Assembly: GCA_902781315.1 (NCBI GenBank)
Contig: CACZIT010000008.1
Span: 4,176 to 68,175, forward strand
Length of the DNA: 64,000 nucleotides
DNA from: an uncultured Prevotellaceae bacterium
Lineage (GTDB): Bacteria; Bacteroidota; Bacteroidia; Bacteroidales; Bacteroidaceae
Reading direction: 5' to 3'
Below are positions 1 through 64,000 of the stretch, piece after piece. The notes beneath the pieces are model-generated. The model was given only the letters and a program-made list of their open reading frames with translations. It was not told where the DNA came from and did not search any database. Numbering within the stretch: position 1 is the stretch's first letter; every line of letters begins with the position of its first letter. The translations under genes were made by a program, and so were the position numbers.

Positions 1-219
1 GCGCGGCATGTCGGTCTTCCCCATTGTCGGCGGCAGCGACTTGCAGTCGCTCCCACAATGGCGGCAATGCAGGTTGCAACGCAGCGTGCACTCCCAGAAC
101 AGCTGCCTCAGCGGATGCTCCTTCGCCAGATTCAGCTGGATGCGGCGTGCCGCCTCCAGCGCCAACCGTTTGCGCAGCCCCAACGTCCTTACATCTTCTG
201 TGATTGGCTGATTACTCAT
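1..219 (-). CDS. Radical SAM enzyme of the Bacteroidales rSAM/lipoprotein system (TIGR04133-like), 5' part only; runs off the window
   Basis: Not in the ORF track. Manual translation from ATG at 219 gives MSNQPITEDVRTLGLRKRLALE...LFWECTLRCNLHCRHCGSDC...DMP, with the CxxxCxxC motif. Its start overlaps the stop of the upstream lipoprotein. Confidence 0.85.
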   Translation of the reverse strand, partial: MSNQPITEDVRTLGLRKRLALEAARRIQLNLAKEHPLRQLFWECTLRCNLHCRHCGSDCKSLPPTMGKTDMPR

Positions 220-682
220 CGTCAAGACCTTCTGCCTTCAACTTCGCATTGGCCGTCAGCTCATACTTGCCATCGTACCAGTTGCCGTCGCCTTTCTTCA
301 CTTTTTTCTTCGCCATAGCCTCTGCGGAAACCGAGTCAGTTGCAAACTCACCGCCGTTGGCCTCGCCGTCGACATCCTCAAACACTACTCGCATCATGGG
401 ATTTATGCTAATGCTTCTCATCTCCTTTGTCGCGAAGTGCCCCTCCTTGTCAGTGTAGGTGGTTTGCTCCGTCGTACCATCATGGAAGTTAAAATATCCA
501 CGCGTCGTGACGCGGATGCCTTCAATGGGCTTTCCCTCTGCATTAGTCACTTGTCCTACCACGTGAAAATCTACGGTGGGTGTTCCATATTCTTCACCTT
601 CCTCCGTGCAGGCCTCAAAGCCCAGCAGCACCAGCAGCGCCGACAGCGCCCCGTTGGCTATTCTATACCATTTTTTCTTCAT
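212..682 (-). CDS. Radical SAM-associated putative lipoprotein (TIGR04134-like)
   Basis: Signal peptide with lipobox (LLGFEAC) followed by EYGTP; coupled to the rSAM gene. Start moved to MKKKW at 682. Confidence 0.8.
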   Translation of the reverse strand: MKKKWYRIANGALSALLVLLGFEACTEEGEEYGTPTVDFHVVGQVTNAEGKPIEGIRVTTRGYFNFHDGTTEQTTYTDKEGHFATKEMRSISINPMMRVVFEDVDGEANGGEFATDSVSAEAMAKKKVKKGDGNWYDGKYELTANAKLKAEGLDDE

Positions 683-789
683 ATCGTTCTGAAAAAATAA
701 ACTATTTCTGCCTATTAAACGCAGAAAACCCAAAAACTTGCATCTGAGAATAAAATAATTGGCATGCTTTTTGCGTTTTTAACAATAGA

Positions 790-1104
790 ATGAAGATTAT
801 CCACAACAGGCTGATTCCGTTCCGCAAGTATGACGCCATCAACATCTGCGGACTGCTGTTCTGCCGCAAGGGCGTCACCATCACCACTGAACTCATCCAG
901 CACGAGCGCATTCACACCGCACAGATGTTGGAACTGTTTGTCGTGGGCTTCTATCTCTGGTACGTCGTTGAGTGGCTCATCCGTCTGCCACTGCCCGGCC
1001 GTGCCTACACCCACATCGCCTTCGAACGCGAAGCCTATGAAAATATGAACAATCCTAACTACCTACTCCACCGCCGCCGCTTTGCCTGGATGAAGTATCT
1101 TTAG
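790..1104 (+). CDS. Small conserved Bacteroidales hypothetical protein with HExxH motif
   Basis: 104-aa ORF with HERIH, a hydrophobic FYLWYVVEWL segment and an FEREAY motif. Confidence 0.7.
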   Translation: MKIIHNRLIPFRKYDAINICGLLFCRKGVTITTELIQHERIHTAQMLELFVVGFYLWYVVEWLIRLPLPGRAYTHIAFEREAYENMNNPNYLLHRRRFAWMKYL

Positions 1105-1145
1105 GTTGAAGTTTTGCAGGAAGAACGCTGCCCCCTATAACAATA

Positions 1146-2249
1146 TTACTCGTAGTGCCGCACGCGGACGTCGATAGAGTCGGCCTGAAGCTGCGAGGGA
1201 ATGCCGCTGACGTCGGTCTGACCGAAGTGGTAGGGGAAGAGTACGCGCGGACGAATCATGCGGGCAGCGCGCAACAGCTGGTCGGGCGTCATCGTGTAGG
1301 GCTGGTTGCAGGGCAGGAAGGCAACGTCGATAGCCAGCTGCTGACCGTCCTTCTCCGTTGGTGCAAGGCTGGCCATTTCGGGCACATCCTCGGTGTCGCC
1401 GGCCACATAGATGCGCAGACCGTCGAGGGTGATGACAAAACCGTTGTCGCGCCCTTTCGGGTGGAACTGCTGATGGCCTTCGGTGGTGTTATAGGCGGGC
1501 ACGGCCTCAAGGATGAAGTCGTCGGCCAACGTGAGGTGGTCGCCGTTCTTCATCACGTCCATCAAGGCAGGGCGAAGATTGCCCAGCTGGTCGGCACAGC
1601 GCTGGTTGGTGACGAGGTGCGTGGAGTCGGTCGAGAGTTGGCGAATAGCCTCGGCATCGAAGTGGTCGCCATGCTCGTGGGTGACGAGAATGTAGTCGGC
1701 CTTAGGCATCGCAGCAAGGTCTACAACGCGGTTGCCAAGCTTGCGGACGGGGTCGATGTAGATGTGCCGGCCACCGATGTCGAGCCGGATGCTGGCGTGA
1801 ACAAGTGCGTGGAAACGAACGGTGTGCCCGCCAGGCGTTGCGAACTCGTCGGTTTCATACTGCGCAGTCGTCACGGGACGTCCGGCAGCCTTCCAGGCCA
1901 TGATGCCTCCCGACAGGTTCACGACCTCATAGCCCTGCTCGCTGAGCATGGTGGCTGCGTTGGCCGAACGACGACCGCTGCGGCAATAGACGGCCACCGG
2001 GCGCTTTTTGTCGAGACGACCTGTTGCGTCGGCGAGGAACGACGACTGCTTCACGTCGATGTTCAGCGCATCGACGAGATGGCCTTCAGCAAATTCTTCT
2101 GCCGTGCGCACGTCGAGCAATTGCACCTGACTGTCATTGATGAGTCGGGCAAAGCCCTCTACGTCGGTGTTATTAATAGCCTGCTGGCTGCAGGCAGTGC
2201 TGGCGCCCATTCCCAAAAGGGTCAGCACAAAAGCAAGGATTCTGTTCAT
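1146..2249 (-). CDS. Lipoprotein: rhodanese domain fused to an MBL-fold metallo-hydrolase
   Basis: Lipobox ASTAC; rhodanese motifs LLDVRT...GHL and VYCRSGRRS; MBL motifs THEHGDH, AGDT and PYH. Confidence 0.85.
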   Translation of the reverse strand: MNRILAFVLTLLGMGASTACSQQAINNTDVEGFARLINDSQVQLLDVRTAEEFAEGHLVDALNIDVKQSSFLADATGRLDKKRPVAVYCRSGRRSANAATMLSEQGYEVVNLSGGIMAWKAAGRPVTTAQYETDEFATPGGHTVRFHALVHASIRLDIGGRHIYIDPVRKLGNRVVDLAAMPKADYILVTHEHGDHFDAEAIRQLSTDSTHLVTNQRCADQLGNLRPALMDVMKNGDHLTLADDFILEAVPAYNTTEGHQQFHPKGRDNGFVITLDGLRIYVAGDTEDVPEMASLAPTEKDGQQLAIDVAFLPCNQPYTMTPDQLLRAARMIRPRVLFPYHFGQTDVSGIPSQLQADSIDVRVRHYE

Positions 2250-2263
2250 ATTGGTTTCTGTGT

Positions 2264-3151
2264 TTAGTCAACAAAGCGACGGAGAATGTCGCCATAGGCA
2301 TCGATGCGGCGATCGCGCAGGAACGGCCACCAGCGGCGCACCTGCTCGGAGCGCGAGAGGCTGACCGTAACCACCTGCCGCACCTCCTCGTCCTTCGGCG
2401 CGCGATAGAGAAATTCGCCCTGCGGGCCTACCACCATCGACGAGCCCCAGAACTGGATGCCATTGGTCTGGCCGGAGGGGTCGGGCTCAAGGCCCACTCT
2501 ATTCACCGTCACCACGGGCAGATCGTTTGCCACGGCATGGCCGCGCTGCACGGTGGTCCAGGCCTCGCGCTGGCGTTCCTGCTCGTCAGTCGTGTCGGAC
2601 GACTCGTAGCCGATGGCGGTGGGATAGATGAGCAGTTCGGCTCCCTGAAGCGCCATCAGGCGGGCTGCCTCGGGGTACCACTGGTCCCAGCAGACAAGCA
2701 CGCCCAAGCGCCCCACGCTGGTCTGAATGGGGTGGAAACCGAGGTCGCCCGGCGTGAAGTAGAACTTCTCGTAGTAGGCTGGATCGTCGGGGATGTGCAT
2801 CTTGCGATACTTGCCGGCAATCGTTCCATCGCGCTCGATGACCACGGCGGTGTTGTGGTAGAGCCCGGCAGCGCGGCGCTCGAAGAGTGAGGTGACGATG
2901 ACCACCTGCAGCTCGCGGGCCAGTGCTCCGTAGAACTCCGTGGAGGGTCCGGGAATGGGCTCTGCCTGGTCGAACACGTCGACGTCCTCGGTCTGGCAGA
3001 AGTAAAGCCCATTGTGCAGTTCCTGCAGCACGATGAGCTGCGCGCCGTCGGCAGCCAAGCAGCGAATGCCCTCGGCCAGCCGGTTCATATTCTCTGTCCT
3101 GTCAGCCCCGTTGTGCTGTTGCAGGATTCCTATTTTCAGTTCTTTTTCCAT
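2264..3151 (-). CDS. Carbon-nitrogen hydrolase (N-carbamoylputrescine amidase-like)
   Basis: Nitrilase triad motifs LQELH, YRKMHIP and VCWDQWYPE. Confidence 0.9.
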   Translation of the reverse strand: MEKELKIGILQQHNGADRTENMNRLAEGIRCLAADGAQLIVLQELHNGLYFCQTEDVDVFDQAEPIPGPSTEFYGALARELQVVIVTSLFERRAAGLYHNTAVVIERDGTIAGKYRKMHIPDDPAYYEKFYFTPGDLGFHPIQTSVGRLGVLVCWDQWYPEAARLMALQGAELLIYPTAIGYESSDTTDEQERQREAWTTVQRGHAVANDLPVVTVNRVGLEPDPSGQTNGIQFWGSSMVVGPQGEFLYRAPKDEEVRQVVTVSLSRSEQVRRWWPFLRDRRIDAYGDILRRFVD

Positions 3152-3194
3152 GTCCTGTTCCTGTATGCTACGACCGCGTCGCAGCTCAAAATAA

Positions 3195-4106
3195 TCAGTC
3201 TATACACCCCACAATCTCGCTGACCGACTGGCAGCCGTGCCTGTCGAGCCACTCGTTGATGCCGTCGCGCACCTTCATCGTCACCGCGGGGTCAATGAAG
3301 TTGGCCGTACCAATCTCGATGGCCGTAGCGCCCGCCATGAGGAACTCGATGGCATCCTCGGCGGTCATGATGCCGCCCAGACCGATTACGGGAATCTTCA
3401 CCGCCTTTGCCACCTGCCACACCATTCTGAGGGCCACGGGCTTCACGGCAGGCCCCGAGAGGCCACCGGTGGCAATGCTTAGCACTGGCCGGCGGCGCTC
3501 GATGTCGATGGCCATGCCCATGAGTGTGTTGATGAGCGACACCGAGTCGGCACCCTCAGCCTCGCAAGCGCGGGCAATGTCGGCAATATTCGTCACGTTG
3601 GGCGAGAGTTTCACGATGAGCGTCTTGTGGTAAGCCGCACGTACGGCTTTCACAACGCTGGCCGCCCCCTCGCACGTTGTGCCGAAAGCCATGCCACCCT
3701 GCTTAACGTTAGGGCAGGAAATATTCAGCTCGATGGCGGGAATCTGCTCCAGCGCGTCGATGCGGGCCGCACACTCAGCATAGTCATCGGGTGCCGAGCC
3801 GCTGACGTTTACGATGACGTTCGTGTCGATGTCCTTCACCTGCGGATAAATGTGCTCGCAGAAATAATCTACGCCCTTGTTCTGCAGGCCCACGCAGTTA
3901 AGCATGCCGCTGGCGGTCTCGGCCATGCGCGGGTAGTCGTTGCCCTCGCGTGGATGCAGCGTAGTGCCCTTCACGATGATGCCACCCAACTCATCGAGCG
4001 GCACAAAGTCCTGAAACTCCAGGCCATAGCCGAACGTCCCAGATGCAGTCATCACAGGATTCTTCAGCTCCAGCTTTCCGATATTTACATGTAAATCAGC
4101 CATCAC
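3195..4106 (-). CDS. pyrD: Dihydroorotate dehydrogenase B, catalytic subunit
   Basis: [33 protein letters not shown]; adjacent to pyrK. Confidence 0.95.
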
Positions 4107-4120
4107 CCTTTATCTTTTTG

Positions 4121-4224
4121 TTACTTTGTTACCTTGTTACTTTGTCACTTTGTTACTTTGTTGCCTTGTTACTTTGTCACTTTGTTACTTTGTTACCTTG
4201 TTACCTTGTTACCTTGTCACTTTG
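4121..4224. repeat. Tandem array of 13 octamers T(T/C)AC(T/C)TTG
   Basis: Directly visible; overlaps the pyrK stop codon. Confidence 0.95.
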
Positions 4225-5047
4225 CCCAAAGCAGTTCTTCTTTAGCAAACACAGGACCGTCCTTGCATACACAGACGTTGTGCACTGTCTCCTGTCCGTC
4301 CACCTCGAGTTGGCGAACCTTCTCCACGCAACACAGGCAGGCACCCAGTCCGCAGGCCATCATATTCTCCAGCGAAACCTGACAATCCACATCGGCCTCC
4401 CAGGCATACTTCACCACAGCCTTCATCATCGGCGTAGGGCCGCAGCATTGCACCATGTCGAACCGCTCCTCGCGCAGCACGGAATGATTGGTCACAAAGC
4501 CCTGCTCGCCCATTGTGCCGTCCTCAGTCGTCACGCACACGCGCCCGTACTTTTTAAATTCATCCAGCAACAGCAGGTCGCAAGCCGAGCGAGCACCCAG
4601 CAGGAACGTCACGTCGGCCCCCTGACGAGCCAGCTCTGCGCCCTGATAGAGCAGCGGAGCCACACCCACGCCGCCTCCTATGAGCAGAAAACGGGGCGCT
4701 CCCTCTGCAATAGGAGGAACCATCTCGGTGAGCGTTGCAAATCCGCGTCCCAGCGGCAGCACGCAATTGAGCCGGTCGCCAGCCTGCAACTGAGCCAACC
4801 GACGCGTACCGGCACCCACCACGGCCACAAGCAGCCACAACTCGTTTTGCTCACGATTGACAAAATTAATGGAAATAGGCCGCCGCAGAAAGGTCGACGG
4901 CTCGCCATCAACGCGCACCTCAACAAACTGGCCAGCCGCCATCTCTGGCAGAAGCGTACCATCGTCGGTGGTCAGCCGAATCAACACATAACGATTGTTC
5001 AGCCTTTCCAAATCTGACACACGCAGGTCTAAGCAATATTTCTTCAT
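4217..5047 (-). CDS. pyrK: Dihydroorotate dehydrogenase electron transfer subunit
   Basis: RRPISI, GGGVGVAP, CCGP and the 2Fe-2S motif CGLGACLCC...VCKDGPVF. Confidence 0.95.
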   Translation of the reverse strand: MKKYCLDLRVSDLERLNNRYVLIRLTTDDGTLLPEMAAGQFVEVRVDGEPSTFLRRPISINFVNREQNELWLLVAVVGAGTRRLAQLQAGDRLNCVLPLGRGFATLTEMVPPIAEGAPRFLLIGGGVGVAPLLYQGAELARQGADVTFLLGARSACDLLLLDEFKKYGRVCVTTEDGTMGEQGFVTNHSVLREERFDMVQCCGPTPMMKAVVKYAWEADVDCQVSLENMMACGLGACLCCVEKVRQLEVDGQETVHNVCVCKDGPVFAKEELLWAK

Positions 5048-5079
5048 GATCTTTCTAATTCGCTAACATTTACAAAGTG

Positions 5080-5087
5080 CAAAGATA
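5080..5087 (-). promoter_or_regulatory. Bacteroidota -7 promoter box for pyrK-pyrD
   Basis: TATCTTTG (TAnnTTTG) on the minus strand about 33 bp upstream of the pyrK start. Confidence 0.7.
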
Positions 5088-5359
5088 CAATTTAACGGGC
5101 GAATTTCAAAAAGAAAACACATAATTTTTGTTACAGCAGCAGTTGCTTGCGATTTACGAGCAATGTTAGCGGGGAGGCTCTAGGGCTGTTCATAACCCCA
5201 GATGGGTGGTCCGTCAAAAAATACAAGGGGCCGTGTACTTGGCACACAAGCCCCTTATACTCGGAGTACAAAAAACGTGGTGCAACGAGTGCACTGCGCT
5301 TGTACAACCATTACAAAAAAGCAGCATTAAAAACAAAGAAAATAAGCACGCCTGACGCC

Positions 5360-5842
5360 TCACTTTTTCGGCACAAAACTCTCCCACGTTTGGTCGTCGT
5401 AGAAGATACGAATCTCTGTTATCTTGCGTTGTGGCTTGTCAATATTTTTCAAAAGAAAAGTGTCGATATTTTTAGGTGTAGAATTAACACCTTGCCCATA
5501 TACGCTCGGCTGACCACCCGAGGGTAGGGCAGACTGAGGAGTATCAAAGTCGAGCAATGCCTCGCGGCCGTCGGCAACAGCAGCGGAAGAAGCGGCAGCA
5601 GCGGCATCAGAGCCCTGATTGCCCTTCGACACATCTATATACATAGGGCCGGTGCCAAACATGAGCCAGTCGGTAGAAATCGATGGCAGACTATTCTTGA
5701 TGGCCTCGACAATGTTAAGCGACGGGTTGGTGCGACCGTTGAAGATACCGCTAAGGGTGGCGGGCGATATTTTGATAAACTGAGCAAACACTTGTTGGGT
5801 CATGTGCTGGCTCTCCATGATGCGTCTGATTCTATCTTTCAT
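5360..5842 (-). CDS. XRE-family helix-turn-helix transcriptional regulator
   Basis: MTQQVFAQFIKISPATLSGIFNGRTNPS HTH and conserved C-terminal IRIFYDDQTWESFVP. Confidence 0.85.
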   Translation of the reverse strand: MKDRIRRIMESQHMTQQVFAQFIKISPATLSGIFNGRTNPSLNIVEAIKNSLPSISTDWLMFGTGPMYIDVSKGNQGSDAAAAASSAAVADGREALLDFDTPQSALPSGGQPSVYGQGVNSTPKNIDTFLLKNIDKPQRKITEIRIFYDDQTWESFVPKK

Positions 5843-6674
5843 ACTCCTTGAATTATGATCAATTGACTAAGCAAGTCCGTTTTCAGCACCTAAAATGGCG
5901 AATCAGGGACTTTTTGTTTGACTTTACAAAGGTAAAGCTTTTTTTTGAGACGTGCAAGTTTTTAAAGAAGAATTTTAAATTAGGCGATTTAAACTTTAAA
6001 CTTTAAAACTTTAAACTATTAAAGTAGTAAACTTCGTAAAGAACGTTTAAATATATAAATCCAAATTGCTTTATCAAATTGATTTACAATGAAAACTAAT
6101 AGCAAAATCAATGTAATTTATTGGTTTTCATATACATATATAGCGTTTTAATGTTGTAAATCATTCGTTTATACACTCTTTTGCCGAAATTACCTCCTTT
6201 AATTGCATCAAAAACTTTGAATATTCATCATAAAACACTGGTTTTTAGTAATTTAAGTGCTTAAACGTGTATATGTATAAGTAATTATTTACTGTTTTGA
6301 ATTACAAAATTTACAATTACAAATGCGAATTTCTGATTTAAAATCGTTTTATCTATTAAATTAATATTGAAAATCAAAATAAAAATATTCGTGTTTTTAA
6401 ATTCTTTAATTTCACAAATATTAAAAAGGTGAATCAAAATAAATGTGAACGCTAAATCGCGTTTTTTGAGTTTTTTCGAAAAATCGCCAAATTTTTAAAA
6501 TTCTGGACGACGGGTCAAAAAGTTGAAAATTCTTCAAAATTGAGAGGGGTAAAATGGGGCTAAGTGCCTGATTTCATTAAGGTTTTAGCCAAAAAAAGTG
6601 CTCCTGGCGAGCACTCATTCTAGATAAAAAATGAGCCGAAAATGACATTTTTCGACTCATTTTTGAGCAAATTT
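5843..6674. other. 830-bp very AT-rich non-coding gap; candidate replication origin or large regulatory region
   Basis: No ORF; GC far below flanking genes; (TTTAAAAC)-type repeats and several TTACAA copies. No perfect TTATCCACA seen. Confidence 0.35.
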
Positions 6675-7718
6675 TCAATGCAAAATGAAAAAAATCAGCT
6701 CCTTCATGAGCTCCCCTGGGGGCGTATTTGGATTTTCTATGCCCTTTCCTTTCGCATCAATCTCTCTCATCTTTGTGATGATCTGCATTGTCTTCATTCC
6801 GCTGTAGTTTCTTAACCCAGTCATATACTCCTTCGCAGCCCATTCCGATCGCAATCCCAGATGCTGCGCAACTGCTGCAGAATTATTTTTCTGTGGGCAA
6901 TAGTGAGCCAGCATGAGATTTTGGAAATAACTAAAGAGCAAAGGGAGAATGGAATAGAGCGAACCAGCCTTTTGATTGTTGTCAAAATATTTCACAATTA
7001 AATTTGCCTTATACACATCCCTGTTGACGATGGCCGACCGGAGTTCGAAGGCATTGAATTCCTTGCTCACTCCTATCTCCCTTTCCACCACTTCGGGCGT
7101 GATGGTCCTCTCCCCCTCGGGCATCGAAATGAACACCTTGTCGAGTTCCGATGTCAGGCGGCTCAAGTCCGAACCGATATGGTCTGCCACCATGCGCAAT
7201 GCCTTGTAGTCAATCTGCGCATTGTGTGACCTCACATAGTTTTCGATGAAGACGGGTAACTCGCGATCGCCCAGTTTCTTGCTCTCGAACACCACTCCAC
7301 CATTTTTCTCCACATTAGCCACCAGCGAACTGTTGGCTTTCTTGCGCTTGTCGAACGACGCACTCTTGTGGCAGAGCACGAGCACGGTGGTCGGCGTCGG
7401 CTTCTCGGAATACTTCGCCAGCGGCTCCAGCGAGCGCAGGTTCTGCGCTTCCTTCACGATGATTACCTGCCGTTCGGCCATCATCGGGTAGCGGCGCGCC
7501 ATGTCGGCCACCTGAGCCGCTGTGGTGTCGGCACCGAAGACGATGGTTTGGTTGAAGTCGCGTTCAGCCTCATCGAGCGCATTCTCGGCGATGAAGTCCG
7601 CAATCTGGTCGATATAGTACGGCTCCTCACCCATCAATATATAAATAGGTGAGAACTTCCGCGCCTGCAGATTACGCATGATTGCCTCGAACGTTGGTCC
7701 AAGATTTTTTCCTGCCAT
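6675..7718 (-). CDS. holA: DNA polymerase III subunit delta
   Basis: PIYILMGEEPYYID, RRYPMMAERQVIIVKEAQ, EIGVSKEFNAFEL and a Bacteroidota HolA-type C-terminus. Confidence 0.92.
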   Translation of the reverse strand: MAGKNLGPTFEAIMRNLQARKFSPIYILMGEEPYYIDQIADFIAENALDEAERDFNQTIVFGADTTAAQVADMARRYPMMAERQVIIVKEAQNLRSLEPLAKYSEKPTPTTVLVLCHKSASFDKRKKANSSLVANVEKNGGVVFESKKLGDRELPVFIENYVRSHNAQIDYKALRMVADHIGSDLSRLTSELDKVFISMPEGERTITPEVVEREIGVSKEFNAFELRSAIVNRDVYKANLIVKYFDNNQKAGSLYSILPLLFSYFQNLMLAHYCPQKNNSAAVAQHLGLRSEWAAKEYMTGLRNYSGMKTMQIITKMREIDAKGKGIENPNTPPGELMKELIFFILH

Positions 7719-7741
7719 AGGTTGTTCAGATATGTTTATCG

Positions 7742-7808
7742 TGCAAAATTACGAATAAGCGAGCGAAAAACCAAATATATTTGTATTTTTCCGAGCGAAA
7801 GGACTCGA
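7742..7808 (-). repeat. Promoter-carrying dispersed repeat, copy A (upstream of holA)
   Basis: Reverse complement TCGCTCGGAAAAATACAAATATATTTGGTTTTTCGCTCGCTTATTCGTAATTTTGCA is nearly identical to the copy at 25473-25541. Confidence 0.85.
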
Positions 7809-8049
7809 AACTTGTTTTCGCTTGCGTTGAGCAAGAAGTTCGGCGAAGCCAATATTACAAAAAAAACCTTGTTAAGTTCGCTCAATTGCATGCAGAAAAC
7901 AAAAAAAATCCATATTTTTGCGAACGATTTATCGCCTCGCGTGTTTGCCTATATGAATCGCGAACCGAAAAATGACGTCATTTCGAAGAATAAAACTTTC
8001 GCGTTCAACCAAACGAAAGAATTTCACGACAAAAACAACCGAAAGACAA

Positions 8050-9711
8050 ATGAAACGAATACTGACAACCCTTGCCCTTGCCTCGGCCCTACTGCTGACG
8101 GCTGCCGCACAGGAGAAGAAGCCAGCCCTAGGCACTTTGATGCTCAACAAAGATTTTTCACCGACTGCCTTAGAGGCTGGCGAGCAACTCTACTACCCTG
8201 TCCTGCTCCACTGCGACACGGCGCAAATCACGCGTCTATTCCACCAATGGAACCAGTACGTCGACCAGCATCCTCAGGACGAGGCTGCCTGGCGCAACTT
8301 CTATGAGGTCTACGAGGCTTACTACCTTCGCTCGTTCAACGCCCCTGGCGGCCGCACGAAGCAGGAGCTGGCCCGGCAGACCAACCTGCAGGAACGGCTG
8401 GCACGTGGCATTCCCTACACCTACACCTACGACATCATTGCGCTGCAGGAGCAGTTCAGCATGACTGGCGACCAGGAGCACAGCCGCGACCATATGCACA
8501 AATACGCTGCCAATGCACTCGAACGCCTTCCCGACGAAGCCCGCGCCTCCGACCTGCAACTGCTCATCGGCACGCTCTATCAGACGGGCGACACGACAAA
8601 CCTGGAGCAACTGCTGAACATCTACTTCGACCGCGACATGTGCCCGTCCTACGTGCTGCAATACCATTTCAACGAACTGCAGGGCATGGAGCAGAACGCC
8701 GTCTACATCGGCACCCACGAGGGCGACATCATCCCGAAACTCGTTATCCAATACGTCCTGCGGCAACATCGCGACAAGGTGCTCTACGACCAGAACTTCT
8801 GCTACGACCGCATCTACAACGCTGCATGCTTCAGCCATTTGGGCATTGCCGAGCCCGACTACGACGCATGGATTCGTTCCGGCGAGTCGTGGAACCGTCT
8901 GAGCGTGGAATGGCTCTGCGGCAACAGCCCGCGCCCCGTGTATTTCTCTTCCAACAGCATCGCCTTCATGGCCGAGCAATGGCTCACCGACGATCTCAAG
9001 GCCTGCCTCTACAACGAGGGACTGACCATGCGCTACTCCCCCACGCCCTACGACAACTTCAAGGTGAAGCGCCAGAACATCGACCGTCGCTATCTCCTGG
9101 AGTACCTGCTCTATTCCTTCGAGTCCGACCACGACGTCCAAGGGCAGCGATGGAACGACGACCAAACCTACCTCGCGCTGAACTACGTCATGCTCCTGCA
9201 AGACCAACTTCCGTGGTATGAGCAGAACGACCGCGAGGGCTACGACCGTCTGGCTCACCTCATCCGCCGCATCCTGAAGCAGAACACCGACACCGACGCC
9301 GCCGAGGAAGACATCCCGCCCATGCTGAAACTGCCGCGACTGGTGTTCTTCAGTGAAAAGGATTCCGACAAGGAAGACTCGATGCCAAGCATCACCGTCG
9401 AGGAGGAGACCGATGCCGACGGCAACCACGTGAAGATTACCACCCGCAAGAATGCTTCGGGCGAAACCCATACCGTGAAGCGCATTTACAGCCCTGACGG
9501 CAAGAAACGCACCGACGTCTACGAAGACGGTACCACACGCACATGGCAGTTCGGCAACCTGCCCGAGGGAGTCACCATCGACGACTACATCAACAGTCTC
9601 AACGAAGGCAGCACCGTGACGGAATCCGTTGATGCCGACGGCAACAAAACCGTCACCAAGACCACCATCATCACCAGCAACGAACAGAGAAAAATCTCAT
9701 GGAAGAAGTAA
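8050..9711 (+). CDS. Exported hypothetical protein, co-transcribed with an ECF sigma factor
   Basis: Signal peptide MKRILTTLALASALLLTAAA; host-like codon usage; duplicated C-terminal DADGN motif. Start moved to 8050. Confidence 0.8.
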   Translation: MKRILTTLALASALLLTAAAQEKKPALGTLMLNKDFSPTALEAGEQLYYPVLLHCDTAQITRLFHQWNQYVDQHPQDEAAWRNFYEVYEAYYLRSFNAPGGRTKQELARQTNLQERLARGIPYTYTYDIIALQEQFSMTGDQEHSRDHMHKYAANALERLPDEARASDLQLLIGTLYQTGDTTNLEQLLNIYFDRDMCPSYVLQYHFNELQGMEQNAVYIGTHEGDIIPKLVIQYVLRQHRDKVLYDQNFCYDRIYNAACFSHLGIAEPDYDAWIRSGESWNRLSVEWLCGNSPRPVYFSSNSIAFMAEQWLTDDLKACLYNEGLTMRYSPTPYDNFKVKRQNIDRRYLLEYLLYSFESDHDVQGQRWNDDQTYLALNYVMLLQDQLPWYEQNDREGYDRLAHLIRRILKQNTDTDAAEEDIPPMLKLPRLVFFSEKDSDKEDSMPSITVEEETDADGNHVKITTRKNASGETHTVKRIYSPDGKKRTDVYEDGTTRTWQFGNLPEGVTIDDYINSLNEGSTVTESVDADGNKTVTKTTIITSNEQRKISWKK

Positions 9712-18191: not shown

Positions 18192-18941
18192 TCAACACGC
18201 CAACCAGTAGCGGCGCTCGTCGGCGTCCATTTTTTCGATGGCATAGCGCAACGCCGTGCGCGGCATCTCGGCGGCGTGCTGGCGCAGAAAATCGCGCAGC
18301 AGGTCCATCGACACGCGCTTGCCCATTTCGCGCAGCATCCATCCTACGGCCTTGTGCATGAGATCGTGCTCGTGATGCAGGTGCATCTCGGCATAGCGCA
18401 GGCACCACGACGCATCGCCCATCTGCGACGTCTTCCACGTGCAGACCATGCTCATGCGCTGTCGCCAGAGGCTCTGGCTGCGCGCCAGTGAATCCACGAG
18501 CGCCCGCTTGTCGCCCAACCGCGTAGGCAGCGTCAGCCAGTGGCCCAGAATCTTTGGTGCCGACAGGTCCACGAGGTCCCAATTGTTAGCGCAGTCGGCA
18601 TAGCGCAAGTACATCCGCACTATCTCGTCGCGCCCACTGATGGCAGCCCCGTCGTCGGCAAGTCGCTTCGTGGCGAGCCGTTCAAACCTCGCGACCAGCA
18701 GCAACAGCCCGCACAGCCGCACCTCGTGCCAGCGGCTCAGCAACAGCTCGGGCACCTCTTCCAACGGGAAGTCGCGCCCTACGGCCCGCACCACCTCGCG
18801 TGTCTGCGGCACCTTCAGCCCCAGAAACTCGTCGCCCTCGCCGTAGTCGCCCTTGCCGGTTTTGAAAAAGCGCATCAGCACCTGCCGCTGCTCCTCGTTG
18901 CGCAGCGACTCCATGTAGTTGATAATTTCCTTTGCCGTCAT
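18192..18941 (-). CDS. DNA alkylation repair protein (AlkD-like HEAT repeat)
   Basis: FFKTGKGDYGEGDEFLG, NNWDLVDLSAP, HKAVGWMLREMGK, PRTALRYAIEK. Confidence 0.88.
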   Translation of the reverse strand: MTAKEIINYMESLRNEEQRQVLMRFFKTGKGDYGEGDEFLGLKVPQTREVVRAVGRDFPLEEVPELLLSRWHEVRLCGLLLLVARFERLATKRLADDGAAISGRDEIVRMYLRYADCANNWDLVDLSAPKILGHWLTLPTRLGDKRALVDSLARSQSLWRQRMSMVCTWKTSQMGDASWCLRYAEMHLHHEHDLMHKAVGWMLREMGKRVSMDLLRDFLRQHAAEMPRTALRYAIEKMDADERRYWLAC

Positions 18942-18967
18942 CGTGATTATTTCTGCAGTTTATTTTT

Positions 18968-18987
18968 GCGACTCGTCGCGTCCCTAC
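18968..18987 (-). repeat. GTAG-type REP
   Basis: Minus strand GTAGGGAC-GCGAC-GA-GTCGC between recQ and the alkD-like gene. Confidence 0.6.
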
Positions 18988-18995
18988 ATGCATTG

Positions 18996-21326
18996 TCATT
19001 CTGTATGTTCTGACTCCCCCTTCTCCTGGTTGTTTCGCTTGATGGTGAGCACGGCATCGCGCTCGCGCGGCTTGCAGTAGGCGGTGTAGAGGTCGTCGTG
19101 ATCCTCGCGGAAAGCCTTGCTGTCGAACTGCAGGGCCGTGCGTGCCGGCATGTAGCTGACGGTGAATTGTTCGGAGCGGAATTTTTCCAGTTGGCCGTCG
19201 GCCATCCGCTGGAGAATGGCAGTGCGCAGCGCCTTTATCTTCTCCTCCAGCTCTGCTTTCTGAGTCAAGAGGCGGTCCAGTTGCTGCTCGTAGCTGCCGA
19301 ACCACTCGGGCGAGGGTGCCACGTCGGGCGCCTCCGCTGCCGAAACGGGTGCCTGCCCCTCCGCGGGTTCTTGCCGCAGGGCCGAAGCCGGCGCAGCCTC
19401 TTCAGCAGGTTCCCATTGAATCGTCGGCGCAGTTCTTTCCGCAGACACCGGCGCAGCCTCTTCCGCGGGCATCACGCCGCCGGGGAAAGGCAGATGGCCC
19501 TGGCTGTCAACGTAATCCCTGATTGTACTGACAAACTCCATTCCGATGGTCCGCGTCTTGTGTTCGCCTATGCCGAACGTGTTGCCGAAGGCAGCGAGCG
19601 TGGTGGGCTTGCCGGCAGCCAGGGCATGCAGCGAGCGGTCGGAGAGCACCACGTAGGCAGGCCACCGCTTCTCGTCGGCAATGCGCTTGCGCAACTGGCG
19701 CAGCCTGTTGAAGAGTTCGGCATCCTCCGCCAGTCCGCCCGTCATGGGCAGCAGCGCCTCCGCCTTCTTCTCCCGCTGTCGGCGCGCCTTCACGCTGTAG
19801 TCCTCGCGGCTAATGGTTGCCAGCCTCACCTCGCGGCGCCCGTAGAGCACGTCGTTGCCGAGGGTGGTCACGCGCAGGTGGCGGTTCTCGTTGTAGGCAA
19901 TCTCCACAAACCCCATCTGAAGCATCTGCAGCAGATAGTCGTGCCAGTCGCGTGCCGACACGTCGAGGCCAGCGCCGAACGTCTTCAGCCGTTGGAAGCC
20001 GTGCGACACCACCTCCGACGAAGGCACGCCGCGCAGCAGGTCGATGAGCACCGTGAAGCCCACGCTCTGCTGCGTGCGCACAATTGCCGAGAGGGCTTTC
20101 TGCACGAGCGCCGTGCCGTCGAACGTCTGTGGCGGCGTGTGGCACACGTCGCAGTTGCCGCAGTTCTTCTCGCTGATTTCGCCGAAGTAGTTCAGCAGGA
20201 TGCGGCGCCGGCACACCTGCGCCTCGGCATACTCCTGCATGCGCAGCAGTTTGTCGAGGTTGATGTCGCGCTGCCCGCTCTCGTCGGCAAAGCGTCGCAG
20301 TGTGATGATGTCCTGCAGGTTATAGAAAAGGATGGTCTCGCAGGGCAGTCCGTCGCGGCCGCCGCGCCCTATCTCCTGATAGAAGCTCTCTATGCTCTTC
20401 GGCAGGTTGTAGTGCACGATGAAGCGCACGTTGCTCTTGTCGATGCCCATGCCGAAGGCTATCGTAGCACAAATCACCTGTATTCTGTCGGCCACGAAAT
20501 CGTCCTGCACGCTGTCGCGCTCGGCAGCCGTCAGACCGGCATGATAGACCCCCACCGACACGCCGGCGCGCTTCAGTTTCTGGGCCAGCGTCTCGGTAGT
20601 CTTGCGTGCCAGACAGTAGATGATGCCGCTCTCGTCGGGATGGCGGCGTATGAGGGCATGGATGGCGCGCAGTTTCTCGGCAGCCGAGTAGCCTCGCTTC
20701 ACGTCGAGGCTCAGGTTGGGGCGGTCGAACGAACTGACGAACGTGCGTGCCTGCTCCAGATGGAGTTGCTTCAGGATGTCGCCCTTCGTCAGTTTGTCGG
20801 CCGTTGCCGTGAGCGCCATGATGGGCACGCCGGGAAACAGTTCGCGCAGTTGCCCCAGCTGCGTGTATTCGGGTCGGAAGTCGTGGCCCCAGTTCGAGAT
20901 GCAGTGGGCCTCGTCGATGGCGAAGAGCGAGATGCGCGCCTTCTGCAGCGTGCTCATCATGCTGCCTACGAGTCGTTCGGGCGAAATGTAGAGCAGTTTC
21001 ACCTTGCCTTCCATGCAGCGGTTGATGATGAAGCGGTTGTGAGCCTCGTCGTTGTTGCTGTTCACTGCTTCTGCCTCTATTCCGTTGGCCTTCAGCGCGC
21101 CCACCTGGTCTTTCATCAGCGAGATGAGGGGCGACACGACGACCGCCATTCCCTCCCTGAGCAGGGCGGGTATCTGGAAGCACAGCGACTTGCCACCGCC
21201 CGTGGGCATCAGCACCAGCGAATCGCCGCCGCCAATGGTGTGGCTGATGATTTCCTCCTGCATCGGGCGGAACGAATCGTAGCCGTAGTAGGATTTCAGT
21301 GTGTGTAGGAGCGTTTCTCTGTTCAT
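18996..21326 (-). CDS. recQ: ATP-dependent DNA helicase RecQ with an extra C-terminal domain
   Basis: MPTGGGKSLC, DEAHCIS, ALTATA, YHAGL, QEIGRGGRDG, Zn-binding CRR...CGNCDVC, RQC and HRDC. Start moved to MNRET. Confidence 0.95.
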   Translation of the reverse strand: MNRETLLHTLKSYYGYDSFRPMQEEIISHTIGGGDSLVLMPTGGGKSLCFQIPALLREGMAVVVSPLISLMKDQVGALKANGIEAEAVNSNNDEAHNRFIINRCMEGKVKLLYISPERLVGSMMSTLQKARISLFAIDEAHCISNWGHDFRPEYTQLGQLRELFPGVPIMALTATADKLTKGDILKQLHLEQARTFVSSFDRPNLSLDVKRGYSAAEKLRAIHALIRRHPDESGIIYCLARKTTETLAQKLKRAGVSVGVYHAGLTAAERDSVQDDFVADRIQVICATIAFGMGIDKSNVRFIVHYNLPKSIESFYQEIGRGGRDGLPCETILFYNLQDIITLRRFADESGQRDINLDKLLRMQEYAEAQVCRRRILLNYFGEISEKNCGNCDVCHTPPQTFDGTALVQKALSAIVRTQQSVGFTVLIDLLRGVPSSEVVSHGFQRLKTFGAGLDVSARDWHDYLLQMLQMGFVEIAYNENRHLRVTTLGNDVLYGRREVRLATISREDYSVKARRQREKKAEALLPMTGGLAEDAELFNRLRQLRKRIADEKRWPAYVVLSDRSLHALAAGKPTTLAAFGNTFGIGEHKTRTIGMEFVSTIRDYVDSQGHLPFPGGVMPAEEAAPVSAERTAPTIQWEPAEEAAPASALRQEPAEGQAPVSAAEAPDVAPSPEWFGSYEQQLDRLLTQKAELEEKIKALRTAILQRMADGQLEKFRSEQFTVSYMPARTALQFDSKAFREDHDDLYTAYCKPRERDAVLTIKRNNQEKGESEHTE

Positions 21327-21348
21327 GGTTGTTTTGCTCGTCTTAGTA

Positions 21349-23058
21349 TCAGTCCAATGCGTCGAGCCACCCCACGAGGGCCACGAGCTCGGCATTCCAG
21401 TTGATGGCGATTTCGTTGGAGGCATACGAGTCCACCACGTCCAGATACGACTCGTCGGGCAGGTTCGAACGATAGGCCGTCTTCACGTCCTTCTTGTCCT
21501 GCTGGCCGGGGTTCGGACCGCCCACCAGCAAGCCCGGGAAAGGTTTTTCAATGGCGTCGGCCTCCGAGATGCGGTGGTGGGGATGCTGCGGACTCTTCGT
21601 GCCGAAGCCCGTCACGAAGCAGTAGCCCAGGGCGTTGCGGCCGAGCACGTAGTCGGCATTCTCGCGTGCTGCCGTGAGGTAGCGCTCGTCGCCCGTCAGC
21701 TGGTGGGCAAACAGCAGCGCCACGCCCGTCGAGCAGAAAGAACCGCCCAGGCAGCCCCAGCCGAAGTCGCCCTTGCCATTGCCCGACGGACTCTGGAAGC
21801 ACGACCCCTCAACGGCCTTCAGCAGGCTGTCGGCGTAGGCCAGCAACTGGCTGCGGCAGGTCTGTACGAGTGCCGTTTCGGGTTTCAGCGTCAGCCATTC
21901 GTAAGCCCCCAGCGCAGCCACGCTGGCCCACGACGGCGCGTGGAATGCCTTCGGCTGCCGTTGCTCGGCATCGCGCAGAAACTTCCCGTCGCCCGAGAGC
22001 AGATAGAGTTCCGTGGCAGCCCAGTACCACTCGTCGTCCAGGAAGGAGTCGCCGTAGGCACCCGTCGTCACGGCGGGCTGGTAAGCCTCGTTCATGGCGT
22101 CCTGCCTGTACAGCACCTGCGGGTTCTGCTCCGCCCAGTGGTAGGCAGCCAGGGCAGCGCGCCGGGCCTGTTCGGCAAACGCCGGATAGTCCTTGTTCCC
22201 CTCCATGAGGCGGGCGGCCTGCGCCATCACCGCAGCGAAGTCCAGCGTCGCCGCTGTGCTCTTGGCCACCACATAGCGCTGCTGGCGGCAGTCGGCGGGC
22301 ATGATGAAGGCTTCGAAACTGGGCGTGGTCAGCTTGTGATAGACGCCGCCGTCCCACGCGTCCTGCATCGTCAGCAGCCACCGCAGGTTGTACATCATCT
22401 CGTCCAGCAAGTCGGCCGTCTGGTTGCCGCTCTCAGGAATGCCTACGTTCAGCTGCCGGAAATATGCCTGCTGCTCGTAGGCACACAGCATCAGGCCGAT
22501 GCTGTACGACGAGTTCACCACATATTTATTATAGTCGCCCGCGTCATACCAGCCGCCGGTCGAACTCACCACGCTGCCCGCAGGTCGGCCGGGCGATGCT
22601 GCCGAGGGATGCACCCTCACCTGCTCGTCGGCATGGCCCTTCGGACGTGCCCACTCGCCGGCATACTGCGCCTCTATCGGCATACCGCTGCGCACCAGGT
22701 AGAACGCCTTCAGCGCGCCTCGCGACACCTCCCGCAACGGCTGCTGCCGGATGCTGAACGGCTGGCGATGCTTCCCCACAGCCACCACGTAGTCGCCCTC
22801 GGCCGAGAGCTGGCTGAAGTCAACCACCGTACGCCGCTTCGCCGAGAAGGGCGAACTGGCCACACGCAGCACGCGCGGCTTCGCCACCTGTCGGCCCGTC
22901 TTCGCATCCAGGATTTTCACTTGCGAGGCTTTCACGACGCCTTCCACCGTGGCTACCTTCTCCTGCCTCGGGGAGAGCCCCACCTGATTCATCCGCACCT
23001 GTGCCTGCATCGCAGCAGCAAGCCCCAGCGCAGCCATTGTTGTCAGTAGTTTCTTCAT
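21349..23058 (-). CDS. Glycoside hydrolase family 9 (endoglucanase)
   Basis: GGWYDAGDYNKY, HPHHR, YASNEIAINWNA; N-terminal Ig-like domain; signal peptide. Confidence 0.92.
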   Translation of the reverse strand: MKKLLTTMAALGLAAAMQAQVRMNQVGLSPRQEKVATVEGVVKASQVKILDAKTGRQVAKPRVLRVASSPFSAKRRTVVDFSQLSAEGDYVVAVGKHRQPFSIRQQPLREVSRGALKAFYLVRSGMPIEAQYAGEWARPKGHADEQVRVHPSAASPGRPAGSVVSSTGGWYDAGDYNKYVVNSSYSIGLMLCAYEQQAYFRQLNVGIPESGNQTADLLDEMMYNLRWLLTMQDAWDGGVYHKLTTPSFEAFIMPADCRQQRYVVAKSTAATLDFAAVMAQAARLMEGNKDYPAFAEQARRAALAAYHWAEQNPQVLYRQDAMNEAYQPAVTTGAYGDSFLDDEWYWAATELYLLSGDGKFLRDAEQRQPKAFHAPSWASVAALGAYEWLTLKPETALVQTCRSQLLAYADSLLKAVEGSCFQSPSGNGKGDFGWGCLGGSFCSTGVALLFAHQLTGDERYLTAARENADYVLGRNALGYCFVTGFGTKSPQHPHHRISEADAIEKPFPGLLVGGPNPGQQDKKDVKTAYRSNLPDESYLDVVDSYASNEIAINWNAELVALVGWLDALD

Positions 23059-23079
23059 TGTTGTTGGTTAATAAATTAT

Positions 23080-23205
23080 GTTCAAAGTTCAAAGCACTTC
23101 GTGCTATGTTCAAGGTTCAAAGTGCTTCGCACTAAGCTCAAAGTTCAAAGCACTTCGCGCTATGTTCAAGGTTCAAGGTGCAAGGCACTTTGTGCTATGT
23201 TCGAA
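23080..23205. repeat. GTTCAA(A/G) heptamers interspersed with four triloop mini-hairpins
   Basis: Hairpins at 23094, 23122, 23150 and 23185 (period 28, 28, 35). Confidence 0.9.
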
Positions 23206-23219
23206 GTGCCTTGCGAAAC

Positions 23220-23420
23220 TTAGTCATTCTCGTCAAGTTGAAACACGTCGTCGACACTCTTGCCGAACACAGCTGCCATCTTCAGCGCAAGCACTGTCGA
23301 AGGCACATACTTGCCTGCCTCGATGGCGTTGATCGTCTGCCGCGTCACGCCGATGCGCTCGGCCAGCTGCTGCTGCGTCATGCGCAAGATGGCACGCTCC
23401 ACGCGAATGTTATTCTTCAT
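23220..23420 (-). CDS. Small XRE-family HTH regulator
   Basis: MTQQQLAERIGVTRQTINAIEAGKYVPS. Confidence 0.9.
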   Translation of the reverse strand: MKNNIRVERAILRMTQQQLAERIGVTRQTINAIEAGKYVPSTVLALKMAAVFGKSVDDVFQLDEND

Positions 23421-23892
23421 CGCCGCCCTCCTTTCTCATTTTGCGCAGTTCCCATTGGAATTTCGCAATGTAGATCAGGAACAGCGAGAAGAGCCAGAAC
23501 AACAGGAACCACAGGTAGAAGGCACCGAAGAAGAACCATGTGCCCAGAATGAGCAGCACGGTATTGGCCTTAATGGCCCAGACGAAAGAGTGCAACCGCA
23601 GGTGCTCAACGTACTCATCCTCGTCTTTCTCACGAGAAAAGGCCACGAAGAGCAAACCCAGTGACATCGCCACAATGCAGATCTCGTCGAACATCCCTTC
23701 ACGCTGCACGCCGACGAACAGTTCTGCATCATGCTGGAAACCCGCCTCGATTACGAGCGTTGGGAAGCTGATCAGGTCGTCGTCGATGGCATTCGTGCAC
23801 ATCGGCCCAACGAAGAAAAGCAACGCGAACGGCAGAAACAAGCTCCACCCAATCCACTTGAACCGGTGTGGAAACAGATAATCCTTTTTCAT
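23410..23892 (-). CDS. Membrane protein coupled to the XRE regulator
   Basis: Four hydrophobic segments and an FSREKDEDE motif; start uncertain (23892, 23913 or 23934). Confidence 0.75.
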   Translation of the reverse strand: MKKDYLFPHRFKWIGWSLFLPFALLFFVGPMCTNAIDDDLISFPTLVIEAGFQHDAELFVGVQREGMFDEICIVAMSLGLLFVAFSREKDEDEYVEHLRLHSFVWAIKANTVLLILGTWFFFGAFYLWFLLFWLFSLFLIYIAKFQWELRKMRKEGGDEE

Positions 23893-24132
23893 TGTTTTCA
23901 GTTTGTTAATCATTTCAGAATCTTTTTCATTCACTCTTCAGCATGCTGTGCAATCATCGTCGCTGCGCAGTTCGACGATTATTACGCTGCAAAAGTAATG
24001 ACTTCTTTTCAAAATGTAAAACAAACAAGACAAAAAGTTTTCTAAATTATACTTATTTAACAATATTAAGCCAACGCCTAAGTAAGATGCTGAGCGGTCA
24101 AAGGTTGCCCCTCATCCCCATGTCCCTTCTAT

Positions 24133-24153
24133 TACAGGCGGATTCTATCCGCC
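24133..24153. repeat. REP-like hairpin at the transposase 3' end
   Basis: TACA-GGCGGAT-tct-ATCCGCC; a related copy lies at 25367-25387. Confidence 0.75.
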
Positions 24154-24155
24154 CC

Positions 24156-25184
24156 CTATCGGCCAACGAGCAGCCGCCCTATCTCATTCAGGGCCACGAA
24201 TCGATAGCGATTAGAATGATGAGGAATAGGAGCATAACTGTAGTGCTTGGCTTCTGCCTTCCTGCGGAGGACATCCTCGGCTGCTTTTACTATCAACGGA
24301 GCTTCGTATGCACTCTCTTTGGGTTCCAAGAGCAACAGCCGCCCTTTTGAACAAGCATCGAAATAGACTCCGCCCGGCTTGTAGTACCGCTCATGGGGCG
24401 AACCTTCGGCAGGAAAGCCATCAGCCAAAAGCACTACCAATGGGTAGCCCTGCTCGCGTATGTATCTGGCGATCTGTCGCTCACCGCCGCTGATGGCAGC
24501 CGTGTAGGTGACGGCTCCATTATGTGCTGCAGCCAGCACTTCTTTCTGCCGCTCAGCAATATGACTGCTGTCAGCGCTTCGCGACATCTTCACCAGTTGA
24601 CGGTCAGGCCAGTCCAAAAGGAAATGGTTGCCCATTGAAGTGAAGGGCAAACCACAAAGTACGGTCTCTCTGTGCATGCGAAATAACTCCGGGTTCTGCC
24701 TTCGCTGCCAGGCTCGTTCAGCATTTGCGTAGACATATTCAATCATTGCATGCAGCTGCCCTTTATGGGTGAGCACCCTATAATAAGGAGGGCCATCGTA
24801 CAGATTGTCCACGATGCCCAGCTTGCGCGCCTCTGCCTTGCAACCCTGCATATATCCGCGCAACACCTCCTTTATGCTTCGCGGCATGGTTCGCATAACC
24901 TGTAACACGATGTGATGATGATCGGGCATCACTTTGTCGGCCAATATCTTTACCTCCGGACAAAGCTCCAGCATGCGGCGCTGCTGATTGATGAGTGCCC
25001 ACCCGATGGGTGTTTTCTCGACTACGGCATTGGCTCCATCGTGCGCAAGTGTGCCGAACAGTAGCTGTCGTGATTTCGCCACCATCGTCACATGCACAAT
25101 GCATGGCTTACGCCATACACTGGGTTCCAGCCACGAAAAGGTTTCGCGTAGAGAGTCCGTCGGTTCTTTTTTGGTATTAGGCAT
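24156..25184 (-). mobile_element. Y1/HUH (IS200/RAYT-like) tyrosine transposase fused to a DprA/SLOG-like C-terminal domain
   Basis: VMPDHHH (HUH position) and EYVYAN (catalytic Tyr position); C-terminal AISGGE...YPLVVLLADGF...GRLLLLEP; flanking hairpins. Confidence 0.75.
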
Positions 25185-25366
25185 GGGTCTATTATTGTGG
25201 GTTAACGATTGGAGAACGGAAATAAAATTTCCTATAAAAGGAACGGAACTATCTCGTCTCTATCAATTTCTAATGCCTCAAACATTGCTGCAAATATACA
25301 AACATTATTCTGTATTTTCAAACTTTACTATCAAAATCTTGCCAATGGGACGCCAGTCCCGTTTTT

Positions 25367-25416
25367 TACAGGCGGATTCCATCAGCCACGCACCCCTGCC
25401 TGTCAACGAGCAGCCG
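25367..25416. repeat. Degenerate direct-repeat copy of the transposase 3'-end hairpin, upstream of the gene
   Basis: TACAGGCGGATTCCATCAGCC...CAACGAGCAGCCG matches 24133-24176. Confidence 0.75.
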
Positions 25417-25472
25417 TCAGATGTTTTACGCTCTCAGAGAAAAAAGGCTATGAAATAACAGTTTGACTGGTG

Positions 25473-25541
25473 TCGAAGGTACTATCGCTCGGAAAAATCC
25501 AAATACATTTGGTTTTTCGCTCACTTATTCGTACCTTTGCA
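25473..25541 (+). repeat. Promoter-carrying dispersed repeat, copy D
   Basis: TCGAAGGTACTATCGCTCGGAAAAATCCAAATACATTTGGTTTTTCGCTCACTTATTCGTACCTTTGCA; TACCTTTG box 8 bp before the ATG. Confidence 0.85.
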
Positions 25542-25547
25542 AAAGAT

Positions 25548-25997
25548 ATGACGGAACTGAATCTTCCCCCCTACCCTGTGCGACTGGGCGGCACGGCTGA
25601 ACGGCCTACCATCTTCGACGTGCTGCGGCGACGCTACGTGGCGCTGACGCCGGAGGAATGGGTGCGCCAGCACTTCGTGCACTTCCTCATCGGCGAAAAG
25701 GGCTATCCGCAGACGCTGCTGGCCAACGAGGTGAAACTGCAGGTGGGCGACAAACGGCTGCGGGCCGACACGGTGGCATACAACCGCGAACTGCAGCCGC
25801 GCATGATCGTGGAATACAAGGCGCCGACGGTAGTGCTGACGCAGCGGGTGTTTGAACAGATATCGGTATACAATCTGCTGCTGCATGTAGACTTTCTCGT
25901 GGTATCAAACGGTCTGCAGCATTACTGCTGCCGCATGAACTACGAACAGGGCTCTTATGAGTTCCTCACCGACGTGCCGCACTACGCGGCGCTGTGA
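25548..25997 (+). CDS. Stand-alone type I restriction HsdR N-terminal domain protein
   Basis: LTPEEWVRQ, RADTV, IVEYKAP, QISVYN, SNGLQH. Start moved to MTELN. Confidence 0.88.
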   Translation: MTELNLPPYPVRLGGTAERPTIFDVLRRRYVALTPEEWVRQHFVHFLIGEKGYPQTLLANEVKLQVGDKRLRADTVAYNRELQPRMIVEYKAPTVVLTQRVFEQISVYNLLLHVDFLVVSNGLQHYCCRMNYEQGSYEFLTDVPHYAAL

Positions 25998-26010
25998 GGG
26001 AGGGGTAAAG

Positions 26011-26066
26011 GTTCAAGGTTCAAAGTTCAAGGTTCAAGGTTCAAAGTTCAAAGTTCAAAGTTCAAA
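26011..26066. repeat. Eight tandem GTTCAA(A/G) heptamers
   Basis: Directly visible between the HsdR_N gene and the sialidase. Confidence 0.95.
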
Positions 26067-26072
26067 TATACA

Positions 26073-27320
26073 ATGGAAAAGGCTATATTGAAGTTACTTT
26101 GTGCTGCAAGGCGCATGTCCTTGCTGATTGCTGCGCTGACGGCACCGCTGGCGGGCGCAGCACAGGAGAACGGGGCGCAGCGGCTGTTTGAAACCGTGGA
26201 GGGTGGCATCCCTTATCGCATTCCGGCCATCACGACGTGCCAGGACGGCACGCTCATCGCCGTGAGCGACTACCGCTATTGCGGCAGCGACATCGGCTAT
26301 GGGGCTGTAGACCTGCACTACCGGCTGAGCGAGGACAACGGACTGACGTGGGGCACGGAGCGCATCCTGGCCGACGGAACGGGACTGGAGGAGGACGTGG
26401 CGCAGCCGGAAACGGCATGGCGCTATGCCTTCGGCGACTGTGCCATCGTGGCCGACAGGGAGAGTCCGGAGGTGGTGGTGCTGTGCGTGGGCGGCAAGAC
26501 CGTCTATAGCCGTGCCACGAGGAGGAATCCGAACCGCGTGGTGCTGTTCCGCAGCCACGACAACGGGCGCTCGTGGGACCAAGGCCGCGAACTGACGGAG
26601 CAGATTTATTCGCTCTTCGACCAGCGGAAGGAAGGACCCGTGCAGAGTCTGTTTGTGGGCTCAGGCAAAATTCATCAGAGCCGCTACGTGAAGACGGGGC
26701 AATACTACCGCCTCTACATTGCACTCTGCACGCTGTCGGGCAACTTCGTGCTCTACAGCGACGACCTGGGCGCTACGTGGCAATTGCTGGGCGAGGCCGA
26801 CCACTCGCCAGCCCGCGACGGCGACGAGCCGAAGTGCGAGGAGCTGCCCGACGGAAGCGTCATCCTGAGTTCGCGCTACTGGGGGCGGCTGTACAACATC
26901 TTCACCTTCACCAATGCCGAGCGGGGTGAAGGCTCGTGGGACCTGCGGGCGAAGGCGCTCGACATGAAGGACATCCGCAATGCCTGCAACGGCGAGATTA
27001 TGCTGTTGCCCGTCACGCGCACGAAAGACCGGAAGAAGGTGTGGATAGCCCTACAGAGTGTGCCCTTCGGCCCCGACCGCCAGAACGTGGGGTTCTATTA
27101 TCACGAACTGCTGGCCGAGCACGAAGGTGCCGCCCTGTTTGCCTACCGCTGGAAGAAGGGCCTGCAGGTGAGCCGTCAGTGGTCGGCCTACAGCACGTTT
27201 ACCCTTCAGCACGACGGTCGCCTCGGCTTCCTGTGGGAAGAGGGTCCCACGGGTTATAACATTGATTACCGCCCGCTGACGGTGGAGGAAATCACCCAGG
27301 GGGAATACGCTTTAAGGTAA
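26073..27320 (+). CDS. Sialidase-like protein (GH33, Asp-box)
   Basis: YRIP motif, three Asp boxes (SEDNGLTW, SHDNGRSW, SDDLGATW), C-terminal AYS; signal peptide. Confidence 0.88.
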   Translation: MEKAILKLLCAARRMSLLIAALTAPLAGAAQENGAQRLFETVEGGIPYRIPAITTCQDGTLIAVSDYRYCGSDIGYGAVDLHYRLSEDNGLTWGTERILADGTGLEEDVAQPETAWRYAFGDCAIVADRESPEVVVLCVGGKTVYSRATRRNPNRVVLFRSHDNGRSWDQGRELTEQIYSLFDQRKEGPVQSLFVGSGKIHQSRYVKTGQYYRLYIALCTLSGNFVLYSDDLGATWQLLGEADHSPARDGDEPKCEELPDGSVILSSRYWGRLYNIFTFTNAERGEGSWDLRAKALDMKDIRNACNGEIMLLPVTRTKDRKKVWIALQSVPFGPDRQNVGFYYHELLAEHEGAALFAYRWKKGLQVSRQWSAYSTFTLQHDGRLGFLWEEGPTGYNIDYRPLTVEEITQGEYALR

Positions 27321-27459
27321 TAGGTAACAGGTAATAGGTAACAGGTAATAGGTAATAGGTAACAGGTAATAGGTGTGATTATTCTTTCTTGTGTTGTCTC
27401 CATAAGCAATCGCAAAAACCAAGAGTAATCACACCTATAACCTGTTACCTGTTACCTAT
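27315..27459. repeat. AGGTAA(T/C) heptamer array forming a 39-bp inverted repeat between convergent genes
   Basis: Arms 27348-27386 and 27421-27459 with three mismatches; likely bidirectional terminator. Confidence 0.85.
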
Positions 27460-27462
27460 CAA

Positions 27463-27843
27463 CTACTCGTACAGCTGGAACATGCGCTCCATCATCTGCC
27501 ACTTCTCGTCGGAGGTGGCGGTGGAGTCGCACTGCTGGAAGCAGGCCATGTACTCCTCCCACTCCTGCTGGCGGGGCAGCGTGGCGAGACGCGCCATCGC
27601 TGAGTCCCAGTCGAAGTCGAGAGGGGTCTCGACAATCATCACCAGGCGCGTGCCCAGGATGTAGATGTCCATTTCCAGGATGCCCACCTCGCGGATGCCA
27701 GCCTGAATCTCCGGCCAGGCTTCGCCGCGGCTGTGGCGCCGACGATACTCGGCAATGAGTGCCGGTTCGTCCTTCAGGTCCATCGTCTGCACGTAGCGCT
27801 TCACGGGGACCCGGTATTGCTTCATGATGTTTCCTTCAGTCAT
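27463..27843 (-). CDS. L-fucose/L-rhamnose mutarotase (DUF718-like)
   Basis: IAEYRRRH...WPEI...GILEMDIY...WEEYM; downstream of fucI-fucP. Confidence 0.85.
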   Translation of the reverse strand: MTEGNIMKQYRVPVKRYVQTMDLKDEPALIAEYRRRHSRGEAWPEIQAGIREVGILEMDIYILGTRLVMIVETPLDFDWDSAMARLATLPRQQEWEEYMACFQQCDSTATSDEKWQMMERMFQLYE

Positions 27844-27850
27844 AAGTGTT

Positions 27851-27975
27851 GTCGCTGCGCGACGGTTTAAGGCGCCGTTGGCGCGTGTAAGGTGCCTTCG
27901 GCACGTGTAAGGGCGGCGTTGCCGCCGTGTAAGGACGCTGCGCGTCGTGTAAGGCGCCTGCGGCGCGGTTCAAAT
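27851..27975. repeat. Array of six GC-rich triloop hairpins joined by a constant GTGTAAG linker
   Basis: All six stems are perfectly complementary and five of the six stem sequences are distinct; period about 20 bp. Confidence 0.95.
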
Positions 27976-27978
27976 GGT

Positions 27979-30900
27979 TCAATTGATGAGGACTTTCTTG
28001 CCATTGATGATGAAGAGACCCTTGCGGGGGCGGTTGAGGCGGCGACCACTGAGGTCGAAAATCCGTGGGGTCTTTTCGTTAGCCACTACCTGCGGGATGC
28101 TCGTGGGGTCGAATTCGCTGATGGTGGAGAATTCTTTCCAGACTTCTGCTGCTTGGTATTTTTCCTTTTTACCTAACGGAACAGAAAGTGTAGCAGAGGT
28201 GAACTCCTCGTGCCAACTTTCATCATCACCGCTATACCATTTACAGACAAACACATTCCTGTTGACAGGACATGGTTCTGACATGAACGACACCACAGAA
28301 TTTAGGCTTCTACAATCATAAAATGCATTGTCGCCTATTTCTGCTAACGTTGATGGCAGCTGTAATTCCTGAAGGCCATAACAATACCTAAACGCACTTT
28401 CTCCAATAGAAAGCAACCCCTCGGGAAGAATGACTTTTCTTAAAGAGTAAGCATTCCAGAAAGCGGCTCGCCCTATTTCTTCTATTCCCGGCTCTATGAT
28501 TAAGGATTTCATGGGACACCCCACGAATGCACTATTTCCAATAGACTTAACCTCATACGGCTTTCCATCTATCTCTATCGAAGAAGGTATCACAACGTCT
28601 TGATCCCTTAAGATTTCAGCATCACTTCTTACAACCGATGCGATATTTTCGCCAGTAGCATAGGAATAGGTAATACCCTCAATGGTTATTTCTTTGAGCT
28701 CGCCCTGACAGATTGTACTGAATTCATTCCAAACTGCTGCCGATTCGTAGTTTGGCTTCGTACCTATCGGAACATAAAGCGTAGCAGAAGTGAACTCCTC
28801 GACCGACGTATCATCGTCATACCATCTCCAAACAGTGAAAACATTTCTACTCACAGCACAGGGTTCTGACATATATGACACTACCGCCTTCAAATTGTAA
28901 CAATTGCCAAATGCATTGACAGCAATTTCTTCTAACGTTGAGGGCAGATATATTTCCTTAAGTTCAGAACAATATTGGAATGCTTGCTCACCGATAGAAA
29001 GCAATCCCTCTGGCAGCACAGCTTTCTCAAGCTGATAGGCATTAAAGAAAGCATTTCGCCCTATTTCTTCTATTCCAGGTTCTATAGTTAAGGATTTCAT
29101 AAGGCAATCTTCGAAGGCATTATTCGCAATAGACTTCACCTCATACGACTTTCCATCTATCTCTATCGAAGAAGGAATCACAACATCTTTATCCCTTAGC
29201 ATTTCAGCATCGCTTCTTTCAATCGAAGCTACGGCTTCACCCGTGGCATAGAAATATGTAATGCCCTCAATGGTAATTTCTTTTAGCTCGCCCTGATAGA
29301 TTTTTTTGAATTCATTCCACCCTGCAGACGACTCATAGTTTGGCTTCGTACCTATCGGTACATATAGCGTGGCAGAAGAGAAACCCTCGACCAACGTATT
29401 ATCGTCAAGCCATTTCCAAAGAGTGAAAGCATTCCTATTCACAGCACATGGTTCTGACATATATGACACCACCCAATTCAAATCGTTACACTTGGCGAAG
29501 GCATGGTTGCCGATTGCCTTCAGCGTTGAAGGCAGATGGATTTCTCTGAGTCCATAGCACTCTTGGAATGCTGATTCGCCAATGAACAGCAGTCCTTCTG
29601 GCATTATTACCTTTTTTAGTGAGTTAACATTCCCAAAAGCATAGTTGTCAATTCTTGTTACGCGATAGTTTGTACCATCAAGGCTTACTGTTGATGGAAT
29701 CTCAAGACTATTCCATTCATAGGAAGAATAATCTCCATTTATCAACTTAGCTTCTTTGGTTCCTATATTGCACAAAAACACAAGGCCATTATCAGTAATT
29801 TCCTTCACGCCATAGATGGTGACCTCTGACGTTCCCATCACACAGGTACCCTCTTCGTCGGACGTGATTTTCACGGGAAAAGTGCCTGGACCATCAGCAG
29901 TAAATGAAAGGTAAATGTTGCCCGTCTGCCCAGGTTCTACGCAACCGATGCCTTGTCCCATCTTTTGCCAATCACTGCTCCCTCTCATCCAGAAATAGAC
30001 CCTTTCCTGCATCACATCACTGGTGTTTGTAATATTGATAGTGACATCCACCTTTGAATTTTCTGCCATTTCACCACTGTAGTCAACACTGTTAACGGTA
30101 TAGGTGGCGCCTGGCTTAAAACCTCTGACCGATAGCGTATTACCCGTTATCTGTGCGTAAATACACTTCACCGTTGAGATGATAGTCCAATCGCTGTCTC
30201 CCACATATCGATAGACTGGCACGAGTTTATAGTTCCCATCGGAAAGACCTGCGCCAAAGGAAATCGGGTTCGGTCCGTCATAATAACTCCACCTGTCAGT
30301 ACGGTTATCAATATGTATTTGCTTGTATGCTGCCACGTTCTCCATCTTGCCATCAATGCAGACGGCCCAGCCTGCTTCGATGTCACAGGTGGTAGTGGGC
30401 GGTAATGTATAAGATATTCCGAGATGGCATCCTTCCGTTGAAACACCCTCGAAGTCGGCATTGGTCGAATTGCGCCAATAAGTTGCCTCGGGCATATCTT
30501 CCGTATATGAACTAACGACAGGTAGTTCTGGCTCATTGTCGCTGGCGGGCTGAAAACCTATGACTGCCACCTGACCAAATGCATATCCAGCCGTGCCGGA
30601 GCCGCCGCCGATGCCCTTCTCGTCAGGATTGGCCAGCGAGAGCACAAAATAGCCGTCGCTGCCGCCGCCCCAGCCCCAGTTGATGTGGAAGAAGCCCTCG
30701 CCGTCGTAGCCGTCACACACAAACTGATGGGCACTGCTCCCAGAACCTCCTTCATACAACACGGGGCGATTGCTGGCCAGCTCGTTGTATATCAGGTTCT
30801 CCCACTCTTCGACAGAATAATCTTCGCGCGAAGCCCTCCAAGCATTCTTGCTATAGGAAAACAATTCTGCCATCACGTCCAGATGAACATACGCAGAAGA

Positions 30901-31662
30901 CCCTCCTTGCTTGTAGTTCATCGAATTGGCCTGCCCGACATATAGCATCAGTTCCGCCACGGCATCGGCCGAAGCACCAGTTTCCTGATGTTGGTAGTGA
31001 TCCTTCATCAGATTCCACTTGAACGTGGTAGGCGGCAGTTCGGGCATGACTATTTTTTTTGTGCCAGTGGTGTAGCCGGGAATGGCAGGGCAGTTCAGCG
31101 GCCACTGGTGATAGTTCATCACCTGTGCCAAAGCCGTCGCCACGCACCCCGTCACGTAGTGCGATTCGTTGCCGCTTTCGTCAATGTAGGTGGGCGTCAT
31201 CAGGCTGTAGGGCAGACTCTGATTCCACGTAGTCGTGATGAGCGGCGCAATGGCGGGTTTCTCCTCCGCCGCCGTCAGCGCCGAGGTTGCCGCAGCGCCT
31301 TCGTCGAGCGAAGCAATCTGCTCGGCATAGCCCTCCAGCCAGCAGCGCAGGTTGACGGGCAGGCTGTCGGCGTTGAGTGCTCCGCTATCGGCATAGCCCA
31401 GAATGGGCAAGGTGCGGTCGTCGCCCGAGACAATGACGAAACCTCGCCCTTTCTCATCGTTGAACACATAGAAGGGATGGTCAGAATCCTCGCCCTTGGC
31501 ACGCCTCCACGACCTGCCCTCGGCAAACTGCCTCGAGGGCATGAACTGCCGGGCCTTCAGTAGCGCCTCGCTCCTTGAAACGGGATGGGCCTGCACGGCT
31601 GTAGAAACCACTATCAGCAATAACAGTATTACACTTCTTCTCATCAGGTTGTTCTTTCGCAT
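27979..31662 (-). CDS. Peptidase C10 (streptopain-like) with BspA-type LRR modules and T9SS C-terminal tail
   Basis: Spi-like prodomain, GCVATALAQ (Cys), AHQFVCDG (His), HINWGW; three 196-aa LRR modules (588-bp period); tail IFDLSGRR...GLFIINGKK. Confidence 0.9.
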   Translation of the reverse strand: MRKNNLMRRSVILLLLIVVSTAVQAHPVSRSEALLKARQFMPSRQFAEGRSWRRAKGEDSDHPFYVFNDEKGRGFVIVSGDDRTLPILGYADSGALNADSLPVNLRCWLEGYAEQIASLDEGAAATSALTAAEEKPAIAPLITTTWNQSLPYSLMTPTYIDESGNESHYVTGCVATALAQVMNYHQWPLNCPAIPGYTTGTKKIVMPELPPTTFKWNLMKDHYQHQETGASADAVAELMLYVGQANSMNYKQGGSSAYVHLDVMAELFSYSKNAWRASREDYSVEEWENLIYNELASNRPVLYEGGSGSSAHQFVCDGYDGEGFFHINWGWGGGSDGYFVLSLANPDEKGIGGGSGTAGYAFGQVAVIGFQPASDNEPELPVVSSYTEDMPEATYWRNSTNADFEGVSTEGCHLGISYTLPPTTTCDIEAGWAVCIDGKMENVAAYKQIHIDNRTDRWSYYDGPNPISFGAGLSDGNYKLVPVYRYVGDSDWTIISTVKCIYAQITGNTLSVRGFKPGATYTVNSVDYSGEMAENSKVDVTINITNTSDVMQERVYFWMRGSSDWQKMGQGIGCVEPGQTGNIYLSFTADGPGTFPVKITSDEEGTCVMGTSEVTIYGVKEITDNGLVFLCNIGTKEAKLINGDYSSYEWNSLEIPSTVSLDGTNYRVTRIDNYAFGNVNSLKKVIMPEGLLFIGESAFQECYGLREIHLPSTLKAIGNHAFAKCNDLNWVVSYMSEPCAVNRNAFTLWKWLDDNTLVEGFSSATLYVPIGTKPNYESSAGWNEFKKIYQGELKEITIEGITYFYATGEAVASIERSDAEMLRDKDVVIPSSIEIDGKSYEVKSIANNAFEDCLMKSLTIEPGIEEIGRNAFFNAYQLEKAVLPEGLLSIGEQAFQYCSELKEIYLPSTLEEIAVNAFGNCYNLKAVVSYMSEPCAVSRNVFTVWRWYDDDTSVEEFTSATLYVPIGTKPNYESAAVWNEFSTICQGELKEITIEGITYSYATGENIASVVRSDAEILRDQDVVIPSSIEIDGKPYEVKSIGNSAFVGCPMKSLIIEPGIEEIGRAAFWNAYSLRKVILPEGLLSIGESAFRYCYGLQELQLPSTLAEIGDNAFYDCRSLNSVVSFMSEPCPVNRNVFVCKWYSGDDESWHEEFTSATLSVPLGKKEKYQAAEVWKEFSTISEFDPTSIPQVVANEKTPRIFDLSGRRLNRPRKGLFIINGKKVLIN

Positions 31663-31818
31663 AGTTTTTTTTGATTCTTATTGAGTTTTCGATGTTGTGA
31701 CAGCAAAGATACGGTTGAACTTCACTGCCGGCCTGCCGTAGTCCTGATACAAGGTGGCGGGGAGCTCGTGCTACTCCACATAGGCGGCAATGGCTTCGGC
31801 GCGCACGGCCTCACGGGC

Positions 31819-32712
31819 TTACTCGTCGGAGGCTATGCGCTGGAACTCGCCGAATGCGGGTGTGCCTTCACCACTGAGGGTGACTGGCAGCGAGAGTGTG
31901 GGCATGTCGTCGTAGATGAGCACGGGGCTGTCCGCGAACTTCACGCCGGGCACCACCTGCAACTGTACCTGACCACCCGCGAGGTCGTAGAACAGTTGTT
32001 CGCCAATAAAAAGGAGAGGACTCTCCCCCTGCCCCTCCCTATCAGGGAGGGGAGTAGTTACCTTTTCTTGCGGAGACTTTTGATGCAGAGGGATATCACT
32101 CCCCTCCCTGATAGGAAGGGGTTGGGGGAGAGTCGCCAGAGGAGTGACGCCGTCGGGGGTGACGCTGCAGAGCGTGACGCTATCGCCGTCGAGGGTGTAG
32201 CCCAAGCGCTGGCAAAGGGCCTGCTGTACGTCGTAGGGATTCACGACAGCAGCCACGTAGGCCGAGTCGTTGTCGTGGAAGCGAATCTGATAGAGCCACT
32301 CCACACGCACGCCCGAACCCTCCATGGCGCTGCTGGTGAGCCAGAGGTTGCCGGTCTGCGCGTCGTAGCAGGCCATGGGTTGGCGCGTGTTGCGGATGTT
32401 GAGGAAGGTGGTCGACGTGGAACCCTTCGTAACCATGATGCCATAACCTTCAGTTGACGTCGTATCGACCTCGCCGATGCCACAGACGCTGATGCTGTTG
32501 GCCTCGTCGCTCAGGATGTCGAACGGGTGCACCTTCAAGGCCTTCCCGTAGGCTTCCTGCACATGCTGCGGCGCGGTGTCGGCAGGTAGGGGCGCATCGA
32601 GGGTTCCTGCCACGAGGCGAACGCCCGACTGCTTGGTCTGGCAACTATTCATCAACACACTCAGACCGCCCAGAAAGATGACGGCGGCTGCTATCACTAG
32701 AATCTTTTTCAT
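31819..32712 (-). CDS. Hypothetical lipoprotein with in-frame REP doublet, possibly C-terminally truncated
   Basis: Lipobox LMNSC; insert 32019-32134; coding-like in-frame sequence continues beyond the TAA. Confidence 0.75.
   Translation of the reverse strand: MKKILVIAAAVIFLGGLSVLMNSCQTKQSGVRLVAGTLDAPLPADTAPQHVQEAYGKALKVHPFDILSDEANSISVCGIGEVDTTSTEGYGIMVTKGSTSTTFLNIRNTRQPMACYDAQTGNLWLTSSAMEGSGVRVEWLYQIRFHDNDSAYVAAVVNPYDVQQALCQRLGYTLDGDSVTLCSVTPDGVTPLATLPQPLPIREGSDIPLHQKSPQEKVTTPLPDREGQGESPLLFIGEQLFYDLAGGQVQLQVVPGVKFADSPVLIYDDMPTLSLPVTLSGEGTPAFGEFQRIASDE
32019..32134. repeat. Inverted doublet of the 37-bp palindrome (arms 37 bp, spacer 42 bp), in frame
   Basis: GACTCTCCCCCTGCCCCTCCCTATCAGGGAGGGGAGT and its reverse complement with three mismatches. 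Confidence 0.9.
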
Positions 32713-32727
32713 TGCATTGTTATCATT

Positions 32728-32768
32728 AAAGGAGTTCAAGGAGTTTTTAAGGAGTCCAAGGAGTTCAA
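32728..32768. repeat. Four imperfect AAGGAGTTC nonamers
   Basis: aaggagttc-aaggagtttt-taaggagtcc-aaggagttcaag just upstream of the lipoprotein start. Confidence 0.7.
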
Positions 32769-32840
32769 GACAATAGCATCATCTACTGCCATTCCCTTTT
32801 CACTTACTATTTCATTTTGATTCGACCTCTTGTTACTTTG

Positions 32841-34424
32841 TTACTTTGTTACCTTGACATGGCTTCGCCAGCCGTAGACCATGATGATAAGGAAGCAAAC
32901 GAATGGCAGCACGTAGGAGACGTTCACGGCGGGATGGCCGCAGATGGTCTGCTGGTCAATAATCATGCCTTGCAGAGGTGGCATCAGGGCTCCACCTACG
33001 ATGGCCATCACGAGGAAGGCTGCGCCGAGGGTGGTGTCCTGGGCGTCTACATTCTCGAGGGCGATGCCATAGATGGTGGGGAACATGAGCGACATGAAGA
33101 AGCTGATGCCCACGAGGCAGTAGAGTCCCACCATGCCCACGATGCAGATGGCGCCGAGCGAGCACAGGGCGGCTCCGATGGCAAACACCGAGAGCAGCAC
33201 GCGCGTGTTGACATAGCGCATGAGGAACGTTGAGATGAACCTGCTGCAGAGGAACAGCGACATGGCGACGATGTTGTACATCTGCGCCGTAGCTTTGTTG
33301 ATGCCCAGATAGTCGGCATATTGAATAATGAAGGTCCACGTCATGATCTGCGCGGCCACGTAGAACATCTGTGTCACCACGCCCTCGCGGTAGATGCGGT
33401 TGTGCCAGAGGTTGGAGAGGGTGTGGGCGATAGAGGGAGACCCTCCCCCCTGCCCCTCCCGGGCCTCTCCCCCAGCCCCTCCCCTATAGGGAGGGTAGCT
33501 TTGGAGGGGAGTAGTATGCCCTACTGTTTGTTGTGCTTGCTCTGAAGAGTAATCACTCCCCTCCCTCGCAGGGAGAGTCTTCTCGTCTTTGATGAGCCAT
33601 GCAATCAAGAAAGCGACAGCAACCACAACCAGTCCGATGGCCACGTAGGGATTGCGTATCACGGCGAGGTCGTGCAGACGGATGTCGGCTTTCTCGGCCT
33701 CAGAGAGCAAGGGGAAGATAATCTGTCCGGCGGCGTCGCGCTTGTCGCTGATGAGCTGTGGCAGCACGATGAGCGAGGCCACGGCCATGCCGCAGAGCGA
33801 GCCCATGGGGTTGAAAGCTTGCGCGAGGTTCAGTCGGCGGGTCGACGTCTCCTTCGAACCCAGCGAAAGGATGAATGGGTTGGCAGTCGTCTCGAGGAAA
33901 GCCAGGCCGAACGTCAGGATGTAGAGCGACAGGCAGAAGAACAGGAAACTCTGCTGCTGGGCGGCGGGTATGAAGAGGAACGCGCCGATGGCATAGAGGG
34001 CCAGTCCGAGCAGGATGCCCCGCTTGTAGCTGTAGCGGCGAATGAACAGGGCTGCCGGCACGGCCATCGTAGCGTAGCCGCCATAGAAGGCGAACTGCAC
34101 CATCGACGCCTTGGCAGCCGAAAGTTCCATGACGGTCTGGAAGGCTGCCACCATCGGGTTGGTGATGTCGTTGGCAAAGCCCCACAGCGCAAAGAGCGAT
34201 GTGATGAGGATGAAGGTCAGGAGGTACTTGCGGGGTACAAGGGCAGACTCCGCAACCTCTGCAGACCCACTCCCCTGCCCCAGAGACCCACCCCCCAGCC
34301 CCTCCCGGGCCTCTCCCCCAGCCCCTCCCCTATAGGGAGGGTAGCTTTGGAGGGGAGTAGATACTCTTGTTTGGTTGTTTTCTAAACTGTTGTTCATATT
34401 CGGTTTGATTTCATCAATTGGCAT
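32841..34424 (-). CDS. fucP: L-fucose:H+ symporter (MFS) with two in-frame palindromic inserts
   Basis: FILITSLFALWGFAN, AFYGGY, LETTANP, RRLNLAQAFNPMG, SLMFPTIY, AIVGGALMP; downstream of fucI. Confidence 0.92.
   Translation of the reverse strand: MPIDEIKPNMNNSLENNQTRVSTPLQSYPPYRGGAGGEAREGLGGGSLGQGSGSAEVAESALVPRKYLLTFILITSLFALWGFANDITNPMVAAFQTVMELSAAKASMVQFAFYGGYATMAVPAALFIRRYSYKRGILLGLALYAIGAFLFIPAAQQQSFLFFCLSLYILTFGLAFLETTANPFILSLGSKETSTRRLNLAQAFNPMGSLCGMAVASLIVLPQLISDKRDAAGQIIFPLLSEAEKADIRLHDLAVIRNPYVAIGLVVVAVAFLIAWLIKDEKTLPAREGSDYSSEQAQQTVGHTTPLQSYPPYRGGAGGEAREGQGGGSPSIAHTLSNLWHNRIYREGVVTQMFYVAAQIMTWTFIIQYADYLGINKATAQMYNIVAMSLFLCSRFISTFLMRYVNTRVLLSVFAIGAALCSLGAICIVGMVGLYCLVGISFFMSLMFPTIYGIALENVDAQDTTLGAAFLVMAIVGGALMPPLQGMIIDQQTICGHPAVNVSYVLPFVCFLIIMVYGWRSHVKVTK
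33439..33579. repeat. Compound palindromic insert in the FucP central loop
   Basis: Contains a 63-bp block (33452-33514) identical to 34298-34360. Confidence 0.9.
34264..34362. repeat. Compound palindromic insert in the FucP N-terminus
   Basis: Encodes TPLQSYPPYRGGAGGEAREGLGGGS. Confidence 0.9.
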
Positions 34425-34452
34425 AATTACTCTTCACTTGGTATTGCATTTC

Positions 34453-34489
34453 ACTCCCCTCCCTTCACGGGAGGGGCAGGGGGTGGGTC
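34453..34489. repeat. Intergenic copy of the 37-bp palindrome
   Basis: Reverse complement GACCCACCCCCTGCCCCTCCCGTGAAGGGAGGGGAGT. Confidence 0.9.
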
Positions 34490-34498
34490 TTTTCCTTT

Positions 34499-36316
34499 TT
34501 ACTTATACAGTGCTCCGAAGTTCTGGCAGGCACGATAGTCGGCGCCCTCCTTGTCCATGCCGAAGGCATTCCAGGCGGCGGGACGGAAGATGTCGCTGTC
34601 CTCGATGTTGTGCATGCAGACGGGGATGCGCAGGATGGAACAGAGCGTCAGCACGTCGGCACCGATGTGGCCATAGGCAATGGCGCCGTGGTTGGCACCC
34701 CAGCAGTTCATCACCGAGTAGACGTCCTTGAAGCAGTCCTTCTTCTCGTCGAGGCGCGGCACAAACCACGTCGTGGGCCATGTGGGGTCAGTACGGCGGT
34801 CGAGGACATCATGAATCTCGGCTGGCAGTTCCACCGTCCAGCCCTCAGCGAGCTGCAGCACGGGGCCGAGGCCCTCCACCATGTTCAGTCGCATCATCGT
34901 CATCGGCATGCCGCCACGCGTCACGAAGTGGCTCGAGTAGCCGCCGCCACGGAAGTAGTCGCGGTCGGCAGGCATCCAGTTGGTAGCCTTCAGGCAGGCT
35001 TCCACGTCCTGCTCGGTGAGTTCCCAGTGGGGCTTCATCGTGGGATTGCCGTTCTCATCCGTCATGGCGCCCGTAGCATCGAGCGTCGTGGCACCACTGT
35101 TGATGAGGTGGATGAAGCCACCGGCAGCCATGCCCTCAGGACGCTTGCCCGTGACGCGCTCCACGGCCTCGGGGCTCCAGTAGGTGCGAATGTCGGAGAA
35201 CATCACGCCTCGATTGGTCAGCAGGTGGCCGAAGAGCATCGTCATGCCGTTGAGGAAGTCGTTCTCCGTGGCCAGCACATTGGCTTCGCGCGGCCCGTTC
35301 CAGTCGAACGACGTGCACATCATGGATTCGGGGAAGTCGAAGTTGGGCTTGTAGTCAGTCCACTGCCGCTGTCCCTGCACGCCACCTGCGATGGCGTTGT
35401 GGCCCAGAGCCTCCTCCTTGTAGCCCATCTCGCGCAGGCGGTCGTTGCCGTGCATGAGGTCGCGGATGATCATCATCGTCTTCACCGTGAACTCCCAGTC
35501 CTCGTCCTTCTCCTGGCGGTTCTTGCCCTTACCCTTGCCGTTGAACGTGGTCATGGGCGTGCCGGGGAAGAGCGGGCGGTCTTCGTTGTAGTCATGACCC
35601 TCCTGCGGCTTGCAGTACTTGTCGACCCACTCCATGGCCTTCCGGAACTCCTCGGGGTCGAAGATGTTGAAATCAACGCGGCGCAGCACCTCCACCAGCG
35701 ACACATACTCTGTGCGCATGCCGAGATAGTGCTGCAGGAAGTCGGCGTTGACGATGGAGCCGGCAATGCCCATGCAGGTGTTGCCCAGCGACAGATAGGA
35801 CTTGCCGCGCATCGTGGCCACGGCCTGGGCGGCACGGGCAAAGCGCAGCAGCTTCTCGGCCACGTCGGCGGGAATGGTGTTGTCGTCGAGGTCCTGCACG
35901 TCGTGACCGTAGATGCCGAAGGCGGGCAGCCCCTTCTGGGCATGGGCAGCCAGCACGGCAGCCAGATAGACGGCGCCCGGGCGCTCCGTTCCGTTGAATC
36001 CCCACACGGCCTTCGGGTAGTGCGGGTTCATGTCCATCGTCTCCGAGCCGTAGCACCAGCAGGAAGTCACGGTAATGGTGCTTCCCACGCCCTCGCGCTC
36101 GAACTTCTCGGCGCAGGCAGCGCTCTCGGCCACGCGGCCAATGGTGCCGTCGGCAATGACGCACTCCACGGGCGAGCCGTCGCCATTGCGTAGATTGCTC
36201 TCAATGAGGTTTTTCACTGCGTTGGCCAAGGCCATCGTCTTCACTTCCAGACTCTCGCGCACACCGCCCTGACGACCGTCGATGGTGGGGCGTATGCCAA
36301 TCTTCGGATACTTCAT
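34499..36316 (-). CDS. fucI: L-fucose isomerase
   Basis: [60 protein letters not shown]. Confidence 0.95.
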
Positions 36317-36417
36317 AGTTTCAAGTTTATAGTTTCTGGTTTATAGGTTTCGACTACAAAAGTAACAAATTATTGCGAAACACAAGAGCCGTTTGCACTT
36401 TTTAACCCTGCAGGGTC

Positions 36418-36529
36418 AAAAAGCGCCCCTGCCCGGCTCTCACGAGCCAGACAGGGACATCTGGTTGATGCATCTATCTAACAAACTAACTATCAAGTGC
36501 CCAAGCTTATCAAAGGCACCTTTTACGTA
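36418..36529 (-). ncRNA. Candidate structured 3' RNA element ending in an intrinsic terminator, copy 1
   Basis: About 110 nt homologous to 42130-42238: GTGCC/GGCAC hairpin, AGATGCATC, terminator plus U-tract. Confidence 0.4.
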
Positions 36530-36803
36530 CTCAATTAGAATGTATTACCCCAGTTCGGGATAAGGAATTCTGTGACAGATGTGACAGACCAGCAAACCCA
36601 GAGGGCAGATTACCCTCCGTCACTTGTACTTTAACAACCCATGAACATGTTTATGAAGTCTAAATGTATCGTTTACGCTGTCTAAGTGTATCATTTGCGA
36701 AGCGCAAATAAATACTCTGTTTCAACGGTGAAGGACAGCTCTGACTCTTGCAATCGTCTTACATCGAACTTACGTTACGTAAGCTGCATTTTTTCCATAG
36801 TCT

Positions 36804-39677
36804 TTACTCGTGTTTCTTTTTGGGATTTGCATTAATTTTCCATGAGAGCGACAGCATGGCGTAGCGTGGGATGCTGTTGTGCCACGACTCTGTGCGACCC
36901 TGTTCGTTCATTACATAGCGCGTGGTAGATATTTGCTGGAGGATGTCAAAGCCTTTTAGCTTCACAAGGAGTTTTCCTTTGAGGAAGCTGCGCGTCAGTT
37001 GGGCATTCCAGACCCAATCCGTTGTATTCATTTCGCTCTGTTGATAGCCACGATGGGCATGCATCGTCAGGTCGGTGACGAGTTGGAAATTTGCAGGCAG
37101 GCCGATGGTAGCGTTGAATCCCGCCAGATAATCTATGGCGCGGATATTTTCGAAGCCTGCACGCTCACTGCCAACGAGGTAGTATGTGCCACCACCACGC
37201 AGTGTGAATTCATGCTTGTCGTTCGGGCGGAAAGTCAGCTTGAGGTTGTCGCTGAACTGGTGGTTGCTGACAATGCTGCGCCGGCTGTCGGTCATGCCCG
37301 CCACTGTCGCCATGTCCACGCTATGGTGGTAATTGTAGCTGAACTGGTTGTCGAGCGTCAGCTTTTCGGGTTTGTCTAGTGAACGGGCATAGCCCACTTC
37401 GGTACTGGCGTTCCAGTTTCCGTTTACGTTTACAGGCCGCATGGTGGTAATGCCCGTAGTTTTGTCGAAAACAGTAGCGAAAGCCATGGCATTGTCTCGC
37501 TGATTGTAGTCAAGATTCAATGAAAAGAGTTGCTGATGACGGCTGAACCTGCGCCTGAGATTGAGAGAAGAACGATAGTAGTGGAGGTCCTTCAGTTCAG
37601 GATTGCCAATCCGGATGTTCAGCGGGTCACTATCGTCCCGGTAGTCAACCATTGTCGTCATGTCGGGGATCTCTGACCAGATGCTGCCATTGAAGTACCA
37701 TTCGATGCTGCTGATTTCACCTCTGGCCTGAAATTCGGGTTCGAAAAACACGGCATGGCGCTTTACATCGTGCCGACCCAGTCGGTTATAGTATAGATTC
37801 TTGTGCACGAGACGAACAGGCAGTTTCAGACTCCAATATCTGACAATGCCTTTGCTTTCACGATTGGATAATTCTTTGTCTGACGTCACTTGCAGACGGA
37901 AGCGGTGATGGTTTTGATACTCGTGGAAATCATAGCTGTTGGGAGCATCAAGTACGTCGGCGAGGGCTTCGCGTGCCGAGGGCAGCAGGTCAAATTGCGT
38001 AGAGTCGGCATCGGCAAGTCGGTCAAGGCGATAGAGCATGTTCGATGTCTTATTATAGCGGTAGTTGTATTCATATTGCGGCGTAATTTTCAGTTCAGGC
38101 CAGCAAATTTCATACATCGTATTAGCCTTCACATTCCAAGTTTGGTGACTGTTGTCACAGTAGTTGTTGCGGAAGTCACGCCGTATCTCGCTATTGGAGT
38201 ATTGGATGTCGTTGAGCGAGAACTGGTCGGCAGTCAAACGGTCGTAGTCGGCGCTCAGGCTCCATCGCAGCATGTCGGCAATGACTTTCGTGCCGCCGGA
38301 GATAGAGCCGTTGGCAACGATGTTCTTGCTTTCGTGGGAATTGCGCGTCAGCATTTCATTAAGCACCGAAGCCGAATCACTTATGGTTTGTTCGGAATAG
38401 CCAAAGCCTTTATTTTGGTCGTATCTCAGTCTCATCTCACTCATGTTGAAGACGGTTCCTCTTTCGAGGTGGTGGTTGATGCTGCCTTCCAGTTTTGTTG
38501 TCTTTAAGGTTGAACTGCTTTGCTGTTGCCGGAAGGAATCGCCATTGGGCAGGTAGGTCTGGGCGTTCTCTCGCGACTGCTCGTCAGCATCATTATGAAC
38601 CAGCAGAAGTCTGCTCTCAAGCCAATTTCGGTTGTTGTCAAAGTATCTCACATATCCGACGTTTGCCTCACGGTTAGTTAACAATCCATTGGCTTCGCCC
38701 ACCGGACTCCATGAGAGATCATACCCGCCGTCTCTGTAGACGAGTTGCGTCTTCTGATTGTCGCTCAAATTGTTGGCGTTGACCGTGCCCATCATCCATT
38801 CCTTTTCCGACATCTTCATGCCAAACGCCTTGACAGAATAGCGATGATTGGTGCCATAGCCAGCCTCTGCGTTGCCAATATAACTTTTTGAATACTCCTT
38901 TTTCAGGTTCACGTCCATCACATACCGCTTGTCGCCCATGTCCCTCTGCATGATGCGTGAGGCAACACCCGCCTCGTCATAGACCTTGATCTTGTTCACC
39001 GTATAGGCAGGAAGGTTTTGCAGAGCCACTTTCGGGCTACCGCTGAAGAAGTCGCGCCCATTCACGAGCAGGCTCTCAATCTTTTTGCCGTTGACAAAAA
39101 TCTCCCCCTCCTTGGTGAGCTGTGCTCCAGGGAGACGCGCGATGAGTGCGTCAAGCATTGAGCCCTCGGCAAGATTGAAGGCATCAGCATTGTATACGAT
39201 TGTGTCGCCCTTCATCACCATCTTCACCTTTGTGGCCTTCACAACAACTTCGGGTAGGTCGTGGAAATCCTTCTCCATACGGAGCGGCTTCACTTTGATG
39301 TTCTGCTCACGTCTGCTACGCAGTTCAAAATTGACGTATGAACTTTCGTAACCCTCCATTTCGGCCTTCACAATGTAGCGGCCGGTTTTTTGAATGGTGA
39401 ACTCATAGTCAGCTGCATGAGGATAGTCACGAAAGGGATAGTCGTCGGGGATGGCTGTCATGGTGTCAACGACAAGGCTATCTGCTGTCATCAGAGTGAT
39501 GAGGGCCGGAATGCCCTGCTCGGTGAAGCTGTCGAAGACAACTCCCTGAACTCTGTGGTCAGTATCCTTGGCAGAGGTATGCACAAAGCTAAGCACGACG
39601 AGCAAAAACGTAAAAGGGATGCGTCCTGGCACTATTCTTACATCGAACTTACGTTCTTTTACCTGTTCTATCGTCAT
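36804..39677 (-). CDS. Outer-membrane beta-barrel protein (TonB-dependent receptor-like; carboxypeptidase-regulatory N-domain)
   Basis: KGDTIVYNADAFNL.EGSMLDALI..LPG plug-like region; C-terminal PRYAMLSLSWK. Start uncertain. Confidence 0.85.
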   Translation of the reverse strand: MTIEQVKERKFDVRIVPGRIPFTFLLVVLSFVHTSAKDTDHRVQGVVFDSFTEQGIPALITLMTADSLVVDTMTAIPDDYPFRDYPHAADYEFTIQKTGRYIVKAEMEGYESSYVNFELRSRREQNIKVKPLRMEKDFHDLPEVVVKATKVKMVMKGDTIVYNADAFNLAEGSMLDALIARLPGAQLTKEGEIFVNGKKIESLLVNGRDFFSGSPKVALQNLPAYTVNKIKVYDEAGVASRIMQRDMGDKRYVMDVNLKKEYSKSYIGNAEAGYGTNHRYSVKAFGMKMSEKEWMMGTVNANNLSDNQKTQLVYRDGGYDLSWSPVGEANGLLTNREANVGYVRYFDNNRNWLESRLLLVHNDADEQSRENAQTYLPNGDSFRQQQSSSTLKTTKLEGSINHHLERGTVFNMSEMRLRYDQNKGFGYSEQTISDSASVLNEMLTRNSHESKNIVANGSISGGTKVIADMLRWSLSADYDRLTADQFSLNDIQYSNSEIRRDFRNNYCDNSHQTWNVKANTMYEICWPELKITPQYEYNYRYNKTSNMLYRLDRLADADSTQFDLLPSAREALADVLDAPNSYDFHEYQNHHRFRLQVTSDKELSNRESKGIVRYWSLKLPVRLVHKNLYYNRLGRHDVKRHAVFFEPEFQARGEISSIEWYFNGSIWSEIPDMTTMVDYRDDSDPLNIRIGNPELKDLHYYRSSLNLRRRFSRHQQLFSLNLDYNQRDNAMAFATVFDKTTGITTMRPVNVNGNWNASTEVGYARSLDKPEKLTLDNQFSYNYHHSVDMATVAGMTDSRRSIVSNHQFSDNLKLTFRPNDKHEFTLRGGGTYYLVGSERAGFENIRAIDYLAGFNATIGLPANFQLVTDLTMHAHRGYQQSEMNTTDWVWNAQLTRSFLKGKLLVKLKGFDILQQISTTRYVMNEQGRTESWHNSIPRYAMLSLSWKINANPKKKHE

Positions 39678-39737
39678 ATTCGTTTTGTTTGATGGTGCAA
39701 AGATAGGCATAAATTGTTTCAAATCGTGGAACAAGTC

Positions 39738-41372
39738 CTAACGATTTTTATATTTTTGGAAGATGACTGGGAACGACACCGTCACGGCTATTGGCTCGCC
39801 TTCACCGTTGCGGGCCGGCTTCCACTTCGGAGCCTTCTTCAACACTCGTTGCACCTCTTCAAAAAGTGCAGTCTCAGCTGCCTTCTGCTGCTCTGCATTG
39901 GGCTTTTGCATGTTGGGATTCTTGTAGCCATAGACCACAGCGCCTGTGTACTCCGCCTCACCTTTAATACTACCCGTTACGAGATGCGGCAAAGTCGTGG
40001 TTCCATCTTCATTCACACGGAAGGCTATCGTCATCTTGTCTGTAACGCCATACTTGAGCGCATCGACGGGATACTTCAGATTGTTCGCCAAGAAGGCATT
40101 GAAGCCTCCTTCGTAGTCGAGTTCCGGAGCCGATGCCACCTTTCCTTTCAACACATCACCTACCTGCTTCAGGTCTTTCAGATGGATGGCATAAGCTCTT
40201 GCGAGCGCATCGCGTTCGCCATTGAACACAACTGTGTCGGGTGGTGTCTGCTCCAGTTGCCGTTTGAAGGCTTTTGTCTCGATGACGACGACTCCATTCT
40301 TAGCACGTTCTTCACCAAAAACATCAACTGCAGCTTTGTCTTTGACTACAGTTATGTTATCAATGTCTTCTGGTTTTACCAACTTTGGCAGTTCATCCAA
40401 GCTGGTGTAACAAGCGCCACCATCGATAGCAACGAGAAGACTATCGTTCGAAACTCCCCCAGTGGCAAGTGAAGGCTGCCGACATTCCACCACCGTGTGT
40501 GCCTGGACAATGAGTGCAAGGGCAACGATGGGCAGGATGTAGAGAGCGCGAAGCCACGAGGAGCGGCTCGGTTTTCTATTTGTTTTCATCATGACTATTC
40601 GTTTTTTGATTGTTCTGGCGCTCATTCCGTTGGCCAGTTGACTGACGGGCAGTCCAATGGCCTTACGGATGAGCAATTGAATGTATTGGTCCGTATTGAA
40701 CCCTTGAGAGAGAACGGCCTGGTCGGCTTCACATTCGTGGAGAGCGCGCAGGTCTTGGCGCAAAAACCACACCACTGGATTGAACCATTGCAGGGCAGTG
40801 AGCACTTCAACGAGGACTACATCCAGACTGTGATGGCAGCGGATGTGACCTCGTTCGTGGGCGAGAATAGCACCTCCATCCATCTGCGACGCGTAGTCAG
40901 ACCGGTTCATGACTACGGTGCGCATCCAGCTGAAGGGTGCCACTGGCTCGTCGGTGATGGCCATCACCACCCCGTCGGACAATGTTTTCTTCTCGCTATT
41001 GCTGATCAGTTTTTTCAAATTGAGGAACGACCTAACGACTATGCCCATGCGGATGAGCATACCACCGACAAGAACGACGGTCAACAGGAGTGTCAGTCGT
41101 GGGCCATATACAGACCAGAAGGAAACGGGGGCCTGTTGTAGGATTCCATTCCCTGCCGTTTCAACGGTAGTAGCTGTCACGGGAATTGCCTCGACATATT
41201 CATGAACCGTGATGATGCAAAGCGGCAGAACGAATGACAGAACTGCCGTAAAGAGCAAAACAACGCGGTTGAAGTGCACGAGCGACGTGCGTTCGAGCAT
41301 CAGGCGGTAGAACATGTAGAACACTACAAGGAGTGCTGCCACCTTTAGATCGTATATAAGGAATGAAAGCAT
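39738..41372 (-). CDS. M56 family (BlaR1-like) metallopeptidase with TonB C-terminal domain
   Basis: ILAHERGH (HExxH), LQWFNPVVW, HECEAD; C-terminal LKYP...AFRVNEDG...WKPARNG. Confidence 0.9.
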   Translation of the reverse strand: MLSFLIYDLKVAALLVVFYMFYRLMLERTSLVHFNRVVLLFTAVLSFVLPLCIITVHEYVEAIPVTATTVETAGNGILQQAPVSFWSVYGPRLTLLLTVVLVGGMLIRMGIVVRSFLNLKKLISNSEKKTLSDGVVMAITDEPVAPFSWMRTVVMNRSDYASQMDGGAILAHERGHIRCHHSLDVVLVEVLTALQWFNPVVWFLRQDLRALHECEADQAVLSQGFNTDQYIQLLIRKAIGLPVSQLANGMSARTIKKRIVMMKTNRKPSRSSWLRALYILPIVALALIVQAHTVVECRQPSLATGGVSNDSLLVAIDGGACYTSLDELPKLVKPEDIDNITVVKDKAAVDVFGEERAKNGVVVIETKAFKRQLEQTPPDTVVFNGERDALARAYAIHLKDLKQVGDVLKGKVASAPELDYEGGFNAFLANNLKYPVDALKYGVTDKMTIAFRVNEDGTTTLPHLVTGSIKGEAEYTGAVVYGYKNPNMQKPNAEQQKAAETALFEEVQRVLKKAPKWKPARNGEGEPIAVTVSFPVIFQKYKNR

Positions 41373-41422
41373 CTTTTAGAAGCGTTAGTGTGAAGGAGTG
41401 TGAGTGTGAAGGAGTGTTGACA

Positions 41423-41797
41423 TTAGTCTTTCTTGAGAAGTGCCAGAAGGTCGTCGATTTCCTGCTGCGAGAGGTTTTCCTCCTCGGCAAAAAATGATAC
41501 CAGCGAGCGGAACGAACCTCCGAAGAAAGTGTCGCGCACGTCACGCATATAAAAAGAGGTGTAGTCGCGACGGCTTACCTTTGCCGAGAACAATTTCCCC
41601 TTGCCCACTTTCACAGCCTCGACGAAGCCTTTCTCGGTGAGTATCTTCAGGAATGTCAGCAACGTAGTCGTTGCCGGCTTGGGTTCGGGCATGCGATCCA
41701 TAATGTCATGTGATGTGCCCTGCGAGTCAGGCAGGCTCCACAACACGTTCATCACCTGCATTTCGCCTTTGGTCAATGTCTTTGTCTGATTCATCAT
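41423..41797 (-). CDS. BlaI/MecI/CopY family transcriptional repressor
   Basis: LTKGEMQVMNVLW, TTLLTFLKILTEKGFV, FFGGSFRSLVSFF. Confidence 0.92.
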   Translation of the reverse strand: MMNQTKTLTKGEMQVMNVLWSLPDSQGTSHDIMDRMPEPKPATTTLLTFLKILTEKGFVEAVKVGKGKLFSAKVSRRDYTSFYMRDVRDTFFGGSFRSLVSFFAEEENLSQQEIDDLLALLKKD

Positions 41798-41828
41798 TGC
41801 TTGTAGTTTTTGGGGTTCAACATTATCA

Positions 41829-41910
41829 TTCTAAAGTTTTAGAACATTACGACTGCAAAGATATTCTAAAGCTTTAGAACGTCCAAACATTTCGTTCTAA
41901 ATCTTTAGAA
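41829..41910. promoter_or_regulatory. Three palindromic operators TTCTAAA-NN-TTTAGAA around a -7 box upstream of the BlaI-like gene
   Basis: Sites at 41829-41844, 41864-41879 and 41895-41910; TATCTTTG on the minus strand at 41856-41863. Confidence 0.85.
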
Positions 41911-42129
41911 CATTAAGACTTTTTAATAAAAAACTGCATTTATAAGCTAAAATGCATCATAGTAGACAAAAACATTGCAGGATTATCTCCACTTTTCCCA
42001 TGACAGCGACAGCCTCATTTGTCGCTTCGTTGCACTTCCTACTGGGTAAATTTAATGCTCCGTCAGGGTAATTTGTGCCCTGCAAATCGAAACATGCGCT
42101 GTCATTTGCACATTTTAATCCAACAGAGC

Positions 42130-42238
42130 AAAAAATGCCCCCTGCCGGACTCTCGCGAGCCACGACAAGGGGACTGCTTATTCGATGCATCTTTCTTACT
42201 AACTAATCAGTGCCAAGCCTAACAGGCACATTTACGTA
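42130..42238 (-). ncRNA. Candidate structured 3' RNA element, copy 2
   Basis: Homologous to 36418-36529. Confidence 0.4.
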
Positions 42239-42284
42239 TCGATTTCATAGTTTCGAGTTTCTAGCTTCAAGTTTGTTTTGGCTA

Positions 42285-45200
42285 TTATTTGCCCTGACGC
42301 GACCAGTGGAACACCAGATGCAGCATGACGTAGTGAGGCAACGAGCGATAGCACGTCACGGTGCGCCCCATGGCGTTGATCTCGTAGTGGGTGTCCGACA
42401 GCTGGTGCAGCAGGTCGAAAGCCTCGAGGCGGGCTATGAGTTTGCCGTTGAGGAACGGCTGGCTGAGCGAGGCATTGACAATGAAGTCGTCGGACCGCTC
42501 CCCCCGCCCTCCCCAAAGAGGGAGCCCGCCGCTGCCGTAGCGGCGGCCGTACATCATGGCATCGGCGGCCAGCGTGAGGCCACCTATCTTCGTGCCCCAA
42601 AGGGCAGGTGTGGTGTAGGTGGCTTCGAGGCCGTAGTGATAGTCAAGGGCACGGAGCGTGGTGAAATCATACATTTTGCCATCGCTGTGACGCCAGTTGA
42701 TGTAGCCCACGGCGCGGAGGTTCAACGTCTTGCGGTGGAAGCGTATGTTGCCGCCGCTGCTGAGCGCGAGCGTGTTCACGGTGTTCACCTGGCTCGCCGC
42801 CATGCCTGCCAGCATGGCGTGGTCCTTGGCATGGTTCCAGTCGACGCCCGCATCGACGTACCACGTCCAATAGCGTTTCTTGCCGATGCTATGGTCGGTG
42901 CTGAAATTGGCGTGGGCGTCGTAGGCACCGCTGACGTTCATGGGCTTAAAGGTGCTGACGCCCGTGGCGGGGTCGTAGGCCAGCGACTGCGCGATGTCGC
43001 GATGATGATAGCTGAACGAGGTTGAGGCGTGGTACATGCCACCAGCCACTTCCTTGCCATCGTAGTAGCTAATGCTTAGGTTCGTCTGTGCAGAAGGCTT
43101 CAGGTCGGGGTTGCCCAACTTCACGACGAGTGGTTGGCTGTCGTCGCGGTAGCTGATGCGATTCAGTATTTCGGCTGCTGTCTGGCGGTAGCTGATGCGG
43201 ACCTGCAGGTCGCGACGTGAGTCTTTCCACACGTTGCGATAGCGGAAGGAAGGATTGGGGAAGATGGCCGTCTGACGCGCCAGCGTGTCGAGGCTGCCAC
43301 GCCGGTAGCGCAGTCTGTAGAAGTGCATGGGCACTTGCAGCTCTAAGCGCCAGCGGTCGTAGTTCACTTTCATGTGGGCTATGCTATGGGTATAATGACC
43401 CGTTTTGTTCAGGCTGAACGTCATGTCGTTCTGCTGGGTCGTGGCACGGCTCTCATAGGAGTTGGCAGGGTCGAGGGTGGCTGCGATGGCATCGATCTGC
43501 GAAGGAAGGAGCGGGTCGGCAGGTTCTGCCTCTCCCGTGGGACCGACCGTAGAGGCTGGGTGGTAGAGGTTGTCGCGGCTGTGGATGCGCAGATAGGCCA
43601 TGAGGTCGGAGATGCCGAAGTGCAGGTTGTGCCCCAGTTCCTTGCCGAAGCCCAGACTGAGGAGGGCTGCAGCATTGCGTGAGTACAGGCTGTTGGCATT
43701 GCGTGTCTCCACATCCGCCGGAGCCGTTGTCACCTTGTTACTTTGATACTTTGTTACTTTGTCACCTTGGTACCCTGTTACTTTGTCACCTTGGTACCCT
43801 ATTACTTTGTCACCTTGGTACCCTGTTACTTTGTTACCTTGGTACTTTGTTACTTTGAAAACTTCGCCCTGCTCGCCTTCGTCGTTGCTGAGGTCCAGAT
43901 GGGTGTAGAAGTCAAGGTGCTGGTTCTGCCGCCCCACCCTAACGCTGCCCTGGGCATCGAGACTGGCTGCCCACTTGGTGCCACGGCTGATGCCTACGGT
44001 GCGCTGGGCGATGCTGAGCGTGTCGGTGGTCTCCTGAAAGGCCGAATGCGTGGCACCGTTGCGGCGTGTGTGGTTGAAGTCGGCTTCAATGTTCATGTAG
44101 GTGGGTAACTTCAGCGTCAGACTGTTATGCAGCGACCAACGGCGATTGCCCATCTTGCGGAACGACTCGGTGAAAGCCGTAGGCGTAAGACCACCCACGA
44201 ACCGCTCCTGATGCTGGTTCATGGTCTGTGCGTCGGTGGTAGAGGTGTATTCCCCACGCAGCGTCTCCTTCAGCTTGTCGCCTTCAGAGTGGTAGCTGAG
44301 TTCCGAAGCCGCACTGCGCGTGGTGATGATGGAACGAGGCATACGCGCCGGACTCCATTGCCCCGTCTGACCGGCATGCCGCGTCTCGTTCACGTTGTTT
44401 GCATTGGCAAGCACGGTGAGCCGGAGCTTGTCGGTGAAGCCCAGCAAGAAGCCACGCCCCAGATAAGCCCTCTCGGAAGGAGCCCCCTCCCTACTGGGGA
44501 GGGTCGGGGTGGGGCTCGCCGCTGCTTCCACGTTTGCAATGTAGCCCTGGCTGTATTCGTCCTTCAGGTTCACGTCCATCACGTAGCGGCGTGGTTCAAC
44601 ATCGTAGCCCAAGGCCTCGCTCTTGTCGGTTTGCTTCTCATAGACCTTCAGGTTTTTCACGGTGTAGTAAGGCAGGTTCTCCATCAGCACCTTCTTGTTT
44701 CCGCCGAAGAACGAGCGCGAGCCCAGCAGCAGCTCGTCGACCTTGCGCCCATTGACGAAGATTTCGCCCTGGTCGTTCAGCGTAACGCCGGGCAGCTGGC
44801 GGATGAGGTCGTCGAGCATGGAACCCTCGGGCAACTGGAAGGCCGTGGCATCGTAGACGAGGGTGTCGCCGCGATAGTAGAACTTCACGCGGGTGGCCGT
44901 CACCACGACTTCGTCGAGGTTCAGGTTACGCATCTTGCGCATCTGCAGTGTTCCGATGTTGATGTCTTCGGTTGCCTGTCGTCCTACCGACACCCGTTTC
45001 CACACGTCGTCATAGCCCTTGAGCTGAGCACGGACGAGATAGTCGCGCCCGGTCCTGACCTTGGTTCCGAAGTGGGCTTTGGTGATGCGGTTGTCGCCGT
45101 TGAGGAAATAGATGATCTGCAACGAGTCGGCAATGACGACCGAGTCGGCTGTGAGCACCGACACCTTCGCTTTCGTGAGGGGCCGCTTCAGGAAGCTGTC

Positions 45201-45533
45201 CTCCACATCGCCTGAGAGGTCGACAGTCTGCACCTTCGGCACTTGCCGCTTCTTCATCTGCACGGCGATGTGGCGGCCGCGCACCTTCACCTTCACGGGC
45301 AGCCCACGGCAGAGGCGCTTCACGGCGTCGGGTGCCGCAAGCCCGGTGACCTTGGCCGTGGTGTGCAACCGGTCGAGCCCGTCGGAAAGGATGTCGATGG
45401 TGTATTCCGGCTGGCTGCGGCCGATGGTCTGCAGGGCGTCGAGCAACGGCACCTCGCGGAAGGTCTGTGCCACAGCGCTGCTGAACGAGAGCAGCGACAC
45501 GGCGAGCAGGAGGAGGATTCTTGGTTGCTTCAT
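42285..45533 (-). CDS. Outer-membrane beta-barrel receptor with STN-like N-terminal signalling domain and three repeat-derived inserts
   Basis: Start MKQPRI at 45533 (ATGA overlap with the upstream gene); RGDTLVYDATAF.LPEGSML motif; C-terminal LPHYVMLHLVFHW. Confidence 0.85.
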   Translation of the reverse strand: MKQPRILLLLAVSLLSFSSAVAQTFREVPLLDALQTIGRSQPEYTIDILSDGLDRLHTTAKVTGLAAPDAVKRLCRGLPVKVKVRGRHIAVQMKKRQVPKVQTVDLSGDVEDSFLKRPLTKAKVSVLTADSVVIADSLQIIYFLNGDNRITKAHFGTKVRTGRDYLVRAQLKGYDDVWKRVSVGRQATEDINIGTLQMRKMRNLNLDEVVVTATRVKFYYRGDTLVYDATAFQLPEGSMLDDLIRQLPGVTLNDQGEIFVNGRKVDELLLGSRSFFGGNKKVLMENLPYYTVKNLKVYEKQTDKSEALGYDVEPRRYVMDVNLKDEYSQGYIANVEAAASPTPTLPSREGAPSERAYLGRGFLLGFTDKLRLTVLANANNVNETRHAGQTGQWSPARMPRSIITTRSAASELSYHSEGDKLKETLRGEYTSTTDAQTMNQHQERFVGGLTPTAFTESFRKMGNRRWSLHNSLTLKLPTYMNIEADFNHTRRNGATHSAFQETTDTLSIAQRTVGISRGTKWAASLDAQGSVRVGRQNQHLDFYTHLDLSNDEGEQGEVFKVTKYQGNKVTGYQGDKVIGYQGDKVTGYQGDKVTKYQSNKVTTAPADVETRNANSLYSRNAAALLSLGFGKELGHNLHFGISDLMAYLRIHSRDNLYHPASTVGPTGEAEPADPLLPSQIDAIAATLDPANSYESRATTQQNDMTFSLNKTGHYTHSIAHMKVNYDRWRLELQVPMHFYRLRYRRGSLDTLARQTAIFPNPSFRYRNVWKDSRRDLQVRISYRQTAAEILNRISYRDDSQPLVVKLGNPDLKPSAQTNLSISYYDGKEVAGGMYHASTSFSYHHRDIAQSLAYDPATGVSTFKPMNVSGAYDAHANFSTDHSIGKKRYWTWYVDAGVDWNHAKDHAMLAGMAASQVNTVNTLALSSGGNIRFHRKTLNLRAVGYINWRHSDGKMYDFTTLRALDYHYGLEATYTTPALWGTKIGGLTLAADAMMYGRRYGSGGLPLWGGRGERSDDFIVNASLSQPFLNGKLIARLEAFDLLHQLSDTHYEINAMGRTVTCYRSLPHYVMLHLVFHWSRQGK
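43730..43857. repeat. Sixteen-octamer array translated in frame (KVTGYQGD-type repeats)
   Basis: Same octamer family as 4121-4224; every unit in the stop phase reads TAC or TAT instead of TAA/TGA. Confidence 0.95.
44480..44515. repeat. 37-bp-family palindrome, in frame (SPTPTLPSREGAPS)
   Basis: GAGCCCCCTCCCTACTGGGAGGGTCGGGGTGGGG; a more degenerate copy is at about 42495-42528. Confidence 0.75.
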
Positions 45534-48500
45534 TGCTTCTTCGGTTGTTTGTTCAGTCGGTACACCACGTGCAGCAGGGCGTAGCGGGGCATGACGTTGG
45601 TCCAGGTCTCGGTGCGTCCCTGGGCATTGAGGGTCCGGGTGACGTTGCTGAGCTGGCCGAGCAGGTCGAAGCCATCGAACACGACGAGGAGCCGGCCCTT
45701 GAAGAAGGGGCGAGAGAGGCGTGCGTTCCACACCAGGTCGTTGGTGTTCAGCGCCTCGTCGGCATAGCCCGTGCGTGAGTAGAGGGTGAGGTCGGTCGAG
45801 AGGTCGAGCTTCCAGGGCAGCTTCAAGATGGCTGCCAGCGAGGTGCGGCAGGTGAAGGCGCTGAAGTCCTGGAAGTCCGGCCGATCGCTGCTGAGGCGTT
45901 CCCACACGGGTTGGCAGACGAAGTCGAAGTGGTGCTTGCCGATGTCGGCCTTGAACGAAGGCAACATCGAGATGGCGAGGCGCTGGACTTTAGAACGCTG
46001 GGGACCAGTCGGCATCGCGGCATCACTGGCCGTCGTACCCACGAGGTCGACGCTCTGGCTGTGGGTGACGTGGAAGGGGAGGTCGAGATTCAGTTTCTTG
46101 GTCGAATCGAGGGCGCAGTGGAAGGTGTAGCCGGCATCGGTGGTGTAGTTGCCGTTGACGTTCTCCGGACGGTAGGTGCGTGCACCCGTCCGGACGTCGT
46201 AGGTGCAGCCCATCGCAATGGCATTGAAAGTGCGCTTTTGGTGCCATTCCATGTAGTGATAGCCTCGCTTGAACCTATAGACGCCATTTACACCGAAGTC
46301 GGGCGTGACTGACGGATGCAGGCGGGTGTTGCCCAGCCGGATGTTCATCGGGTCAGTGTCGTCGCGCAGGTCGATGCGTTGCTCCAGTGCGGGCAGCACC
46401 TGACGAACGCCCATGGTCATCCCTATCTGGCCGTTCTTGAAGTCGAGGTAGGTGTTGTCGTCCATGGTGATACTGACGGCAGTGCGGCAGAGCGTGGTGT
46501 CGATGCTGCCGCGCTGGTAGTCGAGGTGCTGTTGGTGGAGGGTGATGTTGCCGTTGAGCAGCGTCCATATCTGGCCGTACCGAGCCTTGTTGAACTTATA
46601 GCCGAGGTTGATGTCGAGCCGGTGGCTGTTCTCGCGCATGCGACTGTCGAAAGTGTTGGTGCTGTCCATCACCTGCTGGTAGTCGGTCATGGAGGGCAGG
46701 TCGTCGATGGCTGCAGGTTCCTCGTTCAGGCGGTCGAGCAGGTAGAGCGACGAGCGGCGGTGGCGCCAGTTGTGGGTGAAGTAGTAGGTGGCGTGGATGG
46801 AGCGCCAGCCCTCGCCCAGCGGGATGTTGTAGCCTGCGGTGGCTTGGATGGTGCCGCTGCGGTCGGGGTGGTTGTCGGTGAAGTGGTGGAAGGAGGTGGA
46901 GGGGTGCTGTGATACAGCACCATACTCCACCGACTGGCGGCTGAAGAGGTGCTCGTCGCGGTCGCTGTAGCTGAAGGTGGCACCGAGGCGCAGGTTCTCG
47001 TTGGAGTGCGGAATCTTCACCGTGGCTCCGGTGTTGAACGTTCCCTCGAGGGCATGTCCACGGCCGAGGCCCTGCCGCAGAATGCGGTTGACGAGCGTGT
47101 CGCGCAGGTTGACGCGTGAGGCCGTGGGACTGAACAGCTCGTCGAGCAACCGTCGGCTGACGTCGGCTACGGGCGCGTTGAAGGTGGCTGAGGCAAAGTC
47201 AGAGCTGTGATTGAAGTGGTGGTATTGCAGGTTGGGACTGATGTGCCAGCGCACACTCTTGTGATTGCGGTAGAAGTCGTGATAGGAGCTCAGGCGCAGG
47301 TCCTCGTTGCGGCTGTTGCTGAAGCTATGGTCGTAGAGATCTCCCGATGGCAGGTAGTTTTGGCGCACGGTGCGCGTCTCGCCTTCCGTCCGCTGGTGGT
47401 TGACCGAGGCATCGCCGCGATACTCCCACCGCTTGTTGCGGTCGCTGACCCAGAAGCTGAGGTCGGCCCGCTCGGTGCGGCGCAGGGCGTCGCCGGCACG
47501 CTGCCAGTTGTCGCTTTCGCCTGGCTTGCTGTCGTCGTCGAGGTTGTTGGCGTTGGCAACGATGGCCAGTCGCGAGAAGTCGCTGTGGCGCATGGCGAAG
47601 AGACGGGCCAGGTAACGGTCGCCAGTGCCGGCTCCCACCTCGGCGTTGGCAATCCAGCCCACCATGTACTCCTTCTTCAGCCTGACGTCGATGACGTGGC
47701 GCTGGGTTTGCAGGTCCTTGATGCCGAGCCACTCGTTCTCGTCGGTCTGCTTGTCGTAGATGGCTATGTCCTTCACGGTGTAGGCAGGCAGGTTTTCGAG
47801 CATGAGCTTGCGGTCGTTGCTGAAGAACTGCTTGCCGTTGAGGAGCAGGTCGTCGACGAACTTGCCCTCGTGATAGATGCGGCCGTCGCGCTTCAGCTCA
47901 ACGCCTGGCAGCTGACTGATGAGGGCGTCGAGCATGGAGCCTTCGGCCAGGATGAAGGCATCGGCATTATAGATAATGGTGTCGCCCTTGTAGTAGAACT
48001 TCACACGGGAGGCCGTAACCGGCACTTCGGGCAGCATGGTTGAGACAGGAGCCAGATAGAGCGGAGGCAGCGACCGCTCGTGCTCGCGACGGCCTACGCG
48101 CTCCAGCTTGTAGTCGACGTAGGCCGTGCGGTGGCCCACGAAGCTGATGCGGAATATGTACTTGGCGGGCAGGGCGGGCACCGTGAAACTGAATTCGCTG
48201 GTCTCCCACTCGTATACCTTCCCATCTTCACCACTGCCCCACCAGTGATGCTTGGCTACAGCCTGCTGCAGCACTGTGCTGTCGGCATCGAGCAGCTCGA
48301 CGGTGGCACCGATGAGCGGCTTGTGGGCGCGGATGTCCTGCACCTCGCCATTCAGCTTCAACTTTCTGACCTCCCGCCGCTTGTCGTATTGCACGGTGAT
48401 TTTACGCCCGTGCACCTTCACCTTCACGGGCAGCCCACGGCAAAGCCGCTTCACGGCTTCGGGTGCCGGGAGTCCCTTCACATTGGCCGTAGTGCGCAGG

Positions 48501-48679
48501 TCGCCGAGACCATCAGAGAGGATGTCGATGGTGTATTCCTGTTGGCTGCGGCTGATGCTCTGCAGGGCTGGGAGCAGGGAGACAAACCTGTCCTGCTGAG
48601 CCAGCGACGCTGTCGGAAGCACGGTGTTCAGGGTCGTAATGAATAATAAAAATATAAAAAGGTGCGACTGCTTCTTCAT
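45530..48679 (-). CDS. Outer-membrane beta-barrel receptor with STN-like N-terminal domain (paralogue of the downstream gene)
   Basis: Start MKKQSH at 48679; KGDTIIYNADAFILAEGSMLDALI motif; C-terminal PRYALLHVVYRL. Confidence 0.85.
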   Translation of the reverse strand: MKKQSHLFIFLLFITTLNTVLPTASLAQQDRFVSLLPALQSISRSQQEYTIDILSDGLGDLRTTANVKGLPAPEAVKRLCRGLPVKVKVHGRKITVQYDKRREVRKLKLNGEVQDIRAHKPLIGATVELLDADSTVLQQAVAKHHWWGSGEDGKVYEWETSEFSFTVPALPAKYIFRISFVGHRTAYVDYKLERVGRREHERSLPPLYLAPVSTMLPEVPVTASRVKFYYKGDTIIYNADAFILAEGSMLDALISQLPGVELKRDGRIYHEGKFVDDLLLNGKQFFSNDRKLMLENLPAYTVKDIAIYDKQTDENEWLGIKDLQTQRHVIDVRLKKEYMVGWIANAEVGAGTGDRYLARLFAMRHSDFSRLAIVANANNLDDDSKPGESDNWQRAGDALRRTERADLSFWVSDRNKRWEYRGDASVNHQRTEGETRTVRQNYLPSGDLYDHSFSNSRNEDLRLSSYHDFYRNHKSVRWHISPNLQYHHFNHSSDFASATFNAPVADVSRRLLDELFSPTASRVNLRDTLVNRILRQGLGRGHALEGTFNTGATVKIPHSNENLRLGATFSYSDRDEHLFSRQSVEYGAVSQHPSTSFHHFTDNHPDRSGTIQATAGYNIPLGEGWRSIHATYYFTHNWRHRRSSLYLLDRLNEEPAAIDDLPSMTDYQQVMDSTNTFDSRMRENSHRLDINLGYKFNKARYGQIWTLLNGNITLHQQHLDYQRGSIDTTLCRTAVSITMDDNTYLDFKNGQIGMTMGVRQVLPALEQRIDLRDDTDPMNIRLGNTRLHPSVTPDFGVNGVYRFKRGYHYMEWHQKRTFNAIAMGCTYDVRTGARTYRPENVNGNYTTDAGYTFHCALDSTKKLNLDLPFHVTHSQSVDLVGTTASDAAMPTGPQRSKVQRLAISMLPSFKADIGKHHFDFVCQPVWERLSSDRPDFQDFSAFTCRTSLAAILKLPWKLDLSTDLTLYSRTGYADEALNTNDLVWNARLSRPFFKGRLLVVFDGFDLLGQLSNVTRTLNAQGRTETWTNVMPRYALLHVVYRLNKQPKKQ

Positions 48680-48702
48680 GTCTTCATCTCCTACAGGTAT
48701 GA

Positions 48703-49275
48703 TTATTCCTCGTCCGTCGACTCCTCCTCCACGACAATGGTATCGCTCTGCAAGCTCAGGCTCAGGCCGTCGAAGGCATTCAGGCGGTCGAGGAAGTCGG
48801 CAAGCGATGCGTCGGGTTGCCACGTCATGATGAGTTTCATGCCGCGCAGGTCAGCATTGCGGAAGCTGACGGCCTTGCCATAGTGAGCTGACACCACGGC
48901 GAGGATGCTGTCCAGCGGCACGTTGTCGAAGGCGACAGGCATCTCGTCATGCTGTGCGGGCGTTGCCACTTCCACGCTTTGCGCGTCTCGGCTCGTCTCG
49001 CCGCTTGGAGGGGTGTTGGGGGTGAGGCTCATCCATGCGGCAACCGCGATGCCGGCAAGGAAGAGGGAGCCGACAAAGATGGCCGCGATGCGCAGCCAGC
49101 GATGCGACGGTTTCACGGCCGGGCCCATGGTCTGCTCAAACCGCTCCCATGCTGCCTGGGCATCGAGGTCGCTGTCGAGGTCGTCCATCATGGCCTCCAA
49201 CTGCTCGTCGGAATAATTCTCAGGGTGTTCCTGCATGTCGAGAAACAGCCTCTTATGGTCATCAATAGGTATCAT
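48703..49275 (-). CDS. FecR-like anti-sigma factor (DUF4974-type C-terminus)
   Basis: One TM (WLRIAAIFVG); C-terminal FDNVPLDSIL..VSAHYG; directly after the ECF sigma. Confidence 0.8.
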   Translation of the reverse strand: MIPIDDHKRLFLDMQEHPENYSDEQLEAMMDDLDSDLDAQAAWERFEQTMGPAVKPSHRWLRIAAIFVGSLFLAGIAVAAWMSLTPNTPPSGETSRDAQSVEVATPAQHDEMPVAFDNVPLDSILAVVSAHYGKAVSFRNADLRGMKLIMTWQPDASLADFLDRLNAFDGLSLSLQSDTIVVEEESTDEE

Positions 49276-49802
49276 AGCGTTTTCGGATTAAAATGTTTCT
49301 TGATTTCGTTGAGTGCGTGCGACAGATGTTTCCACACGGCCACGCGGCTGATGCCTTCGGCCGAGGCTATCTCGCTGTAGCGGAGGCCGTGGGTAAAGCG
49401 CTGATTGAGGATGCGCTGCTCCTGCTCCGACAGATGGCTGGCGGCAAACGCCATGATCTCGGCTATCAGCGCGTCGTCGTCGTCAGCAGCATCGGCAGCG
49501 ACGGCAAGCTCAATGCCAGGGGTGCCGAGGGGCTGTCCGCCGCTGGCGATGCCCAGCCACGGTCTGCGTCTGAGCACCTTCAGGCAGCGGTTGCGGACGC
49601 TCGTCAGCAGGTAGCGCTCACAAGCCTCGTCTTGCCAGTCGGCGGTGCCGGCCGAGAGCGCCGTCCGTCCGCGCAGCAAGCTTTCGAAGATGTCGCTGAT
49701 CACATCCTCGCCAGCCTGCTCGTCGTATAGTATCGTACGGGCCACACGCTGCATCTTGCCATAGTGCTGCACGAACAGCCTCGCCAGTGTTTCTTGTTCC
49801 AT
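49272..49802 (-). CDS. ECF sigma factor
   Basis: LFVQHYGKM, YLLTSVRNRC, GLRYSEIASAEGISRVAVWKHL. ATG at 49802 preferred. Confidence 0.9.
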   Translation of the reverse strand: MEQETLARLFVQHYGKMQRVARTILYDEQAGEDVISDIFESLLRGRTALSAGTADWQDEACERYLLTSVRNRCLKVLRRRPWLGIASGGQPLGTPGIELAVAADAADDDDALIAEIMAFAASHLSEQEQRILNQRFTHGLRYSEIASAEGISRVAVWKHLSHALNEIKKHFNPKTL

Positions 49803-49804
49803 GT

Positions 49805-49844
49805 TCACTTTGTCACTCTGTCACTTTGTTACTTTGTTACTTTG
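49805..49844. repeat. Five octamers T(T/C)ACT(T/C)TG
   Basis: Directly upstream of the sigma start codon. Confidence 0.9.
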
Positions 49845-49962
49845 TTAATAACCCAACAGACACAGAAAATGCTAACCCATAAAAGGCTTTTTCTTTGCAA
49901 AAATACAAAAAAGGAATAACATATTTGGCAGTCTTGTTATTTTTATATAGTTTTGCAACAGA

Positions 49963-51054
49963 ATGAAGAAATATCTTACCTATCTGACGAACAAAGAGAA
50001 GCGGACAGCATGGCTGCGAGCATTCCGCATGTGGCAGCGCCGCCCCTACGAGGTGGCACCGCTGAAGAACGAGAGCCACGTGTGCTCGTCGTGCAAGACG
50101 GAGTTCACGGGCAACTACTGCCCACGCTGCGGACAAGCGGCCGAGGTAGGGCGTTTCTCATTCAAGAAGACGCTGATGCTGTTTCTCGACGTTTGGGCCA
50201 TCGGCAACCGCAGCATGTTGCGAACCCTGCGCGACCTGATGCTGCGCCCGGGCTACATGATCCGTGACTATCTGAGCGGCATGCGCTCCGCCTACTTCCC
50301 ACCGTTCAAGATGTTCTTCCTGCTGGCAGCATTCTCGCTGATTGTTGAGTACGGCTTCGATCTGGGCCTTTCAGACGATAAAAAGACCACCCCCACCGAG
50401 CAGACGACAGCAGTGCCGGCCGACTCACTAAAAGAGAGCACAGCCCCCACCGAACAGACGACGGCAGTGCCGGCTGATTCGCTGAAAGAGAGCACAGCCA
50501 AAGCCGGACAGACGGCGGCTGTGCCGGCAGACTCGCTGCAGAAGGACTCTGTCCGGCAGTCGTCAAAGGCTGAAAGGGTGGCAGACAAATTATTGGAGGT
50601 AGGGGAAAAGTTCAAGGAGGCGTCAAAGGACAGCAAGAAGATGGACACGCCGATAGTAAACGCTTTAGTGTACACTATCAAAGCACTAAACAAACTCTGG
50701 GAGAAGAACCCCGCCGTCTTCGCCTTGCTGACGTTGATGCTGTTATCGCTGCCAATGTACCTTTTCCTGCGCCATTCACCGAACGTCCCCGACCTGCGCT
50801 ATTCAGAGTTCGTCGTGGTGCTGGTCTACACCGCGAATGTCTACAGCATTTACTCCATCATCGGCGACCTGCTGGGGTCTGTCGTCATCCAACTATTCGC
50901 GGTGTTCATGATCATCGTGACGCTGAACCAGTTCTCCGGCTATTCCAAGAAGCGCCTGCTAGGCTATATCACGCTGACGCAAATCATCGTCACCACCGTG
51001 TTTATCGCACTGATCGCACTGGTGATCTACCTGCTGTACCTTTCTCTGGAATAA
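49963..51054 (+). CDS. DUF3667-like membrane protein with N-terminal Zn ribbon
   Basis: CSSCKTEFTGNYCPRCGQ, PGYMIRDYLSG, several TM helices; internal 54-bp triplication 50392-50544. Confidence 0.85.
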   Translation: MKKYLTYLTNKEKRTAWLRAFRMWQRRPYEVAPLKNESHVCSSCKTEFTGNYCPRCGQAAEVGRFSFKKTLMLFLDVWAIGNRSMLRTLRDLMLRPGYMIRDYLSGMRSAYFPPFKMFFLLAAFSLIVEYGFDLGLSDDKKTTPTEQTTAVPADSLKESTAPTEQTTAVPADSLKESTAKAGQTAAVPADSLQKDSVRQSSKAERVADKLLEVGEKFKEASKDSKKMDTPIVNALVYTIKALNKLWEKNPAVFALLTLMLLSLPMYLFLRHSPNVPDLRYSEFVVVLVYTANVYSIYSIIGDLLGSVVIQLFAVFMIIVTLNQFSGYSKKRLLGYITLTQIIVTTVFIALIALVIYLLYLSLE

Positions 51055-51267
51055 AGACGATGGCAAATAAGATGACAATACAAGCATCTTATCCCCACAA
51101 CGCATAGACTTCATAAAGTAAAACATGTTTTACTTCATCACCCCTACGCTTTCGAACCAAAAGGCCATAGCTGGTGATGAACAAGAACAACCATTTCAAA
51201 TCTTTTATTCCGCAATACTGCTCATAATTTTTTCCACCTAAAACTTGGTATTTTAAACAATTCTTTG

Positions 51268-51606
51268 TATCTTTGCAACGTTCTCTGACCGAAGCCTGCC
51301 CGCAGGGGTGGGAAGACAGGAAGGGGAATCTATATATAGAAATAAGCGTTTACTTGACGCTTTGTGCTTGACATTCCGAAATCTGGCAGTTTCGATATGT
51401 CTGTCAAAAACAAAGCAACGGTAGATGCTCATGGGTGTGTAATATCCATTTGCAAGTTACGACGGCTATCTGTAGCATTTGTTGTAACCGATAGTGTATA
51501 TCTACATATCGGCGTGGGCTTCGGCGTTGCTCGTTCAGACAGACAGGGCGATGCCAGAGCCTCGGAGTGTGGGACGAGTAACAGGTAAGACTCCCACGCT
51601 TTTTTT
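51268..51606 (+). promoter_or_regulatory. Promoter plus long leader with a 63-codon uORF ending inside an intrinsic terminator
   Basis: TATCTTTG at 51268; uORF 51397-51588; stem AGTGTGGGA/TCCCACGCT plus T7 at 51566-51606. Confidence 0.6.
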
Positions 51607-51673
51607 GTATATATGCACGAACATCATTACCAACCATCCAGAAGAGGGAGTCGCTGGGAGTATATAATGTGAT

Positions 51674-52561
51674 ATGGATTATCTGTTTTCTGATTTGGAA
51701 GGCCATGATGATAATACTCTATATATTATCGGAAATGGTTTTGATTGTTATCATGGTATTCATTCATCCTATCTCGATTTTTACTATTGGTTGAGATACT
51801 GTCATAAAGACACCTTTATCGACACTCTTGAAATGTTATTTCCAGAAAAATATGGGGAAAGAAACCTTCTATGGAAAGATTTTGAAATGGCATTGGAAAC
51901 ATATAACATAGATAAACTCTTCAGTGATACAACTAAGAGTTTTGACATCGGATGGGATCAAAGGGCTGCAACAGCTCCAATAGACCTAATTCATCCGATT
52001 ATTACCGATATTCCTTTAAAAATTAAACAATGGGCAAAATCTTTCCATATCGAAAATGTAAAAGCAAAATTGCCCTTGCCTGCAAACAGCTTATATCTGA
52101 CATTCAATTACACAGATACATTAGAAATTGTTTACAAAATTCCTTCTGATAGAATTTGTCATATTCATGGCCGTTGCAATGCTGATGATGAGATTGTTGT
52201 GGTTGGTCATCATAAAATGGTTCCAATTAATCAGATAGAGAACAAAGATTATCCCTTTTTAGAAGAACAAGGTAAAAAAAATATTGTCAAGGAAATGAAT
52301 TCTTTATATAAAGATTGCCATGCAAATATTGATAAAAATAAAAGATTCTTTTCTTCATTAAGAAATGTTGATCGAGTTGTAATTTTAGGGCATTCGATGT
52401 CGGATATTGATCTTCCATATCTTGGGAGAATTAGAGACAAGATTTCCAAAGATGCACATTGGTTTATTTCAAAACACCATCCTACTGACGAGGTTTCTAT
52501 AAAAAGAGGAGTAGAAGAGTTAGATATTAAAGAGTGTAATAGATGGATAATTAACTTATAA
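51674..52561 (+). CDS. AbiH-family (SIR2-like) abortive-infection protein
   Basis: LYIIGNGFD..HG, LTFNYT, HIHG, ILGHSM...D.PY; low GC. Confidence 0.82.
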   Translation: MDYLFSDLEGHDDNTLYIIGNGFDCYHGIHSSYLDFYYWLRYCHKDTFIDTLEMLFPEKYGERNLLWKDFEMALETYNIDKLFSDTTKSFDIGWDQRAATAPIDLIHPIITDIPLKIKQWAKSFHIENVKAKLPLPANSLYLTFNYTDTLEIVYKIPSDRICHIHGRCNADDEIVVVGHHKMVPINQIENKDYPFLEEQGKKNIVKEMNSLYKDCHANIDKNKRFFSSLRNVDRVVILGHSMSDIDLPYLGRIRDKISKDAHWFISKHHPTDEVSIKRGVEELDIKECNRWIINL

Positions 52562-52563
52562 AA

Positions 52564-55074
52564 ATGAATAATATGAAAAATGTAAAAAAAGTATTTCTTT
52601 TGGCATTATTATGCCTACAGACACTACAATGTGCTTATGCTTATGATTTCATAGTAGATGGTATCGCATATGATATTACTTCTATGGAGAAACAAACGGT
52701 TGGTGTTACTAACGTTTCAGACAAAGAAGAAGACAGATATTCTGGAAATATAATCATTCCTGAAACCATAATTTACAACGGATCTAAGTATACCGTTAGT
52801 TCAATTGGGAAAAAAAGCTTTTACATGTGTACCAATTTAATATCAATACAACTTCCTGAGACGATAGAGTTTTTTGAAGATGGCGAGATTGTAAACGCAA
52901 TGTCGATCACAAGTGGGTGTTTTATGGGATGCAAAGAATTAAAAAGCATTAAGTTTCCAAGTTCTCTTAAGAAGATTGGAGCATTTGCTTTTAATGGCTG
53001 CTCAAGTATAGAAAACATTAACATACCTGACTGTGTTACTGAAATAGGCCGTAATTCTTTTTCTCATTGCCAGAATTTAAAGTCAGTTACTCTTTCCCCA
53101 AAAATTAAAACTATAGAAAGGGCTACGTTTGATAATTGTCGTTCATTGGAAACTATAACAATTCCAGAAGGGGTAACTTCTATAGAATGGGGTGCATTTA
53201 ATTGTTGTGAAAAAATGAAAACTATAAAGTTTCCACAGACATTATTTTCAATAGGAAAATCTGCTTTCTATCAATGTCTTGGCTTGGAATCATTAGAGTT
53301 TCCTAGTAGTTTGACCTCTATTGGTGAGGAAGCATTTGTATGGTGTAAAAGTTTGAAGCAAATTGTAATACCAGATCATGTGACATCAATCGGATATGGG
53401 GCGTTTGCAGCATGTGAAGGAATAATATCTGTAAAACTCCCTGCACTTTTAACAAAGATCGATTTCCATTTGTTCGCAGGTTGTTCAAATATTGTTTCTA
53501 TTGATATTCCCTATGGGGTTACATCGATTGGATCAGAAGCATTTAAAGGGTGTTCTGCTTTGGCAAAAGTTTCTATGCCGAACAGCATTGTAACAATAGG
53601 AGACAATTCCTTCGATGGTTGCAAATCGCTTACACGCATTGATTTCCCGAACCAATTAAAGACAATAGGATCTTACTCTTTTAAGGGCTGTTCTGGCATA
53701 ACAAATATTAGTATTCCTTCAAGCGTAAACACTATCGAAAGTGGTGCCTTTTCGTTTTGTACAAATCTTCAAGAATGCAATCTTTCTCCAAATATTGAAG
53801 AAATAAAGAATTCAGTTTTTTTTAAATGTAGTAATTTAACGAGTATCATAATTCCCAGAAAAGTAAAAACTATAGATGACAATGCATTTTCTGGTTGCAC
53901 CCAGTTGACAAACGTGTCTTTTTCTGACAGCATTACGTCAATAGGTGCATCTGCTTTTAAGGACTGCACAAGAATGCAATCTCTTAATATTCCGAAGAGT
54001 GTTGAATCCATAGGCAATTACGCTTTTTCCGGCTGCAAGAATCTTTATGATTGTATTATTCCTGATGGGGTATTCTCATTAGGCGAAGCAGCTTTTTATG
54101 AATGTCACAGATTAGAAAAAGTTACAATTGGCAGAAACGTTGCTAGTATTCGTCCTAAAACATTTGACAGGTGTTATGATCTTATAGAAATTATTTCGAG
54201 AATCGAAGAACCTGTACATATGGTTTCAGATGCTTTTTATAGTGATACTTATCTGTACGCACAATTAACTATCCCATATGGAACAAAAAACAAATACCTC
54301 TCTTGTGATGGTTGGAAAGATTTTGTCAACATAAAAGAACAGGAAAAGAAGGGGGAAGATTTGTTACTGACAATAAGTAGCAATGTGGGAGGTTATGTAG
54401 TTATAGGGGAAGTAACCATAAAAGAAGAAAAGAAAGAAATAAAAGTCGATAAGAATCAGAGCATTACTATCACCATTTTTACAGACAACGATTATTCTAT
54501 CAAGTCAGTCACTCTGAACGGAAAGGAAGTAAAGGACGATTTGTACAACAATACCTATACAATCGCTCAAATTAAGGAAGATATTGACTTTAGAGTAGAA
54601 TTTGCTAAGGTAGCAACCTTCCTGAGCCTCAAACAGCCGACTGGAAGTATGGATATTGTTGTCAAGGAAGGAGAGTCACAAACAATTCGGCTTGTTCCCG
54701 AAAGTGGATACGCGATACATAGTGTTACTTACAACGGCAAAGACGTGACCAACCAATTAGCTGAAGATAATACTTTCGTTACCCCTGAAATTACTGATAA
54801 TTCGGTACTATATGTAATTTATGAGAATGGAGACAATCCGCCTGTGAGTCATGCAAAATACCTCACCATCAAACATTCGGAGAATGGTGTTGTGAAGCAG
54901 AAAATCACTTTGGGACGCTCTTACACCTATAAAATTTCGCCCGTTAGTGGTCAAAAACTGACAGCCTTATATTTCAATGGAGTGGATGTTTCCTCAGAAA
55001 TCAAAGGTGGAAAATACACCACACCTGTACTGAACGATAACGCTACTTTAGAAGTTGAATTTGAAGCCGAATGA
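52564..55074 (+). CDS. BspA-type leucine-rich-repeat surface protein
   Basis: About 18 IPxxVTxIGxxAFxxCxxL repeats, signal peptide, C-terminal bacterial repeat domains; low GC. Confidence 0.9.
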   Translation: MNNMKNVKKVFLLALLCLQTLQCAYAYDFIVDGIAYDITSMEKQTVGVTNVSDKEEDRYSGNIIIPETIIYNGSKYTVSSIGKKSFYMCTNLISIQLPETIEFFEDGEIVNAMSITSGCFMGCKELKSIKFPSSLKKIGAFAFNGCSSIENINIPDCVTEIGRNSFSHCQNLKSVTLSPKIKTIERATFDNCRSLETITIPEGVTSIEWGAFNCCEKMKTIKFPQTLFSIGKSAFYQCLGLESLEFPSSLTSIGEEAFVWCKSLKQIVIPDHVTSIGYGAFAACEGIISVKLPALLTKIDFHLFAGCSNIVSIDIPYGVTSIGSEAFKGCSALAKVSMPNSIVTIGDNSFDGCKSLTRIDFPNQLKTIGSYSFKGCSGITNISIPSSVNTIESGAFSFCTNLQECNLSPNIEEIKNSVFFKCSNLTSIIIPRKVKTIDDNAFSGCTQLTNVSFSDSITSIGASAFKDCTRMQSLNIPKSVESIGNYAFSGCKNLYDCIIPDGVFSLGEAAFYECHRLEKVTIGRNVASIRPKTFDRCYDLIEIISRIEEPVHMVSDAFYSDTYLYAQLTIPYGTKNKYLSCDGWKDFVNIKEQEKKGEDLLLTISSNVGGYVVIGEVTIKEEKKEIKVDKNQSITITIFTDNDYSIKSVTLNGKEVKDDLYNNTYTIAQIKEDIDFRVEFAKVATFLSLKQPTGSMDIVVKEGESQTIRLVPESGYAIHSVTYNGKDVTNQLAEDNTFVTPEITDNSVLYVIYENGDNPPVSHAKYLTIKHSENGVVKQKITLGRSYTYKISPVSGQKLTALYFNGVDVSSEIKGGKYTTPVLNDNATLEVEFEAE

Positions 55075-56582
55075 ATATGAGACGATTTATAGTTTTACTG
55101 CTAGGAGTTCTTTCTGTATGTTCCGCTTGTGTTGCCCAAATGCGAACGGATGCCGAGATGGATTCAATAGCCTTGACTGTGCTGGGAAAGAATGCTCAGT
55201 TCGCTAAAGCTAAAGGATATTCGAAGGTACAAGCAGCTCTTAAGAAAGAACGAATGGAGAATCTTACCATTCTGAGCAATGCATCAGGATCTGTTATCGT
55301 TTCTAACCAGAAAAATGTAACTCCCGTGTTGGGATACTCATTTGACCATCGTACTTGCGAAGAACAACCTTGCGGATACAGATGGTGGTTGGAGGCTATA
55401 AATCATTCATTATCAATGAATAAGAGCCGGAAAGCAACTATCAATCCGCCTTCCGACTTTCCCAGGCGGGTTGAGCCAATTGTGACTTCACATTGGAGCC
55501 AATACAGTCCATATAACAATCTTTGTCCAAAAGGAACGTTAGCAGGATGTGTCGCAATAGCAATGGCTCAAATCCTATATACTTATAAATATCCTATTCA
55601 CGGCATTGGAGAAAACTCTTACGATTGGAATGGACAAACACTGACGGCTAACTTTGCAGACACATATTACGATTGGGACCACATGTTGGATAGTTATGGC
55701 AGTACAGACTACACGAATCAGCAAGCAAATGCTGTAGCAGAGTTGGTTTCTCATTGTGGTATTGCAGTGCGCATGAATTATGGCAGCAGCGTTAGTACAG
55801 CGTACTTTTACTATCTATATACTTCTCTTAAGGAATTCTTTGATTATCAAACCGAATCATACAAAGACCGCTCATGGTATTCTGATGAAGAATGGATGAG
55901 AATGATCTTTAAAGACCTAAGTGAGGGTAAGCCTATTGTATATAGTGGTGAGGATGTTGCAGGACAAACTGGCCACGCCTTTATCTTGGATGGATACGAT
56001 GAGAATGGTTTGGTGCACGTGAATTGGGGATGGGGATTTCGCGACGGATTCTATGATCTTGCCCTAGTATATCCATACAACCAACAAATGATTCATGGAA
56101 TCACCCCTCTAAACAACACTATCGACAAAAATATCTATCTTTCAATTCAGCATGCATTGAATGGTTCTGTCCAATTGGTGGTTGAATATGAAGAGTCTTT
56201 CGAATACAAGATTGAGCCTGCTGATGGTTGGCACATCCATTCTGTATCATTCAACGGCAAGGATGTCACTGATGATTTGACATCCGAAAATGAATATAAA
56301 ACTCCAACAATTAAGGGTAATTCTTCTCTTAATGTCTCTTTTGAAAAAACTGACACGAGGATTAGTCAGACGAACAAGAGCCTCATGCATGTGACTGCAT
56401 ATCAAGGGTTAATTAGTGTTACTGGGGCTGAAGTTGGAGAAAACATTTCCGTTTTTACGATAGATGGAAAGGAGTTGCAAAGTGCAGAAACCGACGGTCA
56501 CGGTTCTATAAGTTTCTTTCTGCCTGAAAGTCAGACTTACATTGTGAAAGGTAAGTACAAGACAGTAAAGGTCAGGCTGTAA
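55071..56582 (+). CDS. Peptidase C10 family protein with T9SS C-terminal tail
   Basis: GCVAIAMAQ, GHAFILDG, HVNWGW; tail VFTIDGK...YIVKG...VKVRL; low GC. Confidence 0.88.
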   Translation: MNMRRFIVLLLGVLSVCSACVAQMRTDAEMDSIALTVLGKNAQFAKAKGYSKVQAALKKERMENLTILSNASGSVIVSNQKNVTPVLGYSFDHRTCEEQPCGYRWWLEAINHSLSMNKSRKATINPPSDFPRRVEPIVTSHWSQYSPYNNLCPKGTLAGCVAIAMAQILYTYKYPIHGIGENSYDWNGQTLTANFADTYYDWDHMLDSYGSTDYTNQQANAVAELVSHCGIAVRMNYGSSVSTAYFYYLYTSLKEFFDYQTESYKDRSWYSDEEWMRMIFKDLSEGKPIVYSGEDVAGQTGHAFILDGYDENGLVHVNWGWGFRDGFYDLALVYPYNQQMIHGITPLNNTIDKNIYLSIQHALNGSVQLVVEYEESFEYKIEPADGWHIHSVSFNGKDVTDDLTSENEYKTPTIKGNSSLNVSFEKTDTRISQTNKSLMHVTAYQGLISVTGAEVGENISVFTIDGKELQSAETDGHGSISFFLPESQTYIVKGKYKTVKVRL

Positions 56583-56607
56583 CATTTCATCATATAGAAA
56601 TTATGTC

Positions 56608-56649
56608 AAACGGGCAACCATAGGTTTTAGGCTGATGGTTGCCTGTTTT
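56608..56649 (+). terminator. Intrinsic terminator closing the low-GC operon
   Basis: AAACGGGCAACCAT-N-ATGGTTGCCTGTTTT. Confidence 0.75.
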
Positions 56650-56771
56650 AATATCCCACAATATTGCTCAGGACTAGGTCTCGTTAAAAATTATTATAAG
56701 ATGATGATGATAGTGGGATAATTGGTAGATAATCGTTACCTTTGCATAGAAACAAAGGGAAAAACAAGCAA

Positions 56772-57590
56772 ATGGCAATAGCAAAATGGATTGGAGGCTT
56801 CCTGGGGTTCGTCACTGCGGGCCCGTTGGGAGCTCTGCTGGGATTCGTGCTGGGATCGCTGTTCGAGGGAGGACTCGACATGGTGAACGGACCCGACCAG
56901 AACTACAACAACCGCGAGTATGACGACAGCGACGCCTATCGCCGCTATCAGGAGTACCGGCAGCGACAGACGTATGAGGGACAGCGCAACTCGTTCCTGT
57001 TCTCGCTGCTGGTGCTGGCGGCCTACATCATCCGTGCCGACGGTAAAGTGATGCACTCGGAGATGGAACTGCTGCGCAATTTCCTGCGCCAGAACTTCGG
57101 CGAGCAGGCTGTAGCGCAGGGCGAGGACATTGTAAAGAAGCTGTTTGAACGGCAGAAGCAGGAGGGCACGGCTTATCGCAGCACGATTCGCCAGGCGTGC
57201 CAGCAGATAGCGATGAACATGGACTACTCGCAACGGCTGCAGCTGGTGAACTTCCTGGTGATGATAGCACAGGCCGACGGCAACGTGGTGCAGGCCGAGA
57301 TACAGGCGCTGCGCGACGTGTCAGCCTCGTTGGGGCTGTCGGCTGCCGACGTGGAGTCGATGCTGAACCTGCGCTCAGGGAAGGACGACTTGGAGGCAGC
57401 CTACAAAGTGTTGGGCATCTCGCCCTCGGCCACCGACGACGAGGTGAAGGCTGCCTATCGCCAGATGGCTCTGAAGCACCATCCCGACCGCGTGGCCAAG
57501 TTGGGAGACGACGTCAGGAAGGCGGCAGAGAAGAAGTTTCAGGAAATCAACGACGCAAAGGATAAGATTTACAAGGCAAGGGGGCTGTAA
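56772..57590 (+). CDS. DjlA-like co-chaperone (TerB domain plus J domain)
   Basis: N-terminal TM, IRADGKV TerB-like segment, J domain with HHPD. Confidence 0.88.
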   Translation: MAIAKWIGGFLGFVTAGPLGALLGFVLGSLFEGGLDMVNGPDQNYNNREYDDSDAYRRYQEYRQRQTYEGQRNSFLFSLLVLAAYIIRADGKVMHSEMELLRNFLRQNFGEQAVAQGEDIVKKLFERQKQEGTAYRSTIRQACQQIAMNMDYSQRLQLVNFLVMIAQADGNVVQAEIQALRDVSASLGLSAADVESMLNLRSGKDDLEAAYKVLGISPSATDDEVKAAYRQMALKHHPDRVAKLGDDVRKAAEKKFQEINDAKDKIYKARGL

Positions 57591-57600
57591 GGGAGAGAGA

Positions 57601-57637
57601 GACCCACCCCCTGCCCCTCCCTGTGAGGGAGGGGAGT
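57601..57637. repeat. Intergenic copy of the 37-bp palindrome
   Basis: GACCCACCCCCTGCCCCTCCCTGTGAGGGAGGGGAGT. Confidence 0.9.
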
Positions 57638-57673
57638 AGTATGTCTTTGCAATGCAAAGTCGCCAGAAAAAAT

Positions 57674-57744
57674 GTAGGGACGCGGCGTGCCGCGTTACTT
57701 GGTTTGTTTTCCAACTCCAGTAACGCGATATGCCGCGTCTTTAC
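57674..57744. repeat. REPIN-like inverted pair of GTAG-type REPs
   Basis: GTAGGGACGCGGCGTGCCGCGTTACT and, inverted, GTAAAGACGCGGCATATCGCGTTACT. Confidence 0.75.
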
Positions 57745-57773
57745 ATTTTTTTAATCCGAAAGGCCTTTGGACC

Positions 57774-57847
57774 GCTGCAAAGCAGCATTGAACCGGCCGA
57801 AGGCCATCGAACCGCGCCGTAGGCGCTTCTCAACCGCGCGTCAGCGC
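57774..57847. repeat. Array of four mini-hairpins joined by (T/C)GAACC-type linkers
   Basis: GCTGC-aaa-GCAGC, GGCC-gaa-GGCC, GCGCC-gta-GGCGC, GCGC-gtca-GCGC. Confidence 0.85.
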
Positions 57848-58720
57848 TTATGCCTCAGCCTCGGGTACTGCGGGAGCCTCGGCAGCGGCTTCGGTCTTTT
57901 TCTTCGTCGTGGTCTTGCGGATGGCGCGCTTGCGCTTGGGCTTCTCCTCGCCTGTGGTAGCGTCGATCTTCACACCAGCCAGTTCAGGATCGATCATGAT
58001 GCGGCCGCAATATTCGCAGACGATAACCTTCTTGTGCATCTTAATGTCGAGCTGGCGCTGTGGCGGAATCTTGTTGAAGCAGCCACCGCAGGCGTCGCGC
58101 TGCACGTAGACGATGCCCAGACCATTGCGGGCGTTCTTGCGGATGCGCTTGAAGCTGTTGAGCAGACGCTCCTCGATCTTGGTTTCCAAGTCGCGGGCCT
58201 TAGCCTTCAGCTTGTCTTCCTCCTCACGCGTCTCCTGCATAATCTCATCGAGCTCGTTCTTCTTCTCGGTCAGTGCCACTTCGCGATCCTTCTTCAACGC
58301 CTCGGCCTGCTCGAGGTCTTTGCCGCGCTCGTCGATGCGAATCATGGCTTCCTTGATTTTCTTCTCGCAGAGCTGAATCTCCAGTGTCTGGTATTCAATC
58401 TCCTTGGTCAGCGTGTCGTACTCGCGGTTGTTCTTCACTTCGTCGAGCTGCTTCTGATAGCGGTCCACGTAGGACTGAGCCTCCTGGATTTCGCCTTTCT
58501 TCATGCTGATAGCAGCCTGGAAATCTTTAATTTCGCTCTGGATTTTCTCGATGCGGGTGGTGAGTCCAGCAATCTCGTCTTCCAGGTCTTGCACTTCCAA
58601 GGGCAGTTCGCCACGCAGTGCGCGCTTCTCGTCGATGCCCGACAATGTTGTCTGAAGCTGATAGAGAGTCTTCAGTTTCTCTTCTACCGACAGATCGGTG
58701 GGATCTTTCTTTGTTGCCAT
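57848..58720 (-). CDS. C4-type zinc-ribbon coiled-coil protein
   Basis: Long coiled coil and ACGGCF...VCEYCGRI; downstream of Nif3, the usual Bacteroidota pairing. Confidence 0.9.
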   Translation of the reverse strand: MATKKDPTDLSVEEKLKTLYQLQTTLSGIDEKRALRGELPLEVQDLEDEIAGLTTRIEKIQSEIKDFQAAISMKKGEIQEAQSYVDRYQKQLDEVKNNREYDTLTKEIEYQTLEIQLCEKKIKEAMIRIDERGKDLEQAEALKKDREVALTEKKNELDEIMQETREEEDKLKAKARDLETKIEERLLNSFKRIRKNARNGLGIVYVQRDACGGCFNKIPPQRQLDIKMHKKVIVCEYCGRIMIDPELAGVKIDATTGEEKPKRKRAIRKTTTKKKTEAAAEAPAVPEAEA

Positions 58721-58790
58721 AGATGAAAACCTCCCTTCTTATCCCCCCAAAGGGGGGAGGACCAGCATGGAGGCACGGGTCACATTGTTA

Positions 58791-59594
58791 TTATATATAT
58801 ACTATCGGATTCGTGTTCGTCTCGGCGATGAAGGTCGGCACACCAGGGCACTCGCGGCTGATGATGTCGCGGAAGATTTCCGTCGTGAACTGCTCGCTTT
58901 CGTAATGGCCGATGACGCAAATCTGCAACTGCTGCTCATGGCCGAAGAACTCGTGATAGCCCATCTCGCCCGTGACAAACGCATCGGCACCCGCCTGCCG
59001 GGCATCGCCCAACAGGAACGCACCGCTGCCGCCACAGATGGCCACACGTTGTATAGGGCGCTGCAGCAATTCGTTAGCACGCACCGAGGCTACGCCGAAA
59101 CGCTCCTTGAGCATCATAATGAACGCGCGAGCCTCCATCGGCTGGGCCAACGTGCCTACGACACCACTGCCGTAAGCCACCTCCTCGCCGGAGAGCGTCA
59201 TCTGCCGCCGTTGCGAGGGCAGGAAGTCAACACCGGAGAGTCCCATCTTGGCTGCCATGCGGAAGTTCACGCCATCCTGGGCATTGTCCATATTTGTGTG
59301 CATGGCCATGATAACGACGTCGTTCTTGATGGCCTTGATGACGGCACGCTCCACGTAGTTTCCGTCGCTGACGTGGGCCAGCTTACGGAAGATAAGCGGA
59401 TGGTGGGCCACAATGAGATTACAGCCCCGGCGAATGGCCTCGTCGACCACTGCCTCCGTCACGTCCAAACACAATAATGCCCCTGAAATCTCCGCCTCTG
59501 TCAGTCCAACCTGCAGGCCAGCATTGTCGTAGCTCTCCTGCAAGGGCAGAGGCGCGAATCGTTCAAGGGCATCCATCACCTTTCTTATTTTCAC
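58791..59594 (-). CDS. Nif3-like dinuclear metal centre protein
   Basis: QESYDNAGLQVG, AHHPLIF, MHTN.D, IGHYESE; GTG start. Confidence 0.9.
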   Translation of the reverse strand: MKIRKVMDALERFAPLPLQESYDNAGLQVGLTEAEISGALLCLDVTEAVVDEAIRRGCNLIVAHHPLIFRKLAHVSDGNYVERAVIKAIKNDVVIMAMHTNMDNAQDGVNFRMAAKMGLSGVDFLPSQRRQMTLSGEEVAYGSGVVGTLAQPMEARAFIMMLKERFGVASVRANELLQRPIQRVAICGGSGAFLLGDARQAGADAFVTGEMGYHEFFGHEQQLQICVIGHYESEQFTTEIFRDIISRECPGVPTFIAETNTNPIVYI

Positions 59595-59728
59595 GCCAAA
59601 TGTACTATTAACGATTTACCAATTTGCGGAAACATGCAGCGGCACACGAGCCGCATTCCGCAATTTGGGTGCAAAGATACAAAGAAGTCGTCAAACGACA
59701 AAATGAATAAACATTTTTTTGCACTTTT

Positions 59729-60634
59729 CTACCACTCTCGCAGGCTGGCACGGGCCTCGATGCGGTTCTCGACGTCGTCGGCCAGGAGGGGGTAGAAGTC
59801 GATGCCCGTGATGCGCTCTATGTCGTCGACCGAGCACATGCAATCCGACATGCGCTGCTGGCCGCCTCGGTTCTCGTAGATGAAGCCGATGGCCTTGGGC
59901 TGCCTACCGCGGCAGAGCACCACCTTGAAGAAGGCGTCGGGCACCCACACCTTGTTGCGGCCGATGTACTTCTGAAACGCAGAGGCACGCATCTTGCCAT
60001 CCGAGCGTGTGGCAGTGCGATAAACGGGTCCGCAGACGATGTCGACAGAATTGTACTCACGGGCCCAGTCGCGACATTGTATTTCCAGATCGTTCCAGGC
60101 GTTCTTATTCAGTCCGTGGTTCTGTGGGCAGATATTGGAGAGCAGGAACGTTTGGCTCATCGACTGCTCGCTCCACTTGTTGTCACCAGCCGGACACATG
60201 TGGCCGCGGTCGTAGCGTGAGTTGTAGTAGTCGTCGAGTGTGGCACGTGGAGCTGGCACGCTGCTATCCTCCTGGAAGGCCTGCGTCTCGCGCTGAATGC
60301 GGCCGTACGTGTGGCTCTTCGTCAGGTGCCACGCCACCCAATTCGGGGTCTTCGTGGTCTTGTTGTAGGAAATCGTGAAGCCCTGGCGGTGGAGTATCAC
60401 CTCGGGTCGGTCGGTGAGGCGTGCCGGTACCTCATACATCTTGATAGTAGTGTTGCCAGCTCCTGCCGACGAGGTGGAAGCCGTGGCCTCAGCGCCTTGC
60501 TGTGCTGCCGACTGCGCTGCCCGCTGATCGTAGAAATCGCTTATCTGCCCGTCGGCAGCTGAGCGGTCGGACTGATTGTTGCATGCCACGCACAAGGTCG
60601 CAGCGAGCAGGAAAAAATACAGTTTTTTCATCAT
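59729..60634 (-). CDS. DNA/RNA non-specific endonuclease lipoprotein (NucA/EndoG type)
   Basis: YDRGHMCPAGD, NICPQNHGLNKNAW, GIDFYP; lipobox LCVAC. Start moved to MMKKL. Confidence 0.9.
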   Translation of the reverse strand: MMKKLYFFLLAATLCVACNNQSDRSAADGQISDFYDQRAAQSAAQQGAEATASTSSAGAGNTTIKMYEVPARLTDRPEVILHRQGFTISYNKTTKTPNWVAWHLTKSHTYGRIQRETQAFQEDSSVPAPRATLDDYYNSRYDRGHMCPAGDNKWSEQSMSQTFLLSNICPQNHGLNKNAWNDLEIQCRDWAREYNSVDIVCGPVYRTATRSDGKMRASAFQKYIGRNKVWVPDAFFKVVLCRGRQPKAIGFIYENRGGQQRMSDCMCSVDDIERITGIDFYPLLADDVENRIEARASLREW

Positions 60635-60714
60635 CAGTTGTGCTAATATTTTAACTTCGCCTGCAAAAGTACGAAAAAAGGTTGAGAAATGGATGCTATC
60701 TGTCAAGAAAAAAA

Positions 60715-61986
60715 TCAGACCGTCTTAGCTACGAGGATGTCATCGATGTTCGTGGTGTACTGCCGGGAGAGGTATTCGTGCTTGAGACCGAAGCGCACGT
60801 CGGTGCCTTGCGTAGCCACGCGCACCGTGTCGTGGCCATTGCGCCGGTTGATTTCGTCGATGGCATCGAGCAACGCTTTCTGCTTTGTGCGGTCAACAGG
60901 ATCGAAGAGGTCTTGCTGTATGGCCCGTGCCGACGTGATGTTCCAGATGATGACGCCTGCTTTCTTGAAAAGCCCCTCCTGCAGCTTGGCCTTGAGCATG
61001 CCGACGGCAGTTTTCACGATTTCGGCCGTGTCCTGCGTGGGCACCGACAACTGCACCGACTGCTGCAGGTAGCAGAGCGGCACGTCCTCGCGAAACGGAC
61101 TGGTGTGGGCAAACACCGTGATGCCTTGGCAATAGGAACGCTGGCGACGCAGCTTGGCGGCACAGCGTGCGGCGAAATTGGCAACGGCCTCCTCCAGGAT
61201 GGCTGGATCGCTGATGCCCTGCCCCGAAAAGCTGCGGCTGGTGCAGATGGACTTCTTCTCGCTCATGTCTTCCAGCACGATGCAACTCTCACCGTTGAGT
61301 TCCTTCCACGTGCGCACCGTAGTGACGCTGAACTTACCGCGCACCCAACTCTCTTTCTGGCTGGCAAAATCGGCAGCCGTCGTGATGCCATGATAAGCCA
61401 GTTGCTTGGCAATGCGGCGACCGATGCCCCAAACATCCTCCACGGGGAAGAGACGAAGGGCCTTCAGCCGCTGCTCGTCGGTACCAATCAGGCAACATCC
61501 CCGGTAGCCCTTGTATTTCTTGGCAAACTTACTGGCCATCTTGGCAAGTGTCTTCGTGGGAGCGATGCCCACGGAAATAGGAATGCCCGTGGCCCGCTTC
61601 ACCCTTCGGGCTATCTGCTCGCCATAGCGCTTGATGTCGCGGTTGGCATCCATTTCAGTAAGGTCAAGGAAAGCCTCGTCGATGGAATAGATGTCGAGCG
61701 AAGGCGTGTACTGACTGAGCAGCGACATGACGCGCCCCGAGAGCGAGCCGTAGAGGGTGTAGTTGCTGGAGAACACGGCCACATGCTCGCGCTCAAGCAG
61801 TTCCCGCACCTGAAAGAATGGGGCGCCCATTTTCAGCCCCAGTGCCTTAGCCTCTTCCGACCGCGCAATGACGCAGCCGTCGTTGTTGGATAGCACAACG
61901 ACGGGTTTGCCTGTGAGCTCCGGATGGAACACGCGCTCGCAGGAGCAATAGAAGTTATTACAGTCTGCAACGGCGAAGAGTGACAT
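60715..61986 (-). CDS. umuC: Y-family DNA polymerase V catalytic subunit
   Basis: DCNNFYCSCE, SNNDGCVIARS, YSIDEAF, GIAPTKTLAK, C-terminal DUF4113-type LSRQYTT. Confidence 0.92.
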   Translation of the reverse strand: MSLFAVADCNNFYCSCERVFHPELTGKPVVVLSNNDGCVIARSEEAKALGLKMGAPFFQVRELLEREHVAVFSSNYTLYGSLSGRVMSLLSQYTPSLDIYSIDEAFLDLTEMDANRDIKRYGEQIARRVKRATGIPISVGIAPTKTLAKMASKFAKKYKGYRGCCLIGTDEQRLKALRLFPVEDVWGIGRRIAKQLAYHGITTAADFASQKESWVRGKFSVTTVRTWKELNGESCIVLEDMSEKKSICTSRSFSGQGISDPAILEEAVANFAARCAAKLRRQRSYCQGITVFAHTSPFREDVPLCYLQQSVQLSVPTQDTAEIVKTAVGMLKAKLQEGLFKKAGVIIWNITSARAIQQDLFDPVDRTKQKALLDAIDEINRRNGHDTVRVATQGTDVRFGLKHEYLSRQYTTNIDDILVAKTV

Positions 61987-62008
61987 GAGGGGGAGTTGGG
62001 AGTTGAGA

Positions 62009-62053
62009 GTTCTTTCTCCGCTTCGCTACGAAAGCGTCGCTTCGCGCCGAGCG
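62009..62053 (+). repeat. 45-bp mini-hairpin element nested in GAGAGTT heptamers
   Basis: Differs from 10222-10266 at three positions. Confidence 0.9.
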
Positions 62054-62108
62054 GAGAGTTGAGAGTTGAGAGTTGAGAGTTTAGGCTATTAACTTACTTT
62101 CCCTGACC

Positions 62109-62567
62109 TTACTGCGGTTTCTTGGCGGGATGGATGACGTAGGTGACTACGCCCCAGATAATGAAGTCGTTGGAAGCATCCACACGAATGGGCGGGAAAT
62201 GGTTGTTCCACGGCTGCAGCCAACCGAAGGTTCCGCTCTCATCCATCCGAAACTGCTTGATGGTAAACTCGCCATCTACATAGGCAATGACGAAATCGCC
62301 GTCGCGGGCTTCGAGTTCCTTGTCGACCACAGCCAGATCGCCGTCGAGGATGCCGGCATCGGTCATCGACTCTCCAGAGATACGCACGTAGAACGTTGCT
62401 TCCCGATGGCGCACCAGGAGTTTGTTCAGGTCGATTTCCTCGCCCATGTAGTCTTGCGCAGGCGAAGGAAAACCGGCCCGTACACTGCTTTGGGCCAGGG
62501 GTATCAGCAATTCGCTGTCGGTGTTGGCTTTGTGGAACGTCAGCCGAATATCGGATGCTTTGCTCAT
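62109..62567 (-). CDS. umuD: UmuD-like S24 peptidase
   Basis: VRAGFPSPAQDY (Ala-Gly cleavage site), GESM, FTIK; upstream of umuC. Confidence 0.9.
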   Translation of the reverse strand: MSKASDIRLTFHKANTDSELLIPLAQSSVRAGFPSPAQDYMGEEIDLNKLLVRHREATFYVRISGESMTDAGILDGDLAVVDKELEARDGDFVIAYVDGEFTIKQFRMDESGTFGWLQPWNNHFPPIRVDASNDFIIWGVVTYVIHPAKKPQ

Positions 62568-62792
62568 TTCAATCGGTAGGAGAAAAAGGGGAGCAGTGCG
62601 GCGGCAGTTAGCTAAATGGTAGTGCGAAATGCGAAGTGAACCATGCGGCGTGCAGTTGTGCTGAACTTTGCGCCGTGAGGTGGTCACTAAGACCATGCCG
62701 GCCGTTCCGAGCCGACAACCAGATCATAAAGTCCGAAGACTTCGTTTTTTTAGCTCACCCTGTCGCGCCGCTATCTGCTCCCCGGTTTGGTT

Positions 62793-63269
62793 TTATTTCT
62801 TCTGCGTGGCAACGCCGTTTTCCAGCTCTGTGGCAAAGTTCAATGCCTGAATCTCCATGTCGAGCTGTCGCAGTTGCTGCGAGTAGGTGTCAATCTGCTT
62901 GCGCAGGGTGGGCACGTCGACGGTGGTGACGTAGCGAATCTCGTTGCGGCCGTAGCGGTCTTGCGACTGCGACGCGCGGTCGAAGGCTTCGCGCAACACC
63001 TGCACGCGCTTGCCCAGCACATCGCGCGCAGCCATCATCTGTGTGAGTGTCTTGCCATCTTTCAAGGTGTGCATGTTGGTGGCATTGATGCGATACATCA
63101 TGTCCTCCAGCTGCACCAGGCAGGCATCGAGTTCCTTCATCAGGTCGGCAGGCTGCTCGGTGGGAGCATCGCCTTCCTGCACTTTCATGTTGTTGAGCAG
63201 GCGCACCTTGATTTGTTCGATACGCGTCTGCAAATCCTTGCGGATACTGAGTCCTTCTGCTAGTTTCAT
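62793..63269 (-). CDS. DIP1984-family protein
   Basis: MKLAEGL.R.DLQ.RI...KVQEGD.P and C-terminal IQALNFATEL. Confidence 0.8.
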   Translation of the reverse strand: MKLAEGLSIRKDLQTRIEQIKVRLLNNMKVQEGDAPTEQPADLMKELDACLVQLEDMMYRINATNMHTLKDGKTLTQMMAARDVLGKRVQVLREAFDRASQSQDRYGRNEIRYVTTVDVPTLRKQIDTYSQQLRQLDMEIQALNFATELENGVATQKK

Positions 63270-63297
63270 GGGAATATGGTATTATTTTTAGAATTAA

Positions 63298-64000
63298 TCA
63301 GGATTTCAGGCGTCCATAGCCGTCGAAAGAGTAGCGGCGTGCCACGAAGAGCATCACCACCAGGGCGATGATGGAGGCCGAGAAGTCAGCCACAAGCAGC
63401 AACAGCTGCACGGCGACAGCCTCAACGACCGGCGTGCCGCTGAGCAGCATGGCCCACACCACCAAGGGCGATGCGGCGAGCACGATGCCCGACATGCGCT
63501 TCAGATGCGGCAGCACGGCGGCCTCCAGCGACCGGCGCACATACCACGCCAGGGCTTCAGCGGGCGACGCGCCATTGCCTATTTTGTAGTAATACAACTG
63601 GTCGTGATGAATCAGACTGCGATAGTATACTGACAAGGCATGGCTGAGTGTTTCTGTCATGCTGCCGACGAGGAATCCTGCCACGGGCAGGAGGTATTGG
63701 GCTTCCAACGGGCGTCGCACTCCGAGGGCCAGCAACAGCAGCCATGCTCCCACGACGAGCACCGCCGTCAACAGACCTGCCCCCACGGGCACCAACATGC
63801 GATGGCCGAGCCGGGCCCGGCGCACCACCAGCAACATGCCTCCTGCCGTCATCAGTAGCAGGGCGAGCAGATTAATGGCCCAGTGGTTGAAGTGGAACAC
63901 GAGGTAGAGGCACAAGCCCAACAGCAGCAGGGCGGCAGCCGAGCGTCCGAAGGACTTCAGCACCTTGTCGGCTATGGGCACCTGCAACACGTGCAGCAGA
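63298..64000 (-). CDS. UPF0014/FetB-like ABC-transporter permease, 3' part
   Basis: Multiple TMs, YLLPVAGFLVG, GASPAEAL...VRRSLEAAV.P, MLLSGTPVVEAV; start beyond the window. Confidence 0.75.
   Translation of the reverse strand, partial: LLHVLQVPIADKVLKSFGRSAAALLLLGLCLYLVFHFNHWAINLLALLLMTAGGMLLVVRRARLGHRMLVPVGAGLLTAVLVVGAWLLLLALGVRRPLEAQYLLPVAGFLVGSMTETLSHALSVYYRSLIHHDQLYYYKIGNGASPAEALAWYVRRSLEAAVLPHLKRMSGIVLAASPLVVWAMLLSGTPVVEAVAVQLLLLVADFSASIIALVVMLFVARRYSFDGYGRLKS

Follow-up and report, generated by a model that had tools for sequence, protein, structure and literature searches.

Tandem mini-hairpin arrays in an uncultured Prevotellaceae genome: a probable, strain-variable variant of REP/BIME-type palindromes related to Gut-1

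Introduction

REP and BIME elements are extragenic palindromes that lie mainly where the neighbouring genes are co-directional or convergent (Di Nocera et al. 2013, PMC3733652). Gut-1 (RF01706) is a non-coding RNA motif that was described from 43 human-gut metagenome sequences without being assigned a function (Weinberg et al. 2010, PMC2864571), and both Gut-1 and Acido-Lenti-1 (RF01687) have been orphan Rfam motifs without known function since 2010. Within the Bacteroidales, BrickBuilt is a MITE of Porphyromonas gingivalis that contains an internal 23-nt minisatellite (Klein et al. 2015, PMC4596501).

In this study, we analysed an array of six small hairpins located in a 64,000-nt stretch of DNA (hereafter, the window; C8:4176-68175) from a bovine gut draft genome of 3.52 Mb with a GC content of 54%, which belongs to a rumen Prevotella-like bacterium. 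The public sequencing runs that hold this genome are bovine gut metagenomes. The initial annotation considered that the array fits no repeat class; however, its architecture is that of Rfam Gut-1 (RF01706), and its placement and dynamics are those of REP/BIME elements (PMC3733652). No previous report of such arrays in Prevotella was found in a literature search.

Results

The array and its surroundings

Six perfect GC hairpins with stems of 5-6 bp and loops of 3 nt occupy positions 27851-27966 of the window and are followed by a heptamer tail (Table 1). The six-hairpin array reported in the initial annotation was confirmed letter for letter at 27851-27982. Its units are regularly spaced at 20-22 bp, and it mixes linkers, as single arrays of the family can. 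None of 20,000 dinucleotide-preserving shuffles of the 125 nt contained more than three non-overlapping perfect hairpins with 5-bp stems and 3-nt loops, compared with the six observed, and all six are present in the minimum free energy fold of the minus strand, computed as DNA. Read on the minus strand, the loops are, in order, GCA, AAC, GAA, AAC, GCA and GCA, such that four of the six, and not all of them, are of the G-N-A type (GCA or GAA) and the other two are AAC. The minus-strand form of hairpin 3, GTGCCGAAGGCAC, occurs eight times among the CTTACAC-family units of the genome, CTTACAC being the reverse complement of GTGTAAG. The window array is a solo copy, lacking a palindromic core.

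Table 1. Features of the array, its flanking genes and the Y1-like gene (window coordinates)
Feature	Position	Strand	Remarks
Y1-like gene	24156-25184	-	342-aa ORF with PDHHH and YVYAN motifs; weak NF047646 match; C-terminal half unassigned
L-rhamnose mutarotase-like (rhaM-like) ORF	27463-27843	-	PF05336; downstream gene
Hairpin 1, GTCGC-TGC-GCGAC	27851-27863	-	minus strand reads GTCGC-GCA-GCGAC
First linker, GGTTTAAG	27864-27871	-	minus strand reads CTTAAACC
Hairpin 2, GCGCC-GTT-GGCGC	27872-27884	-	
Linker GTGTAAG, copy 1	27885-27891	-	minus strand reads CTTACAC
Hairpin 3, GTGCC-TTC-GGCAC	27892-27904	-	
Linker GTGTAAG, copy 2	27905-27911	-	
Hairpin 4, GGCGGC-GTT-GCCGCC	27912-27926	-	6-bp stem
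Linker GTGTAAG, copy 3	27927-27933	-	
Hairpin 5, GACGC-TGC-GCGTC	27934-27946	-	
Linker GTGTAAG, copy 4	27947-27953	-	
Hairpin 6, GCGCC-TGC-GGCGC	27954-27966	-	
Heptamer tail, GGTTCAA-AT-GGTTCAA	27967-27982	-	TTGAAC linker family
Peptidase_C10 and BspA-type LRR protein	27979-31662	-	upstream gene

The array occupies the interval that separates two genes on the minus strand, with hairpin 1 lying 8 nt upstream of the first ATG in the rhaM-like ORF. At its other end, the second GGTTCAA heptamer supplies the stop codon of the protease ORF (TGA, 27979-27981). The protease gene is carried on a 3.8-kb segment of low GC content (about 43%; about 27977-31810) that is inserted exactly in the heptamer tail and is absent from two metagenome strains, which are about 96% identical. 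In these two cassette-free strains, the tail consists of 3-4 GTTCAA heptamers plus an extra hairpin, GCGC-TTC-GCGC, and the array runs straight into the stop of a 306-aa gene at 31819. Neither a recombinase gene nor a guide-array effector gene was found beside the array.

A 748-nt RNA-seq contig connects rhaM with the array up to position 27963. Given that RNA-seq contigs join the two, the array appears to be transcribed, although the contigs are unstranded and possibly include DNA, and the arrays are carried passively into transcripts. The fold of the array as RNA has a z-score of -3.3. Since no T-run is present after the hairpins, intrinsic terminators were ruled out. Guide arrays of the CRISPR or TIGR type were also rejected: their logic is the inverse of that seen here, where the variable segments base-pair with one another, leaving only 3 bp free, and the units are spread over about 60 loci with no adjacent effector gene.

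The window contains further repeats. Two more arrays of the same superfamily, at 23077-23189 and 57774-57847, have TTGAAC/GTTCAAA and TCTCAAC linkers, co-varying stems of 4-5 bp and equal loop polarity. A separate tandem family with a 22-nt unit, made up of TTACCAC-NNNN-GTGGTAA and a spacer of 5 nt, in which the stem is constant and the loop variable, is present at window positions 10866-10973, at C4:104747, C16:68019 and C26:39422 and at many other loci. Finally, heptamer arrays that face an inverted copy of themselves were observed at window positions 27315-27374 and 27440-27457 and, in the same genome, at C6:18215-18370; in these, (AGGTAAT)n faces ACCTGTT..., or (GAGAGTT)n is followed by (TCTCAAC+hairpin)n, giving long palindromes of the 'beads-on-a-string' kind that resemble the clusters reported in bioRxiv 10.64898/2026.10.21.760802.

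Pairing, loops and strand polarity of the units

The unit of the family measures about 20 nt and consists of a constant 7-nt linker and a hairpin of the form G-NNN-C / G..A loop / G-N'N'N'-C. In a set of 45 distinct 27-nt units, 99.1% of the pair cells were Watson-Crick, compared with 70.2% in shuffles, and 55 cells were changed on both sides when 13.6 were expected, which bears out the early claim that the linker is conserved and the stems co-vary. The outer G-C pair was kept in 44 of the 45 units and the loop-closing C-G pair in 43, both being essentially invariant, and the three inner base pairs vary freely, with three or four pair types each. Constraint is confined to base pairing, to the ends of the hairpin, to the type of loop and to the linker. 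Of the 67 adjacent pairs of exact CTTACAC linkers obtained when sites were picked by linker only, 63 enclosed a perfect hairpin, and two of the four exceptions correspond to one hairpin (AGCCCGAAGGGC) shifted by one base.

In the literature, loops of the G-N-A type are described as especially stable in single-stranded DNA. On the linker strand, about 199 loops are GAA, GCA, GTA, GACA and the like, compared with about four of the complementary T..C type. This G..A rule holds across all three linker families, TTC and TGC being nearly absent from the linker strand. Such strong loop polarity fits an action on one DNA strand. Three other ways of telling the strands apart were tried and dropped. The few mismatches showed no excess of G-U over A-C on either strand, and they are too few for a choice; nearest-neighbour folding models gave both strands alike; and local GC skew gave only a weak strand trend (37 versus 21), in a draft genome in which inverted array pairs confound this measure, so that a replication-strand bias was not retained.

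Genome-wide distribution and placement

A pattern search of this genome and its relatives showed that the design recurs throughout the genome, with about 330 units at about 61 loci, and the array is therefore not unique to the window site. The units fall into three linker families, CTTACAC (127 units), TCTCAAC (125) and TTGAAC (82). Clusters of at least three perfect hairpins numbered 122-123 in the genome and 10 in a locally shuffled genome, and clusters of at least four numbered 39 and 1, respectively. The hairpins of the family are 11-16 nt long and form direct head-to-tail arrays of up to 10 units, and in many cases, arrays form the two arms, inverted with respect to each other, of a palindromic core that measures about 230 bp. 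Pure heptamer microsatellites of the linker motifs were also detected, GAGAGTT at 11 loci and GTTCAAA at nine; CTTACAC never occurs in this form in the genome.

Among the 61 merged loci, 46 were classed as intergenic, eight were at contig ends and seven were within ORF calls. The flanking genes were co-directional at 37 loci, convergent at seven and divergent at two, compared with a background by intergenic length of 66, 16 and 17%. The units are dispersed over about 60 mostly 3'-proximal intergenic sites. The arrays occur in either orientation with respect to genes: in the CTTACAC family, 14 were antisense and three sense, in addition to inverted pairs, and in the TCTCAAC family, the orientations were split 10 versus 8.

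In the palindromic core, a long central hairpin lies between two double hairpins in inverted orientation, and hairpin arrays, likewise inverted, are found on the outside; examples are found at C1:210230-210750 (L136), C11:90-380 (L139) and C44:16330-16860 (L137). A further repeat of 54-97 nt lies upstream of one of the Y1_Tnp genes (C25:106096-106157) and is present at many contig ends, namely the starts of C11, C39, C3 and C58 and the ends of C8, C35 and C41; in C11 and C39, the palindromic core comes next. This repeat is probably the boundary of a multi-copy element that breaks the assembly.

Turnover between strains

Hairpins 1-5 are identical in the three strains compared at the window locus. 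The first linker reads GGTTTAAG here, GGGTTAAG in strain L204 and GGGTTAAT in strain L223, and unit 6 reads GCGCC-TGC-GGCGC here, GCGCC-GTT-GGCGC in L204 and GCGCCC-TGC-GGGCGC in L223. In the last case, one base pair was gained and both arms are longer by one base, a concerted change. Another strain has two units at this locus instead of six, units 2-5 being missing.

Larger differences were detected elsewhere. The metagenome-assembled genome (MAG) 'Bacteroidales bacterium UBA3630', which belongs to the same species (99.3% identity over 3.1 kb), differs from the genome analysed here by a three-unit indel bounded by an identical unit. Other loci have four versus seven units with a reshuffled order, or seven versus three units, and at one locus, half of the array was exchanged for other units with another linker family between flanks that are 97-99% identical. 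Comparing strains for unit gain and loss, as the initial annotation had proposed, thus revealed gain, loss and replacement of whole units. Given that flanks remain 96-99% identical, these changes indicate that the arrays turn over much faster than by point substitution. The initial annotation had also argued that simple slippage does not explain the array, a view that cannot be upheld as it stands: since strains differ by units gained or lost, slippage or recombination contributes to what is seen.

Distribution in relatives

The genome has 39 occurrences of the exact three-linker pattern, which was absent from 36 genomes of the same genus and 24 of the same order. No arrays of the family were found in 200 kb from each of two congeners (45% GC) or in the DNA fetched around the rhaM orthologues of 13 congeners, one of which has near this gene a single hairpin cluster of a different kind. 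A specific unit pattern gave 31 metagenome matches, nearly all from the same or a close species, and none in viral contigs, such that a phage origin was discarded. In a broad GTDB scan, two of 130 sites among the matches listed (115 stretches) were true hairpin arrays. A MAG named 'Prevotella sp.' shows about 84% identity. The exact linker is specific to the species.

With the looser pattern TTNCAC, a few other congeners were found to own abundant short repeat families, and their designs differ where examined. Among the same-genus genomes G090, G088, G154 and G034, G090 has about 95 matches of a 21-nt repeat, ATTTCAC-NNN-GTGAA-CACTAT, and in several congeners, (TTTTCAC)3-4 lies directly 5' of TACCTTTGCAC, a Bacteroidetes promoter-like box. 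The many heptamer repeats had suggested cyanobacterial STRR heptamers, a candidate that was discarded considering that the flanking genes are Bacteroidales-like, the runs are from the bovine gut and the species is that of UBA3630.

Matches to Rfam motifs

A Gut-1 (RF01706) match was obtained at window positions 27841-27916 with 28.4 bits, below the gathering threshold of 50, and the best score in the genome, 32.4 bits, was also below it. Aligned to the model, whose consensus comprises three variable hairpins, the window sequence has an identical layout. A true Gut-1 (55 bits) is present in a genome of the same genus, where it has two inverted arms and adjoins a transposase-like open frame on the opposite strand, probably of the IS3 type.

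Many arrays are capped by a double hairpin (CCAGCCAATGAATTGGCTGG...CCCGTCCCTACGGGAC), which matches Acido-Lenti-1 (RF01687) with 31-38 bits (cut-off, 37). There are 23 such matches in the genome and 74 in G010, a congener without CTTACAC arrays; in the Bacteroidales, the motif has a patchy, multi-copy spread. These matches often form inverted pairs about 150 nt apart, a REPIN/MITE-like behaviour. As to the features of MITEs, the composite copies are palindromic, and the public contigs, searched at a composite element, yielded noisy repeat joints and no clean empty site; two apparent empty sites were shorter arrays.

Y1/HUH genes

The Y1-like protein encoded in the window (Table 1) is weakly similar to RAYTs (REP-associated tyrosine transposases), with an E-value of 0.004 for NF047646 and 0.09 for Pfam Y1_Tnp. 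It has four paralogues in the genome. Homologues are present in 19 of 61 relatives, and CTTACAC arrays in none of these 19; the gene was not found in two other array-bearing genomes, one of them of only 2.2 Mb. Given its weak RAYT similarity and its lack of co-occurrence with the arrays, this protein was rejected as their engine. The genome also has three canonical Y1_Tnp genes (C11:77954-78655, C29:39027-39578 and C25:105583-106098), each with its own flanking inverted repeats; the possibility that these are flanked by array units was likewise discarded (0 of 3).

Discussion

The array is best explained as a solo locus of lineage-specific, hypervariable REP/BIME-like tandem mini-hairpin DNA repeats with Gut-1 architecture, maintained at the DNA level, an explanation to which we give roughly an even chance. 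Arrays would grow and shrink through replication slippage or unequal recombination, for which the constant linkers and identical units would offer homology, and an extruded hairpin would stabilize the slipped strand. A change in one arm would be undone or else transferred to the opposite arm through intra-hairpin template switching at quasipalindromes, which is an established mutational mechanism (PMC7202029) and is inferred here from the single concerted change in L223. The stems would thereby stay perfectly paired while their sequence drifts. Only units that fold on one DNA strand, the one with the G..A loops, would keep propagating. Dispersal to new loci would need a trans-acting activity, the obvious candidate being a Y1/HUH enzyme, and any host effect, such as mRNA 3'-end protection or gene insulation, would be a by-product, as for REP elements. 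The array family behaves like REP-type selfish DNA and not like a dedicated RNA gene.

Several observations count against this explanation. Local duplication followed by divergence predicts similar neighbours, whereas the same arm was found in neighbouring CTTACAC-family units twice when 6.2 cases were expected (P=0.05), such that neighbours are, if anything, less alike. The unit order was common to different loci no more often than by chance (3 versus 1.2, P=0.1), and thus neither whole-array copying nor a common ancestor is supported. Considering that hairpins between direct repeats should be prone to deletion, some generating force must balance the loss. Moreover, slippage alone cannot seed about 60 loci.

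The main rival to slippage and recombination is that each unit is a miniature REP, the substrate of a Y1/HUH enzyme of the RAYT type or a similar single-strand DNA enzyme, which we regard as possible, if on the unlikely side. The enzyme would recognize the hairpin shape together with the linker sequence (CTTACAC contains TTAC), cut the linker and insert units singly beside existing ones on one strand, building direct arrays from a genome-wide pool. This would account for the dissimilar neighbours, which look drawn from a pool and not duplicated, and for the strict one-strand polarity of loop and linker better than the preferred explanation does. It also agrees with a hairpin foot and a loop-closing pair that hardly vary around a free inner stem, with remodelling as fast as the half-array replacement described above, and with a dispersal to about 60 loci, which requires an enzyme. 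In the literature, REP arrays are credited to RAYT processing (PMC3733652), and the genome does possess candidates in its three Y1_Tnp genes and the four paralogues of the weakly RAYT-like protein. No linked gene was found, however: the Y1 genes have their own inverted repeats instead of units, the 19 relatives with homologues of the window gene are all devoid of CTTACAC arrays while two array-bearing genomes yielded no such gene, and the linker lacks GTAG, the tag by which RAYT-linked REPs are defined.

Alternatively, selection might act on RNA, the array being either a non-coding RNA of the Gut-1 type or an element that acts in cis, like 'beads on a string', within the mRNA between two genes; it would bind a protein at its GUGUAAG/CUUACAC linkers or block exonucleases. 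The sub-threshold Gut-1 match with identical architecture, the true Gut-1 in the same genus, the strong covariation, the contig running from rhaM into the array, the fold z-score and the avoidance of divergent promoter regions would all agree with this. Yet DNA-level maintenance of palindromes predicts equal covariation, the few mismatches have no G-U excess over A-C, and the contigs are unstranded and may include DNA. The arrays lie in both orientations relative to flanking genes, and the about 60 loci share no conserved promoter, terminator or neighbour gene. Unit number and identity change at 96-99% flank identity, unlike in a conserved RNA gene. An RNA-level function is improbable, fitting poorly with free orientation and strain-level turnover. 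We consider it very improbable that the array is a docking site on double-stranded DNA (iteron- or operator-like) or a recombination or integration hotspot that the host or gene cassettes would use. Its regular spacing and the protease cassette, placed exactly in the heptamer tail and missing from two strains, would be in line with these roles. A palindrome of free sequence in which pairing is kept, however, is not what a sequence-specific duplex-binding protein selects, and the hotspot would have a single cassette case and no adjacent recombinase gene.

A broader and rather doubtful proposal is that the arrays are the product of an unrecognized single-strand DNA process, in which self-templated mini-hairpins, each with an arbitrary, perfectly paired stem, would be added at the constant linker on one strand, be it by an enzyme or by a replication-coupled reaction. 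In that case, Gut-1 and Acido-Lenti-1 would not be RNA genes but footprints that such a mobile-DNA system leaves across gut Bacteroidales.

Both Gut-1 and, for the cap element, Acido-Lenti-1 appear here within repeat DNA of rumen and gut Bacteroidales that is multi-copy and varies between strains, which suggests reading them as REP/MITE-like elements in place of RNA genes. The family also constitutes a clean natural case in which pairing is perfect, the stem sequence drifts, the linker is fixed and the loop polarity is confined to one strand. Whether hairpins are kept up by intra-hairpin template switching and whether a single-strand DNA enzyme acts on them are both testable in a defined system. 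The arrays also break short-read assemblies and mark strain-level changes in gene content, such as the protease cassette in the window.

Comparison with known systems

BrickBuilt is, like the arrays described here, an intergenic tandem repeat of the Bacteroidales with a unit of about 20 nt and a variable copy number. It is always intergenic and transcribed, and its conserved 'leader' and 'tail' parts are often attached and missing at many loci. Its repeats are conserved in sequence, whereas the stems studied here are free and palindromic, and it has IS5-type terminal inverted repeats, whereas the core here is a palindrome resembling Acido-Lenti-1. The latter corresponds to the cap or core element and not to the array, and it is absent from the window locus.

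Gut-1 and the present family both have at least three tandem hairpins with co-varying stems and a constant 7-nt linker, which is GUGAAAU in Gut-1 and GUGUAAG here (five of seven positions identical), and the loop polarity is equal, UUC/UGC on the GUG... strand being GAA/GCA on the other. Gut-1 also comes from gut Bacteroidales. The stems of the present family differ in being shorter and GC-rich, and about 330 units, hypervariable between strains, are found in one genome.

With REP/BIME elements, the family shares short palindromes of high GC content that bear a brief conserved tag at one end, a high copy number, a patchy, species-specific spread, an occurrence as singletons, head-to-head pairs and tandem clusters, transcription, and a placement between co-directional and convergent genes (37 and 7 loci here, compared with two divergent ones). 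The units are far smaller than REPs, and the body is the hypervariable part here, the tag or linker the constant one. In this family, the tag is GTGTAAG/CTTACAC (or TCTCAAC, TTGAAC), which contains GTAAG and not GTAG or CGTC, and long direct arrays of up to 10 units are formed. In contrast to RAYT 'REPtrons', no cognate RAYT flanked by array units was found. Taken as a whole, the array family is a variant of the REP/BIME-type extragenic palindromes and a relative of Gut-1, and does not constitute a new category.

Follow-up and report, generated by a model that had tools for sequence, protein, structure and literature searches.

Nested hairpin arms as the probable source of a 63-nt sequence carried twice by a Prevotellaceae fucP gene

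The L-fucose:H+ symporter gene fucP of an uncultured Prevotellaceae bacterium carries the same 63 nt at two places, one encoding part of the N-terminal tail of the transporter and the other part of its central loop. Comparison with conspecific alleles points to a history that is considered likely, in which arms of a hairpin repeat invaded fucP twice, long ago, a composite of two arm types arose once, and local copying from arm to arm produced the 63-nt identity. The anatomy of the inserts, their polymorphism among strains, the maintenance of the reading frame, and the link to DUF559 nuclease genes are established by the comparisons described below. Positions refer to the window (i.e., the whole 64,000-nt stretch of DNA that was analyzed) unless a contig is named. 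The genes and the repeat pair are located as follows:

32841..34424, minus strand: fucP (L-fucose:H+ symporter), 527 aa, assigned by TIGR00885 score and 3O7Q alignment
34499..36316, minus strand: fucI (L-fucose isomerase), the gene directly upstream of fucP in the operon (TIGR01089, 1060 bits)
33452..33514, no strand assigned: 63-nt exact repeat, central-loop copy, a letter-for-letter match to 34298..34360
34298..34360, no strand assigned: 63-nt exact repeat, N-terminal-tail copy, a letter-for-letter match to 33452..33514

The fucP ORF scores 519.1 bits against TIGR00885, an equivalog model of the MFS (cut-off 280.4), in two stretches with the central insert between them. HMMER aligns residues 58–288 and 331–518 of the encoded protein with residues 15–235 and 246–429 of the solved Escherichia coli FucP (3O7Q), such that the twelve-helix MFS core is collinear in the two proteins, and the LETTANPF motif of the window protein has its E. 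coli counterpart in CLETAANPF. On the basis of these matches, the ORF is assigned as a genuine FucP. Because the alignment to 3O7Q breaks before residue 15 and between residues 235 and 246, the inserts are placed in the N-terminal tail and in the link joining the two six-helix halves, in agreement with a preliminary description of this locus. Both sites had also been regarded there as tolerant of length change, and this is borne out by 27 aligned relatives, in which large indels are confined to these two sites and the C-terminal end. In 80 further fucP loci, read at these two sites only, the central link is again often longer.

The inserts comprise 37 and 47 aa of low complexity. Both segments are hydrophilic, rich in Gly, Pro, and Ser, and lie outside every hydrophobic segment, and residues 1–64 and 278–331 contain no helices in an AlphaFold2 prediction built on a 27-sequence alignment, itself a poor model (mean pLDDT 48.5). 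Neither insert shows the splicing domain of an intein or intron or fits a curated RNA model. The Rfam scan of positions 31900–34700 returned nothing at gathering score and only sub-threshold, generic-hairpin (miRNA-type) matches.

The ancestral start of fucP is probably the second ATG, at 34397 (MNNSLENNQTR...), because relatives begin at the position of this codon; those without the N-tail arm read MNQPEMKPQTR.SALVP... The N-tail arm follows 13 codons past this ATG (MNNSLENNQTRVS, then the arm), with a total gain from insertion of 42 nt. The possibility that the element had supplied the start codon of fucP was considered and rejected, as the ancestral ATG and 13 codons precede the arm in relatives.

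Direct comparison confirms that 33452–33514 and 34298–34360 are identical over 63 nt. In the longer alignment of 33437–33514 with 34283–34360, 76 of 78 nt match, with two mismatches and a spacing of 846 nt. The exact 63-mer occurs at only two sites in the whole 3.52-Mb genome, both in fucP, and the two copies are read in a common frame as TPLQSYPPYRGGAGGEAREG, corresponding to FucP residues 23–42 and 305–324. The exact 527-aa FucP is encoded by at least 23 contigs from many samples. At all six loci that were checked, each from a different ENA assembly, the gene DNA is identical and both 63-mers are present 846 nt apart; the record names of these assemblies suggest that at least two assembly pipelines were involved. 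The double-63-mer arrangement is thus real and stable at the consensus level. An assembly artefact, named beforehand as the observation that would undo the repeat pair, is rejected, since the double-insert allele is identical in six independent assemblies.

Alignment of the DNA of conspecific alleles resolves the inserts into arms of two types, hereafter A and B:

34284..34358, minus strand: N-tail composite arm, 75 nt, i.e., an A-type arm (39 nt when simple) with a nested unit
34306..34348, minus strand: nested B-type segment of the N-tail arm, 43 nt in place of a 7-nt loop (net gain of 36 nt)
34248..34283, minus strand: 36-nt tail, consisting of a partial duplication of the end of the arm and 15 further nt
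33438..33579, minus strand: central-loop MITE-like element of arms and spacer, ~141 nt, 47 codons
33438–33512, minus strand: central composite right arm
33513–33554, minus strand: central spacer, 42 nt
33555–33579, minus strand: central left arm, with a 12-nt deletion in the window
33460..33502, minus strand: nested B-type segment of the central right arm, identical to 34306–34348
34453..34489, plus strand: third arm of the A type, lying between genes 10 nt beyond the fucI stop, in the orientation opposite to that of the N-tail arm

The intact central element, as found in alleles L021 and L033, measures ~117 nt and consists of a 37-nt left arm, the 42-nt spacer, and a 38-nt right arm. The nested segment is a B-type arm, GGCCTCTCCCCCAGCCCCTCCCC-TATA-GGGAGGGTAGC, located within the hairpin loop of an A-type arm. 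On this alignment, the 63-nt identity corresponds to the nested B-type arm together with invariant A-arm sequence on either side. The earlier picture of one 63-bp insert present twice does not survive this dissection: the two sites were colonized separately and long ago, and sister alleles keep the arms without the nested unit. The 36-nt tail is present in the window, L021, L026, and L033 and missing from the other alleles. The third arm is simple in the window and carries the nested TATA unit in strains L027 and L030.

The arms belong to a genome-wide family of GC-rich hairpin units with the form GACCCACCCCCnGCCCCTCCC-loop-GGGAGGGGAGT or its reverse complement, of which the 63-mer is a part. 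Counting the pattern CCCTCC(C)-loop-(G)GGAGGG over the genome yields 238 strict and 306 relaxed units, and the core pattern is found 10 times in the window against an expectation of 0.05. Many units are paired ~69–70 nt apart, forming two-armed miniature elements of ~104–129 nt by a regex measure that leaves the element ends ambiguous, so that a multiple-of-three length cannot be read from it. Roughly, according to a crude ORF census, 219 of the 306 units are located inside ORFs, and on the same crude gene calls most of these lie in a single frame, reading TPLPxREGxGGGS or, in the other orientation, PTPxPLPxREGS. Individual loci are the following:

C1:190203-190514: DUF559 gene with A-type, fucP-like arms (one TAG counted inside the match)
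C1:91663-91980: DUF559 gene with B-type arms resembling the nested unit (GCCTCTCCCCC...; GGCCTCTCCCCC.GCCCTCCCC-loop-GGGAGGG...)
32019..32134, minus strand: full A-type element, in frame in the 306-aa lipoprotein-like ORF next door (31819..32739)

DUF559 (PF04480) has four full-length matches and one fragment in this genome, and all four full-length genes are bracketed by inverted arms of their own subfamily. By sequence, the fucP arms are thus of the same type as the inverted repeats found on either side of DUF559 nuclease genes in this genome. An arm of the fucP type is also found 24–30 nt from DUF559 homologues at two Sphingomonas loci.

The fucP alleles were collected by protein search, and the DNA of ten alleles was compared together with two from a metagenome scan. 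They are placed in one species because they share 96–98% nucleotide identity over shared columns. The closest orthologues from two sister species (G003 and G008) are 435–436 aa long and have neither insert, and both inserts are also missing from many metagenomic relatives. The allele states are those of metagenome assemblies, which can mis-join at repeats; several states were recovered from more than one independent assembly, and every state keeps the frame. Comparison of fucP alleles had been proposed at the outset, and it yields conspecific alleles with the nested unit at neither, either, or both of the two sites:

N-tail site, empty: P0006–8, P0016
N-tail site, simple arm: P0003, P0009–P0018, L031
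N-tail site, arm plus tail: P0005
N-tail site, nested arm plus tail: the window, P0002/L021, L033
N-tail site, simple arm plus an unrelated 78-nt insert: P0004/L027
Central site, empty: P0018/L030 and many other species
Central site, collapsed to a single hairpin with three different junctions: L026, L028, L029
Central site, full element: L021, L024, L027, L033
Central site, full element plus nested unit: the window, L022/L023, L031

The nested unit is confined to the N-tail arm in L021 and L033 and to the central arm in L022, L023, and L031; it sits in the upstream arm in L027 and L030, and the window has it at both fucP sites. At least ten separate indels, every one of them a multiple of three, distinguish the alleles (42, 36, 36, 78, +84 net, 12, 36, -69, -69, and -81 nt). 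This outcome has a chance probability of (1/3)^10, or ~2e-5; therefore, selection has acted on the frame, and the inserts appear to be translated in a functional gene. The allele series accordingly indicates inserts that are translated and tolerated, and they may be neutral for transport. The three collapsed forms correspond to deletions between 8-nt direct repeats (CCCCTCCC or GGGAGGGG) inside the central element. Judged from these junctions, repeat-mediated in-frame deletion has occurred in fucP at short range at least three times.

Alleles without the central element diverge from filled ones in a dense tract that adjoins the site: in the comparison of the window with L030, 33 of 71 differences fall in one 100-nt bin. 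In alleles without the N-tail arm, the fucI–fucP spacer is wholly different. Such diverged tracts beside the insert sites indicate that presence and absence are exchanged as allele segments by homologous recombination. On this sequence evidence, the distribution of the older arms does not derive from clean excision or insertion. Relatives P0019–P0025, at ~80–85% identity, retain degenerate arms at both sites; the primary insertions are thus old.

The origin of the match between the two copies is recorded in the junctions of the composites. All composites share the junctions ...CCCCTCCC-GG/GCCTC... and ...GGGTAGC/TTTG-GAGGGGAGT (the slash marking the boundary), and their outer 3′ stem is 4 nt shorter than that of simple arms. 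In simple form, the arms at those sites differ in their loops (CTCCAC, CTCACA, CTTCAC, CTGCCC...). Identical scars despite differing target loops indicate a single origin, after which the composite was copied from a template. The inner loop is likewise informative: TATA is found only in three arms of the fucP locus, across strains, and composites elsewhere have CAAA (C1:200136, C3:83093, C1:191400, and one arm of the element at 32019..32134 in the neighboring gene of strains L024, L025, and L027). No composite arm was found in a scan of the species-representative genomes of other species. Recent local copying or gene conversion, already suspected in the preliminary description, is upheld by the identical scars and by the confinement of the TATA variant to arms of the fucP locus. 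As expected for gene conversion, an identical tract with its junction scars occupies sites whose unconverted forms differ.

The flanks weigh against conversion. Homology beside the nested segment extends for ~25 nt with two mismatches on one side and for 12 nt on the other, and RecA-type conversion would be poorly served because this flanking homology is short. The mismatches at 33444 and 33451 are arm-specific and were retained, and the adjacent arm bases are invariant family-wide, so that they offer no tract markers. On the basis of the junctions and loop variants, we infer short-tract conversion or template switching between neighboring arms of one locus.

Thus, the following history is hypothesized. 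The starting point would have been two ancient invasions of fucP by a selfish, GC-rich hairpin repeat, the arms of which form the ends of small DUF559-nuclease cassettes, with a solo arm entering the cytoplasmic N-terminal tail and a two-armed miniature element of ~117 nt entering the central cytoplasmic loop. Both insertions, being multiples of three, would have been translated as Gly/Pro-rich loops (TPLPxREGQGGGS) and tolerated. The composite, in which a B-type arm is nested in the loop of an A-type arm, would have arisen once within the species and then been copied among neighboring A-type arms at the fucP locus, through either template switching or gene conversion over short tracts. This copying was possibly stimulated by the nuclease, in that DUF559 would cut simple arms and repair would copy the composite into them. 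In the window strain, the composite would have overwritten both fucP arms, producing the 63-nt identity.

Alternatively, the nested unit could be a tiny mobile element that inserted independently into the loop of each arm, by site-specific transposition or driven by a nuclease. Its invariable position and orientation in A-type arms would suit such an element, as would the solo B-type arm at C35:28608, which lies between the short inverted repeats GTTTCC...GGAAAC. The insert in the N-tail arm of L027, an unrelated 73–78-nt repeat with six genome copies, further suggests that arms attract insertions. However, independent insertions would retain the loop of each arm, and own loop bases would therefore be expected at each site; instead, the junctions are identical everywhere, 4 nt of the outer stem are lost, and the differing loop bases are replaced. 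A genome-wide pool would also not give TATA within one 3-kb locus and CAAA elsewhere. Independent insertion is thus considered unlikely.

The double-nested allele could also have been assembled by recombination between alleles, one from a strain with the unit in the N arm alone (P0002-like) and the other from a strain with it in the central arm alone (P0003-like). Alleles of both single-nested kinds are found in the population, and the mosaic SNP table shows that recombination is frequent. However, window SNPs on either side of the central element resemble L021, which is nested in the N arm, and not the central-nested L022 or L031, nor is there any downstream switch to L022/L031-like sequence. 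With L021-like SNPs on both sides, a simple crossover between single-nested alleles is unlikely, and at most a very short tract could have been exchanged; flanks of this kind fit a very short copying tract. Moreover, the presence of the unit in three different arms would still require an earlier paralogous transfer. Allelic recombination is accordingly regarded as quite improbable.

A functional device, either a phase-variable switch that deletes the N-domain or an RNA structure that regulates fucP translation, is very improbable: the direct repeats are indeed 846 nt (3 × 282) apart, the central element has undergone short collapses mediated by repeats, and the upstream (third) and N-tail arms are predicted by RNA folding to pair around the start region (-116 kcal/mol, z = -4.6), but at least six samples yielded the same assembly of the intact allele, the arrangement is missing from most strains and all sister species, and the predicted RNA structure is a by-product of repeat palindromy. 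If fucI and fucP are transcribed together, the paired arms would enclose the start region in a ~100-nt loop. An MFS transporter reduced to its C-domain half would not be expected to carry out transport. The hypothetical product of the 846-bp deletion, in which the native tail would run directly into the C-domain (245 aa in all), is therefore expected to be inactive. The in-frame deletion that had been anticipated holds as arithmetic (282 codons); no 846-bp deletion allele was seen at the consensus level among the fucP alleles and assemblies examined, the double-insert allele being stably assembled, and the switch has no support so far.

Under the favored history of old arm invasions and local copying of a composite, the fucP inserts resemble the Rickettsia palindromic elements (RPEs). 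These are short multi-copy palindromes found in frame in many unrelated genes; orthologues lack them, and the conserved peptide that they contribute does not destroy the protein (PMC10969869). The fucP repeats are likewise dispersed multi-copy palindromes that lie within ORFs, keep the frame, and have orthologues without them. There are several differences between the two. The fucP repeats occur in another phylum and differ in sequence, their units are smaller (39-nt solo arms and ~117-nt doublets) and very GC-rich, their arms are the inverted repeats flanking DUF559 nuclease genes of the same genome, and they form nested composites as well as a living series of presence and absence across strains of one species. 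Given the GC-rich composition and the Bacteroidota host, homology to the RPE families is unlikely; the fucP repeats work like RPEs rather than being members of them. A partial match is also found in the QMITEs of Coxiella burnetii, MITE-like elements that are sometimes read in frame within ORFs or at ORF ends and change the termini of proteins (PMC5896051). The fucP repeats share the MITE-like form and the in-frame location within ORFs. In contrast to the fucP inserts, QMITEs mostly affect gene ends or hypothetical genes, and neither a nuclease-cassette parent nor hairpin-in-hairpin composites have been reported for them, whereas the fucP family has both.

Similarities to REP/BIME/REPIN sequences are also apparent. 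The latter are imperfect palindromes of ~35 nt, often arranged as inverted doublets and present in hundreds of copies per genome, and the fucP family shares the short palindromes, the inverted doublets, and the copy number. However, REPs lie outside genes by definition, and the genes associated with them are of the Y1 (HUH) RAYT type. In contrast, about two thirds of the units of the fucP family are located in crudely called ORFs, the copies in fucP are translated, and the flanked gene encodes a DUF559 (Vsr-like) nuclease.

The family further recalls the Vsr-like (EDxHD/DUF559-type) homing endonucleases, in that a small gene for a PD-(D/E)XK nuclease of the Vsr fold is its likely engine and the presence or absence of the fucP inserts tracks diverged flanking tracts, as expected from co-conversion. 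Unlike in homing endonucleases, the fucP copies are nuclease-less arms with no intron or intein context. Quasipalindrome-templated mutation (the Ripley model) accounts for point or small-cluster mutations in laboratory systems. Template switching of this type, within one strand, would explain how a looped-out segment was copied between imperfect hairpin arms, whether inverted or direct, with very short flanking homology; in contrast to the known cases, a 43-nt nested hairpin would have moved between arms 109–846 nt apart.

Full-text literature searches returned no paper describing such elements in Prevotella or linking them to DUF559. The fucP case is thus an instance of an RPE-like repeat family, which is apparently unpublished, and not a new kind of thing. 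Within this genome-wide family, fucP alone is one instance, the weight of which is illustrative rather than foundational; it is a clear, though not unique, case of repeat DNA translated inside a protein that is putatively working. Its value lies in a natural series of ~ten conspecific alleles in which selfish hairpin DNA can be followed step by step as it is gained, nested, collapsed, and copied. In addition, in-frame MITEs, which have mostly been described from Rickettsia, become directly open to testing in a rumen bacterium that is abundant. The case raises the questions of which enzyme is responsible for moving or copying the arms, of whether conversion acts locally, and of how long a loop an MFS transporter tolerates.

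A broader proposal is tentative and is held to be possible rather than probable. The arms might serve as recombination and landing pads, with their loops repeatedly overwritten, the composite spreading locally, and every step held by selection to a multiple of three, in a gene-invading element class that crosses phyla and has so far gone undescribed. The overwriting could proceed through conversion stimulated by the DUF559 nuclease or through strand switching templated by the hairpins. If this is true, the arm sequence beside the DUF559 genes of Sphingomonadaceae would belong to a cross-phylum element class, and the fucP locus would show a nuclease-linked hairpin family evolving inside genes in living strains.

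A scan of the fucI–fucP junction for sigma-70 promoters and terminators found nothing. In fucP, the mRNA sense strand corresponds to the G-rich strand of each arm (GGGAGGGGCAGGGGGGTGGG), a sequence that fits a G-quadruplex motif.

The arms in fucP probably derive from a DUF559 nuclease gene of the window's own genome (G000), bracketed by the GC-rich hairpin units termed A-type arms. This nuclease gene has one in-frame TAG close to its 5′ end and may be inactive in the window's strain.

G000 contig C1:190203-190514: DUF559 gene with A-type arms on both sides.

The A-type arm is also found outside Bacteroidota. Among contig matches L112-L190, many genomes of Sphingomonas, Allosphingosinicella, and Novosphingobium, as well as some of Chloroflexota, contain the same 36-nt arm (CTCCCCTCCC-loop-GGGAGGGGCnGGGGGTGGGTC), often with a stop codon directly 5′ of the copy. 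In two Sphingomonas loci, a DUF559 homologue lies 24-30 nt from the arm, implying that the pairing of arm and nuclease is common to different phyla.

L139:603-638: example copy of the 36-nt arm.
L141:6047-6082: example copy of the 36-nt arm.

The arms draw in other small repeats. In the conspecific strain L027, the stem of the fucP N-tail arm harbors an in-frame insert of a different, 73-78-nt double-hairpin repeat (CGACTGGGGACTTTAGAGCAGCCACTAATGTGGCTGC...), six copies of which (~90% identity; e.g., C8:83871-83943) occur in the window's genome. Like fucP, the lipoprotein-like ORF beside it, with no match in NCBIfam, contains a full two-armed element, whose counterpart in strains L024, L025, and L027 harbors the nested unit (a B-type arm segment seated in the A-type hairpin loop) in one arm.

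L027:1357-2910: fucP allele P0004, with the 73-78-nt repeat in its N-tail arm.
Window 31819-32739, minus strand: 306-aa lipoprotein-like ORF with signal peptide and Cys.
Window 32019-32134: two-armed element within this ORF, read in frame (PLPIREGSD...TTPLPDREGQGES).

FucP orthologues of other rumen Prevotella lineages, from rumen metagenomes (L036, L042, L059, L060, L067, L079, L086, L088, and L095; the comparison covered the N-terminal tail and central link), carry unrelated extra sequence in the central loop, for example tandem repeats of the EVRGTLGENS type and members of other repeat families. G000 also encodes a second, FucP-like MFS paralogue (C9:16629-17795, 415-aa frame) with ~45% identity in the N-terminal half and ~25% in the C-terminal half, and neither fucP insert was matched in it.

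The G-rich strand of the arms generally (GGGAGGGGCAGGGGGGTGGG; window 33438-33459 and 34284-34305) has four G-tracts fitting a G-quadruplex motif and is the mRNA sense strand in fucP. In the predicted RNA fold of window 34240-34500 (minus strand; −116 kcal/mol, z = −4.6), the upstream intergenic arm pairs with the N-tail arm, and the predicted ~100-nt loop between them holds both candidate fucP start codons.

Follow-up and report, generated by a model that had tools for sequence, protein, structure and literature searches.

An octamer microsatellite that populates the genome of a rumen Prevotella has been turned, inside the gene of an outer-membrane receptor, into an in-frame 24-nt coding VNTR in a predicted loop of the barrel, and the tract is most likely carried there as a tolerated passenger. 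The locus lies in a stretch of 64,000 nucleotides (hereafter, the window) with the following features:

42285-45533, minus strand: host gene, 1082 aa, signal peptide MKQPRILLLLAVSLLSFSSAVAQ and an OMP_b-brl_3 barrel of the TonB-dependent-receptor type
about 43725-43857, minus strand: translated octamer array, 16 units of the GTAACAAA type, residues 560-603 of the barrel protein
43746-43844, minus strand: span of the five stop-phase codons, at each of which the consensus octamer reads TAA
44478-44517, minus strand: second in-frame insert of the host gene, palindrome CCCTCCC-CAGTA-GGGAGGG, coding for (S)PTPTLPSREGAP
45530-48679, minus strand: upstream paralogue, OMP_b-brl_3 barrel, 1049 aa, without octamer array
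48703-49275, minus strand: FecR_C-type anti-sigma protein (PF16344, E = 1.3e-5)
49272-49802, minus strand: ECF sigma factor (Sigma70_r2, Sigma70_r4_2), first gene of the operon

Read codon by codon, the array is organised as 5.5 copies of the 24-nt unit KVTxYQxx (on the gene strand KVTKYQGN/KVTGYQGD/KVIGYQGD/KVTGYQGD/KVTKYQSN/KVT), and TRF recovers two periods over 43727-43857, namely period 8 with 16.4 copies at 72% matches and period 24 with 4.4 copies at 93% matches (score 184). All 16 consecutive octamers match GTAACAAA with at most three mismatches, and 15 of the 16 with at most two. Because 8 is not a multiple of three, every third unit of such an array puts TAA or TGA in frame; exactly as the preliminary description had stated, all five of these units read instead TAC (43842-44, 43818-20, 43794-96 and 43770-72) or TAT (43746-48), in the sequence as well as in its translation. 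The 24-nt unit is a multiple of three, and the 1082-aa frame runs uninterrupted through the array.

Stop-phase units without stops are what any open frame logically requires; what carries information is that the units of the other two phases keep TAA or TGA at the background rate. This triplet is retained in 11 of 11 array units of those phases, ten of which come from the unit scan, while the eleventh, GTAATAGG, was dropped there for its three mismatches and its TAA was established by direct reading of the sequence. The earlier claim that only stop-phase units had been edited holds for the stop triplet, but not for the units as a whole, as those of the other phases are changed at other positions (AAG to GGG, ACA to ATA, GTA to GTG). 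Nor are the five edits independent, because three belong to copies that arose by duplication of one already edited 24-mer.

Four other octamer arrays of the window provide a comparison:

4117-4224, minus strand: untranslated array, the largest in the window, 13 units, 87% identical in the 8-nt register
15639-15692 and 32830-32856: two further octamer arrays
49802-49847, minus strand: untranslated, non-coding array that abuts the sigma-factor start codon

None of these four contains a GTAC or GTAT unit, as had been described. On the scale of the genome, absence becomes rarity: among arrays not translated in sense, TAC or TAT makes up 9 of 272 units (3.3%), whereas in the sense-translated ones it occupies 17 of the 25 stop-phase units, and these variants are thus far from equally common in the two classes. 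Edited units of the other phases amount to 9 of 54, against a background of 37 of 272 (p = 0.53). In total, the 3.5-Mb genome holds 73 arrays of this lineage-specific octamer (GTAACAAA or GTGACAAG and variants), and perfect four-unit matches number 30 in the source genome versus 0 across 40 related genomes.

This background bears on the origin of the peptide. In principle, KVTxYQGx could be a family peptide repeat that resembles the octamer by chance, or the intergenic arrays could be its descendants, and a search with the 44-aa repeat peptide, covering 1.84 billion representatives, did return 266 protein clusters whose repeats have a similar 8-residue period. Most of the matches inspected, however, are ORFs called on other microsatellites, including eukaryote-like ones; the 16 consecutive units that fit GTAACAAA share a variant set (GTGAC, CAAG, CAGG) with the 72 other arrays; the segment is absent from homologues at 55-59% identity and from the adjacent paralogue; and the octamer peptide recurs in unrelated proteins of the source genome only. 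Convergence of this kind is hardly conceivable, and the tract derives from the octamer.

The host protein matches Pfam family PF14905 (E = 8e-13, 48.6 bits versus a cut-off of 27), and searches of NCBIfam and of PDB sequences returned no match. For its putative fold, a plug with a 22-strand barrel, the best Foldseek matches are the TonB-dependent transporters FpvA, FoxA, FhuA and BtuB (E 1e-6 to 1e-4, with TM scores of only 0.2-0.3). The stop codon of the upstream paralogue overlaps the start codon of the host gene in an ATGA; co-oriented sigma (Sigma70_r2/r4) and FecR_C genes immediately upstream provide a genomic link to the transducer subclass, and the receptor belongs to an ECF-sigma/FecR/receptor operon. 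The gene is under purifying selection (dN/dS 0.13-0.18 versus seven orthologues), its protein aligns end to end with the orthologues, and it is covered by contigs of rumen RNA libraries, which are assembled metatranscriptomes of close relatives with possible DNA carry-over; one of these contigs crosses the array.

All three observations argue against a pseudogene that is open by chance. The related suspicion, a misassembled array length, draws on the fact that k-mer assemblies break within the array, so that copy number depends on short junction contigs; the 47 runs, for instance, are represented by Logan contigs that break inside it and record length alleles between samples or lineages only. 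Yet the junction contigs (43560-43783, 43757-43831 and 43805-44200) show 0 differences in four runs, and a unique ATA unit anchors the middle of the array, with no alternative joint in the contigs. An artefact or a dead gene is thus highly implausible, with the qualification that the count of five blocks is backed by contigs only from runs that are possibly the source of the assembly.

Orthologues were taken from the protein database together with their contigs; a protein search of 40 related species genomes (E <= 1e-100) returned only the source genome itself. The octamer segment is found at the same site in all orthologues examined (86-93% DNA and 82-91% protein identity), whereas octamer DNA is absent from the site in the one sequenced homologue at 59% identity (L010), and the KVT/YQ-type peptide is absent there from the other homologues at 55-59%. 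Taken with the dN/dS values and the RNA contigs, this distribution supports the entry of the repeat into a live gene. The number of 24-nt blocks is five in the source genome, three in L002/P0027 and in L007/P0017, two in L004/P0001 and one in L003/P0035, the source allele being the longest, and L006, L008 and L009 retain short, decayed versions of the segment. Across the sequenced loci, TAC, TAT, AAT, AAC, TTA or CAT stands at the stop phase, and the residue at the former stop varies freely across orthologues (Y, F, C, N, L or H).

Among the orthologous loci and contigs, copy number differs only in multiples of 24 nt: one rumen metatranscriptome contig (X34; 553 nt at 97.5% identity) runs through the array and cleanly omits 48 nt, and an X28 contig likewise ends 48 nt short. 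The expansion as a 24-nt higher-order unit that had been proposed is borne out by these alleles of 1, 2, 3 and 5 units and by the derived GGG codon common to the three inner 24-nt units.

The two registers of the array have fared differently. In the 8-nt register the identity is 0.72, with a self-match of 8 nt and a longest perfect tract of 16 nt (two units), and adjacent octamers differ at 2-4 of 8 positions, whereas in the 24-nt register the identity is 0.89, with a perfect self-match of 25 nt and a perfect tract of 49 nt. In untranslated arrays the 8-nt register shows identities of 0.87-0.95, self-matches of 15-20 nt and perfect tracts of 23-28 nt. The preliminary description had suggested on/off phase variation, in which slippage by one or two octamers would shift the frame and silence the receptor. 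An 8-nt unit lends itself to this, since non-3n intragenic repeats are a classical device for such switching (Neisseria opa CTCTT, PMC3960869), and the untranslated arrays of the genome do keep a fairly pure register of that length. In the receptor gene, however, the register that would have to slip is the decayed one, the site is in frame in 37 of 37 close orthologous proteins, no out-of-frame allele (8 or 16 nt) occurs in these proteins or in the DNA and RNA contigs of 12 runs, and no contig carries an 8- or 16-nt indel at the array at 95% likeness. With every observed length difference being a multiple of 24 nt, the suggestion is not supported and on/off switching is very improbable, although rare out-of-frame variants may escape assembled contigs.

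The position of the tract in the protein was approached by structure prediction, with a model that is poor overall (mean pLDDT 57.5, pTM 0.43, N-terminal half below 50). Residues 556-614 are predicted to form a loop (pLDDT < 50) between strands 538-555 and 615-634, and long loops (556-614, 656-691, 786-813) alternate with short turns in the modelled barrel. The indel hot spots of the family barrel (561-605, 661-675, 951-956 and 1001-1014) all fall on the same side, the array site being the main one. Because of this alternation of long loops and short turns and of the indel pattern, the array loop is probably extracellular, in agreement with the surface loop that had been anticipated. The host gene contains a second in-frame insert (44478-44517), which stems from a repeat other than the octamer: it is present or absent as 12 codons among close orthologues, its repeat has 35 genome copies at <=3 mismatches, and unrelated contigs pile up at 44483-44517.

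A probable surface location raises the question of benefit. TonB-dependent receptors are a classical docking point of phages and colicins, and a selected contingency locus, in which the 24-nt VNTR is kept since a rapid change in loop length evades phages, bacteriocins or host antibodies, would account for several observations. Copy number differs even at ~97.5% sequence identity and between all sampled lineages; the array coincides with the barrel's main hot spot for indels; in more distant homologues the same loop is filled with other repeat-derived peptides; and complexes of FhuA with T5 and of BtuB with colicin are among the Foldseek matches. On the other hand, no repeat residue is conserved beyond recent common descent, and the octamer has also entered loops of the enzymes DegT and a MenD-like protein and the tail of TrmD, where surface variation cannot explain it because these proteins are cytoplasmic. 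We know of no phage or ligand for the host protein, and selection for variability appears rather unlikely. The tolerated passenger that varies loop length is the most likely reading because the only constraints visible on the tract are the absence of stops and the maintenance of the frame; a benefit of loop-length variability, for instance in evading phages or bacteriocins that bind there, may nonetheless exist.

The following course of events would lead to the present state. The octamer probably entered the gene in an ancestor shared by a group of strains or species whose copies of the host gene now have 86-93% identity, by insertion, by gene conversion from another array or by in-place growth from a short seed. 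In the copy that survived, the stop-phase triplet had changed to TAC or TAT. The resulting stop-free block of 24 nt (three octamers, eight codons, KVTxYQGx) may then have become the new unit for slipped-strand mispairing or unequal recombination, and the tract at present behaves as an ordinary in-frame coding VNTR. It probably forms a flexible loop that links two long strands of the barrel, where indels are tolerated throughout the family.

The receptor is not the only gene in which the octamer is translated. Fifteen arrays in about 13 genes of the source genome are read in the sense direction, the hosts including, besides the cytoplasmic enzymes mentioned above, T9SS sorting domains. The conserved DegT aminotransferase carries an octamer-coded insert of 24 aa; at this position, nine homologues from related genomes (same genus or order) have only 2-19 residues, while a tenth-row homologue has a longer insert of unrelated sequence. 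The DegT insert represents an independent parallel to the receptor array. The reverse strand, TTTGTTAC, is free of stops in every frame and translates as FVTLLLCY, and about 14 genes appear to use this strand as the core of a signal peptide; one such array (L140:359-406) is unchanged in length in spanning contigs from three other metagenomes. It is a tentative possibility, short of an even chance, that one octamer seeds new coding sequence genome-wide, in the sense direction, with edited stops, as hydrophilic KVTKYQGN loops and tails, and in antisense as hydrophobic signal-peptide cores, the receptor array being one instance.

Abundant arrays of the same octamer also occur, patchily, in distant phyla, a distribution that, if this pattern is true, would suggest a transferable generator and not chance slippage. 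A scan of 119 loci from other phyla yielded a single possible translated array (L034); the set had been chosen for perfect, stop-containing arrays and was hence biased against finding translated ones. As a candidate generator, a Y1/IS200-like protein of the window (24156-25184) was considered and rejected: its Pfam match is under threshold, and it has homologues in three genomes of the same genus that lack arrays and in neither of two array-rich Bacteroidales genomes, which amounts to no association in that small genome sample. A reading of the TTTGTTAC arrays as arrays of IS608-type TTAC target sites was also weighed and is not put forward here. A literature search retrieved no paper that links octanucleotide repeats and Prevotella.

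Several known systems resemble parts of this case. STRR heptamers of heterocystous cyanobacteria form many tandem intergenic arrays in particular lineages, and the octamer shares with them a unit of 7-8 nt, scattered intergenic arrays in particular lineages and a generator that is not known. STRRs have, to our knowledge, been described as non-coding, and we are aware of no description of their translation with stop-phase editing, which sets the translated octamer arrays apart from them. In-frame coding VNTRs of bacterial surface proteins have been reviewed (PMC3899988). The receptor tract is like them in having a unit that is a multiple of three (24 nt), in differing between strains by whole units with the frame kept, and in its place within an envelope protein, in a part that is variable and probably exposed. 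It differs in that its unit is itself composed of three octamers, from a non-3n microsatellite found in the intergenic DNA of the genome as well, and in that it bears the scar of becoming translatable, TAA changed to TAC or TAT.

Rickettsia palindromic elements (RPEs) were reportedly described by Ogata et al. in 2000 as inserted in frame in protein-coding genes. As with RPEs, a dispersed genomic repeat is found in many unrelated functional genes, always in frame and at insertion-tolerant positions, and is present or absent between homologues, as in the receptor gene and DegT. RPEs are, however, palindromic, MITE-like elements of ~150 bp that insert as one piece, whereas the octamer is a non-palindromic microsatellite that needs removal of its stop and can then expand by slippage; the palindromic second insert of the receptor gene is the closer analogue. 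The occurrence of RPEs in frame in protein-coding genes is summarised in PMC10969869. The opa genes of Neisseria are phase-variable through CTCTT repeats in the leader peptide (PMC3960869) and offer a twofold likeness, in that the gene of an outer-membrane protein harbours a non-3n repeat, and in that the reverse octamer appears to form signal-peptide cores elsewhere in the source genome, as the opa repeat does. The difference is that in the receptor the octamer register has decayed and changes are in-frame only, in steps of 24 nt, with no on/off alleles found.

The case is real, and combines a coding VNTR with an in-frame selfish repeat; it is a tidy, not an unprecedented, example of repeat DNA becoming protein. 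Its value lies in the steps from a non-3n intergenic microsatellite to protein, which are still visible in the sequence: a single change that removes the stop makes a block of three units translatable, slippage would move to that block, and a potential frameshift hazard would become a safe loop of variable length. For annotation, this means that such tracts are real coding sequence and neither assembly noise nor scars of pseudogenes, and the locus provides a natural VNTR marker for typing rumen Prevotella strains. If the genome-wide pattern is true, repeat families may regularly supply signal peptides and surface loops in Bacteroidota.

The translated octamer array lies within the gene of an outer-membrane barrel receptor and is described by TRF either with period 8 (16.4 copies, 72% matches) or with period 24 (4.4 copies, 93% matches, score 184). 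The 24-nt unit, or block, consists of three octamers and eight codons (KVTxYQxx), and the codon reading of the whole array corresponds exactly to the peptide reported in the preliminary description.

Features of the host gene
42285-45533, minus strand, host gene, open frame of 1082 codons
43727-43857, within the host gene, translated octamer array (target array)
44478-44517, minus strand, inside the host gene, palindrome CCCTCCC-CAGTA-GGGAGGG of a different repeat family, coding for PTPTLPSREGAP

Codons of the target array, gene strand
Block 1: AAA GTA ACA AAG TAC CAA GGT AAC
Block 2: AAA GTA ACA GGG TAC CAA GGT GAC
Block 3: AAA GTA ATA GGG TAC CAA GGT GAC
Block 4: AAA GTA ACA GGG TAC CAA GGT GAC
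Block 5: AAA GTA ACA AAG TAT CAA AGT AAC
End: AAG GTG ACA

Counted in the register GTAACAAA, the array has 16 units, and positions 2-4 form a codon in units 2, 5, 8, 11 and 14, the stop-phase units, in which TAA or TGA would fall in frame. As originally noticed, all five are edited (TAC in four, TAT in one). In all 11 remaining units TAA or TGA is retained, outside the reading frame; ten of these were taken from the unit scan and the eleventh, GTAATAGG, missed by the scan, directly from the sequence. No GTAC or GTAT unit occurs in the four other octamer arrays of the window. The idea that only stop-phase units have been edited holds for the stop triplet but not for the other positions, some of which have also changed (GGG, ATA, GTG). 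The three inner 24-mers, all with the derived GGG codon, were copied from one another, so that perhaps two or three events lie behind the five stop edits; moreover, five stop-free units out of five are not a statistic by themselves, because an open frame cannot hold stops.

The comparison was extended to the genome (3.52 Mb, 60 contigs, 54% GC), which contains 73 octamer arrays of three or more units. Arrays were classed as sense-translated when they lie in sense inside genes that visual inspection for characteristic motifs, without Pfam, indicated to be real. In this class the stop triplet is missing from all 25 stop-phase units (TAC 15, GAA 5, TAT 2, GTA 2, TTA 1). In the other phases only 9/54 units have lost it, no different from the 37/272 in the arrays not translated in sense (p = 0.53), and this is the informative part of the comparison. 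TAC and TAT make up only 3.3% of the units in the latter arrays; these variants are therefore not equally frequent outside coding arrays, and the claim of stop-phase editing stands.

An octamer-derived segment of differing length is found at the same position in 37/37 proteins of 82–91% identity. Eight orthologous or homologous loci were taken as DNA and compared codon by codon.

Octamer segment in the query (this genome's 1082-aa protein) and in the loci compared
L003: one block, KVTKYQGN-KVTT
L004: two blocks, KVTRYQGD-KVTRNQ
L002: three blocks
L007: three blocks
Query: five blocks
L006, L008, L009: short decayed versions
L010 (59% homologue): octamer absent at the site

All length differences among the sequenced loci are multiples of 24 nt, which, together with the copied inner 24-mers, supports the proposed expansion by a 24-nt higher-order unit. 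The stop-phase codon is TAC, TAT, AAT, AAC, TTA or CAT in the sequenced loci, with F and C added by the protein alignment; a residue so varied indicates that the position is free except for not being a stop. The DNA identity of the orthologous loci to the query is 86–93.5% over the gene and mosaic, and since the segment is present in them, entry of the repeat predates these lineages, while the copy number is still changing. A metatranscriptome contig of 553 nt, 97.5% identical, has a clean 48-nt deletion within the target array, and a second run contains the same shorter junction. The host gene is under purifying selection (dN/dS 0.13–0.18 vs seven orthologues), and this value, the segment in 37 proteins and its lack in the 59% homologue support the invasion of a live gene by the repeat. 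Contigs of several rumen RNA libraries, in which DNA carry-over is possible, match the gene at ≥95% identity and thus speak against its being unexpressed.

It had also been proposed that changes of non-3n units would switch the receptor off. At offset 8, the target array has 72% self-identity and no more than 8 perfect bases, compared with 89% and 25 perfect bases at offset 24. For the untranslated arrays of the window, offset 8 gives 87–95% and 15–20 perfect bases. As offset 24 is purer than offset 8 in the target array, slippage would be channeled into the register that keeps the frame. Neither the orthologous proteins nor the assembled contigs contained an allele with an 8- or 16-nt shift, in a comparison that rare variants may have escaped. 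With the 8-nt register decayed and such alleles lacking, an on/off phase switch of the host gene is not supported. Phase-variable contingency genes such as those with the opa CTCTT repeats (PMC3960869) are defined by a homogeneous non-3n tract; the array lacks one and does not belong to this class.

The host protein begins with a signal peptide (MKQPRILLLL...) and belongs to OMP_b-brl_3 (PF14905, E = 8e-13, Pfam). Overall confidence in its AlphaFold model is low (pLDDT 57.5), the barrel half being fair, and the best PDB matches to the model by Foldseek, with low TM scores, are the TonB-dependent transporters FpvA, FoxA, FhuA and BtuB. In the model, the long strands 538–555 and 615–634 are joined by a disordered stretch, residues 556–614, and long connections (556–614, 656–691, 786–813) alternate with short ones (533–537, 635–636, 716–721, 770–773, 827–832). 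The barrel indel hot spots of the family (561–605, 661–675, 951–956, 1001–1014) all fall on the same alternate set. In outer-membrane barrels, long loops are outside and short turns on the periplasmic side. This general rule, the alternation and the indel pattern place the repeat in a probable extracellular loop, in agreement with the variable surface loop initially suggested. In more distant homologues the same loop contains other repeat-derived peptides, e.g., DSPPALQDSPPALPVREGA; repeats of different families have landed in it again and again.

The palindrome is a second insert in the same gene, of 12 codons in frame, within the otherwise invariant NVEAAGG-TEERWLGRGF region. It is present in the query and in the database proteins P0001, P0003 and P0008, and missing from P0005, P0006, P0011, P0012 and P0028; its core has 35 copies in the genome (≤3 mismatches), and unrelated metagenome contigs pile up at its site. 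Separately, four homologues of 55% identity (P0042, P0051, P0053, P0057) have repeat-like peptides, DSPPALQDSPPALPVREGAKCTEGS...PSLTGRAGGES, in the loop of the target array.

A paralogue lies directly upstream of the host gene, with a stop/start overlap ATGA, and upstream of both are genes for an ECF sigma factor and a FecR_C anti-sigma protein; together, the sigma, anti-sigma and barrel genes are a FecIRA-like trans-envelope signaling cluster. About 2 nt separate a further octamer array (49802-49847) from the start codon (ATG) of the sigma gene heading this operon; the proximal 5' leader of the operon therefore consists entirely of microsatellite. Named database relatives of the host protein are from rumen or gut Prevotella, and the runs containing the target sequence are bovine and sheep gut metagenomes.

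The target array works in the same way as coding VNTRs of surface proteins (PMC3899988), and its origin resembles the insertion in frame of dispersed repeats such as the Rickettsia palindromic elements (PMC10969869). Unlike in both, a non-3n microsatellite first had to become translatable, and later gained a higher-order unit of 24 nt, the shortest length divisible by both 8 and 3. A literature search found no paper on this octamer or on such behavior in Prevotella.

Perfect four-unit matches of the octamer number 30 in this genome, and none occurs in 40 related genomes, of which 24 belong to the same genus. The octamer recurs in another Prevotella, other Bacteroidales and many distant phyla, with perfect GTRACAAR arrays patchily distributed (loci L011-L129; genomes G041-G044) in Gemmataceae, Caldilineaceae, Saprospiraceae, Longimicrobiaceae, Cloacimonadota, Rivularia and other Bacteroidales and Prevotella, and up to 262 three-unit matches per genome. 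As a possible engine of the repeats, a Y1/IS200-like ORF (24156-25184) was rejected on a small sample of genomes: its Pfam Y1_Tnp match is below threshold (E = 0.089), and homologues occur in G002, G005 and G017, which are of the same genus and have no arrays, and are missing from the array-rich G043 and G044. Beside octamer arrays there is often a conserved element (about 45 nt, with the translation ...LSPLRSESV... or ...FSTSLRKRLLRRRG...), as at C27:4518-4557 and neighbors, C10:34492, C22:49458 and C43:9673, which suggests that the repeats are composite units and not bare microsatellites.

The octamer is sense-translated in about 13 other genes of this genome, with the stop-phase unit edited every time. 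Their names are a reading of characteristic motifs, to which Pfam was not applied: a MenD-like enzyme, a DegT aminotransferase, a TrmD C-terminal tail, a CitC/CitG-like protein, a DMT-type transporter, GH115-like, GH2-like and alpha-2-macroglobulin-like proteins, and five C-terminal domains resembling T9SS sorting signals (...GRRVcqGNNVTEYQGNKLPKGIYI...). The DegT site has 24 octamer-coded residues here vs 2–19 residues in 8/9 homologues of genomes related at the level of genus or order, the ninth (L139) having an unrelated, longer insert; the QSNKVTK tail is found in 0/9.

Octamer arrays by orientation (contigs of this genome)
Sense-translated: C11:88991-89062, C1:145010-145057, C3:156108-156147, C10:61863, C13:4204, C38:4016, C28:20855, C1:151571, C2:173880, C27:4518, C33:13229, C33:18203, C44:6652
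Reverse (among others): C26:2958-3005 (= L140:359-406), C27:3107-3138, C35:30761-30800, C45:6992-7015, C30:59550-59573, C47:6246-6277, C24:17237-17276, C3:15198-15253

On the reverse strand, none of the three frames of the octamer TTTGTTAC contains a stop, and it reads FVTLLLCY. Such an array is found in about 14 genes behind an ATG and basic residues and ahead of a cleavage-like motif, e.g., the leader MKRYFVTLLLCYFGTLSLCAQS directly before a GDS(L) motif, and from its sequence it appears to be the hydrophobic core of N-terminal signal peptides. These arrays parallel the opa leader repeats, and one of them (L140:359-406) showed no length change in spanning contigs of three other metagenomes. 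A more novel lead than the target array itself is that one microsatellite may serve as coding material across the genome and on both strands.

Follow-up and report, generated by a model that had tools for sequence, protein, structure and literature searches.

The closest described relatives of the RNA leader analysed here are the terminator/antiterminator leaders, which include riboswitch platforms, T-box elements, and protein-dependent attenuators. Typically, these leaders are promoter-proximal and structured, end in an intrinsic terminator just before the gene, offer the 5' arm of that terminator an alternative partner, and accumulate in their terminated form. All of this is also found in the leader that precedes an abiH gene in the window, a stretch of 64,000 nucleotides from an uncultured Prevotellaceae bacterium. 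However, the leader described here is much larger (~330 nt, mostly one rod), shows no conserved multi-helix junction in a covariation scan, stands before functionally unrelated genes, travels with acquired cargo, and has no match in Rfam. A riboswitch or a T-box was considered and discarded, given the lack of a match to any known aptamer family in Rfam and the heterogeneous cargo.

In Bacteroides, the leaders of capsule operons carry opsX pause sites that are read by UpxY proteins, which are NusG paralogs; according to their published description, such leaders vary and their pause hairpins are short (PMC11685472). The likeness to the opsX/UpxY leaders, and to the RfaH/ops system of Proteobacteria, lies in a leader-encoded signal required for transcription of accessory surface operons, here in Bacteroidales. 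Contrary to the opsX/UpxY leaders, the leader described here is long, conserved across families, and terminated at its end, and it mostly stands before operons that have no UpxY: a UpxY-like first gene is found behind 4 of 123 leader copies, and not behind the one in the window. The genome to which the window belongs encodes one NusG paralog, located elsewhere and preceded by its own short leader, and no NusG paralog adjoins a leader copy in that genome.

Processive antitermination RNAs (HK022 put, Bacillus EAR, and the rrn boxA leaders) are also cis-acting structured RNAs near the promoter of long accessory operons, and our leader may resemble them in this respect. Whereas put and EAR are 70-120 nt long and have no terminator of their own at the end, our leader does end in one. 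The motif GUUCUUGAC in its left arm resembles the rrn boxA GUUCUUUGAAA only partially, being one U short and lying within a helix, in a comparison made with the rrn boxA of related genomes; the assembly of the window is devoid of rRNA. Two further groups have to be considered. Leader-peptide attenuators (trp, his, erm, cat) share with the window copy, and with this copy only, an open reading frame (ORF) overlapping a terminator arm, but the leader family as a whole shows no conserved ORF, start codon, or frame. Type III toxin-antitoxin RNAs (ToxI/ToxN, AbiQ/antiQ) share a non-coding RNA with a terminator directly upstream of an Abi gene. In contrast to them, our leader has no tandem repeats and is found before 85 unrelated gene clusters, and AbiH does not belong, according to Pfam, to the endoribonuclease family of ToxN and AbiQ.

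In the window, the leader lies on the + strand and starts with the -7 promoter box TATCTTTG (51268-51275), found by pattern scan with the Bacteroidetes consensus TAnnTTTG and its sole occurrence on the + strand of 50901-52700; a TTG (51245-51247) is located 20 nt upstream of the box. With transcription predicted to start near 51283 and the U-tract ending at 51606, the leader would measure ~324 nt, and the ATG of abiH (51674) lies 67 nt past the U-tract. The preliminary description had already recognised the -7 box, the leader, the terminator, and the 67-bp gap to abiH, and all of them were confirmed at their positions. It had also considered the GC content of the leader host-like, which did not hold: GC is ~45% in this copy and, irrespective of the GC of the host, 46.6 +/- 2.8% across the family, and is therefore intrinsic to the element.

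The leader region has an MFE fold of -132 kcal/mol (z = -6.1 against dinucleotide shuffles), in which two parts can be distinguished. The first one is a 5' hairpin domain (51280-51329) made of an outer stem, an internal loop with a CCGAAG-like motif, and an inner stem. The second one, predicted from the MFE fold and covariation, is a rod of ~270 nt (51334-51610) with a left arm, a variable apex, and a highly conserved right arm, whose most conserved block GCGTGGGCTTCGGCGTTGCTCGTT (51512-51535) is nearly invariant in an alignment of 28 copies. The intrinsic terminator (51569-51606) pairs GUGGGA (51569-51574) with UCCCAC (51592-51597) around a 17-nt loop, followed by seven U (51600-51606). Of the strong terminator proposed earlier, the existence of the terminator stands, but not its strength as a simple hairpin, since its stem has 6 bp, its loop has 17 nt, and both are nested within the base of the rod; a consensus terminator scan misses it. 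No tRNA or tmRNA is present in the window.

This leader is not restricted to the window. A DNA search of 201 genomes of the host family returned the rod in 104 of them, belonging to 25 of 35 genera, with several copies per genome that are 68-80% identical to the window copy. When oriented correctly, 28 copies can be aligned over the whole span between the -7 box and the U-tract. With a profile search, 142 copies were found at full length, the promoter columns included in most of them, and in an alignment of 110 copies TA..TTTG is at least 90% conserved at the promoter column. The window copy matches the profile of the family (nhmmer) over model positions 3-346 with an E-value of 4e-89, and shows the features by which the family is recognised: the promoter, the covarying rod with its right-arm block, and the terminator with its U-tract and a co-oriented gene. 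Beyond the host family, an exact pattern scan with the right-arm 24-mer GCGTGGGYTTCNGCGTTGYTCGTT, at 51512-51535 in the window, hits at least 120 named Bacteroidales records. Among the matches listed, the carriers include Prevotella, Bacteroides, Phocaeicola sartorii (with its strain DSM 21941), P. oris, Hallella (with Hallella mizrahii), Paraprevotella, Muribaculaceae, Paludibacteraceae, and Parabacteroides, and the 24-mer was found in none of 400 other Bacteroidota genomes, nearly all outside Bacteroidales and with the window's own genome excluded. The segment 51268-51610 is thus one member of a family of structured leader RNAs, ~330 nt in length, that spans the Bacteroidales.

Regarding its catalogue status, Rfam 15 gives no match to the window copy at E-values up to 1, and none at the gathering score to 14 other copies; a literature search found no description of such a leader RNA. 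The nearest published candidate among those opened, HMP2_1881, is a 105-nt promoter-plus-rod RNA (PMC8040213) and was rejected as being a different one. The leader represents a new and widespread class of leader RNA, probably of the attenuator kind, carried by acquired modules.

The fold of this element is conserved. In the 28-copy alignment, the rod comprises 78 pairs, 91.5% of whose cells are standard pairs, and 32 of these pairs have changed on both sides; none of 500 shuffles reaches any of the five measures, and pairing falls to 36-48% when the partner is slid by 1-3 columns. The terminator stem is 94% paired, with two of its six pairs changed on both sides. A covariation scan of 110 copies, in which no conserved multi-helix junction was seen, finds GUGGG to covary with two partners, CCCAC of the terminator stem and CUUG of the rod's left arm, and these two pairings are mutually exclusive. 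Covariation is weak for alternative local hairpins (81.8% paired versus 81.1% in shuffles). The shape of the 5' hairpin is kept in most of the 60 copies inspected, with differing stem sequences, and its own-strand pairing is stronger than pairing across copies (-7.4 versus -6.1 kcal/mol, p = 3e-4), in a test of own-versus-cross duplex energies, the MAFFT alignment not being structure-aware for alifold. The apex of the rod varies in length from 17 to 81 nt. We also considered pairing of the variable tip with its own spacer or start region, and discarded it, since own and cross-copy energies are alike (-22.4 and -22.8 kcal/mol, p = 0.67).

Downstream of the leader, a co-oriented ORF comes next in 123 of 129 copies, usually after a gap of 45-90 nt, whereas the upstream genes are mixed in strand (81 on the + strand and 45 on the - strand). 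The spacers between leader and first gene normally lack a -7 box, which occurs in none of 78 short spacers and in 2 of all 111, in a search restricted to TAnnTTTG that non-consensus cargo promoters could escape; spacers of this kind suggest that the first gene of the cargo depends on the promoter of the leader. The 123 first genes fall into 85 unrelated clusters. According to Pfam, they encode BspA-type leucine-rich-repeat (LRR) proteins (10), NusG/UpxY (4), radical SAM proteins (3), DUF4595 (3), DUF2971 (3), AbiH (2), and glycosyltransferases, CotH, MBOAT, and GtrA (2 each). Inspected by eye, many of the first-gene N-termini resemble signal peptides or lipoprotein signals. The GC content of the cargo stays at ~42% at any host GC, and 71 of 86 loci have a cargo poorer in GC than the flank upstream (p = 3e-11). 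Accessory operons of this kind, AT-rich and horizontally acquired, are the ones headed by the leader, which probably acts in cis on whatever gene follows.

Nothing in the leader is specific to AbiH. The preliminary description regarded the arrangement as one of AbiH, but AbiH stands behind only 2 of the 123 leaders, none of the nine other AbiH loci examined in the host family has a leader, and the first genes downstream fall into 85 unrelated clusters. The alternative offered there, in which the leader would be an antitoxin RNA, fails for the same reason, and also for the absence of tandem repeats in the leader (TRF returns no rows, and no direct repeat exceeds 17 nt).

The gene itself, abiH (51674-52561, + strand, 295 aa), is the first cargo gene of the window copy. 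Its translation matches Pfam PF14253 with an E-value of 4e-50 and 171.7 bits (cut-off 30.9) over profile positions 1-259 of 260, and the AbiH model of PADLOC with 1.6e-22; judging by these matches, the predicted product is a full-length member of the AbiH family. The SIR2-like label that it had received found no backing in a single sequence search, which returned no solved relative. Downstream of the terminator, abiH has no consensus TAnnTTTG, which speaks for the preliminary description, and a gene without a consensus promoter of its own must depend on read-through for its expression; a -7 box candidate with one mismatch, TATATATG, does lie at 51608, before abiH.

Two more genes follow closely on the + strand. 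A gap of 3 nt separates abiH from a gene for a BspA-type LRR protein of 836 aa with a signal peptide (52564-55074, Pfam LRR_5, 6e-178), whose stop overlaps by 4 nt the start of a gene for a C10 (streptopain-like) cysteine protease of 503 aa with a Spi-inhibitor prodomain (55071-56582, Pfam Peptidase_C10, 3e-61, and Inhibitor_I69, 2e-7). A terminator-like hairpin, GGGCAACCAT...ATGGTTGCC followed by TTTT (56611-56649), read from the letters, closes the module. In the second case of a leader before AbiH, in a Prevotella MAG, the next gene again encodes a BspA-type LRR protein.

A related strain lacks this module. In contigs from the DNA metagenomes X12 and X18, the 5554 nt between positions 51127 and 56682 are replaced by 19 other letters, and in X12 the sequencing depth is ~100-126 on the flanks and 40-45 on the island. 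The block absent from this allele reaches from 140 nt before the promoter to ~30 nt past the terminator that follows the C10 gene, and its GC content is 30-42%, versus ~60% outside. A search for an empty site by synteny within the genus gave none, the flanks not being syntenic in species that are 60-70% identical. Since the empty-site allele lacks exactly 51128-56681, promoter, leader, abiH, LRR gene, and C10 gene are one unit. The acquired module on the + strand therefore comprises a 140-nt spacer, the promoter, the leader, the three genes, and the 3' terminator (51128-56681): leader and cargo form here a single insertion/deletion unit, which was acquired, and the leader belongs to the cargo and not to the host.

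The leader is also transcribed, as a discrete and abundant RNA that ends at the terminator. In bovine gut metatranscriptomes, one RNA contig of 295 nt covers 51301-51595 with a depth of 67, and another one of 220 nt covers 51376-51595; both end at 51595, in line with the structured, promoter-proximal leader ending in a terminator that had been proposed. This evidence consists of assembled metatranscriptome contigs, whose depths and 3' ends are approximate. No RNA contig covers abiH in these bovine gut metatranscriptomes, where zero depth is no proof of absence. Many high-depth RNA fragments match the conserved right arm only, and these probably derive from other leader copies. Another copy with RNA coverage is that of Phocaeicola sartorii, which precedes a UpxY-like gene. 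In one mouse-gut sample its leader has a depth of 63, which past the terminator is 25 and falls to 5, and a second sample (X51) has coverage of the leader alone, a pattern that fits variable read-through.

Taken as a whole, we propose that the leader is a cis-acting attenuator or gate of ~330 nt that heads horizontally acquired accessory operons, a reading to which we assign a probability of roughly 0.55. According to this model, most transcripts would stop at the terminator by default, keeping the cargo low or off, and expression of the cargo would come from read-through, the choice being made while the leader is transcribed. What decides could be the competition between the pairing of the rod's left arm and the terminator stem, or else the binding of a host factor to the nascent RNA or to the RNA polymerase. 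The signal would be a general one, serving a regulon of accessory surface and defence genes and not AbiH specifically; given such heterogeneous cargo and the order-wide conservation of the element, a general signal read by a host factor appears more likely than a metabolite. Candidates for such a factor would be a NusG paralog or a Nus-type complex.

Extending this model, and only tentatively, the leader might be an RNA gate that is portable and order-wide and moves with horizontally exchanged modules, and through it a single read-through factor encoded by the host would control dozens of unrelated operons per community, with surface, capsule, and defence functions. Equally speculative, and conceived jointly with the gate, is the nature of this factor; it may be, for instance, a NusG paralog, or else a complex of the Nus type that is loaded on the left arm of the nascent RNA.

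Four other explanations deserve to be weighed against the gate. The leader could be a DNA-level repeat, such as a MITE, a REP-like palindrome, or a recombination site, given that it is multi-copy, dispersed, and nearly palindromic, with two arms similar enough for BLAST to match some copies backwards, and that it stands at the edge of an indel. However, the boundary of this indel lies 140 nt upstream of the promoter and away from the ends of the rod, the orientation towards the downstream gene is fixed (95% co-oriented), and promoter and U-tract are conserved on one strand only. The pairing itself is asymmetric: the cells of the rod pairs hold 329 G.U against 55 A.C, and the + strand is more stable than its complement, by 27 kcal/mol, in 110 of 110 copies. 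Likewise, plasmids give no match and phage records a single partial match, of 52 nt, to a phage contig, and with them a plasmid or phage origin of the leader was discarded. The leader is an RNA element, strand-specific in its fold, and a DNA repeat is very improbable. The mechanism originally proposed for this locus, where ribosomes on an upstream ORF would decide read-through into abiH, and translation stress, such as that caused by phages, would switch AbiH on, starts from a correct observation: a 63-codon ORF on the + strand (51398-51588, with its ATG at 51398 and its stop at 51586-51588) does cross the 5' arm of the terminator and end in its loop, and the leader does terminate before abiH. 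Its conservation, on which that translation-coupled attenuation would depend, was not found. None of the 109 other distinct copies has an ATG in the start column, and with an apex of 17-81 nt the frames are not kept; ORFs from other, conserved ATGs cross the variable apex, so that all three frames are used in the right arm, and their stops lie at four different places. Adding to this that the covariation pattern is that of an RNA, and not that of a coding region, and that the leader serves 85 unrelated gene clusters, ribosome control through this ORF is hardly tenable, and the ORF, with no conserved start, frame, or stop, is best regarded as a non-functional by-product of the RNA sequence. A second leader-peptide frame, from the conserved ATG in GGGCAATGC, was tried and rejected as well, since it reaches at least 15 codons in only 29 of 110 copies; it enters the cargo gene in frame in ~10% of copies, about what chance would give by our estimate. 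A conserved leader peptide was consequently ruled out, there being no start codon, frame, or stop shared in the family.

Two explanations remain. One of them sees in the leader a constitutive throttle or insulator, that is, a strong promoter that is portable, followed by a terminator that is also strong but unregulated, which would let through a small fixed fraction of transcripts, ensure low basal expression of potentially costly foreign genes, and leave the terminated RNA as a by-product. The MFE fold zips the whole rod down to the U-tract, so that the rod could itself be a constitutive terminator with only leaky read-through; moreover, the RNA contigs stop at the terminator, and neither a ligand-like junction nor a conserved peptide was found. 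For such a simple function, however, a length of 330 nt would be needless, as would the nearly invariant 24-mer, the conservation of a separate 5' hairpin, and that of the element across the order; in addition, the P. sartorii copy differs between samples in how much downstream RNA there is relative to leader RNA. All this makes a fixed throttle unlikely, albeit worth keeping in mind. The other explanation takes the terminated RNA of ~320 nt as the product itself, acting in trans or sequestering a protein, with its position before genes being secondary. Its high and discrete abundance in metatranscriptomes, a rod shape that recalls protein-binding RNAs such as 6S, and a right arm more conserved than pairing requires all speak in its favour. 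Such a role would hardly account for 95% co-orientation and the tight 45-90 nt spacing to a first gene without a promoter, where the presumed dependence of the cargo on the leader's promoter points to a role in cis; neither is there a match in Rfam to 6S or another RNA, nor complementarity of the variable tip to its own downstream region. We consider this an improbable explanation.

Bacteroidales dominate gut and rumen communities, and strain-specific surface proteins, capsules, and phage-defence genes shape both colonisation and phage dynamics. One conserved leader heading many acquired operons implies a common control point for this accessory genome. If the gate reading is true, it would represent a counterpart of RfaH/ops that is based on RNA structure and serves the xenogenes of Bacteroidales, as well as a previously unseen regulon of accessory genes, AbiH included. 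From a practical point of view, a leader RNA that is abundant in metatranscriptomes yet absent from Rfam can serve as an annotation marker for the 5' edge of acquired modules. It also calls for caution, since a gene-specific mechanism, such as an upstream-ORF switch for AbiH, is easily misread from a single copy of a family.

The genome of the window contains a second, diverged copy of the leader, located in a 40% GC islet adjoining groES/groEL and followed by a gene whose product, of 691 aa, looks LRR-like by eye.

In the window, abiH, the gene for a BspA-type leucine-rich repeat (LRR) surface protein and a C10 (streptopain-like) protease gene form a closely packed operon that spans 51674-56582. 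The abiH gene likewise has a BspA-type LRR surface protein gene as its neighbour at two other, unrelated loci, in a Prevotella MAG and in a genome of the same family (L048:2326-3225, minus strand, together with the gene downstream of it, and L186). The pair of the Prevotella MAG sits behind the same leader RNA as that of the window, and the gene order is inverted in the same-family genome. Such a linkage of an 'abortive infection' gene to genes for secreted LRR and protease proteins is unusual.

The leader itself is present more than once in the window's own genome, since a second, diverged copy (E 9e-19, with a TAACTTTG box) lies outside the window, at C36:31571-31910 on the minus strand. This copy precedes a gene for a 691-aa protein, LRR-like by eye, in a 2.4-kb islet of 40% GC immediately upstream of groES/groEL. 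In L145, the leader occurs twice as separate copies of one orientation (301-671 and 2993-3262, both on the minus strand), with about 2.6 kb between them, and these are tandem leader-cargo modules. The paired matches in L068, L084 and L091 are both arms of one leader copy, whose apex is short or missing.

Within the left arm of the leader, a conserved motif at window 51363-51373 (consensus GUUCUUGAC, in the window GUGCUUGAC) is similar to the rrn boxA GUUCUUUGAAA of related genomes, taken from the rrn leaders of L171 and L174-L176, but is one U short. This resemblance in sequence could point towards Nus-factor antitermination, which we regard as a lead and no more. Another Bacteroidetes RNA, HMP2_1881, shares the layout of the leader: in its supplementary alignment a covarying rod some 100 nt long comes immediately after a TAnnTTTG box, and high expression and an association with 'radical SAM mobile pair' genes were reported for it (PMC8040213). 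Promoter-plus-rod leaders may be a design recurring in this phylum.

Directly past the TerB-DnaJ gene lies a short GC-rich hairpin (CCCCTCCCT GTG AGGGAGGGG, 57598-57640), on which contig depth reaches the thousands and loose contig ends accumulate by the dozen across four gut metagenomes; it is therefore a very abundant dispersed repeat or a shared terminator. The same intergenic gap holds a long imperfect hairpin (GACGCGGCGTGCCGCGTTACTTGG...CCAGTAACGCGATATGCCGCGTC, 57674-57745), whose sole Rfam match, to mir-308, is spurious and below threshold (33 bits vs 60).

A 10+10 palindrome (AAGTAAAACA|TGTTTTACTT, 51099-51152) has its centre no more than 2 nt from the left edge of the acquired module, and its 3' half is missing from the empty-site allele; this palindrome may serve the upstream gene as a terminator. 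In the DUF3667 protein (gene 49963-51054), a unit of about 19 aa occurs as three imperfect copies in tandem, for example TEQTTAVPADSLKESTA, encoded at 50380-50560. A single metagenome contig omits exactly 57 nt of this gene (50389 to 50447), which suggests that the repeat number differs between strains.
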